Of a stretch of DNA of 64,000 bases, positions 1 through 64,000 are shown one piece after another. Location of the stretch: positions 23,477 through 87,476 of the forward strand of contig JABAYF010000010.1 of assembly GCA_018609125.1 (NCBI GenBank), given 5' to 3'. Below the pieces are notes generated by a model that saw only the letters and a list, made by a program, of their open reading frames with translations, had not been told where the DNA came from and did not search any database. Made by a program: the position numbers and the translations under genes. The number at the start of each line of letters is the position of its first letter. The stretch's first letter is position 1. This DNA is from Candidatus Nanopelagicales bacterium. Its GTDB lineage: Bacteria > Actinomycetota > Actinomycetes > S36-B12.

Positions 1-210
1 GATATCGATTACTACCTTGACTCGGCCGAACCGTACGCGGTGGCGGGCGGGTTCACACTCGATGGTCTTGGAGCACCGTTTGTTGCGGGAGTATCTGGCG
101 ACCCGGGCAACGTGATTGGTGTTTCTTTACCGGCGGTCCGCCGGTTAGCGGCGGGCCTGGGCATAACGTGGGCGCAGTTCGTCGAGCGCGCGTCGGCTCA
201 TAGCGGCTAG
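1..210 (+). CDS. maf: Maf-family nucleoside triphosphate pyrophosphatase, 3' part (truncated by window edge)
   Basis: Frame 1 reads [44 protein letters not shown]...SG*, a typical Maf C-terminus; maf lies next to accE/accD5 in actinobacteria. Confidence 0.85.
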
Positions 211-434
211 CGGGGCAGTGAGGAGGCTTGCCAGGCGCTAGGCCCGGCGAATGTTCGCGACCGGATCTGGCGACCAGGCGAGTTCCACAAAGGTCGGGGT
301 TTGGGATTCGCGTCGGAAGGTCGCTGCTGGAACGAGAGCACGCTGAGTGCGCCGGTGACCGCGGCAATTTCCTCGTCGGTTGCACCGCCCCGCACGATGA
401 ACGAAGGCGCAGGTTCAGCCTGGGGCGTGCTCAC
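207..434 (-). CDS. Acyl-CoA carboxylase epsilon subunit
   Basis: 75 aa with [14 protein letters not shown] and W...GPSAWQAS motifs; overlaps the stop of the carboxyltransferase gene. Confidence 0.85.
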
Positions 435-2017
435 AGCGGGATGTTTCCGTGTTTCTTGGGCGGCCGGTTGCTTCGCTTGCCGCGCAGGGCCCGCAGGGCT
501 CTGGTCACTTGGCTGCGGGTTTCGCTGGGTAGGATGACGCGATCGACATAACCGCGCTCAGCGGCGGTGTATGGATTGGCCAGGGTTGTTTCGTATTCGC
601 TGATGCGTTGTGCCCGAATAGCTTCAGGGTCATCAGCATTGGCGATGTCGTTGCGGTACAAGATGTTCACCGCACCCTGAGCTCCCATCACGGCGATCTG
701 GGCGGTGGGCCAGGCAAGGTTGACATCGGCACCTAGGTGCTTTGAGCCCATCACATCGTAGGCACCGCCATAAGCCTTACGCGTGATAACGGTCACCAAC
801 GGCACCGTGGCTTCAGCGTAAGCGTAGATGAGTTTTGCGCCGCGGCGAATGATGCCGTCCCACTCCTGATCGGTTCCGGGCAAAAACCCGGGAACGTCAA
901 CGAAGGTGAGTACCGGAATATTGAACGCGTCACATGTGCGTACGAACCTGGCCGCCTTTTCGGAGGCATCAATATTGAGGGTGCCGGCAAACTGCATGGG
1001 CTGGTTGGCGACCACTCCGACAGAGTGGCCTTCAACGCGGCCGAAACCACAAATGACGTTGGGTGCGAACAACGGTTGTGTTTCGCAGAATTCGCCATCA
1101 TCGAGCACATGTCCGATCACGACGTGCATGTCGTAGGGCTGATTGGGCGAGTCAGGAACGATCGTGTCGAGTTCTAGATCGGTTTCAGTGAGGTCGAGAT
1201 CTAACTCACCTCCGTAGACGGGAGCGGGATCTAAGTTATTGCTGGGTAGATAGGACAGCAGCGCGCGCGCGTAGTCGAATGCGTCGTTTTCGTCTTCAGC
1301 CATGTAGTGGGCGACACCGGATTTTGTGTTGTGGGAGCGCGCACCGCCGAGGTCCTCAAAGGCAACGTCCTCACCGGTCACTGTCTTGATGACATCGGGG
1401 CCGGTAATGAACATATGCGATGTCTTATCGACCATGATGGTGAAATCGGTAATGGCTGGGGAGTACACGGCGCCGCCCGCGCACGGGCCCATGATGAGGG
1501 AGATCTGCGGGATCACTCCGGAGGCTTGTACGTTTCGATAGAAAATTTCCCCGTACATGGCCAGCGAGGCGACTCCTTCTTGGATTCGGGCGCCCCCGGA
1601 GTCGTTAATGCCAATGACAGGACATCCGGTCTTTAGAGCAAGGTCCATGATTTTGACGACTTTCTCGCCGAAGACTTCCCCGAGGGATCCACCGAAGACG
1701 GTGAAGTCCTGTGCGAACACACACACGGGACGGCCATCAATGGTTCCGTATCCAGTGACGACTCCATCACCGTAGGGACGCTGGTCTGACATGCCAAAGT
1801 TGGTGGCCCGATGCCTGGCCAAGCCGTCAATCTGAGTGAAGGAGTCCGGGTCCAGGAGAGCTTCGATCCGCTCTATCGCGGTGAGTTTGCCCTTCGCGTG
1901 TTGTTTTTCAACAGCGCTGGAACGCCGATCGAGCGCCTGGGATCGGCGCCGCTGTAGGTCGGCGGCTTTCTCAGCCGTGGTGCGCGGATGATCAGGAACC
2001 CCAGAAGCCGAAGTCAC
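431..2017 (-). CDS. pccB: Propionyl/acyl-CoA carboxylase carboxyltransferase (beta) subunit
   Basis: [36 protein letters not shown] motifs; GTG at 2017 chosen because TACAGT lies 7 nt upstream. Confidence 0.95.
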
Positions 2018-2066
2018 GCACCGTACTGTAGTGGGATGCCTTCCCATCGTGGTGCGAGTAGGTCGC

Positions 2067-2912
2067 GTGGCCGCTCAATCTGACCTTCCCGAGTTACTCG
2101 CGGCAGAGCCAGCCTGGTCGGGGTGGCCTCCGGTCATCATGCGCGACACGGTTGCCTCCACGATGGATGAAGTACGCACGCTGGCCGAGGAGGGCAGCCC
2201 GGAAGGCACCGTGGTGCTGGCGCGTGAGCAGCGTGCTGGGCGGGGGCGGCACGGCCGACGATGGGAGTCTGCTGCGGATCGGGGAGTGTGGCTGTCGGTA
2301 TTGCTGCGCCCCACCGCGAGCATTGAGCAGGTCGGACTCCTGCCACTCGTGGTCGGCCTTGCTGTTCGCGACAGTCTGGCCCAACGCTATGGAGTCAACG
2401 TCGTGGTCAAATGGCCCAACGACGTACTCGTGAGCAGTGTTCATTCCGGGGATGAATCCTGGCTGAAGGTCGCTGGTATTTTGGCGGAGGTGCTACCCGG
2501 TGGCGCGGTGGTGGTTGGTGTGGGTGTCAACATCGGGGACGCACACACCCTGCCGAGCACAGCAGCTTCATTGCGAGCTTCTTTGCTCGATGCGGCAGCC
2601 ACGCTGCCCGAACATGATGAGCGCGCGCGAACCCGGGTAGCGGCCGGTGTTCTGGCGGATATTGCTGCGTCGTATCGGAAATGGTGTACCGGAGACTGGG
2701 ACTTTTCGCGTTACCGAGAGAACTGCATCACGATCGGGCGGCAGGTCCACGTACAGCACCTCACCGATCCGTCCGGGCGGAGCCTCAGTGGCGAGCAGGG
2801 GTTAACCGCGGTGGCGGTAAACGATGCGGGGCAGTTAATTGTCCGAGACGTCAGCGGAGCCGAGCACACGGTGTCAGCCGGCGACGTGTCGTTGGCCCCG
2901 CCTTACGAGTAA
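2067..2912 (+). CDS. birA: Biotin--[acetyl-CoA-carboxylase] ligase
   Basis: [33 protein letters not shown] motifs; start uncertain (ORF open from 2031). Confidence 0.92.
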
Positions 2913-2984
2913 TCGGGTGAGATCGGTCGTGATCGTCACCCGTGTTGTCCCGTTTTCGATCAGGTGTCGTGTCACCATAAGCGG

Positions 2985-3515
2985 GTGAACTATCCGACCC
3001 GACTGCTCTCCGACGATGAGTCCATTGACTGGGAATGTCGACCGCATTGGCGGGGCCTCATCGTGCCGGTCTTGCTGCTCCTTGTTCTTGCTTTCGCTGG
3101 CACCTGGGCGTTTGTCAGCTGGGGGGCTTGGTTCTCCGGTCCGCTGGGCTCGGTTGGCCGCTGGGTCATCCTTGGCGTTGGCGTCCTCATCTTCATCGTG
3201 ATGGTTCTGCGCCCGTTTCTGCACTGGTTTTCCTCGCAGTACGTTATTACTAATCGCCGCATCATCGTGCGTAGTGGCATGCTGGCCAAGTCTGGACGCG
3301 TGATGCCGCTGGGAAAGATCAACAAGGTTTTCTTCAACGTTTCCATTTTGGGGCGCCTACTCAATTACGGTCGCCTCGACGTGGAATCGGCGAGCGATGA
3401 CAACCTGATTATTCGCGATGTGCCCGACGTAGAGATCGTTCAGCAGCGACTGTCTCGGCTGCAAGAGGCCGATGAGGACCGCCGCCGCCCGCCCCAGTTT
3501 CCCGCGTCGGATTGA
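2985..3515 (+). CDS. Bacterial PH-domain (bPH_2) membrane protein
   Basis: RPHW motif, two TM segments, YVITNRRIIVRSG...LGRLLNYG; usual position next to birA. Confidence 0.85.
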   Translation: MNYPTRLLSDDESIDWECRPHWRGLIVPVLLLLVLAFAGTWAFVSWGAWFSGPLGSVGRWVILGVGVLIFIVMVLRPFLHWFSSQYVITNRRIIVRSGMLAKSGRVMPLGKINKVFFNVSILGRLLNYGRLDVESASDDNLIIRDVPDVEIVQQRLSRLQEADEDRRRPPQFPASD

Positions 3516-3537
3516 CCGCTCCTGTTGCGCCGATCAG

Positions 3538-4077
3538 TTAAATCGGAGCGCTTGCGTCCCGTTCGGCCAGTTCGTGTTCGGCCGAGTCGCTTTCCGGGAT
3601 CGCCGGAAAGACCCAGCGTCGATATGACCAGAATCGAAACAAGGTACCAAGCCCAAGCCCCACCACATTGGCGCTGATGTTGTCAGCCAGTGCGCCGGTG
3701 AGCCCGAGTGCATAGTGGGAGAACCACAAGCAAGCCAACGCGATCATTAGGGCAACACCATTGAGCAGGAAGAACATCAGGTATTCGCGCCCCATGTTGG
3801 TGCGGCCGCGATGTCGAAAGGTCCAGTAACGGTTCCCGAAGTAGGCCACCGTCGTAGCGGCAACAACGCTAATGACTTTTGCGCTGAGTGGACGGTCATA
3901 AAACCAAGCGTCGGGGCCACCGCCGAAACGCAGCAGGTTGAACAGACCAATGTCGACGATGAAGGCGACAAGGCCCACCATCCCGAATTTGGCGATTTCC
4001 CGGTAGAGCGAACTCACTGTGCCCGTGATCAACACGTGAACGCGTTGGAAGACAGACGCAGGCGCGGGAGCGGACAC
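3538..4077 (-). CDS. GtrA-family membrane protein
   Basis: KFGMVG, YFGNRYWTF, FRFWSYRRWVF motifs; four TM segments. Confidence 0.9.
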   Translation of the reverse strand: MSAPAPASVFQRVHVLITGTVSSLYREIAKFGMVGLVAFIVDIGLFNLLRFGGGPDAWFYDRPLSAKVISVVAATTVAYFGNRYWTFRHRGRTNMGREYLMFFLLNGVALMIALACLWFSHYALGLTGALADNISANVVGLGLGTLFRFWSYRRWVFPAIPESDSAEHELAERDASAPI

Positions 4078-4144
4078 GTACGAATAGTACCTGTTTGTCC
4101 GTGTGGTTGATTCATCAAAGCGGGGTCAACCCTAGGATTGGCCG

Positions 4145-5311
4145 GTGACGACCCGCATTCCCGGTTTAGCCGTGGGCATGGTTGGTGGCGGCCAGTTGGC
4201 GCGCATGAGCGCCGGACCGGCAACAGCGCTGGGCATTGACTTCGCGGTCCTGGCTGCGAGTGCGCATGATTGTGCCGCTGCGGTGGTTCGCCATACTTTG
4301 ATCGGCGCCCACGATGACCCGCGAGCTCTGGCTGCTCTCGCCGAGGGTGGCCGGGTAGTGACCTTCGACCACGAACATGTGCCCACGGACTATCTCCGCG
4401 AGTTACAACAGGCAGGCGTGCTGGTTCGCCCGGGTCCGGACGCACTCGCTCATGCTCAGGACAAGGCCTTGATGCGGCGGGCGATAACCGATCTTGGGCT
4501 GCCATCGCCGGCCTGGGCAGTAGTAGGTCAGCCACACGAGGTTGCCGCGTTCGGTGACGAGCATGGTTGGCCGGTTGTGCTGAAGGTGTCCAGGGGCGGC
4601 TATGACGGGCGTGGTGTGTGGATGGTGGAGTCTGTCGCCAACGCCGAATCGGTGATGGCTGACGTGTCACCGATTCCGGGAGCGGTGTGGTTGGTCGAGG
4701 AGTTCTTGCGCTTCGATTGTGAAATTGCTGCGCAGGTGGCCAGGTCCCCGCAGGGTCAGGCCGTGGCCTACCCCGTGGTGCAGACGCGACAGATTGCCGG
4801 GATGTGCGCAGAGGTGATCGCTCCCGCGCCAGATCTCAGCGATGACCAAGCTATTGCCGCGGTTGAGATGGCACTGATCATTGCCCGAGAACTCAATGTG
4901 ATCGGCATGTTGGCCGTGGAGATGTTCGTAGTTGACGGTGCCCTGTTCATTAATGAACTAGCCATGCGGCCGCATAACTCCGGGCACTGGAGCATTGACG
5001 GTGCGCGCACCAGCCAGTTTGAAAATCACCTGCGTGCCGTGTTGGACCTGCCGCTGGGTGATCCGCGCATGACCGCCTCACACGCGGTCATGGTGAATGT
5101 GGTCGGACCGCCTCAGCCGGTGCCACCTCTCCAGGATGCTTTTCGCCATGTCCTGGCACGTGACCCCGGGTTGCGTATTCATCTCTACGGCAAAGAGATC
5201 CGACCGGCCCGCAAACTCGGTCACGTCACCGTGGTTGGCCAGGATCTGCCAGAGTTGCTCCATCGGGCACATCACGCCGCGGACTACATGATGGGAATTG
5301 TCGATGAGTAA
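4145..5311 (+). CDS. purK: N5-carboxyaminoimidazole ribonucleotide synthase
   Basis: [41 protein letters not shown]. Confidence 0.96.
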
Positions 5312-5831
5312 CACTGTGGGGCCGGCACCTACCAGTGATGTGTCCGCTCGCGTCGGGATCATCATGGGCAGTGACTCTGATTGGCCGGTGATGGCCGAGG
5401 CCGCGGCAGCATGCGACGAACTAGGCATCGGTGTGTCAACCGATGTTGTATCGGCACATCGGATGCCCGAAGAGATGATGGAGTACGCCCAAACAGCCCG
5501 CGCCCGTGGCCTCGAGGTCATTATTGCCGGAGCCGGTGGTGCGGCTCATCTGCCAGGCATGGTGGCTGCGATGACGACCCTTCCGGTGATTGGTGTTCCA
5601 GTGCCGCTGCCACCCCTTGATGGAATGGATTCACTGCTATCTATCGTGCAGATGCCCACCGGTGTTCCGGTGGCCACGGTCGCCATCGGGAATGCCCGCA
5701 ATGCTGGTCTGTTGGCGGGGCGAATTCTTGGTATCGCAGACCAAGACGTAGCCAAGCGGCTGGAAAAACTGCGTGACGAGATGAATCGGGCTGCTCAAGC
5801 CAAAGGAGAACGCGTACGTTCGCGTGAGTGA
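5298..5831 (+). CDS. purE: N5-carboxyaminoimidazole ribonucleotide mutase
   Basis: [30 protein letters not shown]; overlaps the purK end. Confidence 0.97.
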
Positions 5832-5856
5832 GTCTGTGTGATGTTGGTCTTTGCCA

Positions 5857-6390
5857 TCACGATTCCTTGCGTAGTTCCTCAATGCGGCGGCGAAGTGCCA
5901 GGCGGCTCTCTCTCCGCAACTGCGCCTCTCTAAACCGGCGCTGCTCGTCGGGGGTTTGCGCATGCACCGGATTTACCTTCATCGGCCGCCCATCGGCATC
6001 AATGGCAACAAAAACAAGGTAGGCGCTGCCCACGTGAATGTGATCGACGCTGCCACTTCGCTGCGCCTCCACGCGAACACCGACCTCCAGTGAGGTGTTG
6101 CCTGTCCAATTAACCGAAGCCTTTGTAATCAAGATATCGCTCAGGCGCACCGGCTCGAGGAAAGCCATCTCGTCCATGAAGGCGGTAACGGCAGGGCCAC
6201 CACAGTGCCGGGCGGCGCAGGTGCCTCCGGTGGTGTCAACGGCGCGCAAGATAACTCCACCGTGGACGTTTCCCAGATTGTTAGCGTCCATGACCTCCAT
6301 GACTCTTGCGAGGGTCACCTGGGAATCGGCCACGTTGTGGGCGCCGTTGCGGTTAGGGGAAGTCATAGCGTTGAGCCTACTGATCAGCAT
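5857..6390 (-). CDS. Hot-dog-fold acyl-CoA thioesterase
   Basis: DANNLGNVHGG, VNWTGNTSLEVGVRV, AYLVFVAID; real start probably ATG 6390 or 6366 rather than 6669. Confidence 0.88.
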   Translation of the reverse strand: MLISRLNAMTSPNRNGAHNVADSQVTLARVMEVMDANNLGNVHGGVILRAVDTTGGTCAARHCGGPAVTAFMDEMAFLEPVRLSDILITKASVNWTGNTSLEVGVRVEAQRSGSVDHIHVGSAYLVFVAIDADGRPMKVNPVHAQTPDEQRRFREAQLRRESRLALRRRIEELRKES

Positions 6391-6408
6391 CGGTACTACC
6401 CTGCACAC

Positions 6409-7725
6409 ATGCGATTGAGCGTTATCGGCACCGGCTACCTGGGTGCAACCCACGCCGCCTGCATGGCGAGTCTGGGTCATGAAGTGATCGGCGTGGATAC
6501 CGATGCGCAGAAGGTAACGATGTTGAACTCCGGGGTCGTGCCCTTTTTTGAACCCGGTCTGCCAGAGGTGCTGCAGGAACAGCTCGCATCCGGGCGGCTG
6601 CGTTTTGACACCGACTTTGCTGGGGTCGCTGATGCTGATGTGCACTTCATTTGCGTGGGTACCCCGCAAAAGCCCAGTGCGTACGGGGCCGATCTCACCC
6701 AGGTGTGGGCTGCCACCGATGCTCTCGCCGCGCAGTTGTCCCGGCCAACTCTCGTGGTGGGAAAGTCAACAGTGCCGGTCGGCACTGCCGATGCGATGCT
6801 GCATCGGCTACGCCAAAATGCGCCGGCCGGTGCTGGAATCGACCTGGCGTGGAATCCTGAATTTTTACGCGAGGGTCATGCTGTGCAAGACACTCTCGCA
6901 CCCGATCGGTTGGTGGTGGGCCTGACTCGCCCCGAAGATGAGGCGACACTGCGTAGGGTCTACGCCGATCTGCTCGACCGAGATGTGCCATGGCTGACCA
7001 CGGACTTGGCAACAGCAGAGTTGGTCAAGGTGTCGGCAAATGCATTCTTGGCCACCAAGATTTCGTTTATCAACGCGATGGCCGAGGTATGTGAGGCGAC
7101 CGGAGCCGATGTGGTGACGCTGTCCACCGCACTGGGTATGGATCCTCGTATTGGAAACCAGTTTCTCAAGGCGGGGCTCGGTTTCGGCGGTGGATGTTTG
7201 CCCAAGGACATTCGTGCGTTCATGGCACGAGCGGGTGAACTCGGGGTTGACCAAGCGCTCACTTTCTTACGCGAGGTAGATGAGATTAACCTGCGCCGAC
7301 GCTCGCGAGCGGTCGATTTAGCCCGTGAGGCTGTGGGTGGCAGTTTCGTTGATCAACAGGTGGCGGTGTGGGGTGCTGCCTTTAAACCCAACAGTGATGA
7401 CGTGCGCGACTCTCCCGCCCTTGACGTCGCCGCAGCGATCTATACCGAGGGTGCTGAGGTAACGGTTCACGATCCGCAAGCGATGGGCAATGCCAAGAAG
7501 TCATTCCCTCACTTGTTCTATGCGAGTTCGGCCATCGAGGCAGTCCAGGGCGCTGATGTGCTGTTACTGCTGACTGAATGGCCGGAGTACCAGGATGTCG
7601 ATCCCCATGTTGCGGGAGACTTGATGCGGAAACTGCAGGTTATTGACGCGCGCAATGCGTTAGATCCGCACAGTTGGCGCTCAGCTGGGTTTCGGTACCG
7701 AGGGCTTGGCCGTCCGTTGGCTTGA
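6409..7725 (+). CDS. ugd: UDP-glucose 6-dehydrogenase
   Basis: IGTGYLG, KSTVPVGT, NPEFLREG, GFGGGCLPKD; ATG 6409 is 6 nt after TACCCT. Confidence 0.95.
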   Translation: MRLSVIGTGYLGATHAACMASLGHEVIGVDTDAQKVTMLNSGVVPFFEPGLPEVLQEQLASGRLRFDTDFAGVADADVHFICVGTPQKPSAYGADLTQVWAATDALAAQLSRPTLVVGKSTVPVGTADAMLHRLRQNAPAGAGIDLAWNPEFLREGHAVQDTLAPDRLVVGLTRPEDEATLRRVYADLLDRDVPWLTTDLATAELVKVSANAFLATKISFINAMAEVCEATGADVVTLSTALGMDPRIGNQFLKAGLGFGGGCLPKDIRAFMARAGELGVDQALTFLREVDEINLRRRSRAVDLAREAVGGSFVDQQVAVWGAAFKPNSDDVRDSPALDVAAAIYTEGAEVTVHDPQAMGNAKKSFPHLFYASSAIEAVQGADVLLLLTEWPEYQDVDPHVAGDLMRKLQVIDARNALDPHSWRSAGFRYRGLGRPLA

Positions 7726-7740
7726 GGGGAGTTCGGGGTC

Positions 7741-8772
7741 CTAGGCCCCGCGCAAAAAACCTGCCCCCCAGGCGCCGTGCATGGTGGCGAGCACGATCGG
7801 TAAACGGTGGCGGACCGCAGGCGAAAGATGTCGGCCGATGATGAGGCTGGCCGCAATATTGCCCGACGCGTAGCCCAGCGGAACCAGCGATGCCACACCA
7901 GCGATCCGCGGATGACCGCTTGCGGCCGCGGCTATGGTGATCGCGGAGGCGACAGTGACCGCCAACACCGTGGCCGGTGGTGCGAGGTAGCGAGGTGACA
8001 CCGTTTCTGGGTGCCGTCGTGTTACTTCACGGCGCCAGCGACCGTACTGCCAGTACTGGCGAGCCAGGCTGTTGATGGAACCTCGCGGCCGATAGGTGAC
8101 CTCTAGATCGGGGGTAAACCAGATCAATCCACCCTGGGCGCGAATGCGATGGTTGAGTTCCCAGTCCTGAGCTCGGACCATTGTTTCGTCGAATCCGCCA
8201 GCTTTCTCGATCGCTGAGCGTTGAAAAACGCCGAGGTACACGGTGAGTGCTGGCCCAGCCTGTCCACCGATATGGAATGCTGCACCGCCCACGCCAAACC
8301 AGGAGCGCATCGCGGCGGCTACCGCCTGTTCGAAGTCGGTTTCGCCCTCGGCGGCCATCACTCCGCCCACGTTGGCTGCCTTTGTTTCATATAGCGCTCG
8401 CCAGGCGACGGCCAGATAGTTCTGCGGTATGAGTGCGTGGCCGTCCACACGGGCGATGACGGAGAATCGGGCGTTGCGGATGGCGGCATTGAGCCCGGCT
8501 GCGGTACGCCCGGTGGGGTTGGCAACGAGGGTCACTCGGGCATCAGCAGCGGCGATCTCAGCCGCCAGGGCACTGGTGCCATCCGTGGAGGGCCCCAGTG
8601 CTAGGACCACCTGGAGTGGGCCGCCGTAGGTGCTGCTGAGCACCCGGTCCACGACGGTGCGCAGGTAGCGCTGCTCATTGAGTACCGGGATCACCACAGA
8701 AATCCCGGGCGGAGCACAGGGTTCGGGCAGGTCGGTTCGACCGGCGTCATCGGCAGTTTCGAACTGGGTCAC
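7741..8772 (-). CDS. Family 2 glycosyltransferase
   Basis: SVVIPVLNE, RVDGH, GGFDE, QDWELN, QYWQYGRWR; C-terminal TM helices. Confidence 0.9.
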   Translation of the reverse strand: MTQFETADDAGRTDLPEPCAPPGISVVIPVLNEQRYLRTVVDRVLSSTYGGPLQVVLALGPSTDGTSALAAEIAAADARVTLVANPTGRTAAGLNAAIRNARFSVIARVDGHALIPQNYLAVAWRALYETKAANVGGVMAAEGETDFEQAVAAAMRSWFGVGGAAFHIGGQAGPALTVYLGVFQRSAIEKAGGFDETMVRAQDWELNHRIRAQGGLIWFTPDLEVTYRPRGSINSLARQYWQYGRWRREVTRRHPETVSPRYLAPPATVLAVTVASAITIAAAASGHPRIAGVASLVPLGYASGNIAASLIIGRHLSPAVRHRLPIVLATMHGAWGAGFLRGA

Positions 8773-8796
8773 GACAAGTCAGGGTAGCCTCCACGC

Positions 8797-9834
8797 GTGA
8801 GATCTCGTTTAGGCCTCGTTTCTGGCCTGGTTGCTGGTGGCTTGCTCGGGGCAGTTATCGGCCTCGGGGTGAGCGTCGAAACATCACGCCCACCGATGGT
8901 GATCGCTGCCGCTCTCCTCGGTGCCCTGGTGCTGGGCGCCCTCGGCCAAATCGCCCAGTGGGTCCGGGCAGCAGCGGGAAGCACGCGACGCCTGGAATAC
9001 GCCCACGCGCGAGCAGTAGACGCCCAGGGTCAGCATCGGCGGCGACTTGACGAAGTCCACAACCGGCTAGGGCGCACCGATCGTGACCTGACCAAGAGAC
9101 TCGATACCGTGACCGAACAGGTCACCCGTCTCGGCGAGCATGTCAGCCATCAGCCAGCCGACATCGGGCGCCAGACTCGTCAAATCGTGGATGACCAGGT
9201 GGCCCTACTGCAGGCTCATTCACAATTGCAGCGGCTGGTGTCGATGAATCAGGTGATGCCGCGCCCGGGCACCTGGGCTGCTTCGGAGGACCTGCTGTTG
9301 TATCTGGTCGGCCACGTCCTACGTGAACAGCCAGCATTGATTGTTGATCTTGGGAGCGGGCAATCCAGTGTGTGGATGGCGGCTGCGCTGCGTCAGTCAG
9401 GTTCGAACGGGCGCGTGGTTGCCATTGATCATGACCTGAACTATGCAGAGCAAACGCGCGAACTCGCCGCGGCACATGGCCTTAGTCGTTGGCTGGATGT
9501 GCGGGTAGCCCCGTTGCAGGAGACACAGATTGAGGGTCAGACCTACACCTGGTACGACCGGTCGCTCATGACTGATCTGCACAACATCGGGCTGCTCAGC
9601 GTTGATGGCCCACCCGGTCAGGGTGGCAAGAATGCGCGTTGGCCAGCCCTCCCGCTGCTTCAAGCGCAGATGGCCACCGATGGCGTGGTTGTGATGGACG
9701 ACATGGTGCGCAATGACGAACAGGCCATCGTGGCCGACTGGCTCACCCGTTTTCCCCAGTGGCAGGTCACGAACCTGCATTTTGAAAAGGGAGCAGCGGC
9801 CTTGCGCCGAGTAGATTCAGGCCGCGCGAGTTAG
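8797..9834 (+). CDS. Membrane-anchored class I SAM-dependent methyltransferase (Methyltransf_24-like)
   Basis: Two N-terminal TM segments, a charged helical linker, then IVDLGSGQSS, IDHD, VDGPPG, MDD motifs. Confidence 0.8.
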   Translation: MRSRLGLVSGLVAGGLLGAVIGLGVSVETSRPPMVIAAALLGALVLGALGQIAQWVRAAAGSTRRLEYAHARAVDAQGQHRRRLDEVHNRLGRTDRDLTKRLDTVTEQVTRLGEHVSHQPADIGRQTRQIVDDQVALLQAHSQLQRLVSMNQVMPRPGTWAASEDLLLYLVGHVLREQPALIVDLGSGQSSVWMAAALRQSGSNGRVVAIDHDLNYAEQTRELAAAHGLSRWLDVRVAPLQETQIEGQTYTWYDRSLMTDLHNIGLLSVDGPPGQGGKNARWPALPLLQAQMATDGVVVMDDMVRNDEQAIVADWLTRFPQWQVTNLHFEKGAAALRRVDSGRAS

Positions 9835-11324
9835 TTGCAGCGCACGGTATTCGCCGTGGTCGGATCGGTGATTTGGTCGGCCTGGTCTGCCGCTGGGGTT
9901 TCCGATGCGGTGGTATCCGACGGATTAGAGTTCGTCGGTGGCGTGAACGGGTTAAGGCTGGAAAAGTCAGCACCGATGACGATGGTGATCGCTGATCCGT
10001 TGATATCTTCAACGGCGATTGAACCGGGCAGTGCCGATGCCATTGCTTCACCGATGGCCTGTTGGCCGCTGGGATATCGGATCTCGGTTACGGTGTAATC
10101 GGAGCGATCGGCATCGGCAATATTGACCACCGTGAAACCCTGATCTGCCAGCACCGCGCCCAACTGACCGGCTCGACCGGCCACGCCACTGCCGTTGAGA
10201 ACCGCGATGCTGATGTCTGCTGGGTTGATGAGCCCATTGGCGTCACCACCACTTTGCGCATCGGTAGATTTCTTGGTCTTGATCCATGGTTCATCGTTGG
10301 CGATGGACGCCCAGAGTGCTGCAGAGCGTTCAACATCCATCAACACATTCGCACCATCACCCCTCTCAACCCAGGGCATCGTTAAGAAGGTGATGTCTTC
10401 AGGGCGAACTCCGCGCGTGCTCAACACGGTGTCTTGCAGGACATCGCGTTGGGCCAAGCCCGGATCAGTGGTCAGCGAGGAGGTAGCAGAATCCAGAACT
10501 GAATACAGTTTCACCGGATTAAGAAGCAGGTCAGTGTCGGTGGCCTTGCGGATCATGGAAGAAAGGAACGCCTGCTGCCGTTTGATGCGGGACAGATCGG
10601 AACCATCGCTGAGTGTTTTGCGAGCACGCACGAACGCCAATGCTTCCTCGCCGTTGACAACGCTGGTTCCGGCCGGTAGCACAAGTTTGCTCTGCGGATC
10701 GTTGACAGCTTCGGTCAGGCAAACCTCAACGCCACCGAGTGAATCAACAACCTGCTTAAAGCCAGCGAAGTCAATGACGGCGAAGTGATCAATTTCGAGT
10801 CCGGTCATTTCCTCAACAAGCTTTTGGGTGCAACCGGGGCCGCCGATTTCGAAGGCGATGTTGAATTTGTCTTCGAAACCTCCGGCCATTTCACCGGACC
10901 CCGTGCGGGGGCATTGCGGAATGGTGACCCAGGTGTCGCGCGGAATGCTCACGGCAGTGGCGAAACTGCGATCAGCACCGACGTGGAGCAGGATCGTGGT
11001 GTCAGAACGTTCCCCGGTGTAGATCGATGGGTCGCCGTAGCCCCCATCGTTATCGCCCTGCCGACTGTCAGAGCCCATAAGCAATATCGTCATTGGCTTG
11101 TAATTGCCGGCTTCGTCCACCACGGAGGTGTTAGGAGCGCGACCGATGACTTCGGACACGTCAACGGTGTCAATATTTTCTTGTAGATTGCCATAGACAT
11201 AGTCCATGCCCGCACCGATCAATGCCGTTGATACCACCGCGAGCGCTGAAATACCCGCGATGAGTTTGGGCCAGCGTGTTGGCTGGGACGGTTCGGTGCT
11301 CGTGCTCAACGTCACATCCTCCAA
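9831..11324 (-). CDS. LCP (LytR-CpsA-Psr) glycopolymer transferase with LytR_C domain
   Basis: LLMGSDSR, RSDT, SIPRD, VRARK..DGSDLSRIKRQ, C-terminal VLNGSGVAGRA; start may be a few codons downstream. Confidence 0.92.
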   Translation of the reverse strand: MEDVTLSTSTEPSQPTRWPKLIAGISALAVVSTALIGAGMDYVYGNLQENIDTVDVSEVIGRAPNTSVVDEAGNYKPMTILLMGSDSRQGDNDGGYGDPSIYTGERSDTTILLHVGADRSFATAVSIPRDTWVTIPQCPRTGSGEMAGGFEDKFNIAFEIGGPGCTQKLVEEMTGLEIDHFAVIDFAGFKQVVDSLGGVEVCLTEAVNDPQSKLVLPAGTSVVNGEEALAFVRARKTLSDGSDLSRIKRQQAFLSSMIRKATDTDLLLNPVKLYSVLDSATSSLTTDPGLAQRDVLQDTVLSTRGVRPEDITFLTMPWVERGDGANVLMDVERSAALWASIANDEPWIKTKKSTDAQSGGDANGLINPADISIAVLNGSGVAGRAGQLGAVLADQGFTVVNIADADRSDYTVTEIRYPSGQQAIGEAMASALPGSIAVEDINGSAITIVIGADFSSLNPFTPPTNSNPSDTTASETPAADQADQITDPTTANTVRCN

Positions 11325-11533
11325 GCAGGGCCGAAGGGTCTACTTCGGCGAGACGATCGTAGGACGTTAGGAGATCGTGTGGCGTTCCCGTAGCTGCGTG
11401 TCTTCGGCCGGGCTCGTTCTGCTGAGGTTTGCTTGAAGTTTTCGCCACCCTTCCTGGGAATGTGATGGGAGTGTCGGATGTGACGCGTGAGTCGGCTTGA
11501 CACGCTAGGGGAGGGGGGAGGCACCCTCACTAC

Positions 11534-14500
11534 GTGGGTATTCGCATGTCTGGGGCTGGTCGCCGTTCGTTGGTGGTGGCCACTGCTGCTCTGGTTGTAC
11601 CTGCCACCCTCGCCCTGCCGGTCGTAGACTTCAGCGGGTTCAGTGCTGCCCTGGGCAACCAGGACCCGGTCACGCCCACGGTGGCAAGCATCGCTTTGGC
11701 CGAGGTGGACCCCGATGGCCTCATCGATTCCCCCGCATCAGGGGATGTCGTGCCCGTCATTGGCGATCCCAACGGCACGGTTCATGACCACACCGACGAT
11801 CACCGTGGCGAAACTGACAGTGCTGACGCTGAGACTGACAGTGCGATCGGGCCGGCCTCGGAAGGTCTTGTTCCTGCCGCGGTAACCGCGCAGACGTCGA
11901 CCGACCCGTTCGGACTGGTGGGAATCACCGCGGCTGATGCCTTTGATCCACAAACCCGGATTGTGATTCGGATCAAGGAGGAGGACGGCTGGAGCGATTG
12001 GGCCCAGCTTCCCCTGAGCGAGCACCGGCCTGATCCGGGCACGGCGGAGGCAGAATCGGTCCGATACGCCACTGAGCCGCTGGCAACCAATGGCGCCGAC
12101 GGGGTTCAGGTCCGCATCGACACCCCTGATGGCCGCGTACCAACAGACACCCAACTCACCATGATCGATAATCCGGTCACCGAACAGGACGGCCGGTTGG
12201 GCACCCGGTCGGTTCCTGTTGATTCGGCCGCTGCAGCGGCAGCAAAACCCACCATCATCACCCGGGCCCAGTGGGGTGCAGATGAGTCGCTGCGACGTGG
12301 GACCACCACCTATGCCGACACCGTCAAGGTGGCCTTCGTGCACCATGTGGTGTCCAGCAATAACTACAGCGAAGGTCAAGCAGCACAGCAGATGCGTAAC
12401 GTCTACTCCTGGTTCACCCAGGGCATTGGCGTGAATGATTTTGGTTACAACTTTGTCGTCGATCGGTTCGGCAATATCTACGAGGGCCGCGCTGGCGGTA
12501 TTGATGCGGCCGTTAACGGTGCCCATACCCAGGGCTTCAATACGCAGACTTTTGCTGTTTCCTTTCTTGGCAACGCCGACACGCTAGACCCATCGCGCTC
12601 TGCGGGTGATCGGATCGTCAATGCCTTTGCCGATCTCATCGCCTGGAAATTTGCTGTTCACCACGTGAATCCCAACGCCACCGCCGTGCTGACATCCTCC
12701 GGCCCCGGCCCGGGTCAGGGTGGCACTTCCATGTACTGGCCCGGCGTCAAGGTTTCCTCACCAACGATTGCCGGCCACGGCGACATCGGCAACACGTCGT
12801 GCCCGGGTGACTTCCTACGCCCCTCCATCCCCAAAATTCGGCAATTGGTGGCCCAGCGCGAAGGAGCGACGTTCTACACCCCATCCGTGTCTGGCTCAGG
12901 CATGTCGTGGGGTTCGGGAAGTTCGATTGTCGTTTCCCCGGATGCCACCGACGCGTCGAACTTCACGATGACGTTGACGTCAGCGTGTGGCGATGTTGTG
13001 CGCACAGTTCGGGAAGATTCCACCGGCTCCGGGCGCGTGGCGCTGAGTTGGAACGGCAAAGATGATCGCGGTCGCAGTGTGCCGCCCGGTCGGTATACCG
13101 CCACGGTCACGGGGAAATCAGGTGGCGAAAGTTTTTATCCGTGGAGCGCCGATGTGCGCATTTCGTCGGGCCCGGGTTCACCTCCAGATCCGTGTTCGCC
13201 ACCGACGGAGTTCACCGTCACCGGCACCGGATACGGGCACGGGGTGGGGTTGTCCCAGTGGGGTGCGCTTGGCCAAGCACAAGAAGGCCGCAGTGCCGAG
13301 CAGATTTTGACCCACTACTTCCCCGGTACACAGGTGCAACCCGTCAGTGAAGACGTCGACCTGCGCATTGGTTTACTGCACCAGGTGAGTTTTGCTCAGG
13401 TGCGCACCGAGGCGATCTCGGGCAGCGGCGGGCTCGAACTGCAACTGGGTAATCGCGTGGCCCCCGGCATTCCCGGTGCGACCTACAATTTCGCCCCGGA
13501 TGGTGCCTACGTCCAAATCAAGGCCAGCGTCAATGGCACACAGACCACCATTGGCCGGGCTAAGAACCTCACCATCCGCTGGTCGGGCACGGCCGATCCC
13601 GGGACCACCGGCACCTCACCCACCCTGCTTAATGTGATCGGTCCGGGGGAGTCCTTCGCCACTCCACGTCATCGCTACCGCTACGGCACAGTGGAGATTT
13701 CCAGCCTGGGCACCTCAGCGGGTAAACGCTTGTCGGTGGTGAACGTGCTGGATATGTCTTCCTATTTGAAGGGCATCGCGGAGGTTCCGGCGAGCTGGCC
13801 GGCGCCTGCCCTGGATGCTCAAACGATTGCATCACGCTCCTATGCCCTGGCTAAATACAACGCCGGTGTTCGCGCTGCTTGTGACTGCCACATGGATGAC
13901 GGCGGCGGTCCTTACTTTGATCAGACGTTCCACGCCTACGCCGTTGAATCTGGCCCGAGTGGCAGCAGGTGGGTTCAATCTGTTCAGCGCACGTCGTCGG
14001 GGACGACCGGGACCGTAGTCACCTATCAGGGCCAACCCATCCCGGCGTTCTACACCGCGGCAACGGGTGGACGCACCCAGTCCAGCTCAGATGTCTGGGG
14101 TGGCGCGGGCTACCCCTGGGCGCGCGGCGTGGATGATCGATGGAGCACCACGGTGACCGGCAACCCCTATAAGTCGTGGTCGGTTACCGCATCGCAGGCG
14201 CGGATGGGTCAGATCTTTGGCGTCTCCGACATCATGACCGTTCAGGTGTCGGCGACCTTGGACTCAGGTGCTGCGGGAACCGTCACCGCCAAAACTTACG
14301 ACGGGCGCTCGTCCTCGGTTTCCGGCACATCGTTCCGGTCAGCGCTCGGGTTGCGGTCTACCTACCTCATCGGTGTCTCATCCGATCAGGGCTCCGGTAG
14401 TGGCGGCACATCGCCGAGCCCGACTCCTGGACCCTCTCAGCCAACCGGCGAGCCTGTGTCGGTCACGCTGCTGAAGCGCCCCACGGGTAAAACCATTGAG

Positions 14501-15121
14501 GGCGGCACCGTGCTGCTCAAGGGGCGCATCAAAACGATGCGCGATGGCTTGATCGTTCAGCGGCAGGTCCGCTGGGGATCTTTTTCCTGGCAGGACCGAG
14601 AACGTCGCACGGCCGACGCTGCGGGGCGTTACACCTTCACCCTTGCTGATATCGGTCCGGTGGGTACCACCTACTACTGGCGCACCCTGATCTTTGATGG
14701 CTCGGAACTGGTGGGCACGAGTCCAGAACGCAAAGCTACGATAAGCGCTCAGTCGAGTAGTTCCGGTGGCTCAAACGGCGGGGATTCTCCTTCGGATTCC
14801 GGGACAACACGGCCTCGCAGCGATGTGTCGGTGTCGTTGGTTAAACGTCCCGGTGGCGAAATCAGCGCCGGTGCCACGGTGACACTGCGCGGGCGAGTTG
14901 CGCCGCTGAAGAGCGGTGCTGTTGTTCAACGTCAAGTGAAGTGGGCCGGCACGTCATGGCTCTCGCGTGAAACGATACAACCTGGCGCCAACGGCAGATT
15001 TAGATTCACGGTGCCCGATGTTGCACCGGCAGGACGTACGTATTCCTGGCGTGTAGTCGTTCTCGAGGGCGGCGAGGTTGTGGCAACAAGTTCGAGCCGT
15101 TCCGCCGCCGTCATCTCCTAG
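11534..15121 (+). CDS. Secreted multidomain peptidoglycan hydrolase: Zn amidase (Amidase_2/PGRP) + FlgD-like Ig + SpoIID/LytB + two C-terminal beta repeats
   Basis: Signal peptide; TRAQWGADE, VHHV, GYNFVVD, GHGD..TSCPG; WNGKDDRG..VPPGRY; GYGHGVGLSQWGA, YLKGIAEVPASWP, QTIASRSYA, FRSALGLRST; repeats VSVTLLKRP.. and VSVSLVKRP.. Confidence 0.85.
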   Translation: MGIRMSGAGRRSLVVATAALVVPATLALPVVDFSGFSAALGNQDPVTPTVASIALAEVDPDGLIDSPASGDVVPVIGDPNGTVHDHTDDHRGETDSADAETDSAIGPASEGLVPAAVTAQTSTDPFGLVGITAADAFDPQTRIVIRIKEEDGWSDWAQLPLSEHRPDPGTAEAESVRYATEPLATNGADGVQVRIDTPDGRVPTDTQLTMIDNPVTEQDGRLGTRSVPVDSAAAAAAKPTIITRAQWGADESLRRGTTTYADTVKVAFVHHVVSSNNYSEGQAAQQMRNVYSWFTQGIGVNDFGYNFVVDRFGNIYEGRAGGIDAAVNGAHTQGFNTQTFAVSFLGNADTLDPSRSAGDRIVNAFADLIAWKFAVHHVNPNATAVLTSSGPGPGQGGTSMYWPGVKVSSPTIAGHGDIGNTSCPGDFLRPSIPKIRQLVAQREGATFYTPSVSGSGMSWGSGSSIVVSPDATDASNFTMTLTSACGDVVRTVREDSTGSGRVALSWNGKDDRGRSVPPGRYTATVTGKSGGESFYPWSADVRISSGPGSPPDPCSPPTEFTVTGTGYGHGVGLSQWGALGQAQEGRSAEQILTHYFPGTQVQPVSEDVDLRIGLLHQVSFAQVRTEAISGSGGLELQLGNRVAPGIPGATYNFAPDGAYVQIKASVNGTQTTIGRAKNLTIRWSGTADPGTTGTSPTLLNVIGPGESFATPRHRYRYGTVEISSLGTSAGKRLSVVNVLDMSSYLKGIAEVPASWPAPALDAQTIASRSYALAKYNAGVRAACDCHMDDGGGPYFDQTFHAYAVESGPSGSRWVQSVQRTSSGTTGTVVTYQGQPIPAFYTAATGGRTQSSSDVWGGAGYPWARGVDDRWSTTVTGNPYKSWSVTASQARMGQIFGVSDIMTVQVSATLDSGAAGTVTAKTYDGRSSSVSGTSFRSALGLRSTYLIGVSSDQGSGSGGTSPSPTPGPSQPTGEPVSVTLLKRPTGKTIEGGTVLLKGRIKTMRDGLIVQRQVRWGSFSWQDRERRTADAAGRYTFTLADIGPVGTTYYWRTLIFDGSELVGTSPERKATISAQSSSSGGSNGGDSPSDSGTTRPRSDVSVSLVKRPGGEISAGATVTLRGRVAPLKSGAVVQRQVKWAGTSWLSRETIQPGANGRFRFTVPDVAPAGRTYSWRVVVLEGGEVVATSSSRSAAVIS

Positions 15122-15132
15122 CCGAACCCACA

Positions 15133-15906
15133 TCATGTGCCGTACGTTGCGGTGATTCCCTCGCTGTTGCGAATGTGATCGACCGCACCGGCATCTTCTC
15201 CCGTATGAGGGTGCATTAGCACCACTGCCGCGTCAGCAATGAGAGGCACTGCGAGAAGCAGCAACCACTGCTCGAGTACATCTGCGGGGTCTGGCGGCGC
15301 AGTCACCAGGAGGCGTCCACCTGCCCTGAGCCCGCACTCCGCAGCGATCCCGCGTGCTTGGGTGGACACCTGGGCGTTGGTCGACGGTTGACGGTTGTAC
15401 CGCAGGGCAATCGCATCATTACCCGGCCAGACATGGGGGGTGAAAAAGTCTGCATGAGCTCGGGCCGCAATCGCGGCGTCGACGGCATGATCAGGCAGCG
15501 GATCGGTTGAGGGTAAACCAAAAGGTGCCAGCGATACCGCGATGATCTCGGAGCCCTGGGCCTCAATCGCGCGGCTGCTATCGATCACGGTCGTGGAATT
15601 CGCATCGAGTGGCCCTAGCTCAGCCACGGCCCCGACCAGGGACAGCGCCGCGCACCAGATGGAGGACTGCCAGTGCCGAGGCAGATCGACGTTCACGTAA
15701 TCCCCGGGCTGTATGTCGAGTTCATCACGCAGCAGCCCCGCGGCTTTGGCGGCACCGTTGGCCACGCTGGCGGCAGATAATTCCATGCGCCCAGCGTCTT
15801 GATCGAGATAGGTAACCAACGGGCGACCAGGATCGCTGCGAGTGCGATCAACAAGTTGCCGAGCGATCGAATCGCCCGCGGTGTGAGGTGGCGCCATCCA
15901 GGTCAT
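15133..15906 (-). CDS. TIGR03089-family protein (truncated AMP-binding-like)
   Basis: DPGRPLVTY..RMELS..NGAAKAAGLL..LPRHWQ; usual neighbour of LCP/amidase genes; ATG 15906 chosen. Confidence 0.8.
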   Translation of the reverse strand: MTWMAPPHTAGDSIARQLVDRTRSDPGRPLVTYLDQDAGRMELSAASVANGAAKAAGLLRDELDIQPGDYVNVDLPRHWQSSIWCAALSLVGAVAELGPLDANSTTVIDSSRAIEAQGSEIIAVSLAPFGLPSTDPLPDHAVDAAIAARAHADFFTPHVWPGNDAIALRYNRQPSTNAQVSTQARGIAAECGLRAGGRLLVTAPPDPADVLEQWLLLLAVPLIADAAVVLMHPHTGEDAGAVDHIRNSEGITATYGT

Positions 15907-15964
15907 GGCTAAGACGTTAGGGCACCGACCCCGGCCCCGGCACAATCGTCCTAGACTCTCTGAC

Positions 15965-16267
15965 ATGAGCGCACCCATTGACCCGCTCGACCCGCTGCCC
16001 AGTATCGAAGGCGGCGGCAGCACGCTGCTGGATGAGCGACGGACCTCCACCGACGACGGCGATCATGAACGTTTCGCCCACTACGTAAAGAAAGACAAGA
16101 TCTTAGAAAGCGCGGTGTCCGGTCAGCCCGTGCGCGCGCTGTGCGGCAAAAAATGGGTGCCCGGCCGAGACCCGTCGCGGTTTCCGGTGTGCCCGGATTG
16201 TCAGCAGATTTACCAGGGGCTACCGCCGGGGGGAAGCAGTGGCAGTGGCAGTGGCGGCTCGAACTGA
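15965..16267 (+). CDS. DUF3039 protein
   Basis: GDHERFAHYV, ALCGKKWVP, PVCPDC; ATG 7 nt after TAGACT. Confidence 0.9.
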   Translation: MSAPIDPLDPLPSIEGGGSTLLDERRTSTDDGDHERFAHYVKKDKILESAVSGQPVRALCGKKWVPGRDPSRFPVCPDCQQIYQGLPPGGSSGSGSGGSN

Positions 16268-17643
16268 ACGTAGCTAGCCGCGGCGGCATCTTTGCTGCTT
16301 CGCACCGATCCACCACCATCGGAATCATCGTCGCCATGACCCTGGTGGCATTCGAGGGGATCGCCGTCGCCACGGTCATGCCGGTAGTGGGCCGTGAACT
16401 CAATGGCCTTCAGATCTATTCGTGGGCGTTCTCCGCCTATGTTGGCGCCTCCCTGGTGGGCATGGTGAGTTCTGGCGTGTGGTCTGACCGCATCGGCCCC
16501 CGTCACCCCTTTGTGTTGGGCGCCATCATTTTTGGCACCGGAGCCTTGCTATCGGGTAGCGCCCCAACGATGGGGTGGCTCATCGTTGGCCGCGGTATCC
16601 AGGGACTCGGCGGCGGTGCTTTAATCGTCGCGCTTTACGTCGTTATTGGGCGCGGCTATGACGAACGTTTGCGCCCCAAGGCTTTTTCAGTGCTTTCGGC
16701 CGCCTGGGTGATTCCTGCACTCGTAGGCCCCGTGGTGGCCGGCTGGCTCACCGAGGTCGCCACATGGCGATGGGCTTTCTGGCTGGTACCCGTTGTCATC
16801 ATTTGGCCACTGGTGGCCCTGCGTCCAGCCCTGATCAGTCATTCAGGGGGAACCGGTGAGCGAGGGCGCAGCAGCAGACCCTGGTGGGCGCTCACCGCAG
16901 CGGTGGGTTTGACTGGAATTCAGGTGGGTCTGGTGCGACCAGCTGGTGTGTCACCGTGGCTAGCGCTCATCGCGGGGGTTGTTGGTTTCGGTCTACTCCT
17001 TCCGGCTGCGCGGATCCTGCTTCCTGCAGGTGCGCTGCGGTTGGCTCGCGGATTACCCACCACGGTGGTCATGCGGGGGATTCTCGCGGGCACGTTTTTC
17101 GCATCCGAGGCGTTTCTACCGCTCGCCCTGGTGCAATTGCGGGGTGTTTCGGTGACGTGGGCTGGCTTGACCCTCGCGGTGGCATCAGCGGGCTGGATCG
17201 CCGGATCAGCGTGGCAGAGCCGGTTGCCTGGTGAGGTTGACCGCGCTCGAGCGGTGCAGTTGGGCACGTCGTTGGTGGCTGTGGGTCTGGCTACGTTGCC
17301 GCTATGTCTGATACCGGCGCTACCGGTGTGGACCTGCGTGGGCTCATGGCTCATCGGAGCGCTGGGCATGGGGTTATGTTTCCCGTCGATCAATGTTCAA
17401 ACCCTGCGGTTGTCTGCTAAAGCTAATCAGGGGCGCAACTCCTCCGGACTGCAAATCAGCGACGCGATCTTCACCGCGGTGGGACTCGGCGTAGCCGGAG
17501 CGATTCACTCGGCAGGAGTGGTCGGAGGCGGTGCTGATCGCACGACCTACACCGTGATGTGGCTGATCGCTGCCGTGATCGCAGGTATCGCCGCGCTTGT
17601 GGTGGCTCGACGAATTACCCCTGTGGTGCAAGACCAGGGGTGA
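16264..17643 (+). CDS. MFS transporter
   Basis: LVAFEGIAVATVMP, WSDRIGPR, GRGIQGLGGG; many TM helices; start approximate. Confidence 0.88.
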   Translation: MNVASRGGIFAASHRSTTIGIIVAMTLVAFEGIAVATVMPVVGRELNGLQIYSWAFSAYVGASLVGMVSSGVWSDRIGPRHPFVLGAIIFGTGALLSGSAPTMGWLIVGRGIQGLGGGALIVALYVVIGRGYDERLRPKAFSVLSAAWVIPALVGPVVAGWLTEVATWRWAFWLVPVVIIWPLVALRPALISHSGGTGERGRSSRPWWALTAAVGLTGIQVGLVRPAGVSPWLALIAGVVGFGLLLPAARILLPAGALRLARGLPTTVVMRGILAGTFFASEAFLPLALVQLRGVSVTWAGLTLAVASAGWIAGSAWQSRLPGEVDRARAVQLGTSLVAVGLATLPLCLIPALPVWTCVGSWLIGALGMGLCFPSINVQTLRLSAKANQGRNSSGLQISDAIFTAVGLGVAGAIHSAGVVGGGADRTTYTVMWLIAAVIAGIAALVVARRITPVVQDQG

Positions 17644-17771
17644 AAGGGCATAACTTGCAAGGGCTCTTGGTTGCGCGGATTTCCAGCACCTGGGGTCTAG
17701 GCTGGCCTCGCTAGTCACCCGGCAACGGTCACGACATTGATCTCGCCACTATCGCATTCTTGGAGGAACAT

Positions 17772-18404
17772 ATGTCCGGTAACGACTCATCAACGCGGTC
17801 TGCAGAGTCGGCCTACGCCAATCCGCTAGGAAATCTCAGCGCGGCCGATCAAAAAATTCTGATCCGAGCCATCGGTCAAAACTGGTGGGTCCTACTCGGC
17901 TTGGGCTTGGTCAGTGCGGTGGTGGGCGTCCTGCTCATGTTCCGGCCCGCTGGCTCCACCTGGGTCCTGGCTGTCATCTTGGCCGTGTATCTGATTTTGT
18001 CCGGCATCTTCAGCATCGTGCGTGGCTTTGCCACCGGGCTTACCGGTGGCATGCGCGCCATCTTGATCATCGGTGGCGCCATCGGCGTGTTCCTCGGACT
18101 GCTCATGTTCCGATTTGGTCCCGACGAAAAGATCGAGATCCTCGGCATCTTCTTGGGCGTGTGGTTCCTCTTCGCCGCCATCGAGTCGCTGTTCACCGCG
18201 GCGGCCATTACCGATGGTCGCGGCTGGCAGATTTTCAACGGAATCATCTACCTGCTTGCCGGAATTGTGCTGTTGGCCGCGCCCTACGCCATCGAGGTGT
18301 TTGTCTGGGTCGCGGGAATCTGGCTCGTTGTCATCGGGTTGTTCCAGATCATCACCGCTTTCCGATTGAAGGCAGCTGCTGCAAAAGCTGCCGCCGCCCT
18401 GTAG
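17772..18404 (+). CDS. HdeD/DUF308 membrane protein
   Basis: WWVLLGLG.. six-TM repeat pattern; GGAGG RBS before ATG 17772. Confidence 0.82.
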   Translation: MSGNDSSTRSAESAYANPLGNLSAADQKILIRAIGQNWWVLLGLGLVSAVVGVLLMFRPAGSTWVLAVILAVYLILSGIFSIVRGFATGLTGGMRAILIIGGAIGVFLGLLMFRFGPDEKIEILGIFLGVWFLFAAIESLFTAAAITDGRGWQIFNGIIYLLAGIVLLAAPYAIEVFVWVAGIWLVVIGLFQIITAFRLKAAAAKAAAAL

Positions 18405-18435
18405 ATAGCCCCACCGATTCCGTCACGCGGGCGAC

Positions 18436-19086
18436 ATGCCAGCTGAAAAGTCCCAGACCCTTGATCGTGGTCTGTATGTCCTTGAACTCCTGGCCAGCAC
18501 CCCCGAGGGACTGACGGTGACCGAAATCGCGGCCACCTTGTCCATGGGGAGAACTGTGGTGTACCGGCTCGTGGTCACCCTGGAGGGCCACGGGCTGGTG
18601 CGTCGCTCGGCCGATGGTCGGGCTCGGTTGGGCCTGGCCGTGTTGAGTCTGGCTCACCAAGCTCAACCACTGTTGCGTGAAATTTCCGGTCCGCTTATTC
18701 GCGCGCTTGCAGATGCCACGTCGGCCACCGCATATGTGGGCGTGGTAGACGGGTCAGATTTACTCACCATTGCCGGAGCGGAGCCAGCGGGCGCCGACGT
18801 GCATGTGGCTTACCAAATCGGTGCGCGCACCCCCTTGGAACGGGGCGCAGCCGGTCGAGCCATTCTTGCTGCCCGCACCACCGGCGGGCGGGCACTAGAG
18901 CCACCCTGGGTGGTTTCTACCGGGGATGCGCCAAGTTTTGGGTTCGGGGTGGCCGCGGTCATCCCCGGGGTGAGCGGGCTCGAGGCGGTGGTCGGGGTCA
19001 TCGCGCTGGTTGAACCCCATGAGCAAACCCTGGGCCCTCAGGTGGCCCAGACAGCCCAGGAAATCTCAAGGGTGTTGCTGGAATAG
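18436..19086 (+). CDS. IclR-family transcriptional regulator
   Basis: SQTLDRGL..LELLA, RTVVYRLVVTL, GAAGRAILA. Confidence 0.9.
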   Translation: MPAEKSQTLDRGLYVLELLASTPEGLTVTEIAATLSMGRTVVYRLVVTLEGHGLVRRSADGRARLGLAVLSLAHQAQPLLREISGPLIRALADATSATAYVGVVDGSDLLTIAGAEPAGADVHVAYQIGARTPLERGAAGRAILAARTTGGRALEPPWVVSTGDAPSFGFGVAAVIPGVSGLEAVVGVIALVEPHEQTLGPQVAQTAQEISRVLLE

Positions 19087-19230
19087 CGCTCAACCCGCAA
19101 GATTTCCTCTAGTTCTCGTCGTAGCGCAGCCATGATGAACCAGAAACACTGCGTCCGCGTCGTACGGTGTAGGTATGGCGCCTTACCGGCGTGAGGGGAC
19201 CGTTGCTGAACAACTCGAAGGGGACAACAC

Positions 19231-21093
19231 GTGCGACTGCGTGCACTCACGGCAGCCTGTTTGATGACCGGCGCGGCAGTGATCGCCGGTGTGCTCACCG
19301 GTGCCCCCGCTGGAGCCGCCGATATAGCTCCAAAGCAACTGGTGACCGGCTGGTTTGGCTACTGGGCCTCCGACGCCCAGGTGCGCGAGATGGCGGAGAA
19401 ATCTGATGGGGTTGTCGACGAGGTCAGCATGTTTTGGTGGGCCTTCAACGGGGCGGATGAGCCCCTATGTACCTACGACAAGTCCGATCTAGATGGCGAT
19501 GGATTGACCGGTGAATGCCAGGCGGCCTCGTCCACCCCTTGGACGAACACGGGGTTCGCTCGCCAACGAGATATTTTGCAAAATGCTGACATTCGAATCC
19601 AGGCATCCATCACCGACCTTTCTTCATCTCGAGCCGGTCAATTATCTGAATACTTAAGCACCAAAAAGAACCGAACCGCCTATGCCCGCCAGATTGCCAG
19701 CTGGGCCACAAACGCCGGGGTCGACGGAGTCGACTTGGACATGGAGAACTTTGCCTTTAACGACGACCGCGACACCTGGGCGGTAACCAAGGATCGTTGG
19801 GTGAAATTTATCGATGTCCTGGGCGAAACCCTGCGCCAAAACGGACTTACCCTTTCGGCTACGGTTCCCGGTGGCTGGGCCACCTCGAGTCCTAGTACGG
19901 GCTACTGGGTGTACGCCTGGGACGAGATCATTGACGATATCGATCGCCTCATCATCATGGCCTATGACTACAGCTGGAATATCCCCGGAGCGATCGGTCC
20001 CAACGACTGGGCCGAACGGGTGGTGCAGCGAGCGATTACCGATGTGGGCGAGGCCAATGCGCCCAAGATTTGGATCGGGACTCCCCAGTATGGCCGCAAC
20101 TGGATCCGAGTGGCTGATGGCAAGCCGGTGACGGTCGGTAACTGCCCCAATTCGTGGACGCCTGACGCAAGCCAGACCCGCATCACCGTTACCCCCGCGT
20201 CGGCACTTGACGTTGCAGCGCGCGAAGGGGTCGAGCCGACCTGGAACCCGACCCAGGGTGAGTGGAGTTTCCGATATAACCGCAAGACGGCCGGAACCGC
20301 TAACGGCAAGGGCCGGGAATGCACCGTGCAGCGCGAGGTGTGGTTTGCCGATACTCGATCCGCACTCGCCCGGGCAACACTGGTGCCCAACAATGGCATC
20401 GGCGGGATCGCCGTGTGGAACTTCGGCAATGTTCAATCCGATTTTTATCCCCGGCTGGCCGAGTATGGGCGAAAAATCGCACCCGCCCCGCTCGACCTTT
20501 CGGTGTCGGTCAATAAGCGCACCACCTATGGCGGTAAGACGAAGATCACCATTAAGGCTGGCTCAGCCAAGGGGGCACCGGCCGGTGCCAAGGTGACTAT
20601 CCGATGGGCCCCGGGCACGACGAAAGACCAGACTGCTCAGCAGGCCGGGGCCAGCATCGTGGATACCACCACCCTAGGTGACGCTGGACAGGTCACGCTG
20701 CGTATTCCCGTGACGGAGACCGGACGCTTCTGGGTAGATGTCGCTGCTACCTCACAGACGGCTTCAAAGCAGTCCGGTGCCAACGTCAACCGGGTCACCT
20801 GGCGGATCACCAAGGATGTCAAGACGGTCACGACACAGGTCCGCCAACCGGTGCAACTCTCCGCGCAGGTGACACCGGGAAGCAAGGACGTCAACGTTCG
20901 GCTCCAGCGTCAAGGCGCGGACAGGAAGTGGAAGACGGTGAAGACTGTGGCCACCGACGCCCAGGGAGTCGTGCAAACCCGGATAAGTGCGACGAAACCC
21001 AAAGAGCTTCGCGTGCGCTTCGTTGCCGTGAGCAGTCAGGGATTCGCCAGTGGTCGCACCGCTGCCATCACGGTCAACGTCGTGAAGGGCTAG
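19231..21093 (+). CDS. Secreted GH18 glycoside hydrolase with C-terminal Ig-like domains
   Basis: Signal peptide; DGVDLDMEN (DxxDxDxE), IMAYDYSW, GTPQYG, GGIAVW. Confidence 0.85.
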   Translation: MRLRALTAACLMTGAAVIAGVLTGAPAGAADIAPKQLVTGWFGYWASDAQVREMAEKSDGVVDEVSMFWWAFNGADEPLCTYDKSDLDGDGLTGECQAASSTPWTNTGFARQRDILQNADIRIQASITDLSSSRAGQLSEYLSTKKNRTAYARQIASWATNAGVDGVDLDMENFAFNDDRDTWAVTKDRWVKFIDVLGETLRQNGLTLSATVPGGWATSSPSTGYWVYAWDEIIDDIDRLIIMAYDYSWNIPGAIGPNDWAERVVQRAITDVGEANAPKIWIGTPQYGRNWIRVADGKPVTVGNCPNSWTPDASQTRITVTPASALDVAAREGVEPTWNPTQGEWSFRYNRKTAGTANGKGRECTVQREVWFADTRSALARATLVPNNGIGGIAVWNFGNVQSDFYPRLAEYGRKIAPAPLDLSVSVNKRTTYGGKTKITIKAGSAKGAPAGAKVTIRWAPGTTKDQTAQQAGASIVDTTTLGDAGQVTLRIPVTETGRFWVDVAATSQTASKQSGANVNRVTWRITKDVKTVTTQVRQPVQLSAQVTPGSKDVNVRLQRQGADRKWKTVKTVATDAQGVVQTRISATKPKELRVRFVAVSSQGFASGRTAAITVNVVKG

Positions 21094-21115
21094 TTGACGC
21101 CATAGGCTGGGATCA

Positions 21116-21424
21116 ATGCCTGCTGTTGTAACCGCCCCGACCGAACTTGACCTGCCGGCCGTCGATGGCCTTGTGTGGGTGGATCATCCATGGATCACCA
21201 TCGTGTGGAATGACCCGATCAACCTGATGAGCTATGTCACCCATGTCCTGATGTCGTATTTTTCCTATTCCCGGCCTGCTGCGGAGCGACTAATGCTGCA
21301 GGTGCACCAGGAAGGTCGAGCGGTGGTGTCTACCGGAACGCGGGAGGAAATGGAGCGCGATGTTGCCGCAATGCATTCCTACGGTCTGTGGGCAACCCTG
21401 GCTAAAGATGGCTCCGAAGGGTGA
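21116..21424 (+). CDS. clpS: Clp protease adaptor ClpS
   Basis: [35 protein letters not shown]. Confidence 0.95.
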
Positions 21425-21434
21425 GGACTCCTCC

Positions 21435-22022
21435 GTGAGTGACTTCGACAGCGATGCCCCGCTTGAATATGACCCCGCACATGGGTTTATCCGCACGGCC
21501 ACCGGCCGCATCGTGTTGCGGGTGGATGAATTGGAGCGAGGCCTGCTGTCGAGCCTTTTCACCCAGATTATTGACCTGCTTGACCCTGTGCCAGCAGACC
21601 AACTGGATCCGCTGGCACAGATGGTGGGAATTGCCGAAAGCGCACAGCGCCCTGACGATGCTGCCCTGGCCCGATTGTTACCCGATGCCTATCCCGACGA
21701 TGACGCAGCATCGGTGGATTTTCGCCGCTATACCGAGCGCGATCTTCGGGACGGAAAAGTCGCCCGTGCCCGCATTGCCCTGGACATGTTGGCCGCGACG
21801 GGACCAAAGATAACGCTGACTGAAGATCAAGCCGAAGCATGGATGCTGGCGATCAATGATGTTCGTCTTGCCCTAGGTACTCGTCTGGGAATCGAGGAAG
21901 AAAACCATGAGGCCCTTGTGCGCCGGGCTGAGACCGACCCGAGTGCATCAGCGATTCATGTGTACGACTGGCTCACCTACCTGGCAGAAACACTGGTGCG
22001 CTGCCTTCAATCCGAGGATTGA
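21435..22022 (+). CDS. DUF2017 protein
   Basis: LARLLPDAY, FRRYTE, WMLAINDVRLALG, YDWLT; usual clpS neighbour. Confidence 0.9.
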   Translation: MSDFDSDAPLEYDPAHGFIRTATGRIVLRVDELERGLLSSLFTQIIDLLDPVPADQLDPLAQMVGIAESAQRPDDAALARLLPDAYPDDDAASVDFRRYTERDLRDGKVARARIALDMLAATGPKITLTEDQAEAWMLAINDVRLALGTRLGIEEENHEALVRRAETDPSASAIHVYDWLTYLAETLVRCLQSED

Positions 22023-22060
22023 CGACAGCGCACCAATGTGGTTGTGCGTGAAGTAATTGC

Positions 22061-22897
22061 TTACGCCGAGGCGTCAGCCTTCTTCACTGGGATGTCCTTT
22101 GTTTCCTGTGCCTCGAAGGCCGGATCGTCGTCGAAGCTCTTGATCCGAGCGATCTTGTAAATCAACAGACCGAACAGACACTTGGCAAGGACGTCGGCTA
22201 CGGAGTAACCGATCTGGCGGTACACGAAGGAATCGGCACCATCGAGCCCGAACATGGGGAACATGTAGGAGATCGGGTAAACGCCCCACGTGGCCAGCAG
22301 CAGCCAGCGCAGACCCGCCAGCTCTTTGCCCACCTGGTTGGGCTGGCTCTTTGCCGCCCGGCTGAGTTCCACGAACAACACGTAGAGGATGTAGATGAAC
22401 GGAATTGTAGAAAGCGCGCCCCATACGGCCTTGGGAGCGATCTCGTTGGTGATCTCGCCGGGGAAGCCCAGAATGATCATCAGTGCCGAAGCGGGAATCA
22501 ACTTCCACAGCAGCGAACTACGTACGGCGCGGGGAAGTGCCAGCACAGCAATGGTCTCAAAAAGGAGCAGCGGGACGGTCAGCAACCAGTCCACATAGCG
22601 GTAGCCCTCATTGAAGCCTACGCCCTTCACCAACTGGTAGGAATCCTGCACGCCAGGCGCGCCGGCTTCAATTGCCACGTAGGCATCGGAGAAGGAGTTG
22701 AAGATTCGGAAGTAGTGGTAGGCGGCGATCAAGCACACCATCGCGGACACCACGACGGCGACGCGATAGCGAGGAAGAACGCGTGCTTGCACTACGAGAA
22801 GAAAGATTGTGGTTGCGCCCATGGCTGCCAGAGCTAGGGACAAGACGTTATAGACAGCTTGGAACTGCCCATTCGTCAGCATTTCAACATTGGCCAC
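22061..22897 (-). CDS. actR: Actinorhodopsin/xanthorhodopsin-type light-driven proton pump (DTE motif)
   Basis: Seven TM; AAYHYFR, YRYVDWLLTVPLLLFE (D-T-E), WGALSTIPF, WGVYP, ADVLAK retinal lysine; GGAGG RBS. Confidence 0.95.
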   Translation of the reverse strand: MANVEMLTNGQFQAVYNVLSLALAAMGATTIFLLVVQARVLPRYRVAVVVSAMVCLIAAYHYFRIFNSFSDAYVAIEAGAPGVQDSYQLVKGVGFNEGYRYVDWLLTVPLLLFETIAVLALPRAVRSSLLWKLIPASALMIILGFPGEITNEIAPKAVWGALSTIPFIYILYVLFVELSRAAKSQPNQVGKELAGLRWLLLATWGVYPISYMFPMFGLDGADSFVYRQIGYSVADVLAKCLFGLLIYKIARIKSFDDDPAFEAQETKDIPVKKADASA

Positions 22898-23091
22898 GTG
22901 AATTACCTCCGGGTAGGGGGCCTGGACTACCCAGGTCCCGAATGCGTCAAGTTAGCGGTTAAGGACGTATCGTGAGGGGCACATTGCTCCCTTTTTAGCA
23001 ATTGCGCAAGTTGACGCACCCATGAAGCGATATTTTTTTCCCGCTGGGGGTGTGAAATTCCACCGTAAACGCTGGAACCTAGGCTGAGGGC

Positions 23092-23523
23092 ATGTTGCGA
23101 ATCGGACAGGACCTTCTTGACGCTGTCGTGGCGCACGCGCGGGCTGATCACCCCGATGAAGCATGCGGGGTCATTGCCGGGGCCGAGGGCTCAGATGAAC
23201 CGAGTCGATTTGTGCCCATGATCAATGCCGCTCGGTCGCCCACATTTTATGAGTTCGATTCCCGTGATCTGCTTGCGCTTTATCGCGACATGGATGCTCG
23301 CGGTGAGGAACCGATCGTGATCTATCACTCTCATACCGCAACGCAGGCCTATCCGTCCCGGACTGATGTTGCGTACGCATCAGAGCCCCAGGCGCACTAT
23401 TTGCTGGTGTCTACCCGAGAGTCCGGCCGCGAACCGGGCCCGGCTGAGATCCGGTCCTATCGGATTGTAGAGGGTGCGGTTGTTGAGGAGGAAGTGCAGA
23501 TAGTAGCGTCGCCGGGTCGCTGA
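23092..23523 (+). CDS. mec: JAB/Mov34 metallopeptidase (CysO-cysteine peptidase)
   Basis: PDEACG, IYHSHTATQAYPSRTD; upstream of cysO-cysM. Confidence 0.92.
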   Translation: MLRIGQDLLDAVVAHARADHPDEACGVIAGAEGSDEPSRFVPMINAARSPTFYEFDSRDLLALYRDMDARGEEPIVIYHSHTATQAYPSRTDVAYASEPQAHYLLVSTRESGREPGPAEIRSYRIVEGAVVEEEVQIVASPGR

Positions 23524-23622
23524 GCCGATGCGTCTGGCATAGCCTTGGACTCGTCCGGATAGTTGCCCGAGGTGTTCAAGTACATTCACGCCTGCCGTAA
23601 TGAGTGAAATGGAGATTCGGTT

Positions 23623-23895
23623 ATGTCCGTCGAGGTACGCATTCCCACTATTTTGCGTCCCTACACGGACGGGGTAAAAATCGTTGAGGCTCAGGGCGAT
23701 TCCCTCGCCGCGGTCATTACCGATCTGGATACTCGCTACACCGGCATCGGCGAGCGGCTCGTCGAAGAAGGTAGTTTGCGCAGATTTATTAATGTGTACC
23801 TCAATGACGAAGACGTGCGCTTCCTCGGTGGAATTGACACCCCGGTTGCTGACGGCGACTCGGTCACTATTTTGCCCGCCGTCGCCGGCGGTTAG
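23623..23895 (+). CDS. cysO: Ubiquitin-like sulfur carrier CysO (MoaD/ThiS family)
   Basis: IPTILR, RFINVYLNDEDVRF, C-terminal PAVAGG. Confidence 0.9.
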   Translation: MSVEVRIPTILRPYTDGVKIVEAQGDSLAAVITDLDTRYTGIGERLVEEGSLRRFINVYLNDEDVRFLGGIDTPVADGDSVTILPAVAGG

Positions 23896-24858
<963 letters not shown>

Positions 24859-24869
24859 CCTGTGGTTCT

Positions 24870-25718
24870 ATGAGCGTGACGGGCAATGTCCAACAAAATG
24901 ACTTTCAGGCTATCGATTCAGATCGGCCCATCGGCATTTTTGATTCCGGCGTCGGCGGCCTGACGGTAGCCCGGGCAGTTCTCGATCAACTCCCGCACGA
25001 GCCCATCTACTACGTCGGCGATACTGCGCGGGGCCCCTACGGGCCGTTACCGATCGCGGACGTGCGCGCATACGCCCTCAACGTCATGGACCACCTTGTC
25101 GAAACTGGCGTAAAGATGCTGGTCATCGCTTGCAATTCTGCTAGCGCTGCCGTTTTGCGAGATGCTCGCGAGCGCTACGAAGTTCCTGTGGTGGAGGTGG
25201 TTCACCCCGCCGTTCGTCGTGCCGTGCGAGCCACTCGATCGGGGCGCGTAGGTGTGATTGGCACACGGGCAACGATCGCTAGCCGCGCCTATGACGATGC
25301 TTTCGCCGCCGCACCCGATTTGGTTCTCACTTCGCAGGCATGTCCGCGCTTTGTTGAGTATGTTGAACGAGGGATTACTTCGGGTCCGGGACTCCTTGAT
25401 GTGGCTGATGAGTACCTCTCCCGGTTGAAATCTGCACAAATCGACACCCTCGTGCTCGGATGCACGCACTACCCGCTTCTGACCGGGGTGATCTCCTACG
25501 TGATGGGCGATGAGGTCACGCTGGTGTCTAGCGCTGAAGAAACAGCCAAGGATGTCTATCGCACTTTGATAGCGCACAGTCTGACCCGGTCTGATGCGTT
25601 GCCAGCGCCTGTTCATCGCTTCGTTGCCACGGGCGATGCCGATGATTTCGCCAGACTCGGTGGTCGATTCCTCGGCCCGGAGATCACGGTTGTCGAACAG
25701 ATAGGCTCACCGCTATGA
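24870..25718 (+). CDS. murI: Glutamate racemase
   Basis: [24 protein letters not shown]. Confidence 0.96.
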
Positions 25719-26446
25719 CACGTACCGATGGCCGAACCGCCCATGAACTTCGACCCGTCACCTTTCAACGCGGCTGGCTGGAACAGGCGGAAGGTTCGGC
25801 GCTGGTGTCCTTTGGGCGCACGCGCGTTCTCTGCACAGCATCTTTCACTCCTGGGGTGCCTCGTTGGCTACGCGATTCAGGCACCGGCTGGATAACCGCG
25901 GAATATGCCATGTTGCCGCGGGCAACCAACACGCGAAATAGTCGTGAATCGGTGAAGGGTAAGCTGGGTGGACGAACCCAGGAGATTTCTCGGCTCATCG
26001 GTCGGAGTCTGCGCGCTATTATCGATACAAAAGCGCTGGGAGAGAACACCATTGTTCTGGACTGCGACGTGTTGCAAGCCGACGGCGGCACCCGTACGGC
26101 AGCCATCACCGGCGCCTATGTCGCCCTGGCCGACGCCCTCTCCTGGGCTCGGGAGCACGGGCACGTGCGCGGCAATCCGCTGAAGGATTCTGTAGCTGCG
26201 GTTAGCGTGGGCATCGTTGAGGGTGAAACTCGACTCGACTTGCACTACGACGACGACGTGAATGCCGACACCGATATGAACGTTGTGATGACCGGTTCTG
26301 GGCAGTATGTGGAAGTTCAAGGCACCGCCGAAGGCGACCCCTTCGATCGAGTACTCCTCGACGAGTTGCTGGCCTTGGCGGCCAATGGCTGCGAAGAACT
26401 CACATCACTACAGAGGGCAGTGTTGGCAGAGTCGAGCGCCCGATAG
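25715..26446 (+). CDS. rph: Ribonuclease PH
   Basis: [44 protein letters not shown]. Confidence 0.97.
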
Positions 26447-27036
26447 TGCGCCAGGTTGTTTTGGCCACGCGCAATCAGCACAAAATTGACGAAGTGACCC
26501 GGATCCTGGCCGGAGCGGGCACGGAAATTGACGTCCTAGCCCTGCCTGCCGACGCACCAGAGGTGGTGGAGTCTGGCGCGACATTTGCGGCCAACGCCAT
26601 GCTTAAGGCCCGATCTGCGGCCGCACACACCGGATTAGTGTCTATCGCCGATGATTCTGGCCTGTGCGTCGATGCTTTGAACGGGATGCCCGGCGTACTC
26701 TCTGCTCGTTGGGCCGGCACCCACGGCGACGACGCGGCTAATCTTGCGCTCTTGGTCGCCCAACTCGTCGATGTCGTTCCGGTGCGTCGCGGGGCGCAGT
26801 TTGTGTGCGCTGCAGCCGTAGTCGATCCACGCTCTGGCGATGAGCGTGTGGTCGAGGGAGTGCTGGAGGGCCGCATTGGTACCGAGGCGCGAGGGTTGAA
26901 CGGATTCGGTTACGACCCCATTTTTATTCCAGACGGCGCGGAACTGACCACCGCGCAACTGCAGCCGGGCGAGAAGGACGCGATGAGTCACCGAGGATCA
27001 GCCTTTCGCGCCGTTGCTGCCCTCCTGGTGCTCTAA
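26446..27036 (+). CDS. rdgB: dITP/XTP pyrophosphatase
   Basis: LATRNQHK, ADDSGL, PGVLSAR, GFGYDP, SHRG. Confidence 0.95.
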   Translation: MRQVVLATRNQHKIDEVTRILAGAGTEIDVLALPADAPEVVESGATFAANAMLKARSAAAHTGLVSIADDSGLCVDALNGMPGVLSARWAGTHGDDAANLALLVAQLVDVVPVRRGAQFVCAAAVVDPRSGDERVVEGVLEGRIGTEARGLNGFGYDPIFIPDGAELTTAQLQPGEKDAMSHRGSAFRAVAALLVL

Positions 27037-27100
27037 GGTCCGGCCATCAATTTCGCCGGATCGAATTGCGATCGGCTAGTAGTGCGTTATTGTATGGAGC

Positions 27101-27216
27101 AGCAAGGGGAGTATCCCGGTTCAACCGGTGGTCGTCAGCACGGCGTAGACAATGCGCCCGGTCACTGGGTCGGCGTCCGCACCGATGGGCACAGACACCG
27201 ATGGGCAGAGACCTTG
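27101..27216 (+). ncRNA. yybP-ykoY (Mn2+-sensing) riboswitch aptamer
   Basis: CAAGG-GGAGTA-TCCC at the 5' end; CCGGTGGT/GTCACTGG stem enclosing CGTCAGCA-CGGCG..CGCCCG; closes with GGGCAGAGA-CCTTG (P1 CAAGG 27103-27107 pairs with CCTTG 27212-27216); TATTGT -10 at 27088-27093. Confidence 0.85.
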
Positions 27217-27266
27217 TGTCGTACACACGCGAGAGATTCTCCTGTGTGCTCAGACACGAAGGAAAG
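27212..27266 (+). promoter_or_regulatory. RBS-sequestering hairpin (riboswitch expression platform)
   Basis: CCTTGTGTC pairs with GACACGAAGG, which includes the SD (GAAGGAAAG); inner stems GTACACA/TGTGTGC and GAGA/TCTC; competes with the P1 3' strand. Confidence 0.75.
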
Positions 27267-27270
27267 CCCC

Positions 27271-27786
27271 ATGTCAACCGCTGAATCTCCTTCCCCCACC
27301 GGTTCCATCGAACGCGATGTCGAACTGCGGGAGCGACACATCGCCCGTCAAAAGCCCAGCCTCACACCGGAGGGCTTCGATCTGATCAACGAAAGAATCG
27401 CTGACATTCATCAGCGGCGGTTGCCGGCACTGCGTCCCTTGCTCGTAGAGCACGAGCGTGACGAGCGCGATGTGGCCGCCTTTGAATCCCTGCTCGCTGA
27501 GGTTGTCGAGTGGGAGGCGCTCCTCGCCCAGGCTCAGGTGCTTGCACCGTCGGAATTCGTCAATCTCACCGAGGTCGGGCTTGGTTCCCGTGTTCACATC
27601 GCCTGCCCCGACGGTGAAACCATGTGGGTACGTCCGGTACATCCACGTGAAGCGTTCCTCGACGACGAGCGCATCTCGGTTGCTTCGCCGCTGGGTGCGG
27701 CACTTATGGGCGCTGCTGTGGGTGCGCAACTGCAGGTACCGGCTCCGACCGGTTCCTGGTGTGCGACGGTCCGTGCGATTGAGTAG
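27271..27786 (+). CDS. GreA/GreB-family paralogue (Gfh/Rv3788-like RNA polymerase secondary-channel factor)
   Basis: LTPEG..coiled coil; C-domain VGLGSRV..ISVASPLGAALMGAAVG..VPAPTG; lacks GDLSENAEY, tip reads EHERDERD. Confidence 0.85.
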   Translation: MSTAESPSPTGSIERDVELRERHIARQKPSLTPEGFDLINERIADIHQRRLPALRPLLVEHERDERDVAAFESLLAEVVEWEALLAQAQVLAPSEFVNLTEVGLGSRVHIACPDGETMWVRPVHPREAFLDDERISVASPLGAALMGAAVGAQLQVPAPTGSWCATVRAIE

Positions 27787-27847
27787 TGGGCGGTGTCGGA
27801 GCAGACTCCTAGGATGAGGTCATGCATCTGGGCGGGCGAGGGCGGCC

Positions 27848-29053
27848 GTGAAATTCCTGCACACCTCCGACTGGCATCTGGGGCGAGGGCTTCGCGGACA
27901 CGATTTGTCAGCCGCCCAGCAGGTGGCCCTAGATGCAGTCATCGACATTGCAATTGAGCATAATGTCGATGCGTTCGTTATCGCCGGCGACATATTTGAT
28001 CGTGCATTCCCCGCGGTTGACGATGTACGCAGATTCAACCGTGCTCTTCGCCGAATAAATGACGCCCAGATTCCTATCATCGTTACTTCCGGCAACCACG
28101 ATGAGGGCGCCCGATTAGCCGCCTACACCGAGCTTTTGAAAGATTCGGTGACGGTGATCGGAGAGTACGACCAGGTGGGCCACCGCGTGGATCTTGGTGA
28201 CAGCGCCGGACCGGTGGTTTTCTACCCACTGCCCTATCTCGACCCAGATGGTGCGCGGCGAAGTTTGGTCGCAGCCGATGCGCAGATGCTGGAACGCAGT
28301 CACGAGGCCGTCATGTCTGAAGCGATGAGACGAATCCGACTCGACCTCGCCCAGCGCCAGGTTGACCAGCCAACCACCCGCGCCGTTGTCGTGGCCCATG
28401 CTTTTGTCGTCAGCGGAACGCAAACCGCCGAAGGCCTGTTGGCCGAGCAATCCACGAGCGAAAGAGATATTTCTGTCGGGGGAGTGCCCTCGGTACCGGC
28501 CGGTGTGTTTGACGGTGTTCACTATGTCGCACTCGGTCATCTTCACGGGCCACGCACCGTGCAGGAACACGAACCCATGGTGCGGTACTCCGGATCACTG
28601 CTGCGCTATTCCATTTCTGAGCGAAACCACCGTAAGTCAGTGACGATCGTTGACATGGACGGCGACGGGCACTGCACGGTTGAGGAGATTGAGATCCCAC
28701 AGCCGGCGCGCATGACCCGTCTAGAAGGTGAACTCGCAGAGCTTGTCTCCGGTAAATTTCACCAGCACCACGACGACTTCGTCGACATCGTCTTGACCGA
28801 TAAATTCAAGGCCCCAAACGAGTGGGCGCAACTGAACGCGAAGTTCACCCGCATCCTTACCGTGACCCATCAGCGGTCAGCGGATGATTTATGGGAAAGC
28901 GACAAACTATCCGCCGCAATGGTGTTAACGAAATCTCCGCTGGACCTCATGCGCAGTTTCTACCTGCAAGAGAGAAACGAAGCGCTCACTCCATCCATGG
29001 AGAGCATTCTGGTCGACGTGGTGGAACAAGCCCAAGGCCACGGGAAGTCCTAG
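27848..29053 (+). CDS. sbcD: SbcD/Mre11-type nuclease subunit
   Basis: HTSDWHLG, AGDIFD, SGNHD, ALGHLH, YSGS. Confidence 0.95.
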   Translation: MKFLHTSDWHLGRGLRGHDLSAAQQVALDAVIDIAIEHNVDAFVIAGDIFDRAFPAVDDVRRFNRALRRINDAQIPIIVTSGNHDEGARLAAYTELLKDSVTVIGEYDQVGHRVDLGDSAGPVVFYPLPYLDPDGARRSLVAADAQMLERSHEAVMSEAMRRIRLDLAQRQVDQPTTRAVVVAHAFVVSGTQTAEGLLAEQSTSERDISVGGVPSVPAGVFDGVHYVALGHLHGPRTVQEHEPMVRYSGSLLRYSISERNHRKSVTIVDMDGDGHCTVEEIEIPQPARMTRLEGELAELVSGKFHQHHDDFVDIVLTDKFKAPNEWAQLNAKFTRILTVTHQRSADDLWESDKLSAAMVLTKSPLDLMRSFYLQERNEALTPSMESILVDVVEQAQGHGKS

Positions 29054-29054
29054 C

Positions 29055-31805
29055 ATGCGCATCCGGTGGCTTGAGTTTGTCGGTTTCGGGCCTTACCGCG
29101 ACCGTCAGGTGATTGATTTTGATCAACTTGGCGAGTCCGGGCTGTACCTCATCAACGGCCCCACGGGAGCTGGGAAATCCACGATCATTGATGCGATTTG
29201 CTATGCACTCTATGGCCGGTTGGCCGGCGACGATGCCGATGCCAGCCGAATGCGATCGGACTTTTGTGCCCCAAACGAAAGCACCCAGGTCGTCGCGATC
29301 TTCCAGGTGGCCGCGGGCACTTTTCGAGTAGAACGCTCACCGGAGTACACCCGACCCAAACTCCGGGGTGGGGGTGACACCAAATCCCATGCCACCTGCA
29401 AGCTTTTTCGCATCGGCGAAAATGGAGTCGAGAAAGAAGTCGCGCATCAAGTGGCGTCAGCCAATAGTGAGTTGCGCGAGATTCTGGGCCTTACCCGAGA
29501 CCAGTTTGTCCAAACCGTGGTGCTGCCCCAGGGGCAGTTCGCCACTTTCTTGACGGCAGACACAAAGGATCGAGTGGATCTGCTGAAGAAAATCTTCGCC
29601 ACTGATATTTACGAGCGCATCGCGCTGATCTTGAAGGAGCAGCAAAAGCAGGCAGGGGTAGAGCAAGCGGGCATCACTCATGACCTGCAGCGCAGTGTGA
29701 ACGCACTGGTGACAGAACTGAGCCAAGACGGCCATGTGGAGGCAGATCTGAATCAGTGGGTGACGGACAGCCTTGATGATCAACTGCTGACGGCACTGGC
29801 TGGTTATGGCCCTGCGCTGCAGTCGAGCAGTGCCCGGTTGCTCAAGGCTGCTCGTGTCGCGAGTGAGCAGGCCGAAGCTGCCGATGGCAATCGAATTTTA
29901 GCCCACCGAGAAGCCACCGCTCGCAATGCCAATATTGCGGCCGGGGAGAAGCTCCTCTCCAGCACGGTAGATATGGAAGCTAAGAAGACGGCCGTCTTGA
30001 CCCATCGGCAGGTGGCGTCATCGGTAGGTGTGGTGATTGACGACGACCCAGATGTGTCGGTATGGCGTTCCCGGGTGGGCGTAGTGGCGACTTCCATAGG
30101 GCAACTGCGGGCGTTACTCGACGACGAGCGTGCCCTGGAACACTGGCCAATGGAGCGGGCCCAGGCTGAGAAAGACATGGCCGCACTGGTCGACGATGTT
30201 GACGGGCTACGGGCGCTAAAGCAGCAGCTGCCCACACTCATTGAGCAACGTGAGTTCGACGTTGCTAGCAGACCTACTGCCGGTGAGCACATGTCGTTGC
30301 AGCAACGCCTGGACCAACTGAGTGCAGATGAACGGCGGCTTGTGGACTTCGCAGATTTGAGCGCGACTGAAATTGCATTGCGTGCGGAAGTTTCCCAAGC
30401 GACGCGAGCAGCAGAGGTCGCTGCCGCCGCGGCGGATCAGATCAGCCGCATGTTCCGCGAGAGTGCCGCCGGTTCCCTTGCCCAAGACCTGATCGATGGA
30501 CAACCATGTGGGGTTTGTGGGTCAAGCGTGCACCCGAACCCAGCGGTGAGTACCGGTGAAGCGATAAGCCTCGACGAAGTTGAACGCCTCAATCTTGCGT
30601 CCAGCACACGTCATCAAGAACTGGGCACGGCGCAAACGCGTCTACAAAACACAGTCGCAAAAATTGCGGAAATCCAGGTTTCAGCCCTGCCCCAATTGAA
30701 TGAACTGACAGCGCAGCGCCGAGACTTGGAAGATAGCCAGGAGGCGTTAGATCGGCGAGAATCAACCGCTGATCAGGCTGATCTTGCCCTGGTAGACCTG
30801 CGTCAAAATAGTGAGGCACTCAGCGCAAGAATTGCCGAGGCAAACACACAGATTGCAAAGGCTCAGACAGCGCTGAGTACACGCGCCGCGCACATGGAAG
30901 TGATACGAGTCAAGGTCGAGGGAGCACTTCATTCATCCGCATCGATCGAAGCTCGAATCCAGGTCACCGGTGAGTTTCATGTGGCGCTAGAAGCACTGGC
31001 TGTGTCGCTAGACGCCCTGAATCTGGCCACGACCGCTGCAGAGTTCTGTGGTGCAGCGCTCAGCGCATTTCCAGCACGCGAGCAGTTTGGTGATGTGGCT
31101 GCCGCCGAAGAGGACTGGGTCAGGCTCAGTGCAGCTAAGGATGAAGCAGCTGAGCAAGCGCGTGCCGCAACGGAACGGTTGCGCCGGTACACCGATGGCC
31201 TGGAGAACATCCAGCAATTGCTTGAACAACGAGTGCAACTGGTTGCCGGCAACTCCGAGTTGGCGCACCTGGCTGAAACGTTCAACAGTGGTCGTGGCAC
31301 TGATGTTGGCCTGCACATTTATGTACTGCGCGCACTGTTTGAAGAAGTAATGCTGCTGGCAAACGAGCGACTGAAAGACCTACTCAATGGTCGCTATCAA
31401 CTTGTTGTCGCCGATGAGTCCGCTGCCGACATGCGCAGTTTGCACGGCTTAGGTGTGGCCGTTAGCGATGCTCTCACGGATAAACCGCGACCTGCTGGGA
31501 GCCTCAGTGGTGGCGAAACATTTTGTGTTTCACTTGCCTTGGCCCTGGGGCTCTCCGATGCGGTACGCAGGAACGCCGGGGGCATTGAGATCCGCTCGCT
31601 GTTCGTTGATGAGGGGTTTGGCACGCTCGATAATGATCAACTCGATGAGGTTATGAATATGCTCAATCAACTCAGCGGCGCGGGCCGCCAGGTCGGGTTG
31701 ATCAGCCACGTGGAGAGCATGAAGGAAACGATCGGTGAACGTATTGAAGTACATGCGGTGCGCCTTGACCAACCCACTTCTTTAACCGTCAGCTGGATGA
31801 CCTAG
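29055..31805 (+). CDS. sbcC: SbcC/Rad50-type SMC ATPase
   Basis: GPTGAGKST, LPQGQF, zinc hook CGVCGS, LSGGETF, FVDEGFGTLD, ISHV. Confidence 0.95.
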   Translation: MRIRWLEFVGFGPYRDRQVIDFDQLGESGLYLINGPTGAGKSTIIDAICYALYGRLAGDDADASRMRSDFCAPNESTQVVAIFQVAAGTFRVERSPEYTRPKLRGGGDTKSHATCKLFRIGENGVEKEVAHQVASANSELREILGLTRDQFVQTVVLPQGQFATFLTADTKDRVDLLKKIFATDIYERIALILKEQQKQAGVEQAGITHDLQRSVNALVTELSQDGHVEADLNQWVTDSLDDQLLTALAGYGPALQSSSARLLKAARVASEQAEAADGNRILAHREATARNANIAAGEKLLSSTVDMEAKKTAVLTHRQVASSVGVVIDDDPDVSVWRSRVGVVATSIGQLRALLDDERALEHWPMERAQAEKDMAALVDDVDGLRALKQQLPTLIEQREFDVASRPTAGEHMSLQQRLDQLSADERRLVDFADLSATEIALRAEVSQATRAAEVAAAAADQISRMFRESAAGSLAQDLIDGQPCGVCGSSVHPNPAVSTGEAISLDEVERLNLASSTRHQELGTAQTRLQNTVAKIAEIQVSALPQLNELTAQRRDLEDSQEALDRRESTADQADLALVDLRQNSEALSARIAEANTQIAKAQTALSTRAAHMEVIRVKVEGALHSSASIEARIQVTGEFHVALEALAVSLDALNLATTAAEFCGAALSAFPAREQFGDVAAAEEDWVRLSAAKDEAAEQARAATERLRRYTDGLENIQQLLEQRVQLVAGNSELAHLAETFNSGRGTDVGLHIYVLRALFEEVMLLANERLKDLLNGRYQLVVADESAADMRSLHGLGVAVSDALTDKPRPAGSLSGGETFCVSLALALGLSDAVRRNAGGIEIRSLFVDEGFGTLDNDQLDEVMNMLNQLSGAGRQVGLISHVESMKETIGERIEVHAVRLDQPTSLTVSWMT

Positions 31806-31903
31806 GCGGGCTGGGTGCCGCTGATACAACAACGACCAACGGTGCAGGCTGTAGCCTCTGTCTGCGTTGAGACACTGGTGGCGCGGGGGCTGGAGGAAGG
31901 ACG

Positions 31904-32290
31904 ATGCTGTTGAAGAACAGGTGGCTAACCGGGTCTGCGTTGGCGGCCGGGGTTGTCTTGCTTTCGGCCTGCTCCGCTGGGCAGGCGGTGGTAGACCAGG
32001 CCCAGTCAGCCTTGGGCGTCACTGAAGGCGTACAGCAGGCCTGCGCCACGGCGCAGCCGGCCTGGGCCCCTGACGTAGATGCACCCGCCGCCCTGGCCGC
32101 CCTTACCGCGGCCAGCCGGCAGATCACCGATCTACTTGATGATGGTCAGACCGGGCCGGTTCTCGTGGCAGTCGACCAGGCCATCAATTCAGCGAGTGAT
32201 GTCATCACCCGCGACCCATCCCAGGTCACCCTGCGTGCGGCAGTTTCTGCCGTTCAAGCCGCTTGCGCGGTTGTGCCGAGCGCAGACTGA
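31904..32290 (+). CDS. Hypothetical lipoprotein
   Basis: Lipobox LSAC; helical Ala-rich body with two further Cys; GGAGG RBS. Confidence 0.7.
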   Translation: MLLKNRWLTGSALAAGVVLLSACSAGQAVVDQAQSALGVTEGVQQACATAQPAWAPDVDAPAALAALTAASRQITDLLDDGQTGPVLVAVDQAINSASDVITRDPSQVTLRAAVSAVQAACAVVPSAD

Positions 32291-32301
32291 GGCCGATAGA
32301 C

Positions 32302-33297
32302 ATGACCCTCGACCTGATCGCAACTAATGTCTTCTCAGTTCCGGTGCTTGCCTTTGCCCTCGGTCTATCGGCCGCGGCGATCAAAGCAGACTTGCGGCTA
32401 CCCGACGCTGCCTACCAAGCGATTTCGATCTACCTACTTTTGGCGATCGGGCTCAAGGGTGGTGTGGCTCTGCGCGAAGCCGATCTAGCCGAGGTTGCAG
32501 CGCCGGTGGCGGTGGCGATCATTCTCGGTGTCACCATCCCGATTCTGGCCTTTTTGGGCTTGCGGTTCCTCACCAAACTGGGCCCTGTCGATCGCGGCGC
32601 ACTGGCGGCCCACTACGGCTCCACATCTTTGGTCACCTTCACTGCCGCCCTGGTGTTTCTAGAATCGCTGAACGTGTCCTATGAGGGATACGTGGCCACG
32701 CTGTTGGCTATTTTGGAGATCCCAGGCATCCTGGTGGGCTTGCTGCTCGCCGGATCGATGAGCAAGAATCCCGCCGGGGCCGATGCGCCGTCTCGGCGCC
32801 GCTGGGCCGAATCGCTGCGCTAGGTGCTCACTGGCCGATCGGTGCTCCTGCTGGCCGGGGGTTTGGTGATGGGAGTGTTGACCGGTCCGGAAGGGTTCGT
32901 GCGTGTTGAGCCTTTCTTCGGCGGTCTCTTTATCGGTGTTCTGGCCCTGTTCCTGCTCGAAATGGGCATGTTGGCCGGGCGGCGCCTCGGCGATTTACGT
33001 CAGGCAGGCTTTGGGCTGGTTGTTTTCGCCATCGTCTTTCCCATTGTCGCGGGCGTCTTAGGGATCGGTGGTGGGTCGCTCGCTGGAATGTCGACCGGCG
33101 GCGCGATGGTGCTCGGTGTTCTCTGCGCCAGTGCTTCCTACATTGCTGCACCGGCCGCGGTTCGCCTCGCGTTGCCAACTGCCAATCCTGGTATCACCCT
33201 CACCGCCAGCCTCGGTATGACTTTTCCATTCAATCTCGTCATCGGCATCCCGCTGTACTGGGGTATCGCGCAATGGCTGGCACCGATACTGGGCTAG
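32302..33297 (+). pseudogene. sbtA: SbtA-family Na+-dependent bicarbonate transporter interrupted by an in-frame TAG at 32821-32823
   Basis: YLLLAIGLKGG, AAHYGSTSLVTF, FLLEMG, ASASYIAAPAA, TFPFNLVIGIPLY; reads ESLR*VLTGRSVLLL in one frame; pseudogene status uncertain. Confidence 0.8.
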
Positions 33298-33325
33298 CAC
33301 CAACCCAACATGCTAAGGACCTGTA

Positions 33326-33631
33326 ATGAGTGAGCTAAGTGAGGTGACCTGCGTGGTCATCGTTGCCGAGGCGATCGTTGAACCTCGACTGCTCGATGAT
33401 TTAGTCGCCTGCGGGGTGCGCGGGTGGACGCTGACCCCGGCACAGGGCCAGGGCCCACGCAACCGCGGAGTTAGCGAGATTGAGGGCGGCAGTATTCGGC
33501 TGGACGTCCTGGCATCCGACGCGGTTGTTGATCGCATCTGGCAGTTGCTCGATTCAGACTATTTTCACGACTACGCGGTGTCTGCGTGGTCGTATCCGGT
33601 TCGAGTGATGCGCACTGATCGCTACCGCTGA
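33326..33631 (+). CDS. sbtB: SbtB PII-like regulator
   Basis: IVAEAIVE, GVRGWT, GQG, DYF.DY, V.V.R; directly after sbtA. Confidence 0.85.
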   Translation: MSELSEVTCVVIVAEAIVEPRLLDDLVACGVRGWTLTPAQGQGPRNRGVSEIEGGSIRLDVLASDAVVDRIWQLLDSDYFHDYAVSAWSYPVRVMRTDRYR

Positions 33632-33825
33632 GACTTGGCTGCCCACACCCACCCGGCTAAGCCACCGACGATGAATATTCCGGGCACCAGGTTCCACGAC
33701 AACCCCTGCAGTTCACGAATGCCACCGGTTTGTTGATCGAGCCAATTGCTGGTCACTGCGTAGAGCACAGCGCCCAGGGCCAGGCCCACGATCGCGCCGA
33801 GGCCGATCCGCCACAGGTATGCCAT
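33622..33825 (-). CDS. Small two-TM hypothetical protein
   Basis: 67 aa, two hydrophobic segments, GAAGG RBS, follows mmsA. Confidence 0.6.
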   Translation of the reverse strand: MAYLWRIGLGAIVGLALGAVLYAVTSNWLDQQTGGIRELQGLSWNLVPGIFIVGGLAGWVWAAKSQR

Positions 33826-33838
33826 GGTTTACCTTCGC

Positions 33839-35341
33839 CTACGTTTGCGTGGGGAACCCAAGGTTAAGACCACCGTGGCTTGGGTCTAGCCAGCGGCTGG
33901 TCACCACTTTGCCGCGAGTGAAGAAGTTAACCCCTTCAAGGCCATGGGCGTGTGAGTCACCGAACAGGGAGTTCTTCCAGCCACCAAAGGAGTAGTAGGC
34001 CATCGGCACCGGGACGGGCACGTTGATGCCCACCATGCCCACCTCGACTTCATTTTGGAACCGCCGAGCCGCACCACCATCGTTGGTGAAAATTGCGGTG
34101 CCATTGCCGTAGGGATGATCATTGATCAGTGCCAGACCCTCGTCATAGGAGTTGACCCGGACGATGGACAGTACGGGTCCAAAGATCTCCTCCTGATAAA
34201 TCGACATGTCGGTTGTGACATGGTCAAAGAGTGTGGGGCCTAGCCAGAAACCCTCATCGGCGCCGTCGACCTCGATGCCGCGACCATCAACGACAAGGGT
34301 GGCGCCCTCCTTGGCACCTGCGGCTACGTAGGAGGCGACCTTGTCTCGATGCACACGTGTTACGAGCGGACCCATATCGCAACCGCGTCGACCATCGCCC
34401 GTGCGAAGGCGAGACATCCGCTCGGCAATCCCAGCCACGAGTTGATCGGCCACCGGCTCTACGGCTACCACAACGGAAATGGCCATGCACCGTTCACCTG
34501 CCGAACCGAAGCCGGCATTGACTGCCTGGTCTGCGGCAAGGTTGAGGTCTGCATCAGGCAGCACGAGCATGTGGTTCTTGGCGCCACCGAGTGCCTGCAC
34601 GCGCTTGCCGTGTGCGGTTCCTGTTTCGTACACGTAGCGAGCAATCGGGGTAGACCCGACGAAGGAGATGCTCTTGACGTCAGGGTGCGTGAGCAGGCCA
34701 TCCACCGCGACTTTGTCGCCGTGCAGCACGGTAAATACACCTTCGGGTAGCCCCGCCTTCGCCCAGAGTTGGGCGATGAAATTCGCCGCACTGGGGTCTT
34801 TTTCGCTGGGCTTAATTACCACGGAGTTACCGGCTGCAATGGCGATGGGGAAGAACCACATCGGCACCATTGCGGGGAAATTGAACGGTGAAATGACGCC
34901 GACGACCCCGAGCGGTTGGCGGATGGAATACACATCGACTCCGGTGGAAACTCCCTCGGAGAAGCCACCTTTGAGTAGCTGGGGAATCCCGCAGGCAAAC
35001 TCCACGACTTCAAGGCCACGCGTCACTTCCCCGAGTGAGTCGGCGAGTACCTTGCCGTGTTCGGCGGTGACGAGTGCGGCGAGTTCTTCACGATGAGCGT
35101 TGAGTAACTCGCGAAAGGCGAACAGGACCTGGGTGCGTTTTGTGAGTGATGATTCGCGCCAGGACAGATAGGCCTTTTTGGCTCCGGCAACGGCGGCATC
35201 GACAACCTCGGCGTCGGCGAAGGCCACATTGGCCGTGATCGCACCGGTGGCCGGGTCGTACACCTCACCAACCCGCGCGGGTGCACCGCTCCATTCTGTG
35301 CCGTTGATCCAGTGAGAAATAGTGGGTAGCAAAGAGGTCAT
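33839..35341 (-). CDS. mmsA: CoA-acylating (methyl)malonate-semialdehyde dehydrogenase
   Basis: PFNFPAMVPMW, KPSEKDP, FVGSTP, GGAKNH, GSAGERCMA, EEIFGP. Confidence 0.95.
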   Translation of the reverse strand: MTSLLPTISHWINGTEWSGAPARVGEVYDPATGAITANVAFADAEVVDAAVAGAKKAYLSWRESSLTKRTQVLFAFRELLNAHREELAALVTAEHGKVLADSLGEVTRGLEVVEFACGIPQLLKGGFSEGVSTGVDVYSIRQPLGVVGVISPFNFPAMVPMWFFPIAIAAGNSVVIKPSEKDPSAANFIAQLWAKAGLPEGVFTVLHGDKVAVDGLLTHPDVKSISFVGSTPIARYVYETGTAHGKRVQALGGAKNHMLVLPDADLNLAADQAVNAGFGSAGERCMAISVVVAVEPVADQLVAGIAERMSRLRTGDGRRGCDMGPLVTRVHRDKVASYVAAGAKEGATLVVDGRGIEVDGADEGFWLGPTLFDHVTTDMSIYQEEIFGPVLSIVRVNSYDEGLALINDHPYGNGTAIFTNDGGAARRFQNEVEVGMVGINVPVPVPMAYYSFGGWKNSLFGDSHAHGLEGVNFFTRGKVVTSRWLDPSHGGLNLGFPTQT

Positions 35342-35401
35342 GCCTGAATCGTATGTGCCCGGCCATGTCACATTTCAGCGGATCACCAATTCGTGTCTGG
35401 A

Positions 35402-35824
35402 CTACTCTTCGGCCACACCTTCGCGGGTCAATTCAACCTCGTAACTGGTGTTCGTGTCACCTAGCTCGATGTAGCGCACTGCCATGCGATCGGCATCGAC
35501 CACGCCGGAGAAGAACCCGTCAGTTTCGGTGAGCACAAAGGTGTTACCACCGATGCCTAATTGGCCCACCAGGGCATCTTGCTGGTCACTTCCCGCAGAT
35601 TCTTGGTACCCCCAGATGTTTCGCCCGTCCTGGGTTTCGATCACGATGCGCTCGGTCACGGTGGCCGTGGTGCCGTTGGCGAGAGGATAGGTGAACTCCC
35701 CGGTCCACGTACCAACCATGCTGACCGGTTCGGTCGACCCGGACGGGGCACAACCGGCCGCCGTTAGGAGCAGTGCTGCGGCGGCGGTCAGGACAGTGGC
35801 GCGCTTGACGCGGTGCATCATCAT
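35402..35824 (-). CDS. Hypothetical beta-rich lipoprotein
   Basis: Lipobox TAAGC, GTWTG motif; CAGACT 7 nt upstream of ATG suggests its own promoter. Confidence 0.65.
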   Translation of the reverse strand: MMMHRVKRATVLTAAAALLLTAAGCAPSGSTEPVSMVGTWTGEFTYPLANGTTATVTERIVIETQDGRNIWGYQESAGSDQQDALVGQLGIGGNTFVLTETDGFFSGVVDADRMAVRYIELGDTNTSYEVELTREGVAEE

Positions 35825-35846
35825 GTATGGCAGTCTGCCACTGTCG

Positions 35847-38744
35847 TTATGGAGCAGGTGCATCGTCTACGTAATAGGCCTTCATCTGGGGCATGACCGG
35901 ACGCATCATGAACGGCGGGCGCCGCAGCCCCTGCGCGTTGGGTCCCGGGCGCGTCTTGGCCATCCACTCCCGGTACACCTCGCGCGACTTTGCCGTGTCC
36001 ACCACCACATCGCCGTACTTATCTTCTTCATGGGCAGGTTCGATGCGTACGTGCTGATGCCAGCAGTGCATGCCTGACCAGGTGTCTGGGTGCACCGCGA
36101 AGGCAAGGTTTTGATGCACCCCTGGATCCTCCCAGTGGATGCGCATGGAGTCAGGATCGTCGCTGACGAACGGACGCACCCCTTCCCGATAGCGCAGCCG
36201 CCAACGGCCGTCGTCAAGTTGGCCCACCTGTACCTTTCCGCTCACCCAGCGCGATCCTGCGTCGTCGGTGGTGCGCCAGCGACCCATGTGGTGGGACAGG
36301 GCGCTTACCCCGGGTCGGATACCTTCCGTTGCCCAAATGCGTGCCACGAAGTGACCGATCTCGGTGCTGACGCGGACCATGTCGCCGGTGGCGAGGCCGA
36401 GCCGTTGGGCGTCCTTGCTGTTCATCCACATCGGGTGCTTATTGCTGATCTCGTTGAGGTACTTCGCGTTGCCCGACCTGGTGTGGATGAGAGTCGGTAG
36501 CCGAAACGTGGGCACCAGTAGCATCTCGTTGCTCTGCTCGGTGATCACGCTGTGGTGAACGTGGGATTTGATGTAGGTCGGCGTCGCATATTCCGGCCAC
36601 CCGAAATCGGCCATGGACGGTGAATACAACTCCAGTTTTCGTGACGGGGTCAGCCAGCCGGCGACTTCGGCACCGTCGTCCATCACGATCCCGACCGCAC
36701 CGGCTTCGCCCACGAGTGGTTTCTGGGTTTCTGGCGTGGTGGGTTTGCGCAGAACGCCGTCGGCATCGGCCACGGCGCCGTCTCGTTCAGCGTCGGTGAG
36801 CGGGCGTTCATCCTGGCGGTAGAGGCCGTTGACGATTTCTACCGCTCCGTACTTGCGCATGTATTCCAGCGGCGTAAGGCCTTCTCGTTCCGCCTTTTCT
36901 GGCAGCCCAGGTACGTTGTTATCGAAAACGTACCCGTAGTAGTCATCAATCGTAATTTTCTCGCCAGGACGTCCCGGTGCCTCAAAGTACTGCCGGATTC
37001 CTAGTGATCCGTCCGGGTCGATGCGCCAGGACATTTCGAACCAAAATTCGTTTTCTTCCCAGACTTCACCGGGATTGGCATCGCGGGTATCACTGATCTT
37101 CTCGCCCATTTTTTCCAGCGCCACGCGACGAACAGGCTGGCGGAATCCGAGCCACTTGCCCGCGTACTGCTCATAAGACTGGGTGTCGTGTCGTTCGGTG
37201 GAATGACCGAAGGGCAGGATGTAGTCCGCCCATAGCGCGGTTTCATTCCAGGTGGGTGTCATGGCCACGTGACAACCAACGAGATCTTCCCGCGAGAGTG
37301 CCTCGATCCAACTGAAACCGTCGGGATTGGTCCATACGGGGTTGTAGACGCGAGTGAAGTACACGTCGAGTTTGCCCCGGCCTTCAAGAAGAAAATGGGG
37401 TAGCAGGATGGACAATTCGTTGGTAGACAGCGGGAACTCTTTTGGCCACAGCAGTTCATTCCACGAGTCGTGTCCACCGGGCATGTTGGGGCCGTGAGGA
37501 ATGAACTTATTCCAGCCGTTGGGGCTGGTGCCACCTTCTTGGCCGATGCTGCCGGTTAACACGGTGAGGAAGAACAGTGCGCGGGCAACCGCCCAGCCAC
37601 CAAGGTTTCCCGCGCTGGCTGCACGCCAGGTGTGAGCGGCCAATTTGCCATTGCAGCCAGCCACAATGCGAGCAACTTTTTGCACTTGAGCCAACGGAAC
37701 CTTGCACTCTTGCGCAGCAAACTCAAGTGTGTAGTGGGCGTAGTCGTTGGTGAGCGCTTCTTTGAACGTCGTGAAGTCAGCCGAATCGACGTCGGGGTGC
37801 AGGCGTTCTAGATAGGTGCGCCAGTTGACCCAGCGTTGGATGTAGTTCCAGTCGACGGCGTTGGTGCGCATCAAGTACGCAGCGATCGCCAACAGCATGG
37901 CTGCTTCAGTGCCAGGCCATGGGGAGACCCATTCATCGGCGTGGGAGGCGGTATTGGAAAGGCGCGGATCTAGGACAATAAGTTTTGCTCCGCCGCGCAC
38001 CTTGGCATCCATGATGCGCTGTGCGTGCGGATTGAAATAGTGGCCGGATTCAAGGTGTGCAGAGAGCAGAAGAATCACGTTTGCGTTGGCATGGTCAGGG
38101 GAGGGGCGATCGTAGCCACCCCAGAGGGAATAGCCCAAACGTGCCCCGGCAGAGCAAATATTTGTGTGGGTGTTGTTGCCGTCAACCCCCCAGGCAAGCA
38201 GGACGCGCTCAATGAATCCGTCTTCGCCGTGGCGGCCCACGTGATACATGATTTCATTGCGTCGATCTTCAAGGATCGCTTTGCGAATGCGCCCGGCGAT
38301 ATCGTCCATGGCGTCATCCCAGGACACCTGCTCAAACTGGGCTGAACCGCGTGGACCGGTGCGCTTCATGGGGGTGAGGAGACGTTCGGGGTCTTGGGTC
38401 TGATTAATCGTGGCCGGGCCCTTGGCGCAGTTGCGCCCGCGCGAGCCAGGGTGGGCCGGGTTGCCCTCAATCTTGACAACCTCTTTTGTTTCGCGGTCAA
38501 CATAGGCCAGCAGTCCGCAACCTGATTCGCAGTTGAAACAGGTGGTGGGTACGAGCATGTAGTGCCGTCCCACCTTGCGTGGATGGGCTTTCGCGTCGTA
38601 CATCACCACGTCATCCCAGGTGTCCACCGGCGGGTAGTTCGAGACCGTCTCCCGCACGCGCAGACCGTGGTGTTCAGGTGCTTGCGGATCCACCGGTGAA
38701 GCAGCAGGGCCGGTAGCGACGGACTCGGTTGGTCGTGGACTCAT
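35847..38744 (-). CDS. Mo/W-bis-PGD oxidoreductase catalytic subunit (Psr/Phs/Arr-like), no Tat signal
   Basis: CFNCESGC...NCAKG Fe-S motif, HTNICS Cys ligand region, DPRLSNTA, ADYILP, HTRSGN..LNEI; no twin-arginine leader. Confidence 0.9.
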   Translation of the reverse strand: MSPRPTESVATGPAASPVDPQAPEHHGLRVRETVSNYPPVDTWDDVVMYDAKAHPRKVGRHYMLVPTTCFNCESGCGLLAYVDRETKEVVKIEGNPAHPGSRGRNCAKGPATINQTQDPERLLTPMKRTGPRGSAQFEQVSWDDAMDDIAGRIRKAILEDRRNEIMYHVGRHGEDGFIERVLLAWGVDGNNTHTNICSAGARLGYSLWGGYDRPSPDHANANVILLLSAHLESGHYFNPHAQRIMDAKVRGGAKLIVLDPRLSNTASHADEWVSPWPGTEAAMLLAIAAYLMRTNAVDWNYIQRWVNWRTYLERLHPDVDSADFTTFKEALTNDYAHYTLEFAAQECKVPLAQVQKVARIVAGCNGKLAAHTWRAASAGNLGGWAVARALFFLTVLTGSIGQEGGTSPNGWNKFIPHGPNMPGGHDSWNELLWPKEFPLSTNELSILLPHFLLEGRGKLDVYFTRVYNPVWTNPDGFSWIEALSREDLVGCHVAMTPTWNETALWADYILPFGHSTERHDTQSYEQYAGKWLGFRQPVRRVALEKMGEKISDTRDANPGEVWEENEFWFEMSWRIDPDGSLGIRQYFEAPGRPGEKITIDDYYGYVFDNNVPGLPEKAEREGLTPLEYMRKYGAVEIVNGLYRQDERPLTDAERDGAVADADGVLRKPTTPETQKPLVGEAGAVGIVMDDGAEVAGWLTPSRKLELYSPSMADFGWPEYATPTYIKSHVHHSVITEQSNEMLLVPTFRLPTLIHTRSGNAKYLNEISNKHPMWMNSKDAQRLGLATGDMVRVSTEIGHFVARIWATEGIRPGVSALSHHMGRWRTTDDAGSRWVSGKVQVGQLDDGRWRLRYREGVRPFVSDDPDSMRIHWEDPGVHQNLAFAVHPDTWSGMHCWHQHVRIEPAHEEDKYGDVVVDTAKSREVYREWMAKTRPGPNAQGLRRPPFMMRPVMPQMKAYYVDDAPAP

Positions 38745-38789
38745 CGGGACAACCTTTCTGGCGCGCAGCGGGAATGACGTGGCGTGCGA

Positions 38790-40328
38790 TCAGGACAGGG
38801 GTGGGTCTTGCCCGGCCATAACAAAGACACGCTCGTGGGCGAGGAGTGCCGGTTGCACCAGGAGACCCGCGATCAATCCGAGCCAGATGGGTGCTCCGAG
38901 TGCAACAGCGAGTCCAAGGCCACCGCCCACAGCTGACATCGCGATGGAACCCCACCAGAACTGCTGGCGGTAGCGGCCGTGGGTAATGGCATGGGCGGCG
39001 ATCTGGGCGTTTCGGGTGCTGTGGCTGCCACCAAAGTCGACCGCGGTGACCAGCAGGTGTGCGCCTACCCCGACCACCAGGGCCCACGCCAGCCAGCGTT
39101 GGCTTGCGGTGTCGGAAAGAATCATGGACAGGGCGAGCAGTACACCGGCTCCGACCATGACAGCCTGTGCCTGCAGATGCCAGAAAAGAGCGGGTGACTG
39201 CCACAGGTCGCGGCCCTCTGCCTGACCGAAAAGGAATGCGGTGTAGCCGGCCACCATGATCGCGGCGGGCACTGCGGGCCAGGCGAGAACAGAGATGACC
39301 GAGGTCCAGTCGAGAATTCCGAGCGCATCGGCCACGCCGACGAGGAGCCATAGGCCGGCAATGCCAGCACCTAGGCCGAGGAAGATGCCCCCGAGGGCCA
39401 GCCACGATCGTCGGTTGATCTTGCGTGGATCAAGCAGGAACAGGAAGCGTTTGGGCTGCTTCAAGTCCCAGATGAGTAGTGCAGCGGTGATGAGCAGGAA
39501 TCCCACAGCGATCGCGGGGGCGGCAATGGTGACCAGACTGGTCCGGTCGGTAGTGAACAAGACCAGCAGTGCACCCAGGAGCAGGCCACCGGCGGAAATC
39601 GACTTGGTCCACAGGTAGGTCCAGACTTTCCAGCCCCAGGGTCGAGGGTGGGCGGTATTGAGAGTCGTGCGCGCCATGGACATCGGATCACCGGGTAGCT
39701 CCGCAGCGGTTTCTAGGCGCAGCGGATCAGCATCGGCCCACAGGTAGGTCTGATCCACCGGTGCAGCGAGTGGATCCAGCGTTGTGTGGTCGGCACCGAC
39801 GTAATACACATTCGGCTTTGTGCCCTGCTCCGGTGTGCGAACGCTGACCGGTTCGATGCTGAGAAACTTCGAGATACCACTGGTGGGATCGTCAATGTCC
39901 CCCATCCAGATGGACTCGGTAGGACATACCTGTACACAGGCGGGTTCTAAGCCCTGATCAATGCGGTGGGCACAGAAGTTACATTTGGCGGCCGTGTGGG
40001 TGTTTTCGTCGATATAAATCGCATCGTAAGGGCAAGCTTGCATGCACATTTTGCACCCGATGCACAGTTCATTGTCGAAGTCGACGATGCCGTCGGGGCG
40101 AATAAACAGTGCCTCGGTGGGGCAACTCTTCACGCAGGGCGCATCAGTGCAGTGATTGCATCGAAGGACGGCCATTTCTCTTGTGGTCGAGGGAAACTCG
40201 CCCTTTTCGACGTACTTCACCCAGGTACGAAATTGACCGACCGGAATGTCATGCTCAGTCTTGCAGGCCACCGTGCAGGCGTGGCAGCCGATACAGGTCC
40301 GTTGGTCAATGGCGAATCCATAGCGCAC
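38790..40328 (-). CDS. Fused 4x[4Fe-4S] ferredoxin + NrfD/PsrC-type membrane anchor
   Basis: CIGCHACTVAC, CNHC..PCVKSCP, CIGCKMCMQACP, KCNFC..CVQVCP; then PWGW..YLW, DLKQPKRF, SW, about eight TM. Confidence 0.9.
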   Translation of the reverse strand: MRYGFAIDQRTCIGCHACTVACKTEHDIPVGQFRTWVKYVEKGEFPSTTREMAVLRCNHCTDAPCVKSCPTEALFIRPDGIVDFDNELCIGCKMCMQACPYDAIYIDENTHTAAKCNFCAHRIDQGLEPACVQVCPTESIWMGDIDDPTSGISKFLSIEPVSVRTPEQGTKPNVYYVGADHTTLDPLAAPVDQTYLWADADPLRLETAAELPGDPMSMARTTLNTAHPRPWGWKVWTYLWTKSISAGGLLLGALLVLFTTDRTSLVTIAAPAIAVGFLLITAALLIWDLKQPKRFLFLLDPRKINRRSWLALGGIFLGLGAGIAGLWLLVGVADALGILDWTSVISVLAWPAVPAAIMVAGYTAFLFGQAEGRDLWQSPALFWHLQAQAVMVGAGVLLALSMILSDTASQRWLAWALVVGVGAHLLVTAVDFGGSHSTRNAQIAAHAITHGRYRQQFWWGSIAMSAVGGGLGLAVALGAPIWLGLIAGLLVQPALLAHERVFVMAGQDPPLS

Positions 40329-40334
40329 GGGAGG

Positions 40335-40565
40335 TCACTTCTTCCGAATGTAGAACTTCAACACGTTGCCGTCTTCAGCGGACTCAACGATTTCATTGCC
40401 GGTCTGTGTCGCCCACGCCGGAATATCTGACCGAGAGCCGGCATCGGTAGCCTCCACCAGCATCACTTCGCCAACAGCCAGATCTTTCATTCCCTTGGCC
40501 GTCATGAGTACCGGCATGGGACAACTCATCCCTTTGGTGTCAACGGTTTTCCTAACGTCGGTCAT
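40335..40565 (-). CDS. tusA: TusA-family sulfur carrier
   Basis: VDTKGMSCPMP, ATDAGSRSDIPAW, FYIRK. Confidence 0.9.
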   Translation of the reverse strand: MTDVRKTVDTKGMSCPMPVLMTAKGMKDLAVGEVMLVEATDAGSRSDIPAWATQTGNEIVESAEDGNVLKFYIRKK

Positions 40566-40596
40566 GGTGCCTCCATCGGCTATGAGAAGTGGTTGG

Positions 40597-41130
40597 TTAG
40601 ATAAAAAGATTTATCTGCGACTTAGACATAGATTGCAAGGCGGTGGCGGCGCCGACCGGTGTGCCGAGGCCACCGATCATCTGTTCGGGCTTAATGCCTA
40701 GTAGGTCCATCGTCATTTGGCAGGGCCACAGGTTCACGCCCATGTCCTGGCAGATTTCCAGTAAATCCTCCGGGGGCAACAGGTTGTTCTTCTTGGCCAC
40801 CTTGCGCATCATCCAACGCCCCGCCCCACCCATGTTCATGCGGGACAGTTTCGCCTTTTTCATACCCGGCGGGTTCATGCCGGCCAGTGCTTTGGTCATG
40901 GCGTCGTACCCGGTGATTCGCACGTCGTCTCGGACGAGTGGAAACAGGCCCCAGAACGTGAAGAAGACCGTAACGTTCATTCCGGTGGCCGCACCGGTGG
41001 AGCTGAGAATCAAGGTCGGCCACAGTTTGTCGAGGTCACCGCTCCAGGCGATGATCGTCATCGACTGCGGATCGGTCACGTCAGATCCAGTCGTATTCGT
41101 GGAGATGTCTGCGGGGTCGTTGTCAGGCAT
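40597..41130 (-). CDS. DsrE2/YrkE-like sulfurtransferase
   Basis: SGDLDK, VFFTFWGL, LSRMNMGGAG, CQMTMDLLG; GAAGGAAAGG RBS before ATG 41130. Confidence 0.88.
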   Translation of the reverse strand: MPDNDPADISTNTTGSDVTDPQSMTIIAWSGDLDKLWPTLILSSTGAATGMNVTVFFTFWGLFPLVRDDVRITGYDAMTKALAGMNPPGMKKAKLSRMNMGGAGRWMMRKVAKKNNLLPPEDLLEICQDMGVNLWPCQMTMDLLGIKPEQMIGGLGTPVGAATALQSMSKSQINLFI

Positions 41131-41247
41131 GGTCAACCTTTCCTTCGTGCGGGGCGAGACCGACATGATGTGTTGCCATCAATCTAGGACCGACCAATTT
41201 CGCTAAAGGCTAGCGCCCCGGTAGTGAAAACATTAGCGTTTGCGCAT

Positions 41248-41267
41248 ATTCGCAGGAGATTGTGAAT
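41248..41267. promoter_or_regulatory. Imperfect inverted repeat, candidate ArsR operator in the divergent promoter
   Basis: ATTCGCA-GGAGAT-TGTGAAT (one mismatch) between the divergent sulfur operons. Confidence 0.45.
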
Positions 41268-41284
41268 TAGCGAGCGGAGGCATC

Positions 41285-42415
41285 GTGTCCACAGCCCTCA
41301 CCCCGGCCGAACTGTTTGCCCACATTGATGCCGGCGATGTTCCATTGATTTTGGATGTGCGTAATCAAAATGAGTTTGAATCCTGGCGCATAGAGGGCAC
41401 GCGCGAGGTGCCCACGCGCAATGTGCCGATTTGGCAGGCCGTAGAAGAGGTGGAGGACCTAGCCGCCCAGATACCCGATGGAACCATCGTGGTGTGCGCA
41501 CACGGCAATGGCAGCGATCTGCTCATCGAGATGCTCGCGCAAGCGGGCCGTAGCGTGACCAATCTTGTCGGGGGAACGGCCGCCTGGGCGGAACTACTGA
41601 TCTGCCTACCGCTACCGGGGCTGCCTGAACCATTCATTGGGTGGCAGATTCAACGCCCGGCTAAGGCATGTTTGTCCTACGTCATCGGAGTTCCCGGACA
41701 TGCTTGCATCGTGGTAGACCCGGCAAGGTTTCTTCAGGAGTATCTCGACCTAGCTGCACGGGCGGACATGACCATTACGCACGTGATTGATACCCACGTG
41801 CATGCCGATCACATCAGCGGTGGACCCCAACTAGCCGAACGCGTGAACGCGACCTATCACGTGCCGATGGAAGACACCGGTGGCTCAACCCCTTTTGCGA
41901 ATGAGCCACTCATTGATGGGGCCGCCCTCGACCTTGGCGCGGCGAGCATTGAGGTGCTGGCCGTCAAAATGCCCGGCCACACGCCCGGAACCACGTGTAT
42001 TCACATCCCAGGCCACCTGCTTCTCACCGGGGACACGGTGTTTGTTCGCGGCGTGGGTCGACCCGATCTCACCGGCCAGGCTGATGACCTGGCTCAGCAG
42101 CTGTTTCACACTGTCCACGACGTGTTGCGTCCGCTTGAGCCGACAACGATGGTGCTTCCCGCGCACTGGACGTTCCTCAACGAAATCGGCACTGATGGGT
42201 TGGTGAAAACCACCCTGGGCGAAGTTTTCAATTCGACCTTGATGTCCGAAGCGGATATGGCGGCCTTCGTTCGTGAAATCGTGACGAGTTTGCCAGCCGC
42301 GCCGCAGATCTACGACACGATCCGGTTGGTGAACTCCGGGCAACCGGCGACGGCGGCGGAAATGGAGACGCTAGAGATCGGTAAGAATCAGTGTGCTGCC
42401 TCAACCACGACCTAG
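41285..42415 (+). CDS. Rhodanese + metallo-beta-lactamase (persulfide dioxygenase-like, YrkH type)
   Basis: LDVRN, VVCAHG (rhodanese Cys), CLSY, THVHADHISG, PGHT, TGD, PAH, C-terminal EIGKNQCA. Confidence 0.88.
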   Translation: MSTALTPAELFAHIDAGDVPLILDVRNQNEFESWRIEGTREVPTRNVPIWQAVEEVEDLAAQIPDGTIVVCAHGNGSDLLIEMLAQAGRSVTNLVGGTAAWAELLICLPLPGLPEPFIGWQIQRPAKACLSYVIGVPGHACIVVDPARFLQEYLDLAARADMTITHVIDTHVHADHISGGPQLAERVNATYHVPMEDTGGSTPFANEPLIDGAALDLGAASIEVLAVKMPGHTPGTTCIHIPGHLLLTGDTVFVRGVGRPDLTGQADDLAQQLFHTVHDVLRPLEPTTMVLPAHWTFLNEIGTDGLVKTTLGEVFNSTLMSEADMAAFVREIVTSLPAAPQIYDTIRLVNSGQPATAAEMETLEIGKNQCAASTTT

Positions 42416-42466
42416 GGGCACATCGCGGCAATGGGGTGCGGGGGAAACGTATGAGAGGCTGCGTCC

Positions 42467-42805
42467 ATGGACCGGGAGACAGTTGAAGAGATTCATCGCC
42501 TACACGCGCGACTGTGTCAGGCCATTGCCGATCCCAAGCGGCTGCTGTTGATCAGTGAGTTGCGCGCGGGTGCGATGAGTGTCGGTGATCTTGCCGCGTC
42601 TTTGGGGATCAGTCAGTCCAACTGTTCCCAGCATCTGGCCATATTGCGCGATCGCGGTGTGGTTGATTCCCGAAAGATCGGAACCACGGTGCAGTATTCG
42701 CTGCGCGGAACCAAGGTACTCGCCGCTATCGATCTGCTGCGTGATTTCATGTCTGAAGAAATGAGCAATCAGGCTGAGATCGGCCTTATCGCGCGCAGCG
42801 GTTAA
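42467..42805 (+). CDS. ArsR/SmtB-family repressor
   Basis: CQAIADPKRL, SVGDL, SQSNCSQHLAILR, VQYSL. Confidence 0.92.
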   Translation: MDRETVEEIHRLHARLCQAIADPKRLLLISELRAGAMSVGDLAASLGISQSNCSQHLAILRDRGVVDSRKIGTTVQYSLRGTKVLAAIDLLRDFMSEEMSNQAEIGLIARSG

Positions 42806-45516
42806 GCGGTCGAATGATACGACGTCAGCGATTGCAAAATTGCTGCCCGACCAGCTTCGAGCCGCGCAATGGGCACCCGAAAGGGTGAGCAGGAAACATA
42901 GTCGATGCCGACTGAGTGAAAGAAGTGGATTGAATCGGGGTCGCCGCCGTGTTCACCGCACACCCCGAGTTTGAGATCGGGACGTGTTGCGCGGCCTTTC
43001 TCCGCGGCAATGCGAATCAATTCTCCCACGCCATCAATATCGAGACTTTCAAACGGCGACACGTTGAAGATGCCCTTGTCTAAGTACTGGGCGAAGAAGG
43101 CGCCCTCAACGTCATCCCGAGAAAATCCCCACGCAGTTTGGGTGAGGTCATTCGTGCCGAAGGAGAAAAACTCCGCCGCCTCGGCAATACGTCGGGCGGT
43201 GAGGGCAGCTCGGGGGAGTTCGATCATCGTGCCGATGGGCATCGACAACTCAACGCCGTGGGCGACTGCGACCTCGTCAACGATGTGGCCTACCTCGTCA
43301 CGCACGAGGTGAAGCTCCATGACGGACCCCACCAGCGGAATCATGATTTCGACGTGAGGCGCGCCACCGTCAAGGCTGCGTTGCGCGGCTGCTTCAGCGA
43401 TGGCCCGAACCTGCAGGGCGTAAAGGCCGGGCATGACCAGGCCGAGTCGAACGCCACGCAGGCCTAGCATGGGGTTCGTTTCATGGAGGCGTTCTACCGC
43501 GCCGAGCAGGCGTAACTCTCGATCATCGGGCGTTCCACGTTCCGCAGCGAGGGCAACGCGCACCTTGAGTTCAGCGAGATCGGGCAGGAACTCGTGCAGC
43601 GGCGGATCAAGGAGGCGAATCGTGACGGGCAGGTCATCCATGGCCGCCAGCAAATCGATGAAATCTGCCCGCTGCAGTGGGAGCAGTTCGGCGAAGACGT
43701 CCTCACGCTCCTGCGCTGTTTCGGCGAGAACAAGCCGTTCGATCAAAATACGGCGGTCACCGAGAAACATATGTTCGGTGCGGCACAGGCCGATGCCCTC
43801 AGCACCCAGAGTGCGGGCGCGCACAGCATCGGGGGCGGTGTCTGCGTTGGTGCGCACATTCAAGCCGCGGACCGCGTCTGCGTGACGCAGAATTCGATCG
43901 ACAGAGGTAACCAGTTCGGTGATCTCGGTATCGGCGTCAGCCAGGGCGACATCAAGACCAGATTCCAGATATGTCACAACAGGTGATGCAACGACGGGCA
44001 CTTCACCAATGAATACCTGACCGGTGGAACCGTCCAGGGACAGCATCTGGCCTTCGATCACCACGTGACCACCGGCTGTCGCCTGACGACCGGATGGATC
44101 CACATCAAGTGCCTCCGCACCAACGATGCAGGTGGTGCCCATGCCACGTGCGACAACAGCGGCATGTGATGTTTTGCCACCGCGTGAGGTCAAAATGCCA
44201 ACGGCAGCAATCATTCCCTCCAGGTCATCGGGGTTCGTTTCGCGGCGAATCAGCACAACAGCTTCGCCGCGCGCTGCCCATTCGGTGGCGGTGGCCGAGT
44301 CGAAAACGGCGCGCCCAACGGCAGCACCCGGGCTGGCGGCGAGACCGGTGGTGAGGTCTTGGCGTGGGCTGCGCGGATCGAACTGCGGGAACATCAGTTT
44401 GGTTAGTTGCTCTCCGTTAACGCGGGCGAGTGCTTCATCCATGGTGATGAGGTGTTCATCCACCAGTTGAGTCGCGATCCGAAAAGCTGCGGCCGCGGTT
44501 CGTTTGCCGATGCGAGTTTGCAACATCCACAGGCGACCTCGTTCAACGGTGAACTCGATGTCACACAGATCCCGATAGTGGGTTTCCAGCCGCCGCATGA
44601 TCACTTGAAGTTCGGCGTAGGCACCGGGGTCAATTTCAGCCATCTCAGCCAGCGTGGCCGTGTTGCGAATGCCCGCGACCACGTCTTCGCCCTGGGCGTT
44701 GGTGAGATAGTCGCCGTAGGCTCCCACTTTGCCGGTGGCGGGATCTCGCGTAAAGGCCACGCCGGTGCCAGAATCTGCGCCCAGGTTGCCAAACACCATC
44801 GAGACGATATTCACCGCGGTGCCAAGGTCGTGGGGAATTCGTTCGCGGCGCCGGTACAGATTGGCCCGTGGGGTGTTCCATGACGAGAACACCGCGACGG
44901 TCGCCATGTCGAGTTGTTCACGCGGATCCTGGGGAAAGGGGCGGCCGGAGTGTTCCAAAACGATGGCCTTGTAAGTCTCCACCAACTCTTGCAAAGACTC
45001 AGTGGAAAGGTCTGCATCCAAGGTGACGCCCTGGGCTACCTTGGCCGCATCGAAGGCGGCCTCGAATGTGCCCGGTTCCACGTGAAGCACGGTGCGCCCG
45101 AACATGGAAATCAAGCGCCGGTAGGAATCCCAGGCGAAGCGGGCGTCACCGGTCGCTGCGGTCAGGCCCTCCACCGAGTAGTCGTTGAGTCCAACATTGA
45201 GAACAGTTTCCATCATGCCCGGCATTGAGAAACGAGCGCCGGAGCGAACACTGACCAGGAGAGGATCGGTCACATCGCCGAGTCGGCGGCCAAGTTCAAC
45301 TTCTAGGCGGCGCAGCGCCATGGTGACCTGTACGCGGAGGTCGTCTGGGACTTCGCCGCGACGTAAAAACTCTCGACAGGCCTCGGTGGTGATCGTAAAT
45401 CCCGGTGGCACCGGCAACCCGAGCCGGGTCATTTCGGCAAGGTTCGCGCCTTTGCCACCGAGCAGATCCGCATCTTCGCGGCCGCCCTCGCTGAAGTCAT
45501 AGACGTACTTGGTCAT
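42802..45516 (-). CDS. ppdK: Pyruvate, phosphate dikinase
   Basis: GGKGANL, SVRSG, GGKTSHAA, GLCRTEHM, SFGTNDL, CGEHGG. Confidence 0.97.
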   Translation of the reverse strand: MTKYVYDFSEGGREDADLLGGKGANLAEMTRLGLPVPPGFTITTEACREFLRRGEVPDDLRVQVTMALRRLEVELGRRLGDVTDPLLVSVRSGARFSMPGMMETVLNVGLNDYSVEGLTAATGDARFAWDSYRRLISMFGRTVLHVEPGTFEAAFDAAKVAQGVTLDADLSTESLQELVETYKAIVLEHSGRPFPQDPREQLDMATVAVFSSWNTPRANLYRRRERIPHDLGTAVNIVSMVFGNLGADSGTGVAFTRDPATGKVGAYGDYLTNAQGEDVVAGIRNTATLAEMAEIDPGAYAELQVIMRRLETHYRDLCDIEFTVERGRLWMLQTRIGKRTAAAAFRIATQLVDEHLITMDEALARVNGEQLTKLMFPQFDPRSPRQDLTTGLAASPGAAVGRAVFDSATATEWAARGEAVVLIRRETNPDDLEGMIAAVGILTSRGGKTSHAAVVARGMGTTCIVGAEALDVDPSGRQATAGGHVVIEGQMLSLDGSTGQVFIGEVPVVASPVVTYLESGLDVALADADTEITELVTSVDRILRHADAVRGLNVRTNADTAPDAVRARTLGAEGIGLCRTEHMFLGDRRILIERLVLAETAQEREDVFAELLPLQRADFIDLLAAMDDLPVTIRLLDPPLHEFLPDLAELKVRVALAAERGTPDDRELRLLGAVERLHETNPMLGLRGVRLGLVMPGLYALQVRAIAEAAAQRSLDGGAPHVEIMIPLVGSVMELHLVRDEVGHIVDEVAVAHGVELSMPIGTMIELPRAALTARRIAEAAEFFSFGTNDLTQTAWGFSRDDVEGAFFAQYLDKGIFNVSPFESLDIDGVGELIRIAAEKGRATRPDLKLGVCGEHGGDPDSIHFFHSVGIDYVSCSPFRVPIARLEAGRAAILQSLTSYHSTA

Positions 45517-45538
45517 GCCCGGACGTTACTGCAACGAA

Positions 45539-46240
45539 TCAGCAACGTGGATCCAGGCTGCCGTCCCGGATCGTGCGGACTTCGTCGGCGAGTTGTTCAG
45601 CTTCATCAGGGTCGTGCGTGACGTGAATCGCAGGGGTGCCCAGTAGCGTGAGCAATTCGCGGACGTCATGAACAAGCCGTTCGCGCAGGTCACGATCAAG
45701 GGCTCCGAAAGGTTCATCGAGACATAGCAGCCTGGGGCCCGGAGCCAACGCCCGTGCTAGTGCCACGCGCTGCGCCTCGCCACCGGACAGGGTGTCTACT
45801 CCGCGGCGAGAAAACCCCTCCAGACCGACGAGTTCAAGCAACTCCCCGACCCGTTGACGTGTGTTGGTCTTATCGCCGGATGTGAACCTGAGGCCGAAGG
45901 CAATGTTCGCGGCAACATTGAGGTGGGGAAATAGCAGAGCATCTTGGAAGACGAGTCCGAAGCCACGTCGATGTGTAGCAACACCGGTGATGTCGTGTCC
46001 ATCCCAGGAAATTGATCCCGATGTGAGCGGCTGCACGCCAACGATGCACCGAAGTAACGAACTCTTGCCGGAACCACTAGGGCCCAGCAGCGCCACGATG
46101 TGGCCCGGGGGAACGTCAAGGCGCACCTCATGAAGGAGCAGGCGACCTTCGTAGGTGATGGCGCCATCGAGCACTCGAAGTCCGGTCGCACCCGGTTGCT
46201 CAGACTGAGGAGCTGGCGTCAGGTCTTTCGGTGTGGTCAT
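45539..46240 (-). CDS. thiQ: Thiamine ABC transporter ATP-binding subunit
   Basis: GPSGSGKS, LSGGEAQR, LDEP; last gene of the TPP-riboswitch operon. Confidence 0.85.
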   Translation of the reverse strand: MTTPKDLTPAPQSEQPGATGLRVLDGAITYEGRLLLHEVRLDVPPGHIVALLGPSGSGKSSLLRCIVGVQPLTSGSISWDGHDITGVATHRRGFGLVFQDALLFPHLNVAANIAFGLRFTSGDKTNTRQRVGELLELVGLEGFSRRGVDTLSGGEAQRVALARALAPGPRLLCLDEPFGALDRDLRERLVHDVRELLTLLGTPAIHVTHDPDEAEQLADEVRTIRDGSLDPRC

Positions 46241-46247
46241 GACATCA

Positions 46248-47840
46248 TCACCAACCTGTGGATTTAGATGGGCGGGCTCGTTCGGCAACGCCCACGACCG
46301 TTGCGGTAACGATAACGAGAATGACTGAGAGTACGGCAGCCTGCCCGAGATTTGCTTCACCTGGACGTGACAGCAGTCGCACAATCTGAACGGGAACCGT
46401 GGGTGTATCTGCACGAGCAAGAAAGGCCGTTGCTCCGAACTCGCCCAGCGAGACTGCTGCTGACAGCGCCCCTGCTACCGCTGCAGCGCGAAGCGCCAGT
46501 GGCCCGTCCACGGTGAGCCAAACGCGGATGGGTCGAGCGCCAAGTGAGGCCGCTACGTCGCGAAGACGCGGGTCGATAGAGCGCAGCACCGGTAGGACGA
46601 CGCGCACCACGATCGGCATGGCGACCAGTGCCTGACCCAGGGGCACAAGGAGCCACCAGTCGCGTAGGTCCAGGGGCCCGCCGATGGAAAGCAGTAGCAG
46701 TCCAAGTCCGATGCTGACCGCGGAAATGCCAAGGGGCAGAGTCACTATGGTATCTAAAGTTGCCTGGCCTCGCTTAAGATGTGTCACTGAAATAGCGGCG
46801 AGCATGCCCAGCACAAGTGCGATCATCGTGGCCACCACTGCGTAGCGAGACGAGATCCATAGTGCTTCGGCAACCGGGGTGGCGCGGGTGGTGTTATCGC
46901 TGGGCGCGAAGGCTTCGGCATACCAGGTCAGACCCCAACTGTCGCCAACCTGCAGTGATGTCGCAACCAGCTGCGCAATGGGCAAGATGACAGCGACTGC
47001 AACGAATACGGCGATGCTGACAGCCAGATAATCACCCGTGCCTCGGGGCCTCTCCCTGCGCGACACGTCGGCCACGACACCGACCACGCTGAGTCGCTGC
47101 TGTAACCGTGAAGCCAGTCCCAACGTGAAGACCACAACGACAAGTTGCAAGATCGCCAAGGCCGCTGCAGCGTCGAGATCCAGGCGTTGGATTGCCCGCT
47201 GGTAGATCTCCACTTCGATCGTGGGTAGTGCTGGGTCACCTACCACGAGGACCACGCCGAATGAGGTGAAGGTAAACATGAAAACAAGCACGCTGGCGGC
47301 GGTAATCGCTGGGCGCAGGAGCGGCCAGGTAATGAGTCGAAAGCGGGCAAATGCACTGGCCCCCAGTGAGGCAGCAACCTCACCCAGTCGACCGTCTAGT
47401 TGCCCCCAGACGGCACCGATCACGCGAACCGCCAAACCCACATTGAAGAAAACGTGAGCCACGATGATCGCCCAGGTCGTGCCAGCGAAGGGGAGAAGTT
47501 CACGAAAGGCAAGGCCCACCACAACGGTAGGCAACACGAAAGGAATGGTGATCAGCGCGAGCCAGATGCGACGACCGGGGATGGAAAGTCGATAGAGCGC
47601 GAATGCCACCGGGAGAGCAAGGCCAATGCTTAACGCCGTGCTGACCAGTGCCTGAGCGGTGGTGTAGCCCATGACCCGCCAGGTCGAACCGGCCACCAGC
47701 GTGTCCCAAGACGCCGGTTGTAAGCCCTCGGTGAGCAGAGCCCAAAGTGGTGCCGCTATGAAGAGAGCGACAGCAGCAAGGGGCAGGAGCGCGAGGCCAA
47801 GTGGTCGTGCCGCCCTTAGCGCAGCACGATTTGAGTCCAC
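46248..47840 (-). CDS. thiP: Thiamine ABC transporter permease
   Basis: Two EAA-like loops (AASLGA), PFVLPTVV, SLGEFGAT. Confidence 0.88.
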   Translation of the reverse strand: MDSNRAALRAARPLGLALLPLAAVALFIAAPLWALLTEGLQPASWDTLVAGSTWRVMGYTTAQALVSTALSIGLALPVAFALYRLSIPGRRIWLALITIPFVLPTVVVGLAFRELLPFAGTTWAIIVAHVFFNVGLAVRVIGAVWGQLDGRLGEVAASLGASAFARFRLITWPLLRPAITAASVLVFMFTFTSFGVVLVVGDPALPTIEVEIYQRAIQRLDLDAAAALAILQLVVVVFTLGLASRLQQRLSVVGVVADVSRRERPRGTGDYLAVSIAVFVAVAVILPIAQLVATSLQVGDSWGLTWYAEAFAPSDNTTRATPVAEALWISSRYAVVATMIALVLGMLAAISVTHLKRGQATLDTIVTLPLGISAVSIGLGLLLLSIGGPLDLRDWWLLVPLGQALVAMPIVVRVVLPVLRSIDPRLRDVAASLGARPIRVWLTVDGPLALRAAAVAGALSAAVSLGEFGATAFLARADTPTVPVQIVRLLSRPGEANLGQAAVLSVILVIVTATVVGVAERARPSKSTGW

Positions 47841-48931
47841 TCCTCCACCCAGGTCTCCCGTTGCGCCGCAATGGTGGCGGGGTCAATCTCAAGCGGAGCG
47901 TCCACTCGCTTGGCGAAGTTGGTGAACACCGTGGGCAGCGCAACGCCTTCGCGGGCGGGGAAGACAAACATCGACAGCGGAAAGTCTTCCTGCACCGGCT
48001 CCGAAACAAGCCAATCCACGACGATTTTCGCTGCCTCTGCCACCGGTGTACCGCGCAAAACTCCGGCGAACTCGATCTGGCGGTAGCAACCATCGAGCAT
48101 CACCGATGTGCTCGGCCGCGTCGGTTTGGGGTCGGCCGCGTAGACGATCTCCGCCGGGGGGCTCGTGGCGTAGGAAACAACGATCGGCCTGTCTCCGGAG
48201 CCGCCACCTGCGCTGAACTGACCCTGGTAGGCCTCAGACCATCCGTTGACGACCTCGACACCATTGTCGCGCAGGTCCTGCCAGTAGGTGGGCCAGTCAT
48301 CTCCAAACCGGGCAACCGTCGCCATCAGGAAGGCCAGCCCGGGGGATGAGGTGGCTGGGTTTTGGACAACGAGCAGGTCGGCATAGGCGGGCTTGGTGAG
48401 GTCGGCCAATGTTGTGGGCGGCGCCACGTCATTGTCTGCAAACCATGCGTCGTCAAGATTGATACACACGTCACCATCGTCAACCGGGGTCACGACACCG
48501 AGACCGGCTTTGACCAGTTCTGGCCGTAGCGGTGCGTCGGCCACATAGGGATCGAACACGTCTGCATCAATCGCTCGAGACAGCAGGGTGGTGTCCACCC
48601 CGAAGAGAACATCGCCGTCCGGGTTGCCAGCGGCAAGCACCGCCCGATTAACGATCTCGCCGGCATCTCCGGCAGCGATGAGTTCAAGCACAATGTTGTT
48701 CTCTGCCTCGAAATCAGCGACGAGGGATTCGGTCAGGGCGAAGGAGTCGTGCGTGATGACACGCACCACAACGGGATCGCCGTTGGTGTCGACGGTGGTT
48801 GAAGTCTCACCGCCGGAAGTCCCACCACAGGCGGCCAAGACGAGGCCGGTGGTGAGTAGCCCCGTGGTGAGTGCAGTGAAGCGCGCCACCGCCGGAGCAG
48901 TGGAGCCCTGAGAAAAAAAGCGACGAAACAT
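47816..48931 (-). CDS. thiB: Thiamine ABC transporter substrate-binding lipoprotein
   Basis: Lipobox LAAC, THDSF, GDAG, NPATSSPG, VSYATSP, RQIEFAG. Confidence 0.92.
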   Translation of the reverse strand: MFRRFFSQGSTAPAVARFTALTTGLLTTGLVLAACGGTSGGETSTTVDTNGDPVVVRVITHDSFALTESLVADFEAENNIVLELIAAGDAGEIVNRAVLAAGNPDGDVLFGVDTTLLSRAIDADVFDPYVADAPLRPELVKAGLGVVTPVDDGDVCINLDDAWFADNDVAPPTTLADLTKPAYADLLVVQNPATSSPGLAFLMATVARFGDDWPTYWQDLRDNGVEVVNGWSEAYQGQFSAGGGSGDRPIVVSYATSPPAEIVYAADPKPTRPSTSVMLDGCYRQIEFAGVLRGTPVAEAAKIVVDWLVSEPVQEDFPLSMFVFPAREGVALPTVFTNFAKRVDAPLEIDPATIAAQRETWVEEWTQIVLR

Positions 48932-48937
48932 AAGAAG

Positions 48938-49030
48938 TCTCCCTCCGCTGGCATTACCCAGATCAGGTTGTAATGGGTCGGTGACGGCCGTCACCCTCTC
49001 AGCCCACTGATCCTGCGAGCTCCCCTGGTA
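48938..49030 (-). ncRNA. TPP riboswitch
   Basis: Minus strand GGGGAGC..GCTGAGAGG..GACCC..AACCTGATCTGGGTAATGCCAGCGGAGGGA directly upstream of thiB; the 3' strand overlaps the SD. Confidence 0.95.
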
Positions 49031-49101
49031 AAGCAACCCTAGCGCATTGGCTGGGGTGTGCTGGTTGTGCCGGAAAGTAGCGGTGATGCCACAGTGGGGG
49101 C

Positions 49102-49800
49102 ATGGGAGATCTCGCGGGAAAGTCAGTTTTGATTGTTGGCGCAACAGGTGGTCTTGGTCGACCCATCGCTCAGTTGCTCAAGGATGCTGGGGCAGTGCTG
49201 ACGATGACGGGCCGAGACGATGCCCGACTCGCGGCCTTGTCCCCGCTGGGTCGCACCGTTTTGATTGATGTTCGTCGCGCCGATGGCATTGCCACAGCGG
49301 TGAATACCGCGGTTGCTGAACGCGGTGGCCTTGACGGGGTAGTTTTTTGCGCGGGAGTGGTGGCTTTCGGTGCCGCTGTGGACACACCCGATGACGTGCT
49401 CATTGAACTGTTCACTACCAACACTTTGGCGCCCATCAGATTGATGAAGGCGGCGGCCGAGCAACTGCGTGAGTCGGCAAGTCAGGGCCGCGATCCGTTC
49501 CTGGTCAATGTCAGCGCCGTCGTTGCCGAGCAGCCGATGGCCGGCATGGCCGCCTACAGCGCGGCGAAGGCAGCGTTGATGGCCTACGACCATGCTGCAT
49601 CCCGCGAACTGCGACGAGGCGGGATCCGGCTGATCGATGCTCGTCCACCGCATACCGAAACTGGTCTGGCAGATCACCCCATTCATGGCGAAGCCCCCCG
49701 GTTACCCGAGGGGCTAACTGCCATGGCGGTGGCCGAGCGAATCGTGACCGCCATCACCGCTGGAGAGCGGGATCTGCCGAGTACGGCATTTACCGGTTAG
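49102..49800 (+). CDS. Short-chain dehydrogenase/reductase
   Basis: GATGGLG, YSAAK, RPPHTETGL. Confidence 0.9.
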   Translation: MGDLAGKSVLIVGATGGLGRPIAQLLKDAGAVLTMTGRDDARLAALSPLGRTVLIDVRRADGIATAVNTAVAERGGLDGVVFCAGVVAFGAAVDTPDDVLIELFTTNTLAPIRLMKAAAEQLRESASQGRDPFLVNVSAVVAEQPMAGMAAYSAAKAALMAYDHAASRELRRGGIRLIDARPPHTETGLADHPIHGEAPRLPEGLTAMAVAERIVTAITAGERDLPSTAFTG

Positions 49801-49859
49801 CTCAGCGTCGAGATATCCGGCGAAATAACTGACCGGGAATAACGCCCGGTCTGTTGCCA

Positions 49860-49979
49860 CTAACGCTTGGACTGCCAGGGACGATCGGCAAACGTCCAGG
49901 GTGTGGCCAATTCGGTGTTGTCGTAGCCGGGGGTCTCCCGTTCGAATAGGGACGCGAACACGGTCGCGAACTGCTTCAT
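49860..49979 (-). CDS. Putative 39-aa small protein (absent from ORF track)
   Basis: AAGGAG SD 9 nt before ATG; MKQFATVFASLFERETPGYDNTELATPWTFADRPWQSKR*; fills an otherwise empty 410-bp gap. Confidence 0.55.
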   Translation of the reverse strand: MKQFATVFASLFERETPGYDNTELATPWTFADRPWQSKR

Positions 49980-50210
49980 CTTTTCTCACTCCTTGACCCG
50001 TGTGATGGCGGGTCGTATCTGGCCGCCGGTGGGTGTACCGGTCTTAATTGAGCCATAACCAAGGGTGACCCACGCTGGTGTGGGGACCGTGATAGGGGGT
50101 CCAAGTCAGTGGCTTGGATCACTTTGTGAGCCTTCTGAGATCATTTTGCGACACACCGAGAAAGTGACCTCGGTGGGCATTGATAGGGGGTCTCAGGGTT
50201 CAATAGAAGG

Positions 50211-51005
50211 GTGATGTCGATCCATGCCTGGGGCTGGCGCCTGGCCGCGGTAGTGGGCGTGGGGCTCGGATTGCTGGCCTGGACGATCGCCATGGCTACC
50301 GGACCCGCCCAATCAGGGGGGCCGATTCTTCAACCTCAGAGCACCGATTCCGCCGTTGAGTCCGTGCCCGTAGAGCCCACCGCGACCATTGAAGATGTAG
50401 ATCTCTTCTCCTACCTGCCCCCGGAGGAACGGCCCCTCGCGGCGTTCTTGGGCGACTCGATCACGCGGGGAATGTCTGACACCGACCTAGGCATCGTGGA
50501 CGAGTACTCCTGGCTGCACGGGTTGTTGGATGACACCACGGGAAGTGTTCGGTTAGCTACTGTCACAGCAGGAAATGGCATGTCCACAGCCTGGATGGCC
50601 GGTCAAGTGTGGACCGCGATGTACCCCACGCCAGACCTGTTGATCGTTCACGGCGGCACCAATGATGTGTCCGGAGAAATAACCCCGCCGGTGGTCACCG
50701 GCAATCTTGAACGCATTCGATTAGCCGCCGAATCAGTCGGTGTACCCCTGTTTGTGTGCACGCTGCCACCTCGGGCAGAGCCCGAAGCTGATGCCCGGGT
50801 TGTGGCGGTGAATGCCGCGATTAAGGCGTGGGCTGCCATTCATGGAGTGACCGTGCTCGACACCGGCATGCCACTGCGCGATCCGGTGCTGGGCGGTTGG
50901 TTGCCCGGCTACACAACCGATGGATTGCACCCCACCCCGACCGCAGCCGCATTGATGTCTGAGGTCGCCGCCAAAACCTTGCGCCAGATACCCCTGGGGG
51001 TATAG
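50211..51005 (+). CDS. Secreted or anchored SGNH/GDSL hydrolase
   Basis: N-terminal hydrophobic segment; FLGDSIT, GGTND, DGLHP. Confidence 0.88.
   Translation: MMSIHAWGWRLAAVVGVGLGLLAWTIAMATGPAQSGGPILQPQSTDSAVESVPVEPTATIEDVDLFSYLPPEERPLAAFLGDSITRGMSDTDLGIVDEYSWLHGLLDDTTGSVRLATVTAGNGMSTAWMAGQVWTAMYPTPDLLIVHGGTNDVSGEITPPVVTGNLERIRLAAESVGVPLFVCTLPPRAEPEADARVVAVNAAIKAWAAIHGVTVLDTGMPLRDPVLGGWLPGYTTDGLHPTPTAAALMSEVAAKTLRQIPLGV
50988..51003. promoter_or_regulatory. CsoR/CstR-family operator-like palindrome
   Basis: ATACCCC-TG-GGGGTAT perfect inverted repeat, directly followed by TAGCCT (-10-like), about 100 bp upstream of the PDO-rhodanese gene. Confidence 0.7.
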
Positions 51006-51103
51006 CCTCTGGGTGGTTGGAGTGGTCGTCACCCCAACTGCATTGATTCGTCGACGTGCCTCGGACACCTCGTTGGCCGAGCGCTGCTGCAGCAGGAGAC
51101 ATC

Positions 51104-52576
51104 ATGACCTTTTCTTCAGCCCCCCATGTCATCAACATTGACTCGACCGGCCTCGGTGACCGTAGTTACATCGCCCACGACGGTACGCATGCGTTGGTGG
51201 TCGACCCCCAGCGCGATATTGATCGGGTTGAGCAGGTTCTTGCCGAGCATGGGCTCACCGTGACTCATGTCGCCGAAACGCATGTGCACAACGATTACGT
51301 CACCGGCGGACTGCAACTTGCGTCTCGCCACGGCGCCACCTACGTGGTACCCGCTGATGTAGATCTTGACTTTGACGCCACGCCCATGGGTGAGGGCGCA
51401 TCCTTTGAAGTGGGCACGATGACCGTCGATGTCATCCACACTCCCGGCCACACCCCCCACCACATTTCCTTCGCCGTGCGGTGTGCTGATCACCCGGGCG
51501 TCGTGTTCACCGGCGGGTCGCTGCTCTACGGCAGTGTGGGCCGTACCGATCTGGTGGCGCCAGACCTGGCGGTGCGCCAGTCCCACGATCAGTGGCATTC
51601 GGTGCGTCGTCTCGCAGCCACCTTGGCCGATGAAACCGCCATCTACCCCACCCATGGTTTCGGATCATTCTGCGCGGCTACTCAAGCCCAGGGTTTGTCG
51701 TCAACAATCGGTAACGAAAAAATCATCAACCCGGCTCTGACCGAGGAGGAGTCAGAGTTCGTTGACACGATGCTGGCCGGGCTCGATGTTTTCCCCGCCT
51801 ACTACGCCCACATGGGCCCGGCCAATGCAGCGGGACCGGCCGATGTTGATCTCATGATGCCCGCCGAGGCTAACCCGCAAATGCTGCGCGAACGCATCAT
51901 GCAGGGTGAATGGGTGGTGGATCTGCGCTCCCGCGAAGTTTTCGCTGCCGGACATGTGCCAGGAACAATGAACTTTGACCTCGACGGGGCATTCATCAAC
52001 TACCTGGCCTGGATGATGCCCTGGGGCGCTCCGGTCACGTTGTTGGGTTCCACGCCGGAGCAGGTTCAAGCAGCACATCGTGAACTGGTGCGCGTGGGTA
52101 TTGACAACACGGTGGGCCAAGCCACCGGCGGCCCAGATTTTTGGTTGACCGATCCCGCCGATGCCCGCACTCTTCAGCAGGTGGACTTTGCCGGGCTATC
52201 CGCCATCGTGGCAACGGATTCCGATGCTTTCCTACTCGACACCCGACAGATTTTGGAGTGGGAATCTGGCCATGTTGCTGGGGCCACCTTCATGCCCTTT
52301 TACGACGTGCCCGATCGGCTCGGTGAAATTCCCAGGGATCGCCCAGTCTATGTGTACTGCGGCTCCGGCTACCGCGCCGCAGCGGTGGCTTCACTACTAC
52401 AAAATGAGGGTTTCAACAATATCGTGCACGTCAACGATGACTTCCCGAATGCAGCCACAGCAGGGCTCCAGGTCGTTGCTGAGCAGGCGCCCGAGCGTGA
52501 ACCAGGCTGGACCTGGATCGCCTCGCGAGCAACGGTTCGACAGTTCGCACCGAAGGCACCCGCAGACTCAAAGTAG
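51104..52576 (+). CDS. Persulfide dioxygenase-like MBL + two rhodanese domains (CstB/Blh-like)
   Basis: VVDPQRD, ETHVHND, TPGHT, GRTDL, PTHGFGSFC; Cys-less middle rhodanese; C-terminal YCGSGYRA. Confidence 0.9.
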   Translation: MTFSSAPHVINIDSTGLGDRSYIAHDGTHALVVDPQRDIDRVEQVLAEHGLTVTHVAETHVHNDYVTGGLQLASRHGATYVVPADVDLDFDATPMGEGASFEVGTMTVDVIHTPGHTPHHISFAVRCADHPGVVFTGGSLLYGSVGRTDLVAPDLAVRQSHDQWHSVRRLAATLADETAIYPTHGFGSFCAATQAQGLSSTIGNEKIINPALTEEESEFVDTMLAGLDVFPAYYAHMGPANAAGPADVDLMMPAEANPQMLRERIMQGEWVVDLRSREVFAAGHVPGTMNFDLDGAFINYLAWMMPWGAPVTLLGSTPEQVQAAHRELVRVGIDNTVGQATGGPDFWLTDPADARTLQQVDFAGLSAIVATDSDAFLLDTRQILEWESGHVAGATFMPFYDVPDRLGEIPRDRPVYVYCGSGYRAAAVASLLQNEGFNNIVHVNDDFPNAATAGLQVVAEQAPEREPGWTWIASRATVRQFAPKAPADSK

Positions 52577-52767
52577 TCGCCCTCATCTGGTTGTCGATCG
52601 CCTACGCCCTGGACATGTCTGCCAATGACGCTCTGGTGGCGCTGCGTTCAACGGGGGGCTGCGCATGGAGAATCGGAATCAGTGTTGGCTTCGGAACTAT
52701 TGGACTGGTCATCGTCGTCGTTGAATTAGCCCCTGGGCACTAGTCGAAAGCGACTACGATCAGGTAC

Positions 52768-53925
52768 GTGGATCACACGTCAATGGATGACTCGGTCATT
52801 GCGGCTATCCGGTCGCAGCGCACAAGTGCTAAGTGGCGTGCCTACCCCGCGGATGCAGTTCCAGTGTGGATTGCCGAAATGGATTTCTCGCTGGCACCGT
52901 GTGTCGCCCAGGCTCTGCATCAGGCGATAGATGCCAGCGACACCGGCTATCGGTGGCCCGGTGAATTACCCGAGGCACTGGCTGACTTCGTGCACCGGCA
53001 CTTTGCCTGGCAGATCGCCCCCGAGCACGTTTTCACGTTGCCCGATGTATTAACCGGCATGGCCGAAGCCATGCGTCGCTTCACACGAGCAGGCCAATCG
53101 GTAGTCATCACACCACCGGTCTATCCACCCTTCTTCAACGTGACGCGGGCGATTGCTGAGCGAGAGGTGGTGGAGGTTCCCGTGGTTGACAGCTGCCTTG
53201 ATCTGGAGTCGTTGGAGGCGGCGTTCGCACGGCCAGAGGTTGCGGCTTTCCTCATGTGTCATCCACATAATCCGACCGGCTATCGCGCCCCGGTAGAAGT
53301 ACTGCGATCGGTTGCGGCGCTGGCCAGGAAATATGACGTGACGGTCATCAGCGATGAAATCTGGGCCCCGCTATCCTGGGATGAGAATCCTTTCGTGCCG
53401 TATTTGAGTTTCGATCCCGAACTGACGGCCCCTGATGTAGCGCTCGTCTCAGCATCCAAAGCATTCAACCTTGCCGGCCTTAAATGTGCCCAGTTGGTTG
53501 CCGGTAGCGCGGAAACTGCCGAGCACTTTCGCAAGACCCTACCCATGGAAATCACATACGGGACAGGTCATTTGGGCATTATCGCTTCAATTGCGGCCTA
53601 CCGCAATGGCGATGGGTGGTTGGCGCAAACGAAGCAGCAACTCCAGGACAACGCTGCGCACTTGGTTACTCAGTTAGGAATGGCAGGTCTTGACTTAAGT
53701 TATCAACCGGCCACCTCGACCTACCTGGCATGGCTGGATTGCCGGCACCTGGGGTTTGGTGATGATCCAGCGAAGGTGTTCTTGGATCGAGGTCGGGTTG
53801 CGTTGAACGCAGGTCATCTCTTTGGTATGCAGGGTCGTGGTTTCGTTCGTTTCAATTTTGCGACAACGCCTGAGGTAATCAGCGAGGCGGTATCACGAAT
53901 GGCCTGCGTCGTTAGCGATTCCTAG
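52768..53925 (+). CDS. MalY/PatB-family PLP C-S lyase
   Basis: WIAEMDF, PPVYPPF, PHNPTG, SDEIW, SKAFNLAGLK, YLAWLD, RFNFAT. Confidence 0.9.
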   Translation: MDHTSMDDSVIAAIRSQRTSAKWRAYPADAVPVWIAEMDFSLAPCVAQALHQAIDASDTGYRWPGELPEALADFVHRHFAWQIAPEHVFTLPDVLTGMAEAMRRFTRAGQSVVITPPVYPPFFNVTRAIAEREVVEVPVVDSCLDLESLEAAFARPEVAAFLMCHPHNPTGYRAPVEVLRSVAALARKYDVTVISDEIWAPLSWDENPFVPYLSFDPELTAPDVALVSASKAFNLAGLKCAQLVAGSAETAEHFRKTLPMEITYGTGHLGIIASIAAYRNGDGWLAQTKQQLQDNAAHLVTQLGMAGLDLSYQPATSTYLAWLDCRHLGFGDDPAKVFLDRGRVALNAGHLFGMQGRGFVRFNFATTPEVISEAVSRMACVVSDS

Positions 53926-55079
53926 TGCACATGGAACCGAGTCTGGTCCGTTCTCGCGTTGCTGTCGCAGTTTTTTTCGCTGTCAACGGAATGATCGGAT
54001 TCACTTTCTTGCCGCGCCTTGCCCAAGTCCAAAACCAGACGGGGCTTGATGATGCTGGACTTGGCATTGTCTTAGCGATTGGGACGGCCGGTGGGTTGAT
54101 CGTGGGTCCCGCCGCCGCATACTTTGTCACTCGATTCGGCGCTACCCAGGTCACAGCGGTCACGCTGCTTGTCTCCCTGCCTGCCATAGCAGCAATCGGT
54201 TTCGTCAATTCCGGCGTTGCATTGGCACTGGTGCTCGCAGTCTGGATGTCGATGGACGCGCTCACCGACTCGGCAATGAACACCCGCGCGCTCGCGCTCC
54301 AAAGCGCCTACGGTCGTTCCATCATCAACTCCTTTCATGCCTGGTGGTCCCTGGCCACGATCATTGGCAGCGCACTGGGGGCGCTTTCGGCGGTGGTAGG
54401 CCTCTCGCTGCCCAGCTTTCTGACCGGAATGGCATTGGTGAGTGCAGGAATCGTGATGTGGGCCTGGCGCGCGGACACAGCGAACGTGCCGCTGACCCAC
54501 GTCGCGCACAGTCCGCTGCGGCTTTCCACTCTGCCCCTACTGGTTCGCAGTGGGGTGGGAATTGTGCTGGGGTTCATTGTTTTGGCGGTCATCGTTGAAG
54601 ACGTTCCGGTGCGCTGGGGGGCGATCTACCTTGCCGAGATCGGGCAAGGTGCCGCGGTGATCGGGCTTGCCTATGTCGCTGTTACCGGCGGACAAACTAT
54701 CGGTCGATTTTTCGGTGACCGTCTCGTGGACCGATGGGGACAGGCAAGTGTCATTCGCATTTCAATGGGCGTCGTCGCGGTGTCGATCACTTCAGCTCTC
54801 ATTCAGGGAAGCGCTGCTGCGTTTATCGGCGCGGTGGCCCTCAGTGGACTCGGGGTAGCAACTCTTTTTCCTGCAGCCATGAATGCTGCAGCGCAGTTGC
54901 CCGGCATCAGTCCGGCGCTCGGCATCGCGGTGGTGAGTTGGTTTTCACGAGTGGGCTTTGTCATTGCTCCTCTCGCGGTCGGACTCATTGCCGAAGGCGC
55001 AGGATTGCGTTACGGACTCGCGATCATGGTGATTGCCGCTATCGGTTTGGTGGCCATTGCCGGTCGGGTGGATCGATGA
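53925..55079 (+). CDS. MFS transporter
   Basis: About 12 TM; YGRSIINSFHAWWSL, GRFFGDRLVDRWG. Confidence 0.88.
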   Translation: MHMEPSLVRSRVAVAVFFAVNGMIGFTFLPRLAQVQNQTGLDDAGLGIVLAIGTAGGLIVGPAAAYFVTRFGATQVTAVTLLVSLPAIAAIGFVNSGVALALVLAVWMSMDALTDSAMNTRALALQSAYGRSIINSFHAWWSLATIIGSALGALSAVVGLSLPSFLTGMALVSAGIVMWAWRADTANVPLTHVAHSPLRLSTLPLLVRSGVGIVLGFIVLAVIVEDVPVRWGAIYLAEIGQGAAVIGLAYVAVTGGQTIGRFFGDRLVDRWGQASVIRISMGVVAVSITSALIQGSAAAFIGAVALSGLGVATLFPAAMNAAAQLPGISPALGIAVVSWFSRVGFVIAPLAVGLIAEGAGLRYGLAIMVIAAIGLVAIAGRVDR

Positions 55080-55094
55080 TGAAAGAATGCCCGC

Positions 55095-56075
55095 ATGCGC
55101 GCAGTGGTCATTCATGAGTTGAGCGGTCCAGAATCAGTTGAAGTTCGCGAAGTCGACGAACCCGATCGCTCACATGAACTCAGCGACGATGTCGTTGTCA
55201 TTGATGTGGTGGCAGCCGGTGTGTCCTTCCCGGAATTGCTGCAGACCAGGGGCAGGTATCAACATGCCCCCGAGCTTCCCTTTACTCCCGGTCTGGAGGT
55301 TGCCGGAACTGTGAAGTGGGCGCCGCCGGATTTTCATTTCTCCGTCGGTGATGAAGTGATGGCGTTCACGAACCAGGGAGGCATGGCACAGGTAGCGGTG
55401 GCCCCTGCTTTCACAGTGTTCTCGAAGCCATCAGTCCTGAGTTTTGCTGAAGGTGCCGCCTGCATCCTTAATTTGCACACTGCCTATTTTGCTGTGCATA
55501 CGCGCGCGCGTATTTCGGATGGAGAAACCGTGGTCGTGCACGGTGCTGCCGGCGGCCTTGGCACCGCACTGTGCAGCATTGCGAGCCTGGCTGGCGCTCG
55601 GGTCATCGCCGTGGTTTCTTCCGAAGCCAAGGCCGAGGTTGCCGTTGCTGCTGGTGCCCATCATGCGGTGTTGACCGATGACGACTGGCGTCAATGCGTG
55701 AACGACCTGTGCCCTGAGGGAGTTGACATCGTGTGTGATCCCGTCGGTGGTTCTCGCCTGACCGATTCGCTGCGAACTCTGCGAGCCCAGGGGCGTTACG
55801 TTGTTCTTGGCTATACCGAGGGCGCGGTCTCGGAGGTAAAAACTAATCGCCTGCTTCTCAACAACCTTGACGTAATTGGTGCTGGCTGGGGCGCATACGT
55901 GCGTAACGATCCGGCTGCTTTTCGCCGCATTGGCGACGCCGTGAACGACCTCATCATCAATGCCGGATTGCGGCCAATCGTGGGACATCGTTTTCGGCTG
56001 GATGATGCGGCACAGGCGCTATCGCTGTTGGAGAATAGGGAAGCGATGGGCAAGGTTGTCCTTGAGTTGGAGTGA
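55095..56075 (+). CDS. NADPH:quinone oxidoreductase (MDR family)
   Basis: PFTPGLEVAG, HGAAGGLG, DPVGG, NRLLLNN, GKVVL. Confidence 0.9.
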   Translation: MRAVVIHELSGPESVEVREVDEPDRSHELSDDVVVIDVVAAGVSFPELLQTRGRYQHAPELPFTPGLEVAGTVKWAPPDFHFSVGDEVMAFTNQGGMAQVAVAPAFTVFSKPSVLSFAEGAACILNLHTAYFAVHTRARISDGETVVVHGAAGGLGTALCSIASLAGARVIAVVSSEAKAEVAVAAGAHHAVLTDDDWRQCVNDLCPEGVDIVCDPVGGSRLTDSLRTLRAQGRYVVLGYTEGAVSEVKTNRLLLNNLDVIGAGWGAYVRNDPAAFRRIGDAVNDLIINAGLRPIVGHRFRLDDAAQALSLLENREAMGKVVLELE

Positions 56076-56848
56076 GATCTTCCTGGATTGATCTCCAGGA
56101 TCCTCTCGTGGTGCGCAAGGGAGGATCGCCAGCGGCGAGATTTCGTGAGGCACGTGCTCTGCGAGCCTTTAGTGCTGGCAGCGTTCAGTTACTCCAAGGT
56201 CCTGACGACGAGGGCACCTTCACGATGGAGAGGGTCGTGCCGGGTGTGACCCTGGCACAGCGATTCTCTCTGTCCGATGATCACGCAACGGTCATCATGG
56301 GCGAACTTATTCGACGTTTGCATACTCGTCAGCGCATTGTGGAGTCTGAGGTTGCGCAGATCCCACCCCTGGCGGGTATCGCTCGACCGCTGGAGCAGTG
56401 CGAAGACGCACGGATGCCCAAGTCGTTGCAGGAACGAGCCCTCGCGATACTGACCGACCTTGTGGCAGATGACCGTCGGGTGATCTTGCACGGTGACCTA
56501 CATCAGGGAAATGTTTTGTGGAGTGACAGGAACTGCACGTGGGTAGCGATTGATCCGCACGGATGGCGCGGGGATGCGTGCCTTGACGCAGCAGTGCCGC
56601 TGTGCACTCCGCACATGCTGGGCGTCGGGGGAGATGCTCGGGGGTGCGCCGGAGAGCCACTGTTGCGGACAGCGGAAAGGCGAATCGCGATCCTGTCGGA
56701 AATTATTGAATGCGACCCAGAACGATTGCGACAGTGGGTTTTTGTGGGATGCCTTATCGCTGAGGCACGCATGATTGAGCAGCACGGCCTAGTACATGGC
56801 GCGCCACTGTCCTTGGCCGAAGTGCTAACGCAACGCAGGACTGCGTGA
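56072..56848 (+). CDS. APH(6)/hydroxyurea-phosphotransferase-like kinase
   Basis: EARAL, MERVVPG, LHGDLHQGNVL, IDPHG. Confidence 0.78.
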   Translation: MRSSWIDLQDPLVVRKGGSPAARFREARALRAFSAGSVQLLQGPDDEGTFTMERVVPGVTLAQRFSLSDDHATVIMGELIRRLHTRQRIVESEVAQIPPLAGIARPLEQCEDARMPKSLQERALAILTDLVADDRRVILHGDLHQGNVLWSDRNCTWVAIDPHGWRGDACLDAAVPLCTPHMLGVGGDARGCAGEPLLRTAERRIAILSEIIECDPERLRQWVFVGCLIAEARMIEQHGLVHGAPLSLAEVLTQRRTA

Positions 56849-56861
56849 TTTCATTTGTTAA

Positions 56862-57857
56862 TCAGCAGACGCCGAAGGTCAATGTTGTGACCGAGTGGAA
56901 TGCCTCACCTGGACGCAGAATGGACTCACCCAACTCGGGTTGATTTGGTGCGTCGGGAGGTCGTTGGGTTTCTAGGGAAACCGATTGAAACGGCACGAAG
57001 GGTGAGTGCAGTCCGTTGCCGGTGTATAGCTGCACCGTTGGTGCATCGCTGGACACGGTGAGCGTACGGCCTGCGGCGGGAGCGGATAGGACTGCCATCA
57101 ATCGCATTCCCTCGCCATCAACGAGGTAGCAGGAGTCCACACCTTCGGTAGCGTCGATAACGGGGCCGAGATTTTGTGGAGAGCGCAGATCAAACACTGT
57201 CTCAGCGACGTCATCGATAGCCACGGGAATGCCGATATTGTTGGTGACGAGTCGGCGCTGGGCGGGTATGTGCAAGTGATGGCCGGCGATGGACTGTGAT
57301 CCAGCCAGATTCCAGTAGCCATGGTGAGACAGGTTGATCACGGTTGGCTTATCAGTCACGGCATCGTAGGTCATGGTGATTTCTTGATGCGTGATGGCAT
57401 AGGTGACGCTAGCGTCGACGGCGCCGGGGAAGCCCATGTCGCTGTCAGGGCTGTGCAGGCAAAATTCGACTACTGCACGATCGGCGTCATCGGCCAGAAC
57501 ATTACAGTCCCAAATCTGTCGATCGAACCCATGCGCACCCCCGTGCAAGGTGTTGCCCTGGCTATTTGCGTTGAGGCGAAACCGCTGTTCATCCAATACA
57601 AAGGTCGCACCGGCGATGCGGTTGGCGTAGCGGCCCAAAGTGGCACCCAAGTGCGGATTGCTGGATACGTCGGCGTAATCACTCGGTTGAGGCAGTGATA
57701 GATGCACGTGCCCGAGCAGTCCCTGGCCGTCGGGTACTTCAACGGTGCGGATCGCCGCGCCAAGGCTCAGCAGTTGGACGCGGGTGTCGCCGAGATCAAT
57801 GTCAAAGACTTCGAAGGTGCCGGCGGAGGAATCGGTGATGTGACGGTGGATGGTCAT
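56862..57857 (-). CDS. galM: Aldose 1-epimerase
   Basis: GRYANRI, LHGG, GFPG, HGYWNL, QLYTGN, LETQ. Confidence 0.92.
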   Translation of the reverse strand: MTIHRHITDSSAGTFEVFDIDLGDTRVQLLSLGAAIRTVEVPDGQGLLGHVHLSLPQPSDYADVSSNPHLGATLGRYANRIAGATFVLDEQRFRLNANSQGNTLHGGAHGFDRQIWDCNVLADDADRAVVEFCLHSPDSDMGFPGAVDASVTYAITHQEITMTYDAVTDKPTVINLSHHGYWNLAGSQSIAGHHLHIPAQRRLVTNNIGIPVAIDDVAETVFDLRSPQNLGPVIDATEGVDSCYLVDGEGMRLMAVLSAPAAGRTLTVSSDAPTVQLYTGNGLHSPFVPFQSVSLETQRPPDAPNQPELGESILRPGEAFHSVTTLTFGVC

Positions 57858-59512
57858 GACGCATCACCCAGGGCTGCGTCAACGACCGTTCGGGCGATTT
57901 CTTGCACCTGATGAAGGTGATCTTCGCCAAGAAAACTCTCGGCGTAGATCTTGTACACGTCTTCGGTGCCGGAGGGTCGCGCGGCGAACCAACTCGACGC
58001 GGTCCCGACCTTCACACCCCCTAGGGCTGCGCCATTGCCGGGTGCATGGGTCAAGATTTCGGTGATCGGTTCACCGGCCAGGTCACTGATAGTGATCTGG
58101 GCTGCCGATAGCGCGGAAAGGCGCTGTTTTTGTTCCCTTGTGGCGGGCGCGTCAATACGCGCGTAGGCGGGAGACCCGAATCGTTCGGTGAGATGGTCGT
58201 AGCGCAGTCCCGGATCCTGACCGGTAACGCCCACTATTTCAGCAGCGAGAAGGGACATGATGAGTCCGTCCTTGTCGGTTGTCCAGACTGAACCATCCTG
58301 GCGCAGGAAGGATGCACCGGCGCTCTCCTCGCCGCCGAACCCCACAGATCCGTTGAGTAGGCCTGGTACGAACCACTTAAAGCCCACCGGCACTTCCCAC
58401 ACGTCTCGATCCAGGGCACCGGCAACGCGGTTGATCATGGACGAACTCACCATCGTCTTACCTACCGCGGCATCCGCTGACCACTGCTCGCGGTGGGTGA
58501 ACAGGTAGTCGATGGCCACGGCAAGAAAGTGATTAGGGTTCATCAACCCGCTGTAGGGGGTGACGATCCCGTGTCGATCAGCGTCAGCGTCATTTCCCGT
58601 GGCAATGTCAAAGGAGTTGCGCTGTTCAATGACCGGTGCCATCGCCCAGGGAGACGAGCAGTCCATGCGGATCTGCCCATCCCAGTCCAGGCTCATAAAC
58701 GGCCATGCAGGATCAACTCGCGGGTTGACGACGGTGAGGTCAAGTGCATAGCGCTCGCCGATCGCAGCCCAATAATCAACACTGGCCCCACCGAGTGGGT
58801 CGACGCCGATCCGCACTCCGGCGGAGCGAATGGCGTCCATGTTCACCACGTCGACAAGATCGGTCACATAGTGGTCGAGGAAGTCATAACTTTGCGTGGT
58901 TGCGGCGGCCATGGCGCGCGGTAACGTGATGCGGCGAAGTCCGTCTAGGCCTGCAGCGATCAATTCATTCGCCCGTGTTTGGATCGCCAGAGTGGTGGCG
59001 GTATCGGCCGGTCCGCCATGGGGTGGGTTGTATTTGAAGCCACCGTCGCGGGGCGGGTTGTGCGAGGGGGTGATAACGATGCCATCGGCGCGGCCATGGT
59101 CATCTACTGATCGTCCGGAGTTGTGCCGACAAATGGCGTGGGAGATCGCCGGCGTGGGTGTCCAGGCCTCCCGCTGATCAATCAGAACGGTGACTCCGTG
59201 AGCGGCGAGTACTTCCAGCGCTGTCGACCATGCCGGCAGGCTCAGCCCGTGAGTGTCGCGGCCGAGGAACAGCGGTCCTTGAATCCCAGCCGCCTTTCGA
59301 TATTCACATACAGCCTGGGTAGTTGCTGCGATGTGATCGTCATTGAACGAGCGCGAGAGAGCTGATCCACGATGCCCGGACGTGCCAAAAGCGACCTGCT
59401 GGGCTGGGTTTTGCGGGTCCGGGTGCTGCGTGTAATACGAGGTGATCAGCGCAGACATATCGACCAGATCGCCAGTCTGGGCGGGAAGTCCGGCACGTGG
59501 GTGAAGGGCCAT
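57854..59512 (-). CDS. pgm: Phosphoglucomutase
   Basis: FGTSGHRG, TPSHNPP, DADADRH, GEESAG, RPSGTE. Confidence 0.96.
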   Translation of the reverse strand: MALHPRAGLPAQTGDLVDMSALITSYYTQHPDPQNPAQQVAFGTSGHRGSALSRSFNDDHIAATTQAVCEYRKAAGIQGPLFLGRDTHGLSLPAWSTALEVLAAHGVTVLIDQREAWTPTPAISHAICRHNSGRSVDDHGRADGIVITPSHNPPRDGGFKYNPPHGGPADTATTLAIQTRANELIAAGLDGLRRITLPRAMAAATTQSYDFLDHYVTDLVDVVNMDAIRSAGVRIGVDPLGGASVDYWAAIGERYALDLTVVNPRVDPAWPFMSLDWDGQIRMDCSSPWAMAPVIEQRNSFDIATGNDADADRHGIVTPYSGLMNPNHFLAVAIDYLFTHREQWSADAAVGKTMVSSSMINRVAGALDRDVWEVPVGFKWFVPGLLNGSVGFGGEESAGASFLRQDGSVWTTDKDGLIMSLLAAEIVGVTGQDPGLRYDHLTERFGSPAYARIDAPATREQKQRLSALSAAQITISDLAGEPITEILTHAPGNGAALGGVKVGTASSWFAARPSGTEDVYKIYAESFLGEDHLHQVQEIARTVVDAALGDAS

Positions 59513-59566
59513 GGGGACTATCTTGCCTGGTTTAGGCACGGTCGGGAGCATCGCTAGGGTGAACGG

Positions 59567-62500
59567 ATGCATACGCTGCTGATTGCCAATCGAGGAGAAA
59601 TCGCGATTCGGGCGGCGCGGGCGGCCCGTGAATTGGGTGCAACATCAGTTGCGGTCTATGCCCCAGAGGATCGATCTGCCCTCCACCGGGTCATCGCGGA
59701 TCGCGCCTATGAAATTGGTAAGCCAGGCCACCCGGTGCGTTCCTATCTTGATATTGCCGAGCTCCTTTCCGTAGCCGCCGAGGCTGGCGCCGATGCGATC
59801 TACCCGGGTTATGGATTCTTGTCTGAAAGCGCCCCGTTCGCTCAGGCCTGTGCAGATGCCGGTGTGACCTTCGTGGGCCCCTCACCCCAGACGTTGCTTC
59901 TCACCGGCGACAAAGTGCGCGCCCGTGAAGCCGCCCAAGCTGCTGGCGTGCCCGTGTTGAGCGCATCGGAGCCGATCACCGACAGTCGCGATGGCGCCCG
60001 AATCGCGGAGTCTTTGGGATTTCCCGTTTTCATCAAGGCCAGCGCAGGTGGTGGCGGACGAGGGATGCGCCGCGTCGACGATCCCAATGAATTCGTTGCC
60101 GCCCTGGAGTCTGCGCAGCGCGAGGCTGAAGCAGCATTCGGTGATCCCACCGTCTTTTGCGAACAAGCCGTCATTCGCCCTCGACATGTAGAAATCCAGA
60201 TACTGGCGGATTCGGTCGGAAACATCATCCACCTTTTCGAGCGCGACTGCTCGGTGCAGCGCCGGCACCAAAAGGTTGTCGAAATCGCGCCGGCACCGGG
60301 ATTACCGCTGGAGTTACTTGATCAATTGGCCGCTCATGCGGTGGCTTTTGCTCGCAGTGTCAATTACACCTCGGCCGGAACGGTGGAGTTCTTGGTGTGG
60401 GACAGCCCTCAGGGCACCGCGGCAGGAACGGCTGCCGGTTACGGGTATGCCTTCATTGAGATGAATCCGCGCATCCAGGTGGAGCACACCGTGACCGAGG
60501 AGGTCACCGGAGTAGACCTCGTGCTTGCTCAACTTCAGATTGCAGCGGGGGCCACCCTGCCCGAACTCGGACTAACTCAACCAACGGCCAGGCCCAAGCG
60601 CACCGCGATTCAGTGTCGACTCACGACTGAAGATCCCGCTGATGGGTTTCGTCCGAGCACCGGAACGATCGCGGCCTACCGATCCCCGGGTGGTCCTGGT
60701 GTGCGTCTAGATGGCGCGACGTACACCGGTGCAGAGGTGTCGCCCTACTACGACTCGCTCCTGGTGAAGATGACCACGACCGGTGATGATCTGGAACAGG
60801 CCGCACGTCGGGCGCGACGAGGACTTGATGAATTCAGGGTTCGCGGGGTGTCGACGAACGTTGCGTTCCTTCGAGCGCTCCTTGATGACCCTGATTTCCT
60901 TGCTGCCAAACTCAATACGGCGTTTCTTGATGACCATCCCCAACTCCTTGAGGCTGCCCAGAAGGGCCCGGGATCTGGTCTGCTGACGAAGTTGGCCGAG
61001 ACAACGGTTAATCGTCCTCATGGAGTTCAGCCGATGAGCCTCATTGATGCACACCGGCGGTTGCCAGTCGTGCCGAGCGACACCACTTTTTTGGGCACCA
61101 AGGATCTTCTCCGCAGTGATGGCCCCGAAGGTCTGGCACGTTGGCTCCGCGGACGAGCGGCAGTGCCGATCACCGACACCACGCTGCGAGATGCACATCA
61201 GTCGCTTCTGGCCACACGGTTGCGCACCATTGACCTTGTGGCGGGTGCGCGGGCCACGGCCGGCCTGCTGCCCGAATTGGTTTCGTTGGAATGCTGGGGT
61301 GGAGCAACCTTCGATGTGTCTCTTCGGTTTTTGCGCGAGGACCCCTGGAATCGGCTGGAGCAACTTCGTGTAGCAGCGCCACATGTGGCCCTACAAATGT
61401 TGGTTCGCGGTCGAAACCTGTTGGGCTACGCCCCTTATCCGCGGGAGGTTATCGCTGAATTCGTAACCGAAGCCGTAGCGACCGGTATTGATATTTTGCG
61501 AGTATTCGATGCTCTCAACGATGTGAATCAGATGCGCGATGTGATTTTCACAATCCGCGATGCAGGGGCTTTCGCTGAGGGTGCGATCTGCTACACCGGC
61601 GATGTTGTTGACCCACGCGAAACTACCTACACGTTGGATTATTACCTGCGAGTGGCTGATGCTCTCGTGGCTGCCGGAGTGCATGGTCTGGTGATTAAGG
61701 ATATGGCCGGCCTCTTGCGGGCTCCCGCTGCTCGTGTTCTCATCACCGCACTGCGTGAGCGCTTCGATGTTCCCGTCCGATTGCATTCCCATGACACCGC
61801 AGGCGGGCAGATGGCCACCTATCTCGCGGCCGCGGGCGCCGGGGTCGATGGCCTAGATTGCGCGAGCGGTCCGCTGGCTTCCGGTGGTAGTCAACCCAGC
61901 ATGGGAGCCCTCGTCGCCGCACTGGCGCACACCGACCGAGACACCGGGTTGGACCTACCGCGTGTGCTGGCTCTGGAGCCCTACTGGGATGCAATCCGAG
62001 ATACGTACCAACCCTTTGAGGCAGGTCAGCGATCACCGTCGACGCGTGTCTATCGCCACGAAATTCCCGGTGGCCAGTTATCGAATCTGCGTGCCCAGGC
62101 TGAGGCCATGGGCCTCGGCGAGCGTTTTGGCGAAGTCTTGGATGCCTATGCCGAAGCCAACATCGTGCTGGGTCGGCCAGTTAAGGTCACGCCGTCATCG
62201 AAGGTCGTGGGCGATCTTGCCCTGTGGATGGTGACCTCGGGCGTCTCGCAGGAGGAGTTGCTCGCTGACGGCCAGCGCTACGACCTGCCAGCCTCGGTCG
62301 TGGCCTACCTACACGGTCAACTCGGTACACCAGCAGGTGGCTTCGTTGAGCCGTTCACCTCGGCGGTGACCAGGGCGCGACCACTACCGGCAGCGCCCAC
62401 TGTCGATCCTGAAGACCTGTCACTGCTGTCGCGCGCCGGCACCGATGCTGTGGCCCGACGGCGAGCACTGTCACGGTTAATGCTGCCCACCGAGGCAGCC

Positions 62501-62980
62501 GGTCTCGTGGTGTCGGAAGAAACCTACGGCGACGTGTCGGTGTTGCCCACACTGCCATTCCTCTACGGCCTGAAAACTGGTGTGGTGGAGCGCATTGAAG
62601 TATCTGAGGGGCAAACGTGGTTTGTCGAGCTTGATGTGATCGGCGATGTGGACGACACCGGTTACCGTCGGGTTCACCTGTGGGCCAATGGGCAACCTTG
62701 GGCGCTACGCGTACTTGATACTTCTGTCACCGGTACACGTGTAGCTCGACCTCGCGTCGATGCGGCAAATCCTCGCCAGGTTGGTGCGAGCGTTCCTGGC
62801 GTCATCACCATGCTCTGCGCCACCGGTGACGAGGTCGCCATCGGCGACCGGTTGGCGGTGATTGAGGCGATGAAGATGGAGTCGGTGGTCACGGCAATCA
62901 CGGCGGGTACCGTTTTGGCAACTCACGCGGTGTCGGGCGACCAAGTTGATGCTGGCGAGATGGTGGCAGAGTTAGGTTGA
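59567..62980 (+). CDS. pyc: Pyruvate carboxylase
   Basis: ANRGEIA, GGGGRG, RDCSVQRRHQK, RDAHQSL, IKDMAG, HSHDT, VTPSSK, EAMKM. Confidence 0.96.
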   Translation: MHTLLIANRGEIAIRAARAARELGATSVAVYAPEDRSALHRVIADRAYEIGKPGHPVRSYLDIAELLSVAAEAGADAIYPGYGFLSESAPFAQACADAGVTFVGPSPQTLLLTGDKVRAREAAQAAGVPVLSASEPITDSRDGARIAESLGFPVFIKASAGGGGRGMRRVDDPNEFVAALESAQREAEAAFGDPTVFCEQAVIRPRHVEIQILADSVGNIIHLFERDCSVQRRHQKVVEIAPAPGLPLELLDQLAAHAVAFARSVNYTSAGTVEFLVWDSPQGTAAGTAAGYGYAFIEMNPRIQVEHTVTEEVTGVDLVLAQLQIAAGATLPELGLTQPTARPKRTAIQCRLTTEDPADGFRPSTGTIAAYRSPGGPGVRLDGATYTGAEVSPYYDSLLVKMTTTGDDLEQAARRARRGLDEFRVRGVSTNVAFLRALLDDPDFLAAKLNTAFLDDHPQLLEAAQKGPGSGLLTKLAETTVNRPHGVQPMSLIDAHRRLPVVPSDTTFLGTKDLLRSDGPEGLARWLRGRAAVPITDTTLRDAHQSLLATRLRTIDLVAGARATAGLLPELVSLECWGGATFDVSLRFLREDPWNRLEQLRVAAPHVALQMLVRGRNLLGYAPYPREVIAEFVTEAVATGIDILRVFDALNDVNQMRDVIFTIRDAGAFAEGAICYTGDVVDPRETTYTLDYYLRVADALVAAGVHGLVIKDMAGLLRAPAARVLITALRERFDVPVRLHSHDTAGGQMATYLAAAGAGVDGLDCASGPLASGGSQPSMGALVAALAHTDRDTGLDLPRVLALEPYWDAIRDTYQPFEAGQRSPSTRVYRHEIPGGQLSNLRAQAEAMGLGERFGEVLDAYAEANIVLGRPVKVTPSSKVVGDLALWMVTSGVSQEELLADGQRYDLPASVVAYLHGQLGTPAGGFVEPFTSAVTRARPLPAAPTVDPEDLSLLSRAGTDAVARRRALSRLMLPTEAAGLVVSEETYGDVSVLPTLPFLYGLKTGVVERIEVSEGQTWFVELDVIGDVDDTGYRRVHLWANGQPWALRVLDTSVTGTRVARPRVDAANPRQVGASVPGVITMLCATGDEVAIGDRLAVIEAMKMESVVTAITAGTVLATHAVSGDQVDAGEMVAELG

Positions 62981-64000
62981 TGAACGTGTCTGTCCTTCGC
63001 CATCTAGCCCGAACACCGAATCTACTGGTGTGCTGTGATTATGACGGCACGTTGGCTCCGCTGGTTGACGACCCGGCCAAAGCCTTCCCGCTCGACCAGG
63101 CAATCAACGGTCTACGCGCGTTATCACAACTGCCCAGCACTACGGCTGCGGTTGTCTCCGGCCGTGCGCTTCGAGACCTGGCAGCGCTATCTCGCTTACC
63201 AGCAGAGATTCACCTGGTGGGCAGTCACGGGTCAGAATTCGACCTGGACTTCGCTCGCGATCTCGACCCAGACCAGGACCGATTATTGGCAGCGGCGGCA
63301 GACGTCGCACGGCACATCATCGAAGATGCTGACGGGGCGCACCTGGAGACGAAGCCGGCCAGCGTTGCGGTCCACGTTCGACGCATGAATGAAGCGGCTG
63401 GTGATGCACTGTTGCAGCGGGTGGTCGCTCGGGCTGAAGAAATGCCCGGCCTTCTCATTCGCCATGGCAAGCGTGTGATCGAGTTGAGCGTGGTTCATTC
63501 CAATAAGGCCGATGCGGTTAATCTATTGCGTCATCGACTCGGTGTGAGCGCTGTTCTCTTCATCGGCGACGACGTCACCGACGAAAGTGCTTTCGCTGCA
63601 CTGGCTGGACCAGACCTGGGCGTCAAAGTGGGGCCTGGCGACACGCTGGCCACGATGCGGGTAGCCGACCCGCAAGCGGTCGCGGAGCTCTTGGCTGAGC
63701 TGTTGGCTGAACGCCAGCGCTGGCTTCTCGGTGGCCATGCGCACCCGATTGAGGATTACACCCTGCTCGCTGATGGCCGCACCGCGGCACTGCTATCGGA
63801 TCGGGGATCCATCGACTGGATGTGCGCGCCGGACCCGGATTCACCCGCCCTGTTCGCAGCGCTGCTCGGCGACAACACCTCGGGCTTCTTCTCCGTTTCC
63901 TCCCTGGATGGTCAGCCGCCACTGTCTACCGCCTATGTGCCGGGCACCATGATGGCTCGCACGCGGTGGGCCGGGGTTTCGGTCACCGACTATCTCGAGG
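62980..64000 (+). CDS. otsB: Trehalose-6-phosphate phosphatase fused to a GH15 glycoside hydrolase (runs off window; absent from ORF track)
   Basis: ATG overlaps pyc stop; CDYDGTLAP, VSGR, GSHG, NKA, FIGDDVTDE, then in frame PIEDYTLLADGRTAALL..SIDWMCAPDPDSPALFAALLG. Confidence 0.88.
   Translation, partial: MNVSVLRHLARTPNLLVCCDYDGTLAPLVDDPAKAFPLDQAINGLRALSQLPSTTAAVVSGRALRDLAALSRLPAEIHLVGSHGSEFDLDFARDLDPDQDRLLAAAADVARHIIEDADGAHLETKPASVAVHVRRMNEAAGDALLQRVVARAEEMPGLLIRHGKRVIELSVVHSNKADAVNLLRHRLGVSAVLFIGDDVTDESAFAALAGPDLGVKVGPGDTLATMRVADPQAVAELLAELLAERQRWLLGGHAHPIEDYTLLADGRTAALLSDRGSIDWMCAPDPDSPALFAALLGDNTSGFFSVSSLDGQPPLSTAYVPGTMMARTRWAGVSVTDYLE

Follow-up and report, generated by a model that had tools for sequence, protein, structure and literature searches.

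Mn2+ riboswitches control exporters and metalation proteins. What, then, is such an element doing in front of a predicted RNA polymerase (RNAP) factor? The question is raised by a 64-kb stretch of DNA from Candidatus Nanopelagicales bacterium (JABAYF010000010.1, 23,477-87,476; hereafter the window, in whose positions all coordinates are given), where a 234-nt leader between rdgB and a gene for a Gre-like protein carries a predicted riboswitch. A preliminary description had read this leader as a yybP-ykoY-type aptamer working as a translational ON switch for a non-canonical Gre/Gfh-like factor, a pairing that its author had not met before; our literature search likewise found no paper describing it.

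Results

The features of the locus are collected in Table 1. The aptamer was recovered in full, with every motif that had been named in the preliminary description lying where it had been placed, and CGTCAGCA (27133-27140) standing between GGAGTA and GAGA. A covariance model (R1) was constructed from 45 actinobacterial copies located upstream of genes for TerC or P-type ATPases, none of them Gre-linked. R1 matched the element over the whole model length with 53.7 bits (E 3.3e-11), which was its sole match in the window and the single riboswitch copy that it detected in the genome. RNAalifold, run on 45 other copies, gave a consensus of 27 pairs, 19 of them with compensatory changes, with which the helices assigned by hand agree. 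Paired cells amounted to 90.2%, versus 74.4% in shuffles (0 of 500 reached the observed value) and 40-56% with slid partners. The L1 sequence GGGGAGUA was invariant in 45/45 copies, as were the CGUCA..AC loop and two L3 adenines; GGGGAGUA and CGUCA..AC are both found in the aptamer of the window and match the RF00080 consensus. Folded as a single sequence, the leader was not unusually stable (z -1.18), and P1 was missing from its minimum free energy (MFE) structure.

Table 1. Positions of the predicted features at the riboswitch-Gre-like locus.
Feature	Position	Strand	Basis or remark
Candidate -10 box, TATTGT	27088-27093	+	Sequence; about 8 nt before aptamer
Aptamer of yybP-ykoY (Mn2+) type, P2-less actinobacterial form	27101-27218	+	R1 match, model positions 1-99 of 99
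P1, CAAGG/CCTTG	27103-27107/27212-27216	+	Assigned by hand
L1, GGAGUA//GAGA	27108-27113//27208-27211	+	Assigned by hand
P1.2, UCCC/GGG(C)A	27114-27117/27203-27207	+	Assigned by hand
P3.1, 10 bp	27125-27134/27159-27168	+	Assigned by hand
7-nt bulge, UCAGCAC	27135-27141	+	Assigned by hand
P3.2 hairpin	27142-27158	+	Assigned by hand
P4 hairpin	27169-27202	+	Assigned by hand
16-nt tandem duplication, CACCGATGGGCACAGA then CACCGATGGGCAGAGA	27180-27211	+	Sequence; lengthens P4
Expression platform	27212-27263	+	Sequence; MFE fold forms helix
Gre-family paralogue, Gfh1-like, 171 aa	27271-27786	+	Pfam, NCBIfam, homologues, alignment, AF2, Foldseek, PDB phmmer
sbcD	27848-29053	+	ORF; Pfam Metallophos + SbcD_C; 62 nt after Gre-like stop
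sbcC	29055-31805	+	Named from the look of the ORF

The Rfam yybP-ykoY model, proposed earlier as a check, returned nothing: RF00080 (Rfam 15) gave 0 matches at the gathering threshold in the window, 0 at E<=10 on 27000-27320 and 0 in the whole genome, and a cmscan of 20 relatives' loci did not match the element. This is a weak test for the phylum, because the model is also silent in a C. glutamicum control genome, where the terC leader had reached 49 bits as yybP-ykoY in the Rfam of 2013, among hits of 44-50 bits (PMC3890552, excerpt). One copy, L025, was recognised by both models, with 32.4 bits for RF00080 and 33.5 bits for R1. We explain the silence of RF00080 as a gap in model sensitivity and not as absence of the element. 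The assignment to the yybP-ykoY class is carried by the R1 match, the covariation and the gene context of the family, and draws no support from the Rfam 15 model.

Comparison with RF00080 members such as the C. glutamicum terC (cg2157) leader showed a common plan. Next to P1, both set L1 GGGGAGUA opposite GAGA; their L3 arms combine a 10-bp helix with an A-rich bulge of 7 nt and a hairpin of 5 bp, and P4 folds as a hairpin in each. Both have TerC and P-type ATPases in their family context, and the predicted ON logic runs through the 3′ strand of P1. Unlike RF00080, most actinobacterial copies lack P2, giving a three-way in place of a four-way (P1, P2, P3, P4) junction; the bulge reads UCAnnAC and not ACAUACU; and they escape the Rfam 15 model. 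In the window, the gene behind the element encodes a predicted RNAP factor in place of a transporter. In the window, as in the majority of copies, P1.2 and P3.1 are 3-8 nt apart, and a P2-like hairpin insert is present in a few (L029, L057, L059, L069 and L076), so P2 appears, from these sequences, to be optional in the actinobacterial element. The riboswitch class itself is already known; here it occurs in its actinobacterial form.

A phylum-wide pattern scan (120 loci, 123 copies) was used to identify the first downstream gene on the same strand. It encoded TerC in 88 copies, a P-type ATPase in 8, a Gre-like protein in 4 and PGPGW in 1. Another 18 copies were followed by none of the four, and the remaining 4 stood in loci too short to judge. 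Pfam searches of 79 ORFs gave TerC 48, ATPase 4, GreA_GreB 4, Usp 3 and Zn-ribbon 2. Since TerC follows the element in 88 of 123 copies across the phylum, Mn2+ is the likely ligand of the riboswitch in the window, as judged from gene context. Only 4/123 copies are followed by the Gre-like gene, a minor target for the class.

Downstream of the aptamer lies the hairpin that had been described as sharing the 3′ strand of P1 and covering the Shine-Dalgarno (SD) sequence, and it also forms in the MFE structure. Its 5′ arm CCTTGTGTC (CCUUGUGUC, 27212-27220), which has 27212-27216 in common with P1, pairs with GACACGAAGG (27253-27262) in a 9-bp helix with G27258 bulged and an inner hairpin enclosed. 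The latter arm overlaps the SD GAAGGA (27258-27263), located 8 nt upstream of the ATG (27271). In 73/96 copies, the P1 3′ strand can pair with a downstream segment over 7 bp or more (mean 7.6 bp versus 5.5 for shuffled arms), and among copies that pair over 6 bp or more, 54 have an AGG-type SD core; the anti-SD helix of the window requires a 1-nt bulge, and the ungapped count chose another 7-bp match at this locus. A scan of the + strand found no U-tract terminator after the hairpin. Together with the complement found across copies, this argues in favor of the translational ON design.

The proposed -10 box fared less evenly. TATTGT is present, and L002 and L006 have TTATTGT or TATTGT at the corresponding position; its reading as a promoter element gained no independent support, as a sigma-70 consensus scan found no promoter. 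Contigs from two RNA libraries connect the aptamer with the platform and the start of the ORF (27120-27417 and 27125-27356), although such contigs can contain DNA. The libraries left 26776-27057 uncovered, and none of their contigs crosses 27805-27983. The starts of these contigs, from two studies, at 27120 and 27125, with a DNA run extending upstream, are a weak hint for the -10 box.

We next consider the protein. Its C-terminal domain (residues 100-171) matched PF01272 (GreA_GreB) with 48.5 bits versus a cut-off of 26.9, and carries WVRPVHP.EAFLDDERIS..SPLG. The GreA_GreB_N Pfam domain was not matched at E<=0.1, and none of the NCBIfam models for GreA, GreB and Rnk reached its cut-off (TIGR01462, 45.1 bits vs 139; TIGR01461, 32.4 vs 171; the Rnk model NF004396, the best of the NCBIfam scores, 46.5 vs 109). 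A coiled coil is formed by residues 33-58 and 65-87, with a tip at 59-64. As had been noted from the sequence, the canonical tip motif is missing and the acidic EHERDERD is found, at residues 60-67; within it, RDER (R63 D64 E65 R66) was invariant in an alignment of 45 sequences. An AF2 model with pLDDT 91 had RNAP-bound Gfh1 (3aoi_X) as its top Foldseek match (TM 0.72/0.79, rmsd 2.6 Å, 29% identity). Against PDB sequences, phmmer gave E ~1e-6 for Gfh1, covering the coiled coil, and 0.85 for E. coli GreA. A separate, canonical GreA with the tip GDLKENGGYHAAKEEQ is encoded elsewhere in the genome. Both the sequence scores and the modeled structure support a Gre-family paralogue of housekeeping GreA that is closest to Gfh1-type inhibitors, in keeping with the non-canonical Gre/Gfh-like label given earlier. 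Sources name its homologues "GreA/GreB family elongation factor".

Two other identities were considered and dropped. GreA or GreB proper was set aside on the equivalog scores below cut-off, the unmatched N-terminal Pfam domain and the EHERDERD tip. E. coli Rnk shares the C-terminal domain, and its model obtained the best NCBIfam score; unlike the Gre-like protein, whose coiled coil is full-length, Rnk has a short one (TM 0.39 to 3bmb), and the NF004396 score falls below its cut-off.

Among characterized factors, Gfh1 of Thermus/Deinococcus (PDB 3AOI, 2F23) is the best structural match and among the best PDB sequence matches. In the sequence alignment, D64/E65 coincide with the first acidic pair in the tip of Gfh1, and a canonical GreA co-exists with the paralogue in both cases. 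Unlike Gfh1, which has an acidic run there, the protein has an E.ERDER tip with two invariant arginines; it also belongs to another phylum, and its expression appears to be coupled to a Mn riboswitch. Mycobacterial Rv3788 is, like the protein described here, an actinobacterial Gre paralogue of similar size, although of another subfamily: NF004548, which we take to be the Rv3788-type NCBIfam model, gave 22.4 bits versus a cut-off of 126. Rv3788 is an RNAP inhibitor for which two acidic tip residues are critical (PMC4598747, excerpt).

Is the pairing of riboswitch and Gre-like gene peculiar to one genome? A search of relatives for the leader upstream of homologues, as the preliminary description had suggested, found the riboswitch before the Gre-like gene, directly or as riboswitch-terC-Gre-like, at 26 of 30 resolvable loci. 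Using R1, a same-strand upstream riboswitch was identified at 17/22 relatives' Gre-like loci, whereas a strict motif search had recovered only 10/22; nine of 10 further Gre-like loci, from other families of the class, also had an upstream riboswitch. Four loci (L008, L009, L021 and L022) had neither riboswitch nor terC within 1.5 kb. The ORFs that stand between riboswitch and Gre-like gene encode TerC and PGPGW, and terC intervenes at 15 loci. Direct fusions occur in the genus of the window and in unrelated MAGs (L026, L071, L081), each with its own SD-pairing arm. Because terC intervenes in most lineages, the direct fusion in this genus is probably a derived state. The recurrence of the Gre-like subfamily behind the riboswitch at 26/30 loci strengthens the idea of a Mn2+-Gre circuit, and suggests conditions under which Gfh1-like factors act. 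In the genome of the window, a 97%-complete draft, TerC, MntP, Nramp, CDF and GDT1 were all undetected.

The gene that follows the Gre-like gene varies (sbcD, Sbt_1, DUF4192, baeRF3). SbcCD is a Mn-dependent nuclease, and sbcD and sbcC may be co-transcribed with the Gre-like gene in this genome only. None of the relatives' loci has sbcD or sbcC at this place, and we therefore dropped service to SbcCD as a general explanation of the switch, possible as it is in this genome. An "sbcC RNA motif" has reportedly been described. We set this motif aside, as "sbcC" does not occur in the main text of Weinberg 2017 and in Weinberg 2010 stands only within a reference.

Discussion

Our preferred explanation, which we regard as probable, is that a functional Mn2+ riboswitch of the yybP-ykoY class gates a Gfh1-like factor whose subfamily belongs to the Mn-riboswitch regulon. 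The aptamer would be of the kind widespread among Actinomycetota, in which P2 is absent, the junction is three-way and the L3 bulge has 7 nt (UCAnnAC). At low Mn2+, CCUUG, the 3′ strand of P1, together with the next four bases would pair with GACACGAAGG, burying the SD and keeping the switch OFF. Mn2+ would dock L1 onto L3 and stabilize P1; CCUUG would then leave the anti-SD helix, AAGG would be freed, and translation of the downstream gene would turn ON. The product is predicted to be a Gre-fold factor of the RNAP secondary channel, whose coiled-coil tip bears the invariant D64/E65 between arginines that are likewise invariant. Its most likely role would be to adjust RNAP catalysis, pausing or proofreading when Mn2+ and Mg2+ compete for the active site. 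Ancestrally, the Gre-like gene presumably stood at the distal end of an operon ordered riboswitch-terC-(PGPGW)-gre-like; the genus of the window would have lost terC, leaving the switch to gate the factor directly.

The Gre-like gene might instead be a passive hitch-hiker, once at the end of a terC operon and left beside the riboswitch by deletion of terC, with no Mn-specific role. Such an origin would fit the 15 loci in which terC intervenes, the genome of the window without terC and the differing genes after the Gre-like gene, and the distal operon position in most lineages is compatible with passive co-regulation. We nevertheless consider it unlikely: linkage extends to several families of the class, direct fusions with their own SD-pairing arms also occur in unrelated MAGs, and the aptamer stays intact despite no transporter remaining for it to control. 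That the product is an ordinary transcript-cleavage factor, with the circuit merely raising Gre dosage through a second GreA, seems very improbable. The Gre fold, full-length coiled coil, acidic tip residues and the name in use for homologues would agree with it, whereas the canonical GreA encoded elsewhere, the unmatched N-terminal domain, the TIGR01462 score (45 bits vs 139), the phmmer preference for Gfh1 and the RDER tip all speak against it.

A further alternative concerns the ligand. The P2-less form with its shorter L3 could sense another cation (e.g. Ca2+, Fe2+), or its selectivity could be relaxed, in which case the circuit would not be Mn-specific. RF00080 does not recognise the P2-less form, its L3 bulge departs from the canonical ACAUACU, one genome (G029) has P2-containing and P2-less copies before different genes, and a S. 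pneumoniae member of the class responds to Ca2+ too (PMC11672702, excerpt). This alternative is nonetheless improbable, given the invariant L1 sequence and L3 adenines, the scoring of the C. glutamicum terC leader as yybP-ykoY by an older Rfam, and a gene context (TerC, type-II P-type ATPase, COG3809-like Zn-ribbon) that is that of the Mn2+ class; TerC and COG3809 are typical Mn2+-riboswitch genes in the consulted part of Weinberg 2017 (PMC5737381).

If Mn2+ does gate a Gfh1-like factor, a conserved riboswitch output onto a secondary-channel factor would tie metal status directly to the transcription machinery, in a natural system of two simple parts. The inhibitors Gfh1 and Rv3788 and Rnk-type factors bind RNAP tightly and are, in the excerpted text of a review, without known physiological role (PMC4598747); Deinococcus Gfh pausing has been linked to Mn2+ (excerpt of review PMC6722170, citing Esyunina 2016). 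A subfamily that is nearly always in the Mn-riboswitch regulon offers a concrete, testable condition, manganese excess. More tentatively, as a conjecture that may well prove wrong, in this streamlined marine actinobacterium, without terC and with MntP/Nramp/CDF/GDT1 undetectable, the sole Mn riboswitch might control an RDER-tip factor that protects or retunes RNAP when Mn2+ displaces Mg2+. Its subfamily would then represent a dedicated "manganese-stress Gre factor" across Actinomycetes, and would provide Gfh1/Rv3788-type factors with the physiological condition that has long been missing.

The P2-less actinobacterial form is missed by the current RF00080 model, and present-day annotations therefore under-call the riboswitch in the phylum. 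Variation also exists within the form. P1.2 in the genus of the window has an extra bulged C (GGGCA vs GGGA), and the second copy of the 16-nt duplication provides the 3′ strands of P1.2 and L1. The duplication is absent in same-genus copies L002, L004, L010 and L013, and is present ungapped in an independent DNA run and two RNA-library contigs. Either the bulged C or, in this species, the duplication beside the L1 3′ strand could alter binding.

Sequence features of the leader

All of the sequence features named in the preliminary description were found in place on inspection (see table), and a spacing of 8 nt separates the SD GAAGGA from the ATG at 27271. The genes downstream of the Gre-like ORF are sbcD and sbcC. 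The frame of the ORF is open across the whole leader (27082-27786 (+), 234 aa from GTG 27082), and comparably long open frames run through the leader in several relatives. This extension is read as non-coding, since it is Arg/His/Cys-rich and overlies a covarying aptamer. Many metagenome runs of marine, estuarine and sponge origin hold DNA nearly identical to 26900-28100; of the 24 rows listed, 15 contained half or more of the words sampled from this segment.

Features of the leader and upstream gene (window coordinates)
Feature	Position	Strand	Basis or remark
TATTGT (candidate -10)	27088-27093	+	sequence
CAAGG-GGAGTA	27103-27113	+	sequence
CGTCAGCA	27133-27140	+	sequence
GAGA-CCTTG	27208-27216	+	sequence
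5' arm of long hairpin, CCTTGTGTC, includes P1 3' strand	27212-27220	+	sequence
3' arm of long hairpin, GACACGAAGG, covers SD GAAGGA	27253-27262	+	sequence
rdgB/Ham1	26446-27036		upstream of leader

The leader as a member of the Mn2+ riboswitch class

A search with the Rfam yybP-ykoY model had been proposed as a check on the leader. RF00080 of Rfam 15 had no match in the window at its gathering threshold, and none at E≤10 on 27000-27320. It matched nowhere in the whole 2.15-Mb genome and left the element unrecognised at 20 loci from relatives. The preliminary description had held that the riboswitch should be given up if no covariance model recognised it, and the RF00080 result, taken alone, is of this kind. 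The sole Rfam gathering match in the window was a TPP riboswitch (RF00059, 48923-49036 (-), 56.7 bits vs. a gathering score of 54.3).

At 10 of the 22 loci from relatives, a GGGAGTA ... GAGACC pair preceded the gene of the homologous protein, and a form-specific pattern scan of species-representative genomes yielded at least 120 stretches (123 copies). The 80 records listed were nearly all from Actinomycetota; two came from gammaproteobacteria and two from Chloroflexota. Fifty-four copies had a TerC or ATPase gene next, and 46 of these, of at most 135 nt, were retained; L059 was removed for a wrong 3' boundary, and the remaining 45 were aligned with MAFFT to train a covariance model (R1) that included no Gre-linked sequences. 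The RNAalifold consensus of the 45 copies comprised P1, P1.2, a 9-bp P3.1, P3.2 and P4, with compensatory changes in 19 of 27 pairs. Paired cells made up 90.2% of the alignment vs. 74.4% in shuffles (0 of 500 reached the observed value), and 40-56% when partners were slid. R1 matched 27101-27218 with 53.7 bits (E 3.3e-11), all 99 positions aligned, and this was its sole match in the window and in the genome. The R1 match, the covariation and the gene context of the family bear out the class assignment, with no support from the Rfam 15 model, and place the RNA by function and homology in the known Mn2+ riboswitch class; the class itself is not new.

RF00080 was also silent in its Corynebacterium glutamicum control genome. 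With the Rfam of 2013, three yybP-ykoY leaders of C. glutamicum scored 44-50 bits, including one upstream of terC, according to a table in PMC3890552, and a C. pseudotuberculosis element scored 40.9 bits (PMC3917459). The RF00080 consensus spans 177 positions, with a P2 hairpin and without the closing P1 strand. Taken together, these data argue that the negative result reflects a sensitivity gap for this phylum. RF00080 missed every P2-less actinobacterial copy tested, and current annotations probably under-call the Mn riboswitch in Actinomycetota. The single sub-threshold RF00080 match among 101 genomes of the order (L025) also scored 33.5 bits with R1, indicating that the two models describe overlapping sequence space. 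This P2-containing copy (L025 1501-1608 (-), RF00080 32.4 bits) precedes a membrane-protein gene in a genome, G029, that also carries a P2-less copy before a Gre-like gene (L015 1060-1156 (+), R1 70.6 bits).

Relative to the RF00080 consensus, the actinobacterial form retains L1 (GGGGAGUA facing GAGA), a short P1.2 (UCCC/GGGA, covarying with CCCC/GGGG) and the geometry of the L3 arm (10-bp helix, 7-nt bulge, 5-bp hairpin), although the bulge reads UCAnnAC rather than ACAUACU and P2 is replaced by a 3-8-nt linker. A hairpin occupies the P2 position in a few copies (L029, L057, L059, L069, L076). The gammaproteobacterial copies L029 (Salinicola) and L057 (Alloalcanivorax) combine it with an actinobacterial-type L3 (CGUCAGCACGG), and bridge the P2-containing and P2-less forms. 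P1.2 carries an extra bulged C in the window's genus (GGGCA), and in this species a 16-nt tandem duplication (27180-27211), which an independent DNA run and RNA-library contigs also contain, lengthens P4 at a cost of about 1-4 bits in R1 vs. same-genus copies.

Expression platform

In 73 of 96 copies, the ten bases from the P1 3' strand onward could pair without gaps, over 7 bp or more, with a segment within 110 nt, with a mean complement to the P1 3' arm of 7.6 bp vs. 5.5 bp for shuffled arms. Typically the complement is ACCGGAGG, followed by a start codon. Pairing of the P1 3' strand with the SD in place of its P1 partner is a family trait. In the window, the anti-SD helix has 9 bp and one bulged G; it rests on sequence inspection and on the MFE fold, as the ungapped count chose a different match there. 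Inspection and a terminator scan found no U-tract after the hairpin. These features agree with the translational ON layout originally proposed, in which metal-stabilised P1 would release the SD. RNA-library contigs of two different studies (27120-27417 and 27125-27356) join aptamer, platform and ORF start, while 26776-27057 has no RNA contig and a DNA run continues across it. This hints weakly at a transcript start near the aptamer; RNA libraries may contain DNA.

The Gre-like protein

At E≤0.1, the ORF at 27271-27786 (171 aa) has just one Pfam domain, GreA_GreB C-terminal (PF01272, 48.5 bits). Its scores fall short of all NCBIfam cut-offs for GreA, GreB and Rnk, and another contig of the genome carries a further Gre gene, with the canonical tip GDLKENGGYHAAKEEQ. 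Sequence matches in the PDB included the Nitrosomonas GreA/GreB-family protein 2PN0 (E 3.7e-7) and Gfh1 (~1e-6, including the coiled coil), with E. coli GreB (E 0.16) and GreA (0.85) far weaker. Across 45 family members, R63 D64 E65 R66 are invariant and a WVRPVHP.EAFLDDERIS..SPLG block is conserved. In the AlphaFold2 model (pLDDT 91, pTM 0.79), residues 59-64 form a tip between helices 33-58 and 65-87. The model's best Foldseek match was RNAP-bound Gfh1 (3aoi_X; TM 0.72/0.79, rmsd 2.6 A, 29% identity), followed by GreA and GreB, with Rnk at a TM of only 0.39; the first acidic pair of the Gfh1 tip aligns with D64/E65. The cut-off scores, alignment, Foldseek ranking and D64/E65 correspondence show that the protein, a full-length Gre-fold factor, belongs to a distinct subfamily and is non-canonical and Gfh-like as first described, and its modelled fold suggests RNAP binding. 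Gfh1 and Rv3788 are known secondary-channel inhibitors, presented in passages of PMC4598747 as having no assigned physiological role, and part of PMC6722170 links Deinococcus Gfh action to Mn2+ at second hand.

Gene context and linkage

Among the 123 copies at the 120 listed loci of the pattern scan, the first same-strand downstream gene was TerC in 88, a P-type ATPase in 8, a Gre-like gene in 4 and a PGPGW protein gene in 1; 18 had none of these within 650 nt, and 4 loci were too short. Following only 4 of these copies, the Gre-like gene is a minority target of the class phylum-wide. Pfam searches of 79 downstream ORFs (first 80 loci) gave TerC (48), ATPase (4), GreA_GreB (4), Usp (3) and Zn-ribbon (2), several of the leftover ORFs being wrong-frame calls over terC. 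Typical Mn2+-riboswitch genes include TerC and COG3809, as excerpted from Weinberg 2017 (PMC5737381), and selectivity of the canonical aptamer depends on one L3 adenine, per a section of PMC11672702. Gene context and invariant L1 and L3 bases point to Mn2+ as the likely ligand. Some Acidimicrobiia contigs carry two copies (L061, both -, ~1.4 kb apart; L068, opposite strands), with universal stress protein genes among the downstream ORFs; baeRF_family3 and Zn-ribbon (COG3809-like) genes follow copies at other loci.

Co-occurrence in homologues, a check suggested at the outset, was observed: an R1 riboswitch lay upstream on the same strand at 17 of 22 relatives' Gre-like loci. It preceded the gene by 52-71 nt at five loci (window, L002, L004, L010, L013) and by 147-416 nt at six, with a PGPGW ORF between in L011; six others had the order riboswitch-terC-(PGPGW)-Gre-like. 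L012 offered just 75 nt of upstream sequence, and at L008, L009, L021 and L022 both riboswitch and terC were absent within 1.5 kb. Of these, L021 and L022 come from genomes in which they are second Gre-like copies and the first is riboswitch-linked. A SAM-IV riboswitch (L009 166-272 (-), 99.8 bits) lies near one Gre-like locus that has no Mn riboswitch. The subfamily occurred in 15 of 301 genomes of a class-wide sample. All 10 Gre-like loci from further families had terC upstream on the same strand, with a riboswitch inside the initial flank in five and within a longer flank in four more (59.6-66.4 bits); the tenth ended inside terC. Overall, 26 of 30 resolvable loci were linked, or 25 of 29 when the window is left out, in related genomes, so that the counts are not independent events.

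The window's genome, a 97%-complete draft, has one riboswitch copy, no detectable TerC, MntP, Nramp, CDF (Cation_efflux) or GDT1 gene, and two P-type ATPases, neither adjoining the riboswitch. Its Mn-handling gene set thus appears unusually bare, and the visible output of the riboswitch is the Gre-like gene, plus sbcDC if co-transcribed; sbcDC follows the Gre-like gene only here among the loci compared. We found no literature linking the yybP-ykoY/Mn riboswitch with GreA/Gfh1/Rv3788-type factors, although an earlier gene-table mention is possible. The observation is confirmed and comparative genomics supports its interpretation, with ligand, switching and protein activity inferred. In this reading, an already known sensor would act on an output of a new class, and the pairing is conserved to a degree that makes it meaningful.

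One further recurrent member of the operon is a small membrane protein with a PGPGW motif (L011 1106-1453, L014 1131-1469). In L014 its gene separates terC from the Gre-like gene; in L011 and L066 it comes straight after the riboswitch, and in L016, L018 and L153 it is downstream of the Gre-like gene.

Follow-up and report, generated by a model that had tools for sequence, protein, structure and literature searches.

A cytoplasm-facing molybdenum enzyme in a sulfur gene cluster of an estuarine actinobacterium: a candidate sulfite:menaquinone oxidoreductase

The window analyzed here, a stretch of 64,000 nucleotides from the genome of an estuarine actinobacterium (completeness 97.3%), bears a compact minus-strand operon in which the genes for a DsrE2-like protein and a TusA-family carrier are followed by those for the two subunits of a membrane-anchored molybdenum enzyme. 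We propose that this enzyme is a SoeABC-like sulfite:menaquinone oxidoreductase that would act after a persulfide dioxygenase; its substrate is deduced from the gene context, and we give the proposal about an even chance of being correct. A sequence-only reading of the same DNA had described the operon as lying opposite a rhodanese-MBL gene and arsR, and all six genes were indeed found at their places (Table 1). The minus-strand genes are separated by 31, 6 and 45 nt, and a spacer of 73 nt divides the two arms. Both promoters and the regulator site presumably lie within this spacer, where a consensus scan gave no site.

Table 1. Features of the sulfur/molybdenum locus in the window.
Feature	Position	Strand	Basis
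Mo-bisPGD catalytic subunit P0001, 965 aa	35847..38744	-	Pfam Molybdop_Fe4S4 + Molybdopterin + Molydop_binding
Ferredoxin::NrfD fusion P0002, 512 aa	38790..40328	-	Pfam Fer4_11 (residues 55-144) + NrfD (224-464)
TusA-family sulfur carrier, 76 aa	40335..40565	-	PF01206, 79.2 bits
DsrE2-like (DsrE/F/H family) putative sulfurtransferase, 189 aa	40597..41166	-	PF13686, 150.8 bits
Divergent intergenic spacer, 73 nt	41167..41239	.	Gene coordinates
Rhodanese::MBL fusion, 391 aa, persulfide-dioxygenase-like	41240..42415	+	Pfam Rhodanese (21-118) + Lactamase_B (143-309)
ArsR/SmtB-family regulator, 112 aa	42467..42805	+	HTH_5
Second MBL/rhodanese fusion, domain order MBL then rhodanese	51056..52576	+	Pfam Lactamase_B + Rhodanese

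The catalytic subunit is a member of the Mo-bisPGD (DMSO reductase/MopB) superfamily, as all three of its domains scored above the Pfam cut-offs (Molybdop_Fe4S4, 50.1 bits; Molybdopterin, 76.0; Molydop_binding, 54.0). The motifs CFNCESGC and HTNICS, pointed out earlier, are both present in its translation. The four cysteines of the FS0 [4Fe-4S] motif (C69, C72, C76 and C106) are invariant in 30 sequences, and the putative Mo ligand Cys197, which lies within HTNICS, reaches at least 90% conservation among them. Cys197 aligns with cysteines of ArrA (6cz7) and PsrA (2vpw) that we take to be their Mo ligands; ArrA and PsrA (E 9.6e-30 for the latter) are also the best solved relatives of the subunit. 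The subunit is rejected as PhsA/PsrA by the PhsA model (181 bits vs. a cut-off of 694), by the position of PhsA and a Psr-like group outside its clade with 100/100 support and by the absence of a Tat leader, and as TtrA by a score of 98.7 bits vs. 1750 and by the position of the Proteus TtrA (2039 bits on NF011567), also outside the clade. As ArrA, which was not in the tree, it is rejected by the profile score (103.6 bits vs. 1600).

The second subunit joins a four-cluster ferredoxin (approximately residues 1-200) to an NrfD/PsrC-type anchor (approximately 232-507; PF03916, 60.4 bits). Its 16 cysteines, arranged in four groups of four, are invariant in 29 sequences, and the AF2 model of the NrfD module shows eight long helices with pLDDT > 90. 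Foldseek matched the fusion to ActC and PsrC (probability 1.00 for both) and to PsrB; in comparison with PsrABC, the identity to PsrB is 38% and the target-normalised TM-score against PsrC is 0.72. The best-scoring model for the Fe-S part is TtrB (197 bits vs. a cut-off of 416). The cysteine groups together with the eight modeled helices assign the enzyme to the complex iron-sulfur molybdoenzyme class (A, four-cluster B and NrfD-type C), and the two-subunit architecture suggested at the outset, with A and a B::C fusion as separate polypeptides, holds.

Neither redox subunit carries a Tat leader, just as had been noticed from the sequence. The open frame of the Mo gene exceeds the annotated ORF by only 15 codons (980 vs. 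965 aa) and no more than 45 nt separate this gene from the end of the fusion gene, so that a leader on the Mo subunit is impossible; its N-terminus shows neither an RR motif nor a hydrophobic stretch. In the fusion, 11 residues precede the first cluster cysteine, and the TtrB profile aligns from its position 43; the same start, 11 residues ahead of the first Cys, was found in all 62 distinct full-length fusion orthologues extracted. The predicted inner loops of the anchor contain 4, 7, 1, 3 and 1 Lys/Arg residues (16 in sum) and the outer loops 1, 0, 1 and 0 (2 in sum), and this distribution places the N-terminal Fe-S domain in the cytoplasm. Since the fusion ties this domain to the N-terminus of the anchor, the cytoplasmic orientation can be read directly from the sequence, and the view of a cytoplasm-facing enzyme is thus upheld. 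For comparison, SoeAB is taken to face the N-side, and the inverted SoeC expected in the membrane is described in the relevant part of PMC8076601 as hypothesised so far. Unlike the enzyme of the window, several relatives within its clade (P0130, P0150, P0180 and P0400) bear RRxF(L/I)K-type leaders, and the Tat-exported sisters belong to Myxococcota, Campylobacterota, Aquificota and Sulfolobaceae. A large, unnamed clade with both inward-facing and exported members makes a good system to study how a respiratory enzyme switches membrane sides.

In the tree rooted with FdnG and NasA, the Mo subunit falls into a clade supported at 100/100, and PhsA, TtrA, DmsA, FdnG, NasA and a Psr-like group all lie outside it. 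Of the characterised non-sulfur clades included, none contains the enzyme; a place in such a clade would have counted against the earlier reading by its own criterion. More than 8000 relatives were scored, and the sample studied comprised the 150 best representatives at 50% identity (lowest score 248 bits), among which 22 near-full-length ones were examined. Twenty of the near-full-length representatives were looked up; five had a source name, and no functional name was found among these five. Orthologues occur in 39 of 401 sampled Actinomycetota genomes, the pair of fusion and Mo genes is present also on a plasmid of Rhodococcus jostii RHA1, in Thermomicrobium and in haloarchaea, and further members of the clade come from several soil phyla.

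To assess the gene context, we compared 37 loci with at least 5.5 kb of upstream and at least 3 kb of downstream sequence, 21 of them close and 16 more distant. The fusion gene lies directly upstream of the Mo gene in all 37, and at least one sulfur-linked gene (a persulfide-dioxygenase-like MBL/rhodanese fusion, TauE, SulP, an SQR-like enzyme, TusA or a DsrE2-like protein) flanks the module in 33 of the 37 loci, 12 of these belonging to the distant group of 16; these counts overstate the independent support, as the loci are related to one another. No such neighbour was found in four loci (L035, L045, L047 and L054). A rhodanese-MBL gene is present in 19 of the 21 close loci and an MBL-rhodanese gene in 7 of the 16 distant ones, while TauE, SulP and SQR-like genes flank 9, 10 and 2 of the 37, respectively; in a set of 54 loci, TauE is directly downstream of the module in eight. 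TauE and SulP are broad anion-transporter families, and the counts of sulfur-linked genes should be read with this in mind. Conserved linkage to sulfur genes in general is thus borne out, but the linkage to tusA and dsrE2 named earlier is narrower, being seen in 19 of the 37 loci and in RHA1 and in none of the 16 distant loci. On the RHA1 plasmid pRHL3 the same cluster recurs, with an MBL gene divergent from those for DsrE, TusA, the fusion, the Mo subunit and Mrp. In Thermomicrobium the module is paired with a CsoR-type 'metal-sensitive' regulator, and TauA-like (NMT1) binding proteins flank it in two loci, together with a sulfatase (L025) or with an ABC ATPase and a class-III aminotransferase (L027). 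No dsr or shdr genes were found beside the operon.

The window's TusA clearly belongs to its family (79.2 bits vs. 28.6) and its CPMP-motif Cys15 is kept in 35 of 35 sequences; it is rejected as an E. coli-type TusA equivalog (51.9 bits vs. 78), and the assignment stays at the family level. Likewise, the name DsrE2 stands at the family level of PF13686 and fails against the NCBIfam DsrE2 equivalog (79.3 bits vs. 210). A crude hydropathy scan of the DsrE2-like protein gave no TM segment. Its Cys149 is kept in 34 of 34 sequences, and its nearest solved relatives are 3pnx and 2qs7; 2qs7 is named DsrE2B in the corresponding passage of PMC11094781. The best solved relatives of the rhodanese-MBL protein are 3tp9, 4ysb, 3r2u, ETHE1 (4chl) and BpPRF (5ve3). 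Glyoxalase II (E 4e-10) ranks behind every one of them, with 4ysb, 3r2u, 4chl and 5ve3 at E values from 1e-18 to 5e-14. The rhodanese Cys86 and the T-H-x-H-A-D-H positions of the MBL domain are kept in 32 of 32 sequences, and the x position (V187) in 23 of 32. Judged by this metal motif and kinship, the gene product is a probable persulfide dioxygenase of the ETHE1/CstB type. The ArsR-family protein (NF033788, 79.5 bits vs. 55), presumably the repressor of both arms, has HlyU, NolR, NmtR, YgaV and BigR as its nearest solved relatives and keeps Cys17 in 26 of 26 sequences and Cys53 in 11 of 26. It is rejected as a persulfide sensor of the BigR/SqrR/HlyU type, with 50.8 bits vs. 155 on the BigR model and residues other than Cys at the HlyU cysteine positions in the printed alignments.

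In the scheme that we propose from this context, the reaction (its substrate, direction and quinone), the passage of sulfur from carrier to carrier and the signal to the regulator are all inferred. An SQR-like enzyme encoded elsewhere in the genome (type III model, 224 bits, below the cut-off of 525) would convert sulfide into sulfane sulfur. Its handling would fall to TusA, the DsrE2-like protein and the rhodanese domain; acting as a persulfide dioxygenase, the MBL domain would then oxidize it to sulfite. At the cytoplasmic face, the Mo subunit would oxidize this toxic sulfite to sulfate. The electrons, leaving FS0, would run along the fusion's four clusters, reach menaquinone in the NrfD module and so enter the respiratory chain, with the ArsR-type protein controlling both arms of the divergon. 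No match to PF00174 (SUOX-type sulfite oxidase) or PF01077 (sirohaem sulfite reductase) was found in the 97.3%-complete genome, so that the sulfite made by the persulfide dioxygenase would have no other enzyme found there; a TauE gene is present elsewhere in the genome. The sulfite/sulfate couple is far more reducing than menaquinone, and therefore oxidation is the feasible direction. If sulfite is indeed oxidized, the enzyme is a candidate for this reaction in these actinobacteria, and the detoxification route through SQR and persulfide dioxygenase would feed the quinone pool.

The likeness to SoeABC of Allochromatium vinosum, Aquifex aeolicus and Ruegeria pomeroyi (SoeA reference proteins Alvin_2491, aq_1234 and SPO3559) is drawn from published descriptions. 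No SoeA was recognizable among the near-full-length representatives looked up, which neither shows nor excludes kinship with it; there was no NCBIfam SoeA model among the profile matches of the Mo subunit, no solved SoeA structure among the matches and none recognized among the plasmid matches. In contrast to the three-subunit SoeABC, B and C form one polypeptide here, and the order is BC-A in 37 of 37 loci. The soeABC genes are arranged A-B-C, and ttrBCA and srdBCA B-C-A. As far as the pertinent parts of the sources go (PMC8076601, PMC10100899, PMC11507549), SoeABC resembles the enzyme of the window in several respects: its Mo-bisPGD subunit carries an N-terminal Fe-S site and has a Cys ligand, the partners are a four-cluster Fe-S protein and an NrfD-type anchor, export signals are absent, hence the active site is cytoplasmic, and the context is sulfite-producing. 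In certain bacteria tusA is a neighbour of soeABC (PMC11507549, citing Dahl 2013). Further points count against the SoeABC-like reading. The tusA and dsrE2 genes within the operon would be superfluous for a plain sulfite dehydrogenase; in Beggiatoa, according to a passage of PMC11507549, SoeABC proteins were undetected under the aerobic conditions where persulfide dioxygenase acts; and a KEGG-based survey, as given in part of PMC8076601, recorded SoeC for no groups other than Proteobacteria, three Clostridia and Aquificae, so that the hosts here (Actinomycetota, Thermomicrobiota and haloarchaea) are not among the phyla reported there.

A close resemblance is also seen to the cst clusters of Gram-positive sulfide detoxification (CstR, a TusA/rhodanese protein, the persulfide dioxygenase-rhodanese CstB, SQR and TauE), which end with the export of sulfite or thiosulfate. 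Like them, the window combines a small repressor and carriers of the TusA and DsrE kind with an MBL/rhodanese fusion that is persulfide-dioxygenase-like, and TauE and SQR-like genes occur in the genome or in related loci. Unlike in cst clusters, a respiratory Mo enzyme is added here, which would oxidize the product and recover its electrons.

It is unlikely, though the best placed among the alternatives, that the enzyme is a cytoplasm-facing reductase of the Psr/Phs/Ttr kind, with menaquinol reducing polysulfide, persulfide, tetrathionate or thiosulfate so as to remove reactive sulfur. PsrABC (Thermus thermophilus, 2vpw-2vpz) and PhsABC have the Cys ligand and the same A/B/C logic, the best solved relatives of the Mo subunit are ArrA and PsrA, the best curated models are those of reductases (PhsA for A, 181 bits; TtrB for the Fe-S part, 197 bits), and the B-C-A order is that of ttrBCA. 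However, the scores are far below the cut-offs (694 and 416, respectively), and PhsA, TtrA and the Psr-like group all lie outside the clade. Moreover, menaquinol is thermodynamically a poor reductant for polysulfide, and the neighbours are oxidative or serve export (persulfide-dioxygenase-like, SQR-like, TauE, SulP). On the side of reduction, the SoeA relative of Aquifex was initially reported as a sulfur reductase, as stated in part of PMC10100899. The known reductases also differ from the enzyme of the window in their build: Tat exports Psr and Phs, which face the periplasm, the PhsC subunit is a cytochrome b, and Ttr has a Tat leader.

Rather improbable is direct oxidation at the Mo site, without O2, of a persulfide or thiosulfonate presented by TusA that the rhodanese domain and the DsrE2-like protein would load, which would give the enzyme the role of rDsr or sHdr. 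In its favour, tusA and the dsrE2-like gene share the operon with gaps of 6 and 31 nt, hold their position in RHA1 as well as at 19 of the 21 close loci, and encode carriers with fully conserved cysteines (35/35 and 34/34). To our knowledge, no Mo-bisPGD enzyme acts on protein-bound persulfide; tusA and dsrE2 adjoin the module in 0 of the 16 distant loci, against 7 of 16 for MBL-rhodanese, and the adjoining persulfide-dioxygenase-like gene already accounts for the oxidation of sulfane sulfur. In sulfur oxidisers, tusA and dsrE2 accompany cytoplasmic sulfane-oxidising systems, and the rhd-tusA-dsrE2 relay of Dsr- and sHdr-type oxidisers, as presented in the relevant part of PMC11094781, resembles the window in its three kinds of sulfurtransferase with conserved active cysteines beside a cytoplasmic sulfur-oxidising enzyme; here, in contrast, the rhodanese is fused to MBL and the DsrE2-like protein scores below the DsrE2 cut-off. 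Still more improbable is the bolder claim that the two-gene enzyme founds a cytoplasmic system for the oxidation of sulfane sulfur, the third after rDsr and sHdr. It would take its substrate, a protein-bound persulfide or thiosulfonate, directly from TusA and the DsrE2-like protein, oxidize it at the Mo site without O2 and pass the electrons to menaquinone; if true, it would provide respiratory energy from sulfide or organic sulfur to streamlined aquatic actinobacteria and to those Rhodococcus, Thermomicrobium and haloarchaea in which the module occurs.

A non-sulfur substrate (formate, or arsenic, selenium or nitrogen oxyanions), with the sulfur genes adjacent by chance or through shared regulation, is very improbable: an ArsR-family regulator is present, selenium metabolism likewise makes use of TusA-like proteins (YedF model on the window's TusA, 36.5 bits) and some relatives are named 'formate dehydrogenase' in databases, but FdnG and NasA form the outgroup, DmsA is outside the clade, the ArrA model gives 104 bits vs. 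1600, no ars, fdh-accessory or selenium genes were found in the scanned flanks, and sulfur-linked genes occur at 33 of 37 loci.

For the preferred reading, sulfite oxidation after persulfide dioxygenase, R. jostii RHA1 offers a culturable and genetically tractable host of the module. The second MBL/rhodanese fusion of the window, 8 kb from the operon, shares 30% identity with the MBL-rhodanese gene beside the Mo module of locus L051, and it may be part of the same pathway.

All six genes of the divergent sulfur locus that the sequence-only reading had placed at 35847-42805 of the window were recovered on the strands proposed, four on the minus and two on the plus strand, and the two motifs it had given for the Mo-bisPGD protein (hereafter the Mo subunit), CFNCESGC and HTNICS, were both found in the translation. 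On the minus strand, the DsrE2-like gene, tusA, the gene of the ferredoxin::NrfD protein (the fusion) and the Mo gene are spaced by 31, 6 and 45 nt. The genome is 2.15 Mb in size and 97.3% complete; the closest named relatives are Candidatus Nanopelagicales and other Actinomycetota MAGs (83-92% identity), and near-identical DNA is carried by estuary and marine metagenomes.

Genes of the sulfur locus and features around it in the window
Feature	Position	Strand	Basis or remark
DsrE/F/H-family (DsrE2-like) gene	40597-41166	-	profile matches
tusA	40335-40565	-	profile matches
Fusion of ferredoxin and NrfD-type membrane protein, 512 aa	38790-40328	-	profile matches
Mo-bisPGD subunit, 965 aa	35847-38744	-	profile matches
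Rhodanese-MBL fusion	41240-42415	+	73 nt from the DsrE2-like gene
ArsR-family regulator	42467-42805	+	profile matches
ORF, 153 aa	35402-35863	-	overlaps the Mo gene end by 17 nt
CoA-acylating methylmalonate-semialdehyde dehydrogenase gene	33839-35371	-	after the 153-aa ORF
Pyruvate,phosphate dikinase gene	42802-45516	-	ends 4 nt inside arsR
End of Sbt_1-type bicarbonate transporter gene, then P-II-like gene	32824-33631	+	
MBL-rhodanese fusion	51056-52576	+	MBL first, rhodanese last

RNA-library contigs from three studies partly cover all six genes at identities of at least 95%, mostly at least 99%, the uncovered gene parts carrying no meaning; since DNA carry-over is possible and one contig spans the divergent spacer, this cover does not count as proof that the genes are transcribed or that they share one transcript. 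Consensus scans gave fewer promoter-like sites than shuffled sequence did, and the count of terminator-like sites was inside the shuffled range; inspection of the 73-nt divergent spacer identified no operator. Next to the Mo gene, the 153-aa ORF matches nothing in Pfam or NCBIfam and has a single hydrophobic segment, at the N-terminus, its homologues being present in only 2 of 80 loci (L001 and L068). The dehydrogenase gene that follows it lies on the strand of the operon, and the dikinase gene is convergent with arsR; both are tied to the cluster only in L001, the closest locus.

The absence of a twin-arginine leader on either redox subunit, as claimed from the sequence, was borne out. Ahead of the first start codon of the Mo gene, the reading frame stays open for only 15 codons more, the fusion gene ending 45 nt upstream, and the N-terminus of the Mo subunit has neither an RR motif nor a hydrophobic stretch. 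The fusion starts 11 residues ahead of its first Cys, aligning with TtrB from profile position 43, and the same start was found in all 62 distinct full-length orthologues extracted. Tat export is thus not possible for either protein. Since B and C form one chain, the N-terminus of the membrane anchor must share a side with the Fe-S domain; a crude hydropathy scan counts 16 K/R in the loops of this side versus 2 in the opposite loops, which fits a cytoplasmic Fe-S domain. For SoeC of SoeABC, the cytoplasm-facing sulfite:quinone oxidoreductase, inversion in the membrane is as yet no more than an expectation (PMC8076601).

The redox centres are well preserved. In the Mo subunit, C69, C72, C76 and C106 of the FS0 motif are invariant in 30 sequences, at least 90% of which also conserve Cys197; in a solved-structure search, the latter aligned with Cys residues of ArrA and PsrA, which we take to be Mo-binding. 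All 16 Cys of the fusion, forming four ferredoxin groups, are invariant in 29 sequences. Its Fe-S region matches PsrB (38% identity), and the eight long helices that follow, modelled by AlphaFold2 with high confidence, match ActC and PsrC in Foldseek. The Fe-S domain itself is poorly modelled (pLDDT <50), so that the packing of B on C is not readable from this model.

We suggest that the two-gene enzyme probably works like SoeABC, oxidising sulfite to sulfate; kinship with SoeA is not claimed. As hints of kinship, the Mo subunit is cytoplasmic, has Cys at the ligand position and is presumably of similar length to SoeA; the BC-A gene order and the B::C fusion speak against it. No SoeA model was among its NCBIfam matches and no solved SoeA among its structure-search matches, and the names from the ESM Atlas were all generic. 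Of the near-full-length representatives looked up within the top 150 (lowest score 248 bits), none was recognisable as SoeA, which counts weakly against kinship because most of them carried no name. As to plasmid tblastn matches considered as SoeA, those from Thioclava, Allorhizobium, Tritonibacter, Loktanella and Variovorax proved on inspection to be other enzymes, and those from Pseudosulfitobacter and Sulfitobacter are annotated as formate dehydrogenases. In favour of kinship, Wells et al. (PMC10100899) see in the bSreA/SoeA lineage a large radiation that had gone unappreciated and that has a few archaeal members; against it, Actinobacteria are absent from a KEGG-based SoeC survey (PMC8076601).

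None of the more than 8000 scored relatives of the Mo subunit bears a functional name. At E <=1e-150, 39 of the 401 genomes sampled from the phylum have an orthologue, in 32 of 254 genera, this count taking in the genome studied and one unpublished genome. Furthermore, a tblastn search of plasmids found the pair on Rhodococcus jostii RHA1 pRHL3 (69.8% identity), a Thermomicrobium roseum megaplasmid (57%) and haloarchaeal plasmids (49-54%), the fusion being annotated in these records as one gene, its product roughly 506 to 607 aa long. A maximum-likelihood tree was built with IQ-TREE (42 rows, LG+G4, 952 columns; outgroup FdnG and NasA), three long-branched paralogues from the same genome having been removed after the first run; quick versions were also made. 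The Mo subunit falls into a 26-row clade (100/100 support, stem 0.73) together with the actinobacterial family, Thermomicrobium, Natrinema, a group with Dormibacterota, Acidobacteriota, Chloroflexota and Thermodesulfobacteriota MAG members, and longer relatives with Tat leaders, namely the proteins P0130 (with kin in Myxococcota, Campylobacterota and Aquificota), P0150, P0180 and P0400 of Sulfolobaceae. With these sisters inside it, the clade has therefore switched membrane sides at least once. The sisters are about 915 to 1280 aa long and all uncharacterised; they come from Myxococcota, Campylobacterota (Sulfurimonas, Nitrosophilus, Thiovulum), Aquificota (Persephonella, Hydrogenothermus) and Sulfolobaceae. 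P0130, P0150 and P0180 had no curated-model match at 1e-40, and P0128 and P0130 as queries brought only generic names among their matches.

E. coli PhsA and DmsA fall outside this clade, as do Proteus TtrA, which scores 2039 bits against the TtrA model, and a Psr-like group, one protein of which is named thiosulfate/polysulfide reductase by JGI. All curated models score far below cut-off for the Mo subunit (PhsA 181/694, TtrA 99/1750 and ArrA 104/1600 bits). By tree position and these scores, the Mo subunit is thus placed in none of the characterised clades compared (PhsA, TtrA, DmsA, FdnG, NasA, Psr-like). The family phylogeny proposed earlier set it apart from PhsA, TtrA and the Psr-like group, as far as the tree reaches; PsrA and ArrA were compared by solved-structure search only (E about 1e-30), and SoeA and SreA lie outside the comparison. 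The foremost rival, a reductase facing the cytoplasm and acting on polysulfide, tetrathionate or thiosulfate, which we consider unlikely, has the resemblance to PsrA in its favour and this separation against it.

Among the accessory proteins, the MBL domain is nearest to the solved persulfide dioxygenases 4ysb, 3r2u, ETHE1 (4chl) and BpPRF (5ve3) and to 3tp9, with glyoxalase II ranking behind them. All 32 sequences compared conserve its T-H-x-H-A-D-H positions as well as Cys86 of the rhodanese domain. TusA Cys15 (35/35) and Cys149 of the DsrE2-like protein (34/34) are likewise invariant. The ArsR-family regulator is similar to HlyU, YgaV and BigR but scores under the BigR cut-off and keeps only Cys17 (26/26).

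The neighbourhoods were examined for the best 80 of 590 confirmed loci, a sample therefore biased to close relatives; the counts are for the 37 in which the Mo gene has flanks of >=5.5 kb upstream and >=3 kb downstream, and kinship among the loci means that these counts cannot be read as independent events. The fusion gene accompanies the Mo gene in all 37. TusA, DsrE2-like, rhodanese-MBL and ArsR genes were each present in 19 of the 37, that is, in 19 of 21 loci at >=72% identity versus none of the 16 below; RHA1 (69.8%) likewise has DsrE and TusA. The 16 distant loci carry MBL-rhodanese (7, of the type of the second fusion in the window), SulP (5), TauE (2) and SQR-like (2) genes, as well as Mrp/NBP35 (12), DUF202 (7) and GntR/UTRA (9). 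Conservation of the sulfur neighbourhood, as expected earlier, thus holds for sulfur-linked genes in general (at least one at 33 of 37 loci) but not for tusA and dsrE2 beyond the close loci and RHA1. As a rough yardstick, no more than a handful of sites in the 2.15-Mb genome match the query families. Direct oxidation of sulfur bound to TusA is somewhat less probable still than the reductase, with the place of tusA beside the fusion gene in its favour and the lack of tusA at the distant loci against it. A complex prediction for TusA with residues 34-957 of the Mo subunit (score 0.00, no control runs) speaks neither for nor against it. A substrate other than a sulfur compound is very improbable given these 33 loci; the four lacking a sulfur-linked gene are L035, L045, L047 and L054.

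Returning to sulfite oxidation, an SQR-like enzyme would oxidise sulfide; the sulfane sulfur would be borne by thiols, TusA, the DsrE2-like protein and rhodanese; the persulfide dioxygenase would form sulfite, which the Mo subunit would turn into sulfate; the electrons would travel by way of five Fe-S clusters, then the NrfD module, to menaquinone; and TauE- or SulP-type carriers would let out sulfate or surplus sulfite. The data provide the parts list and the orientation, and every step of the sulfur and electron flow is what we infer; we regard the whole route from SQR through persulfide dioxygenase and Mo enzyme to menaquinone as having an even chance, the probability left by it and its three rivals belonging to some explanation not yet conceived. 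In our rating, the locus combines a cst-like set for sulfide detoxification with a complex iron-sulfur molybdoenzyme that faces the cytoplasm, consists of two polypeptides through the B::C fusion and belongs to a clade without a name. No description of the fused actinobacterial enzyme was found in the open-access and bioRxiv papers searched (subscription journals and most supplements lying outside this scope).

Elsewhere in the genome, an SQR-like gene on contig C7 scores 224 bits on the type III SQR model (cut-off 525), and a TauE gene on C24 adjoins a sulfatase and a GntR/UTRA regulator. PF00174 (SUOX-type sulfite oxidase) and PF01077 (sirohaem sulfite/nitrite reductase) were not found, which at 97.3% completeness is not proof of absence; as the latter was not found, the organism may rely on reduced sulfur. 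The genome holds six Mo-bisPGD genes (L081-L086).

Immediately 3′ of the Mo gene, on the same strand, Mrp/NBP35, an ApbC-like Fe-S carrier ATPase, is encoded at 15 of 54 loci and TauE at 8 of 54. Mrp/NBP35 is downstream in, e.g., L043, L050, L051, L053, L054 and L057, and directly so also in RHA1 (L087) and Natrinema (L091). Pairs of small DUF202 (YidH-like) membrane proteins stand beside the module in L041, L043, L044, L051, L053 and L087. L025 and L027 are flanked by TauA-like (NMT1) binding proteins, with a sulfatase in the former and an ABC ATPase and a class-III aminotransferase in the latter. A TorD-type chaperone was not seen next to the cytoplasmic forms, but one accompanies the homologues of Sulfurovum and Azoarcus, in which NrfD has a gene of its own. 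In RHA1, the entire cluster, including RHA1_RS43835 to RHA1_RS43850, is carried by the linear plasmid pRHL3 (NC_008271.1, 213249-234077), which suggests that it moves between genomes; close to it are genes for two ArsR proteins, three more MBL proteins, one thioredoxin and one MFS transporter.
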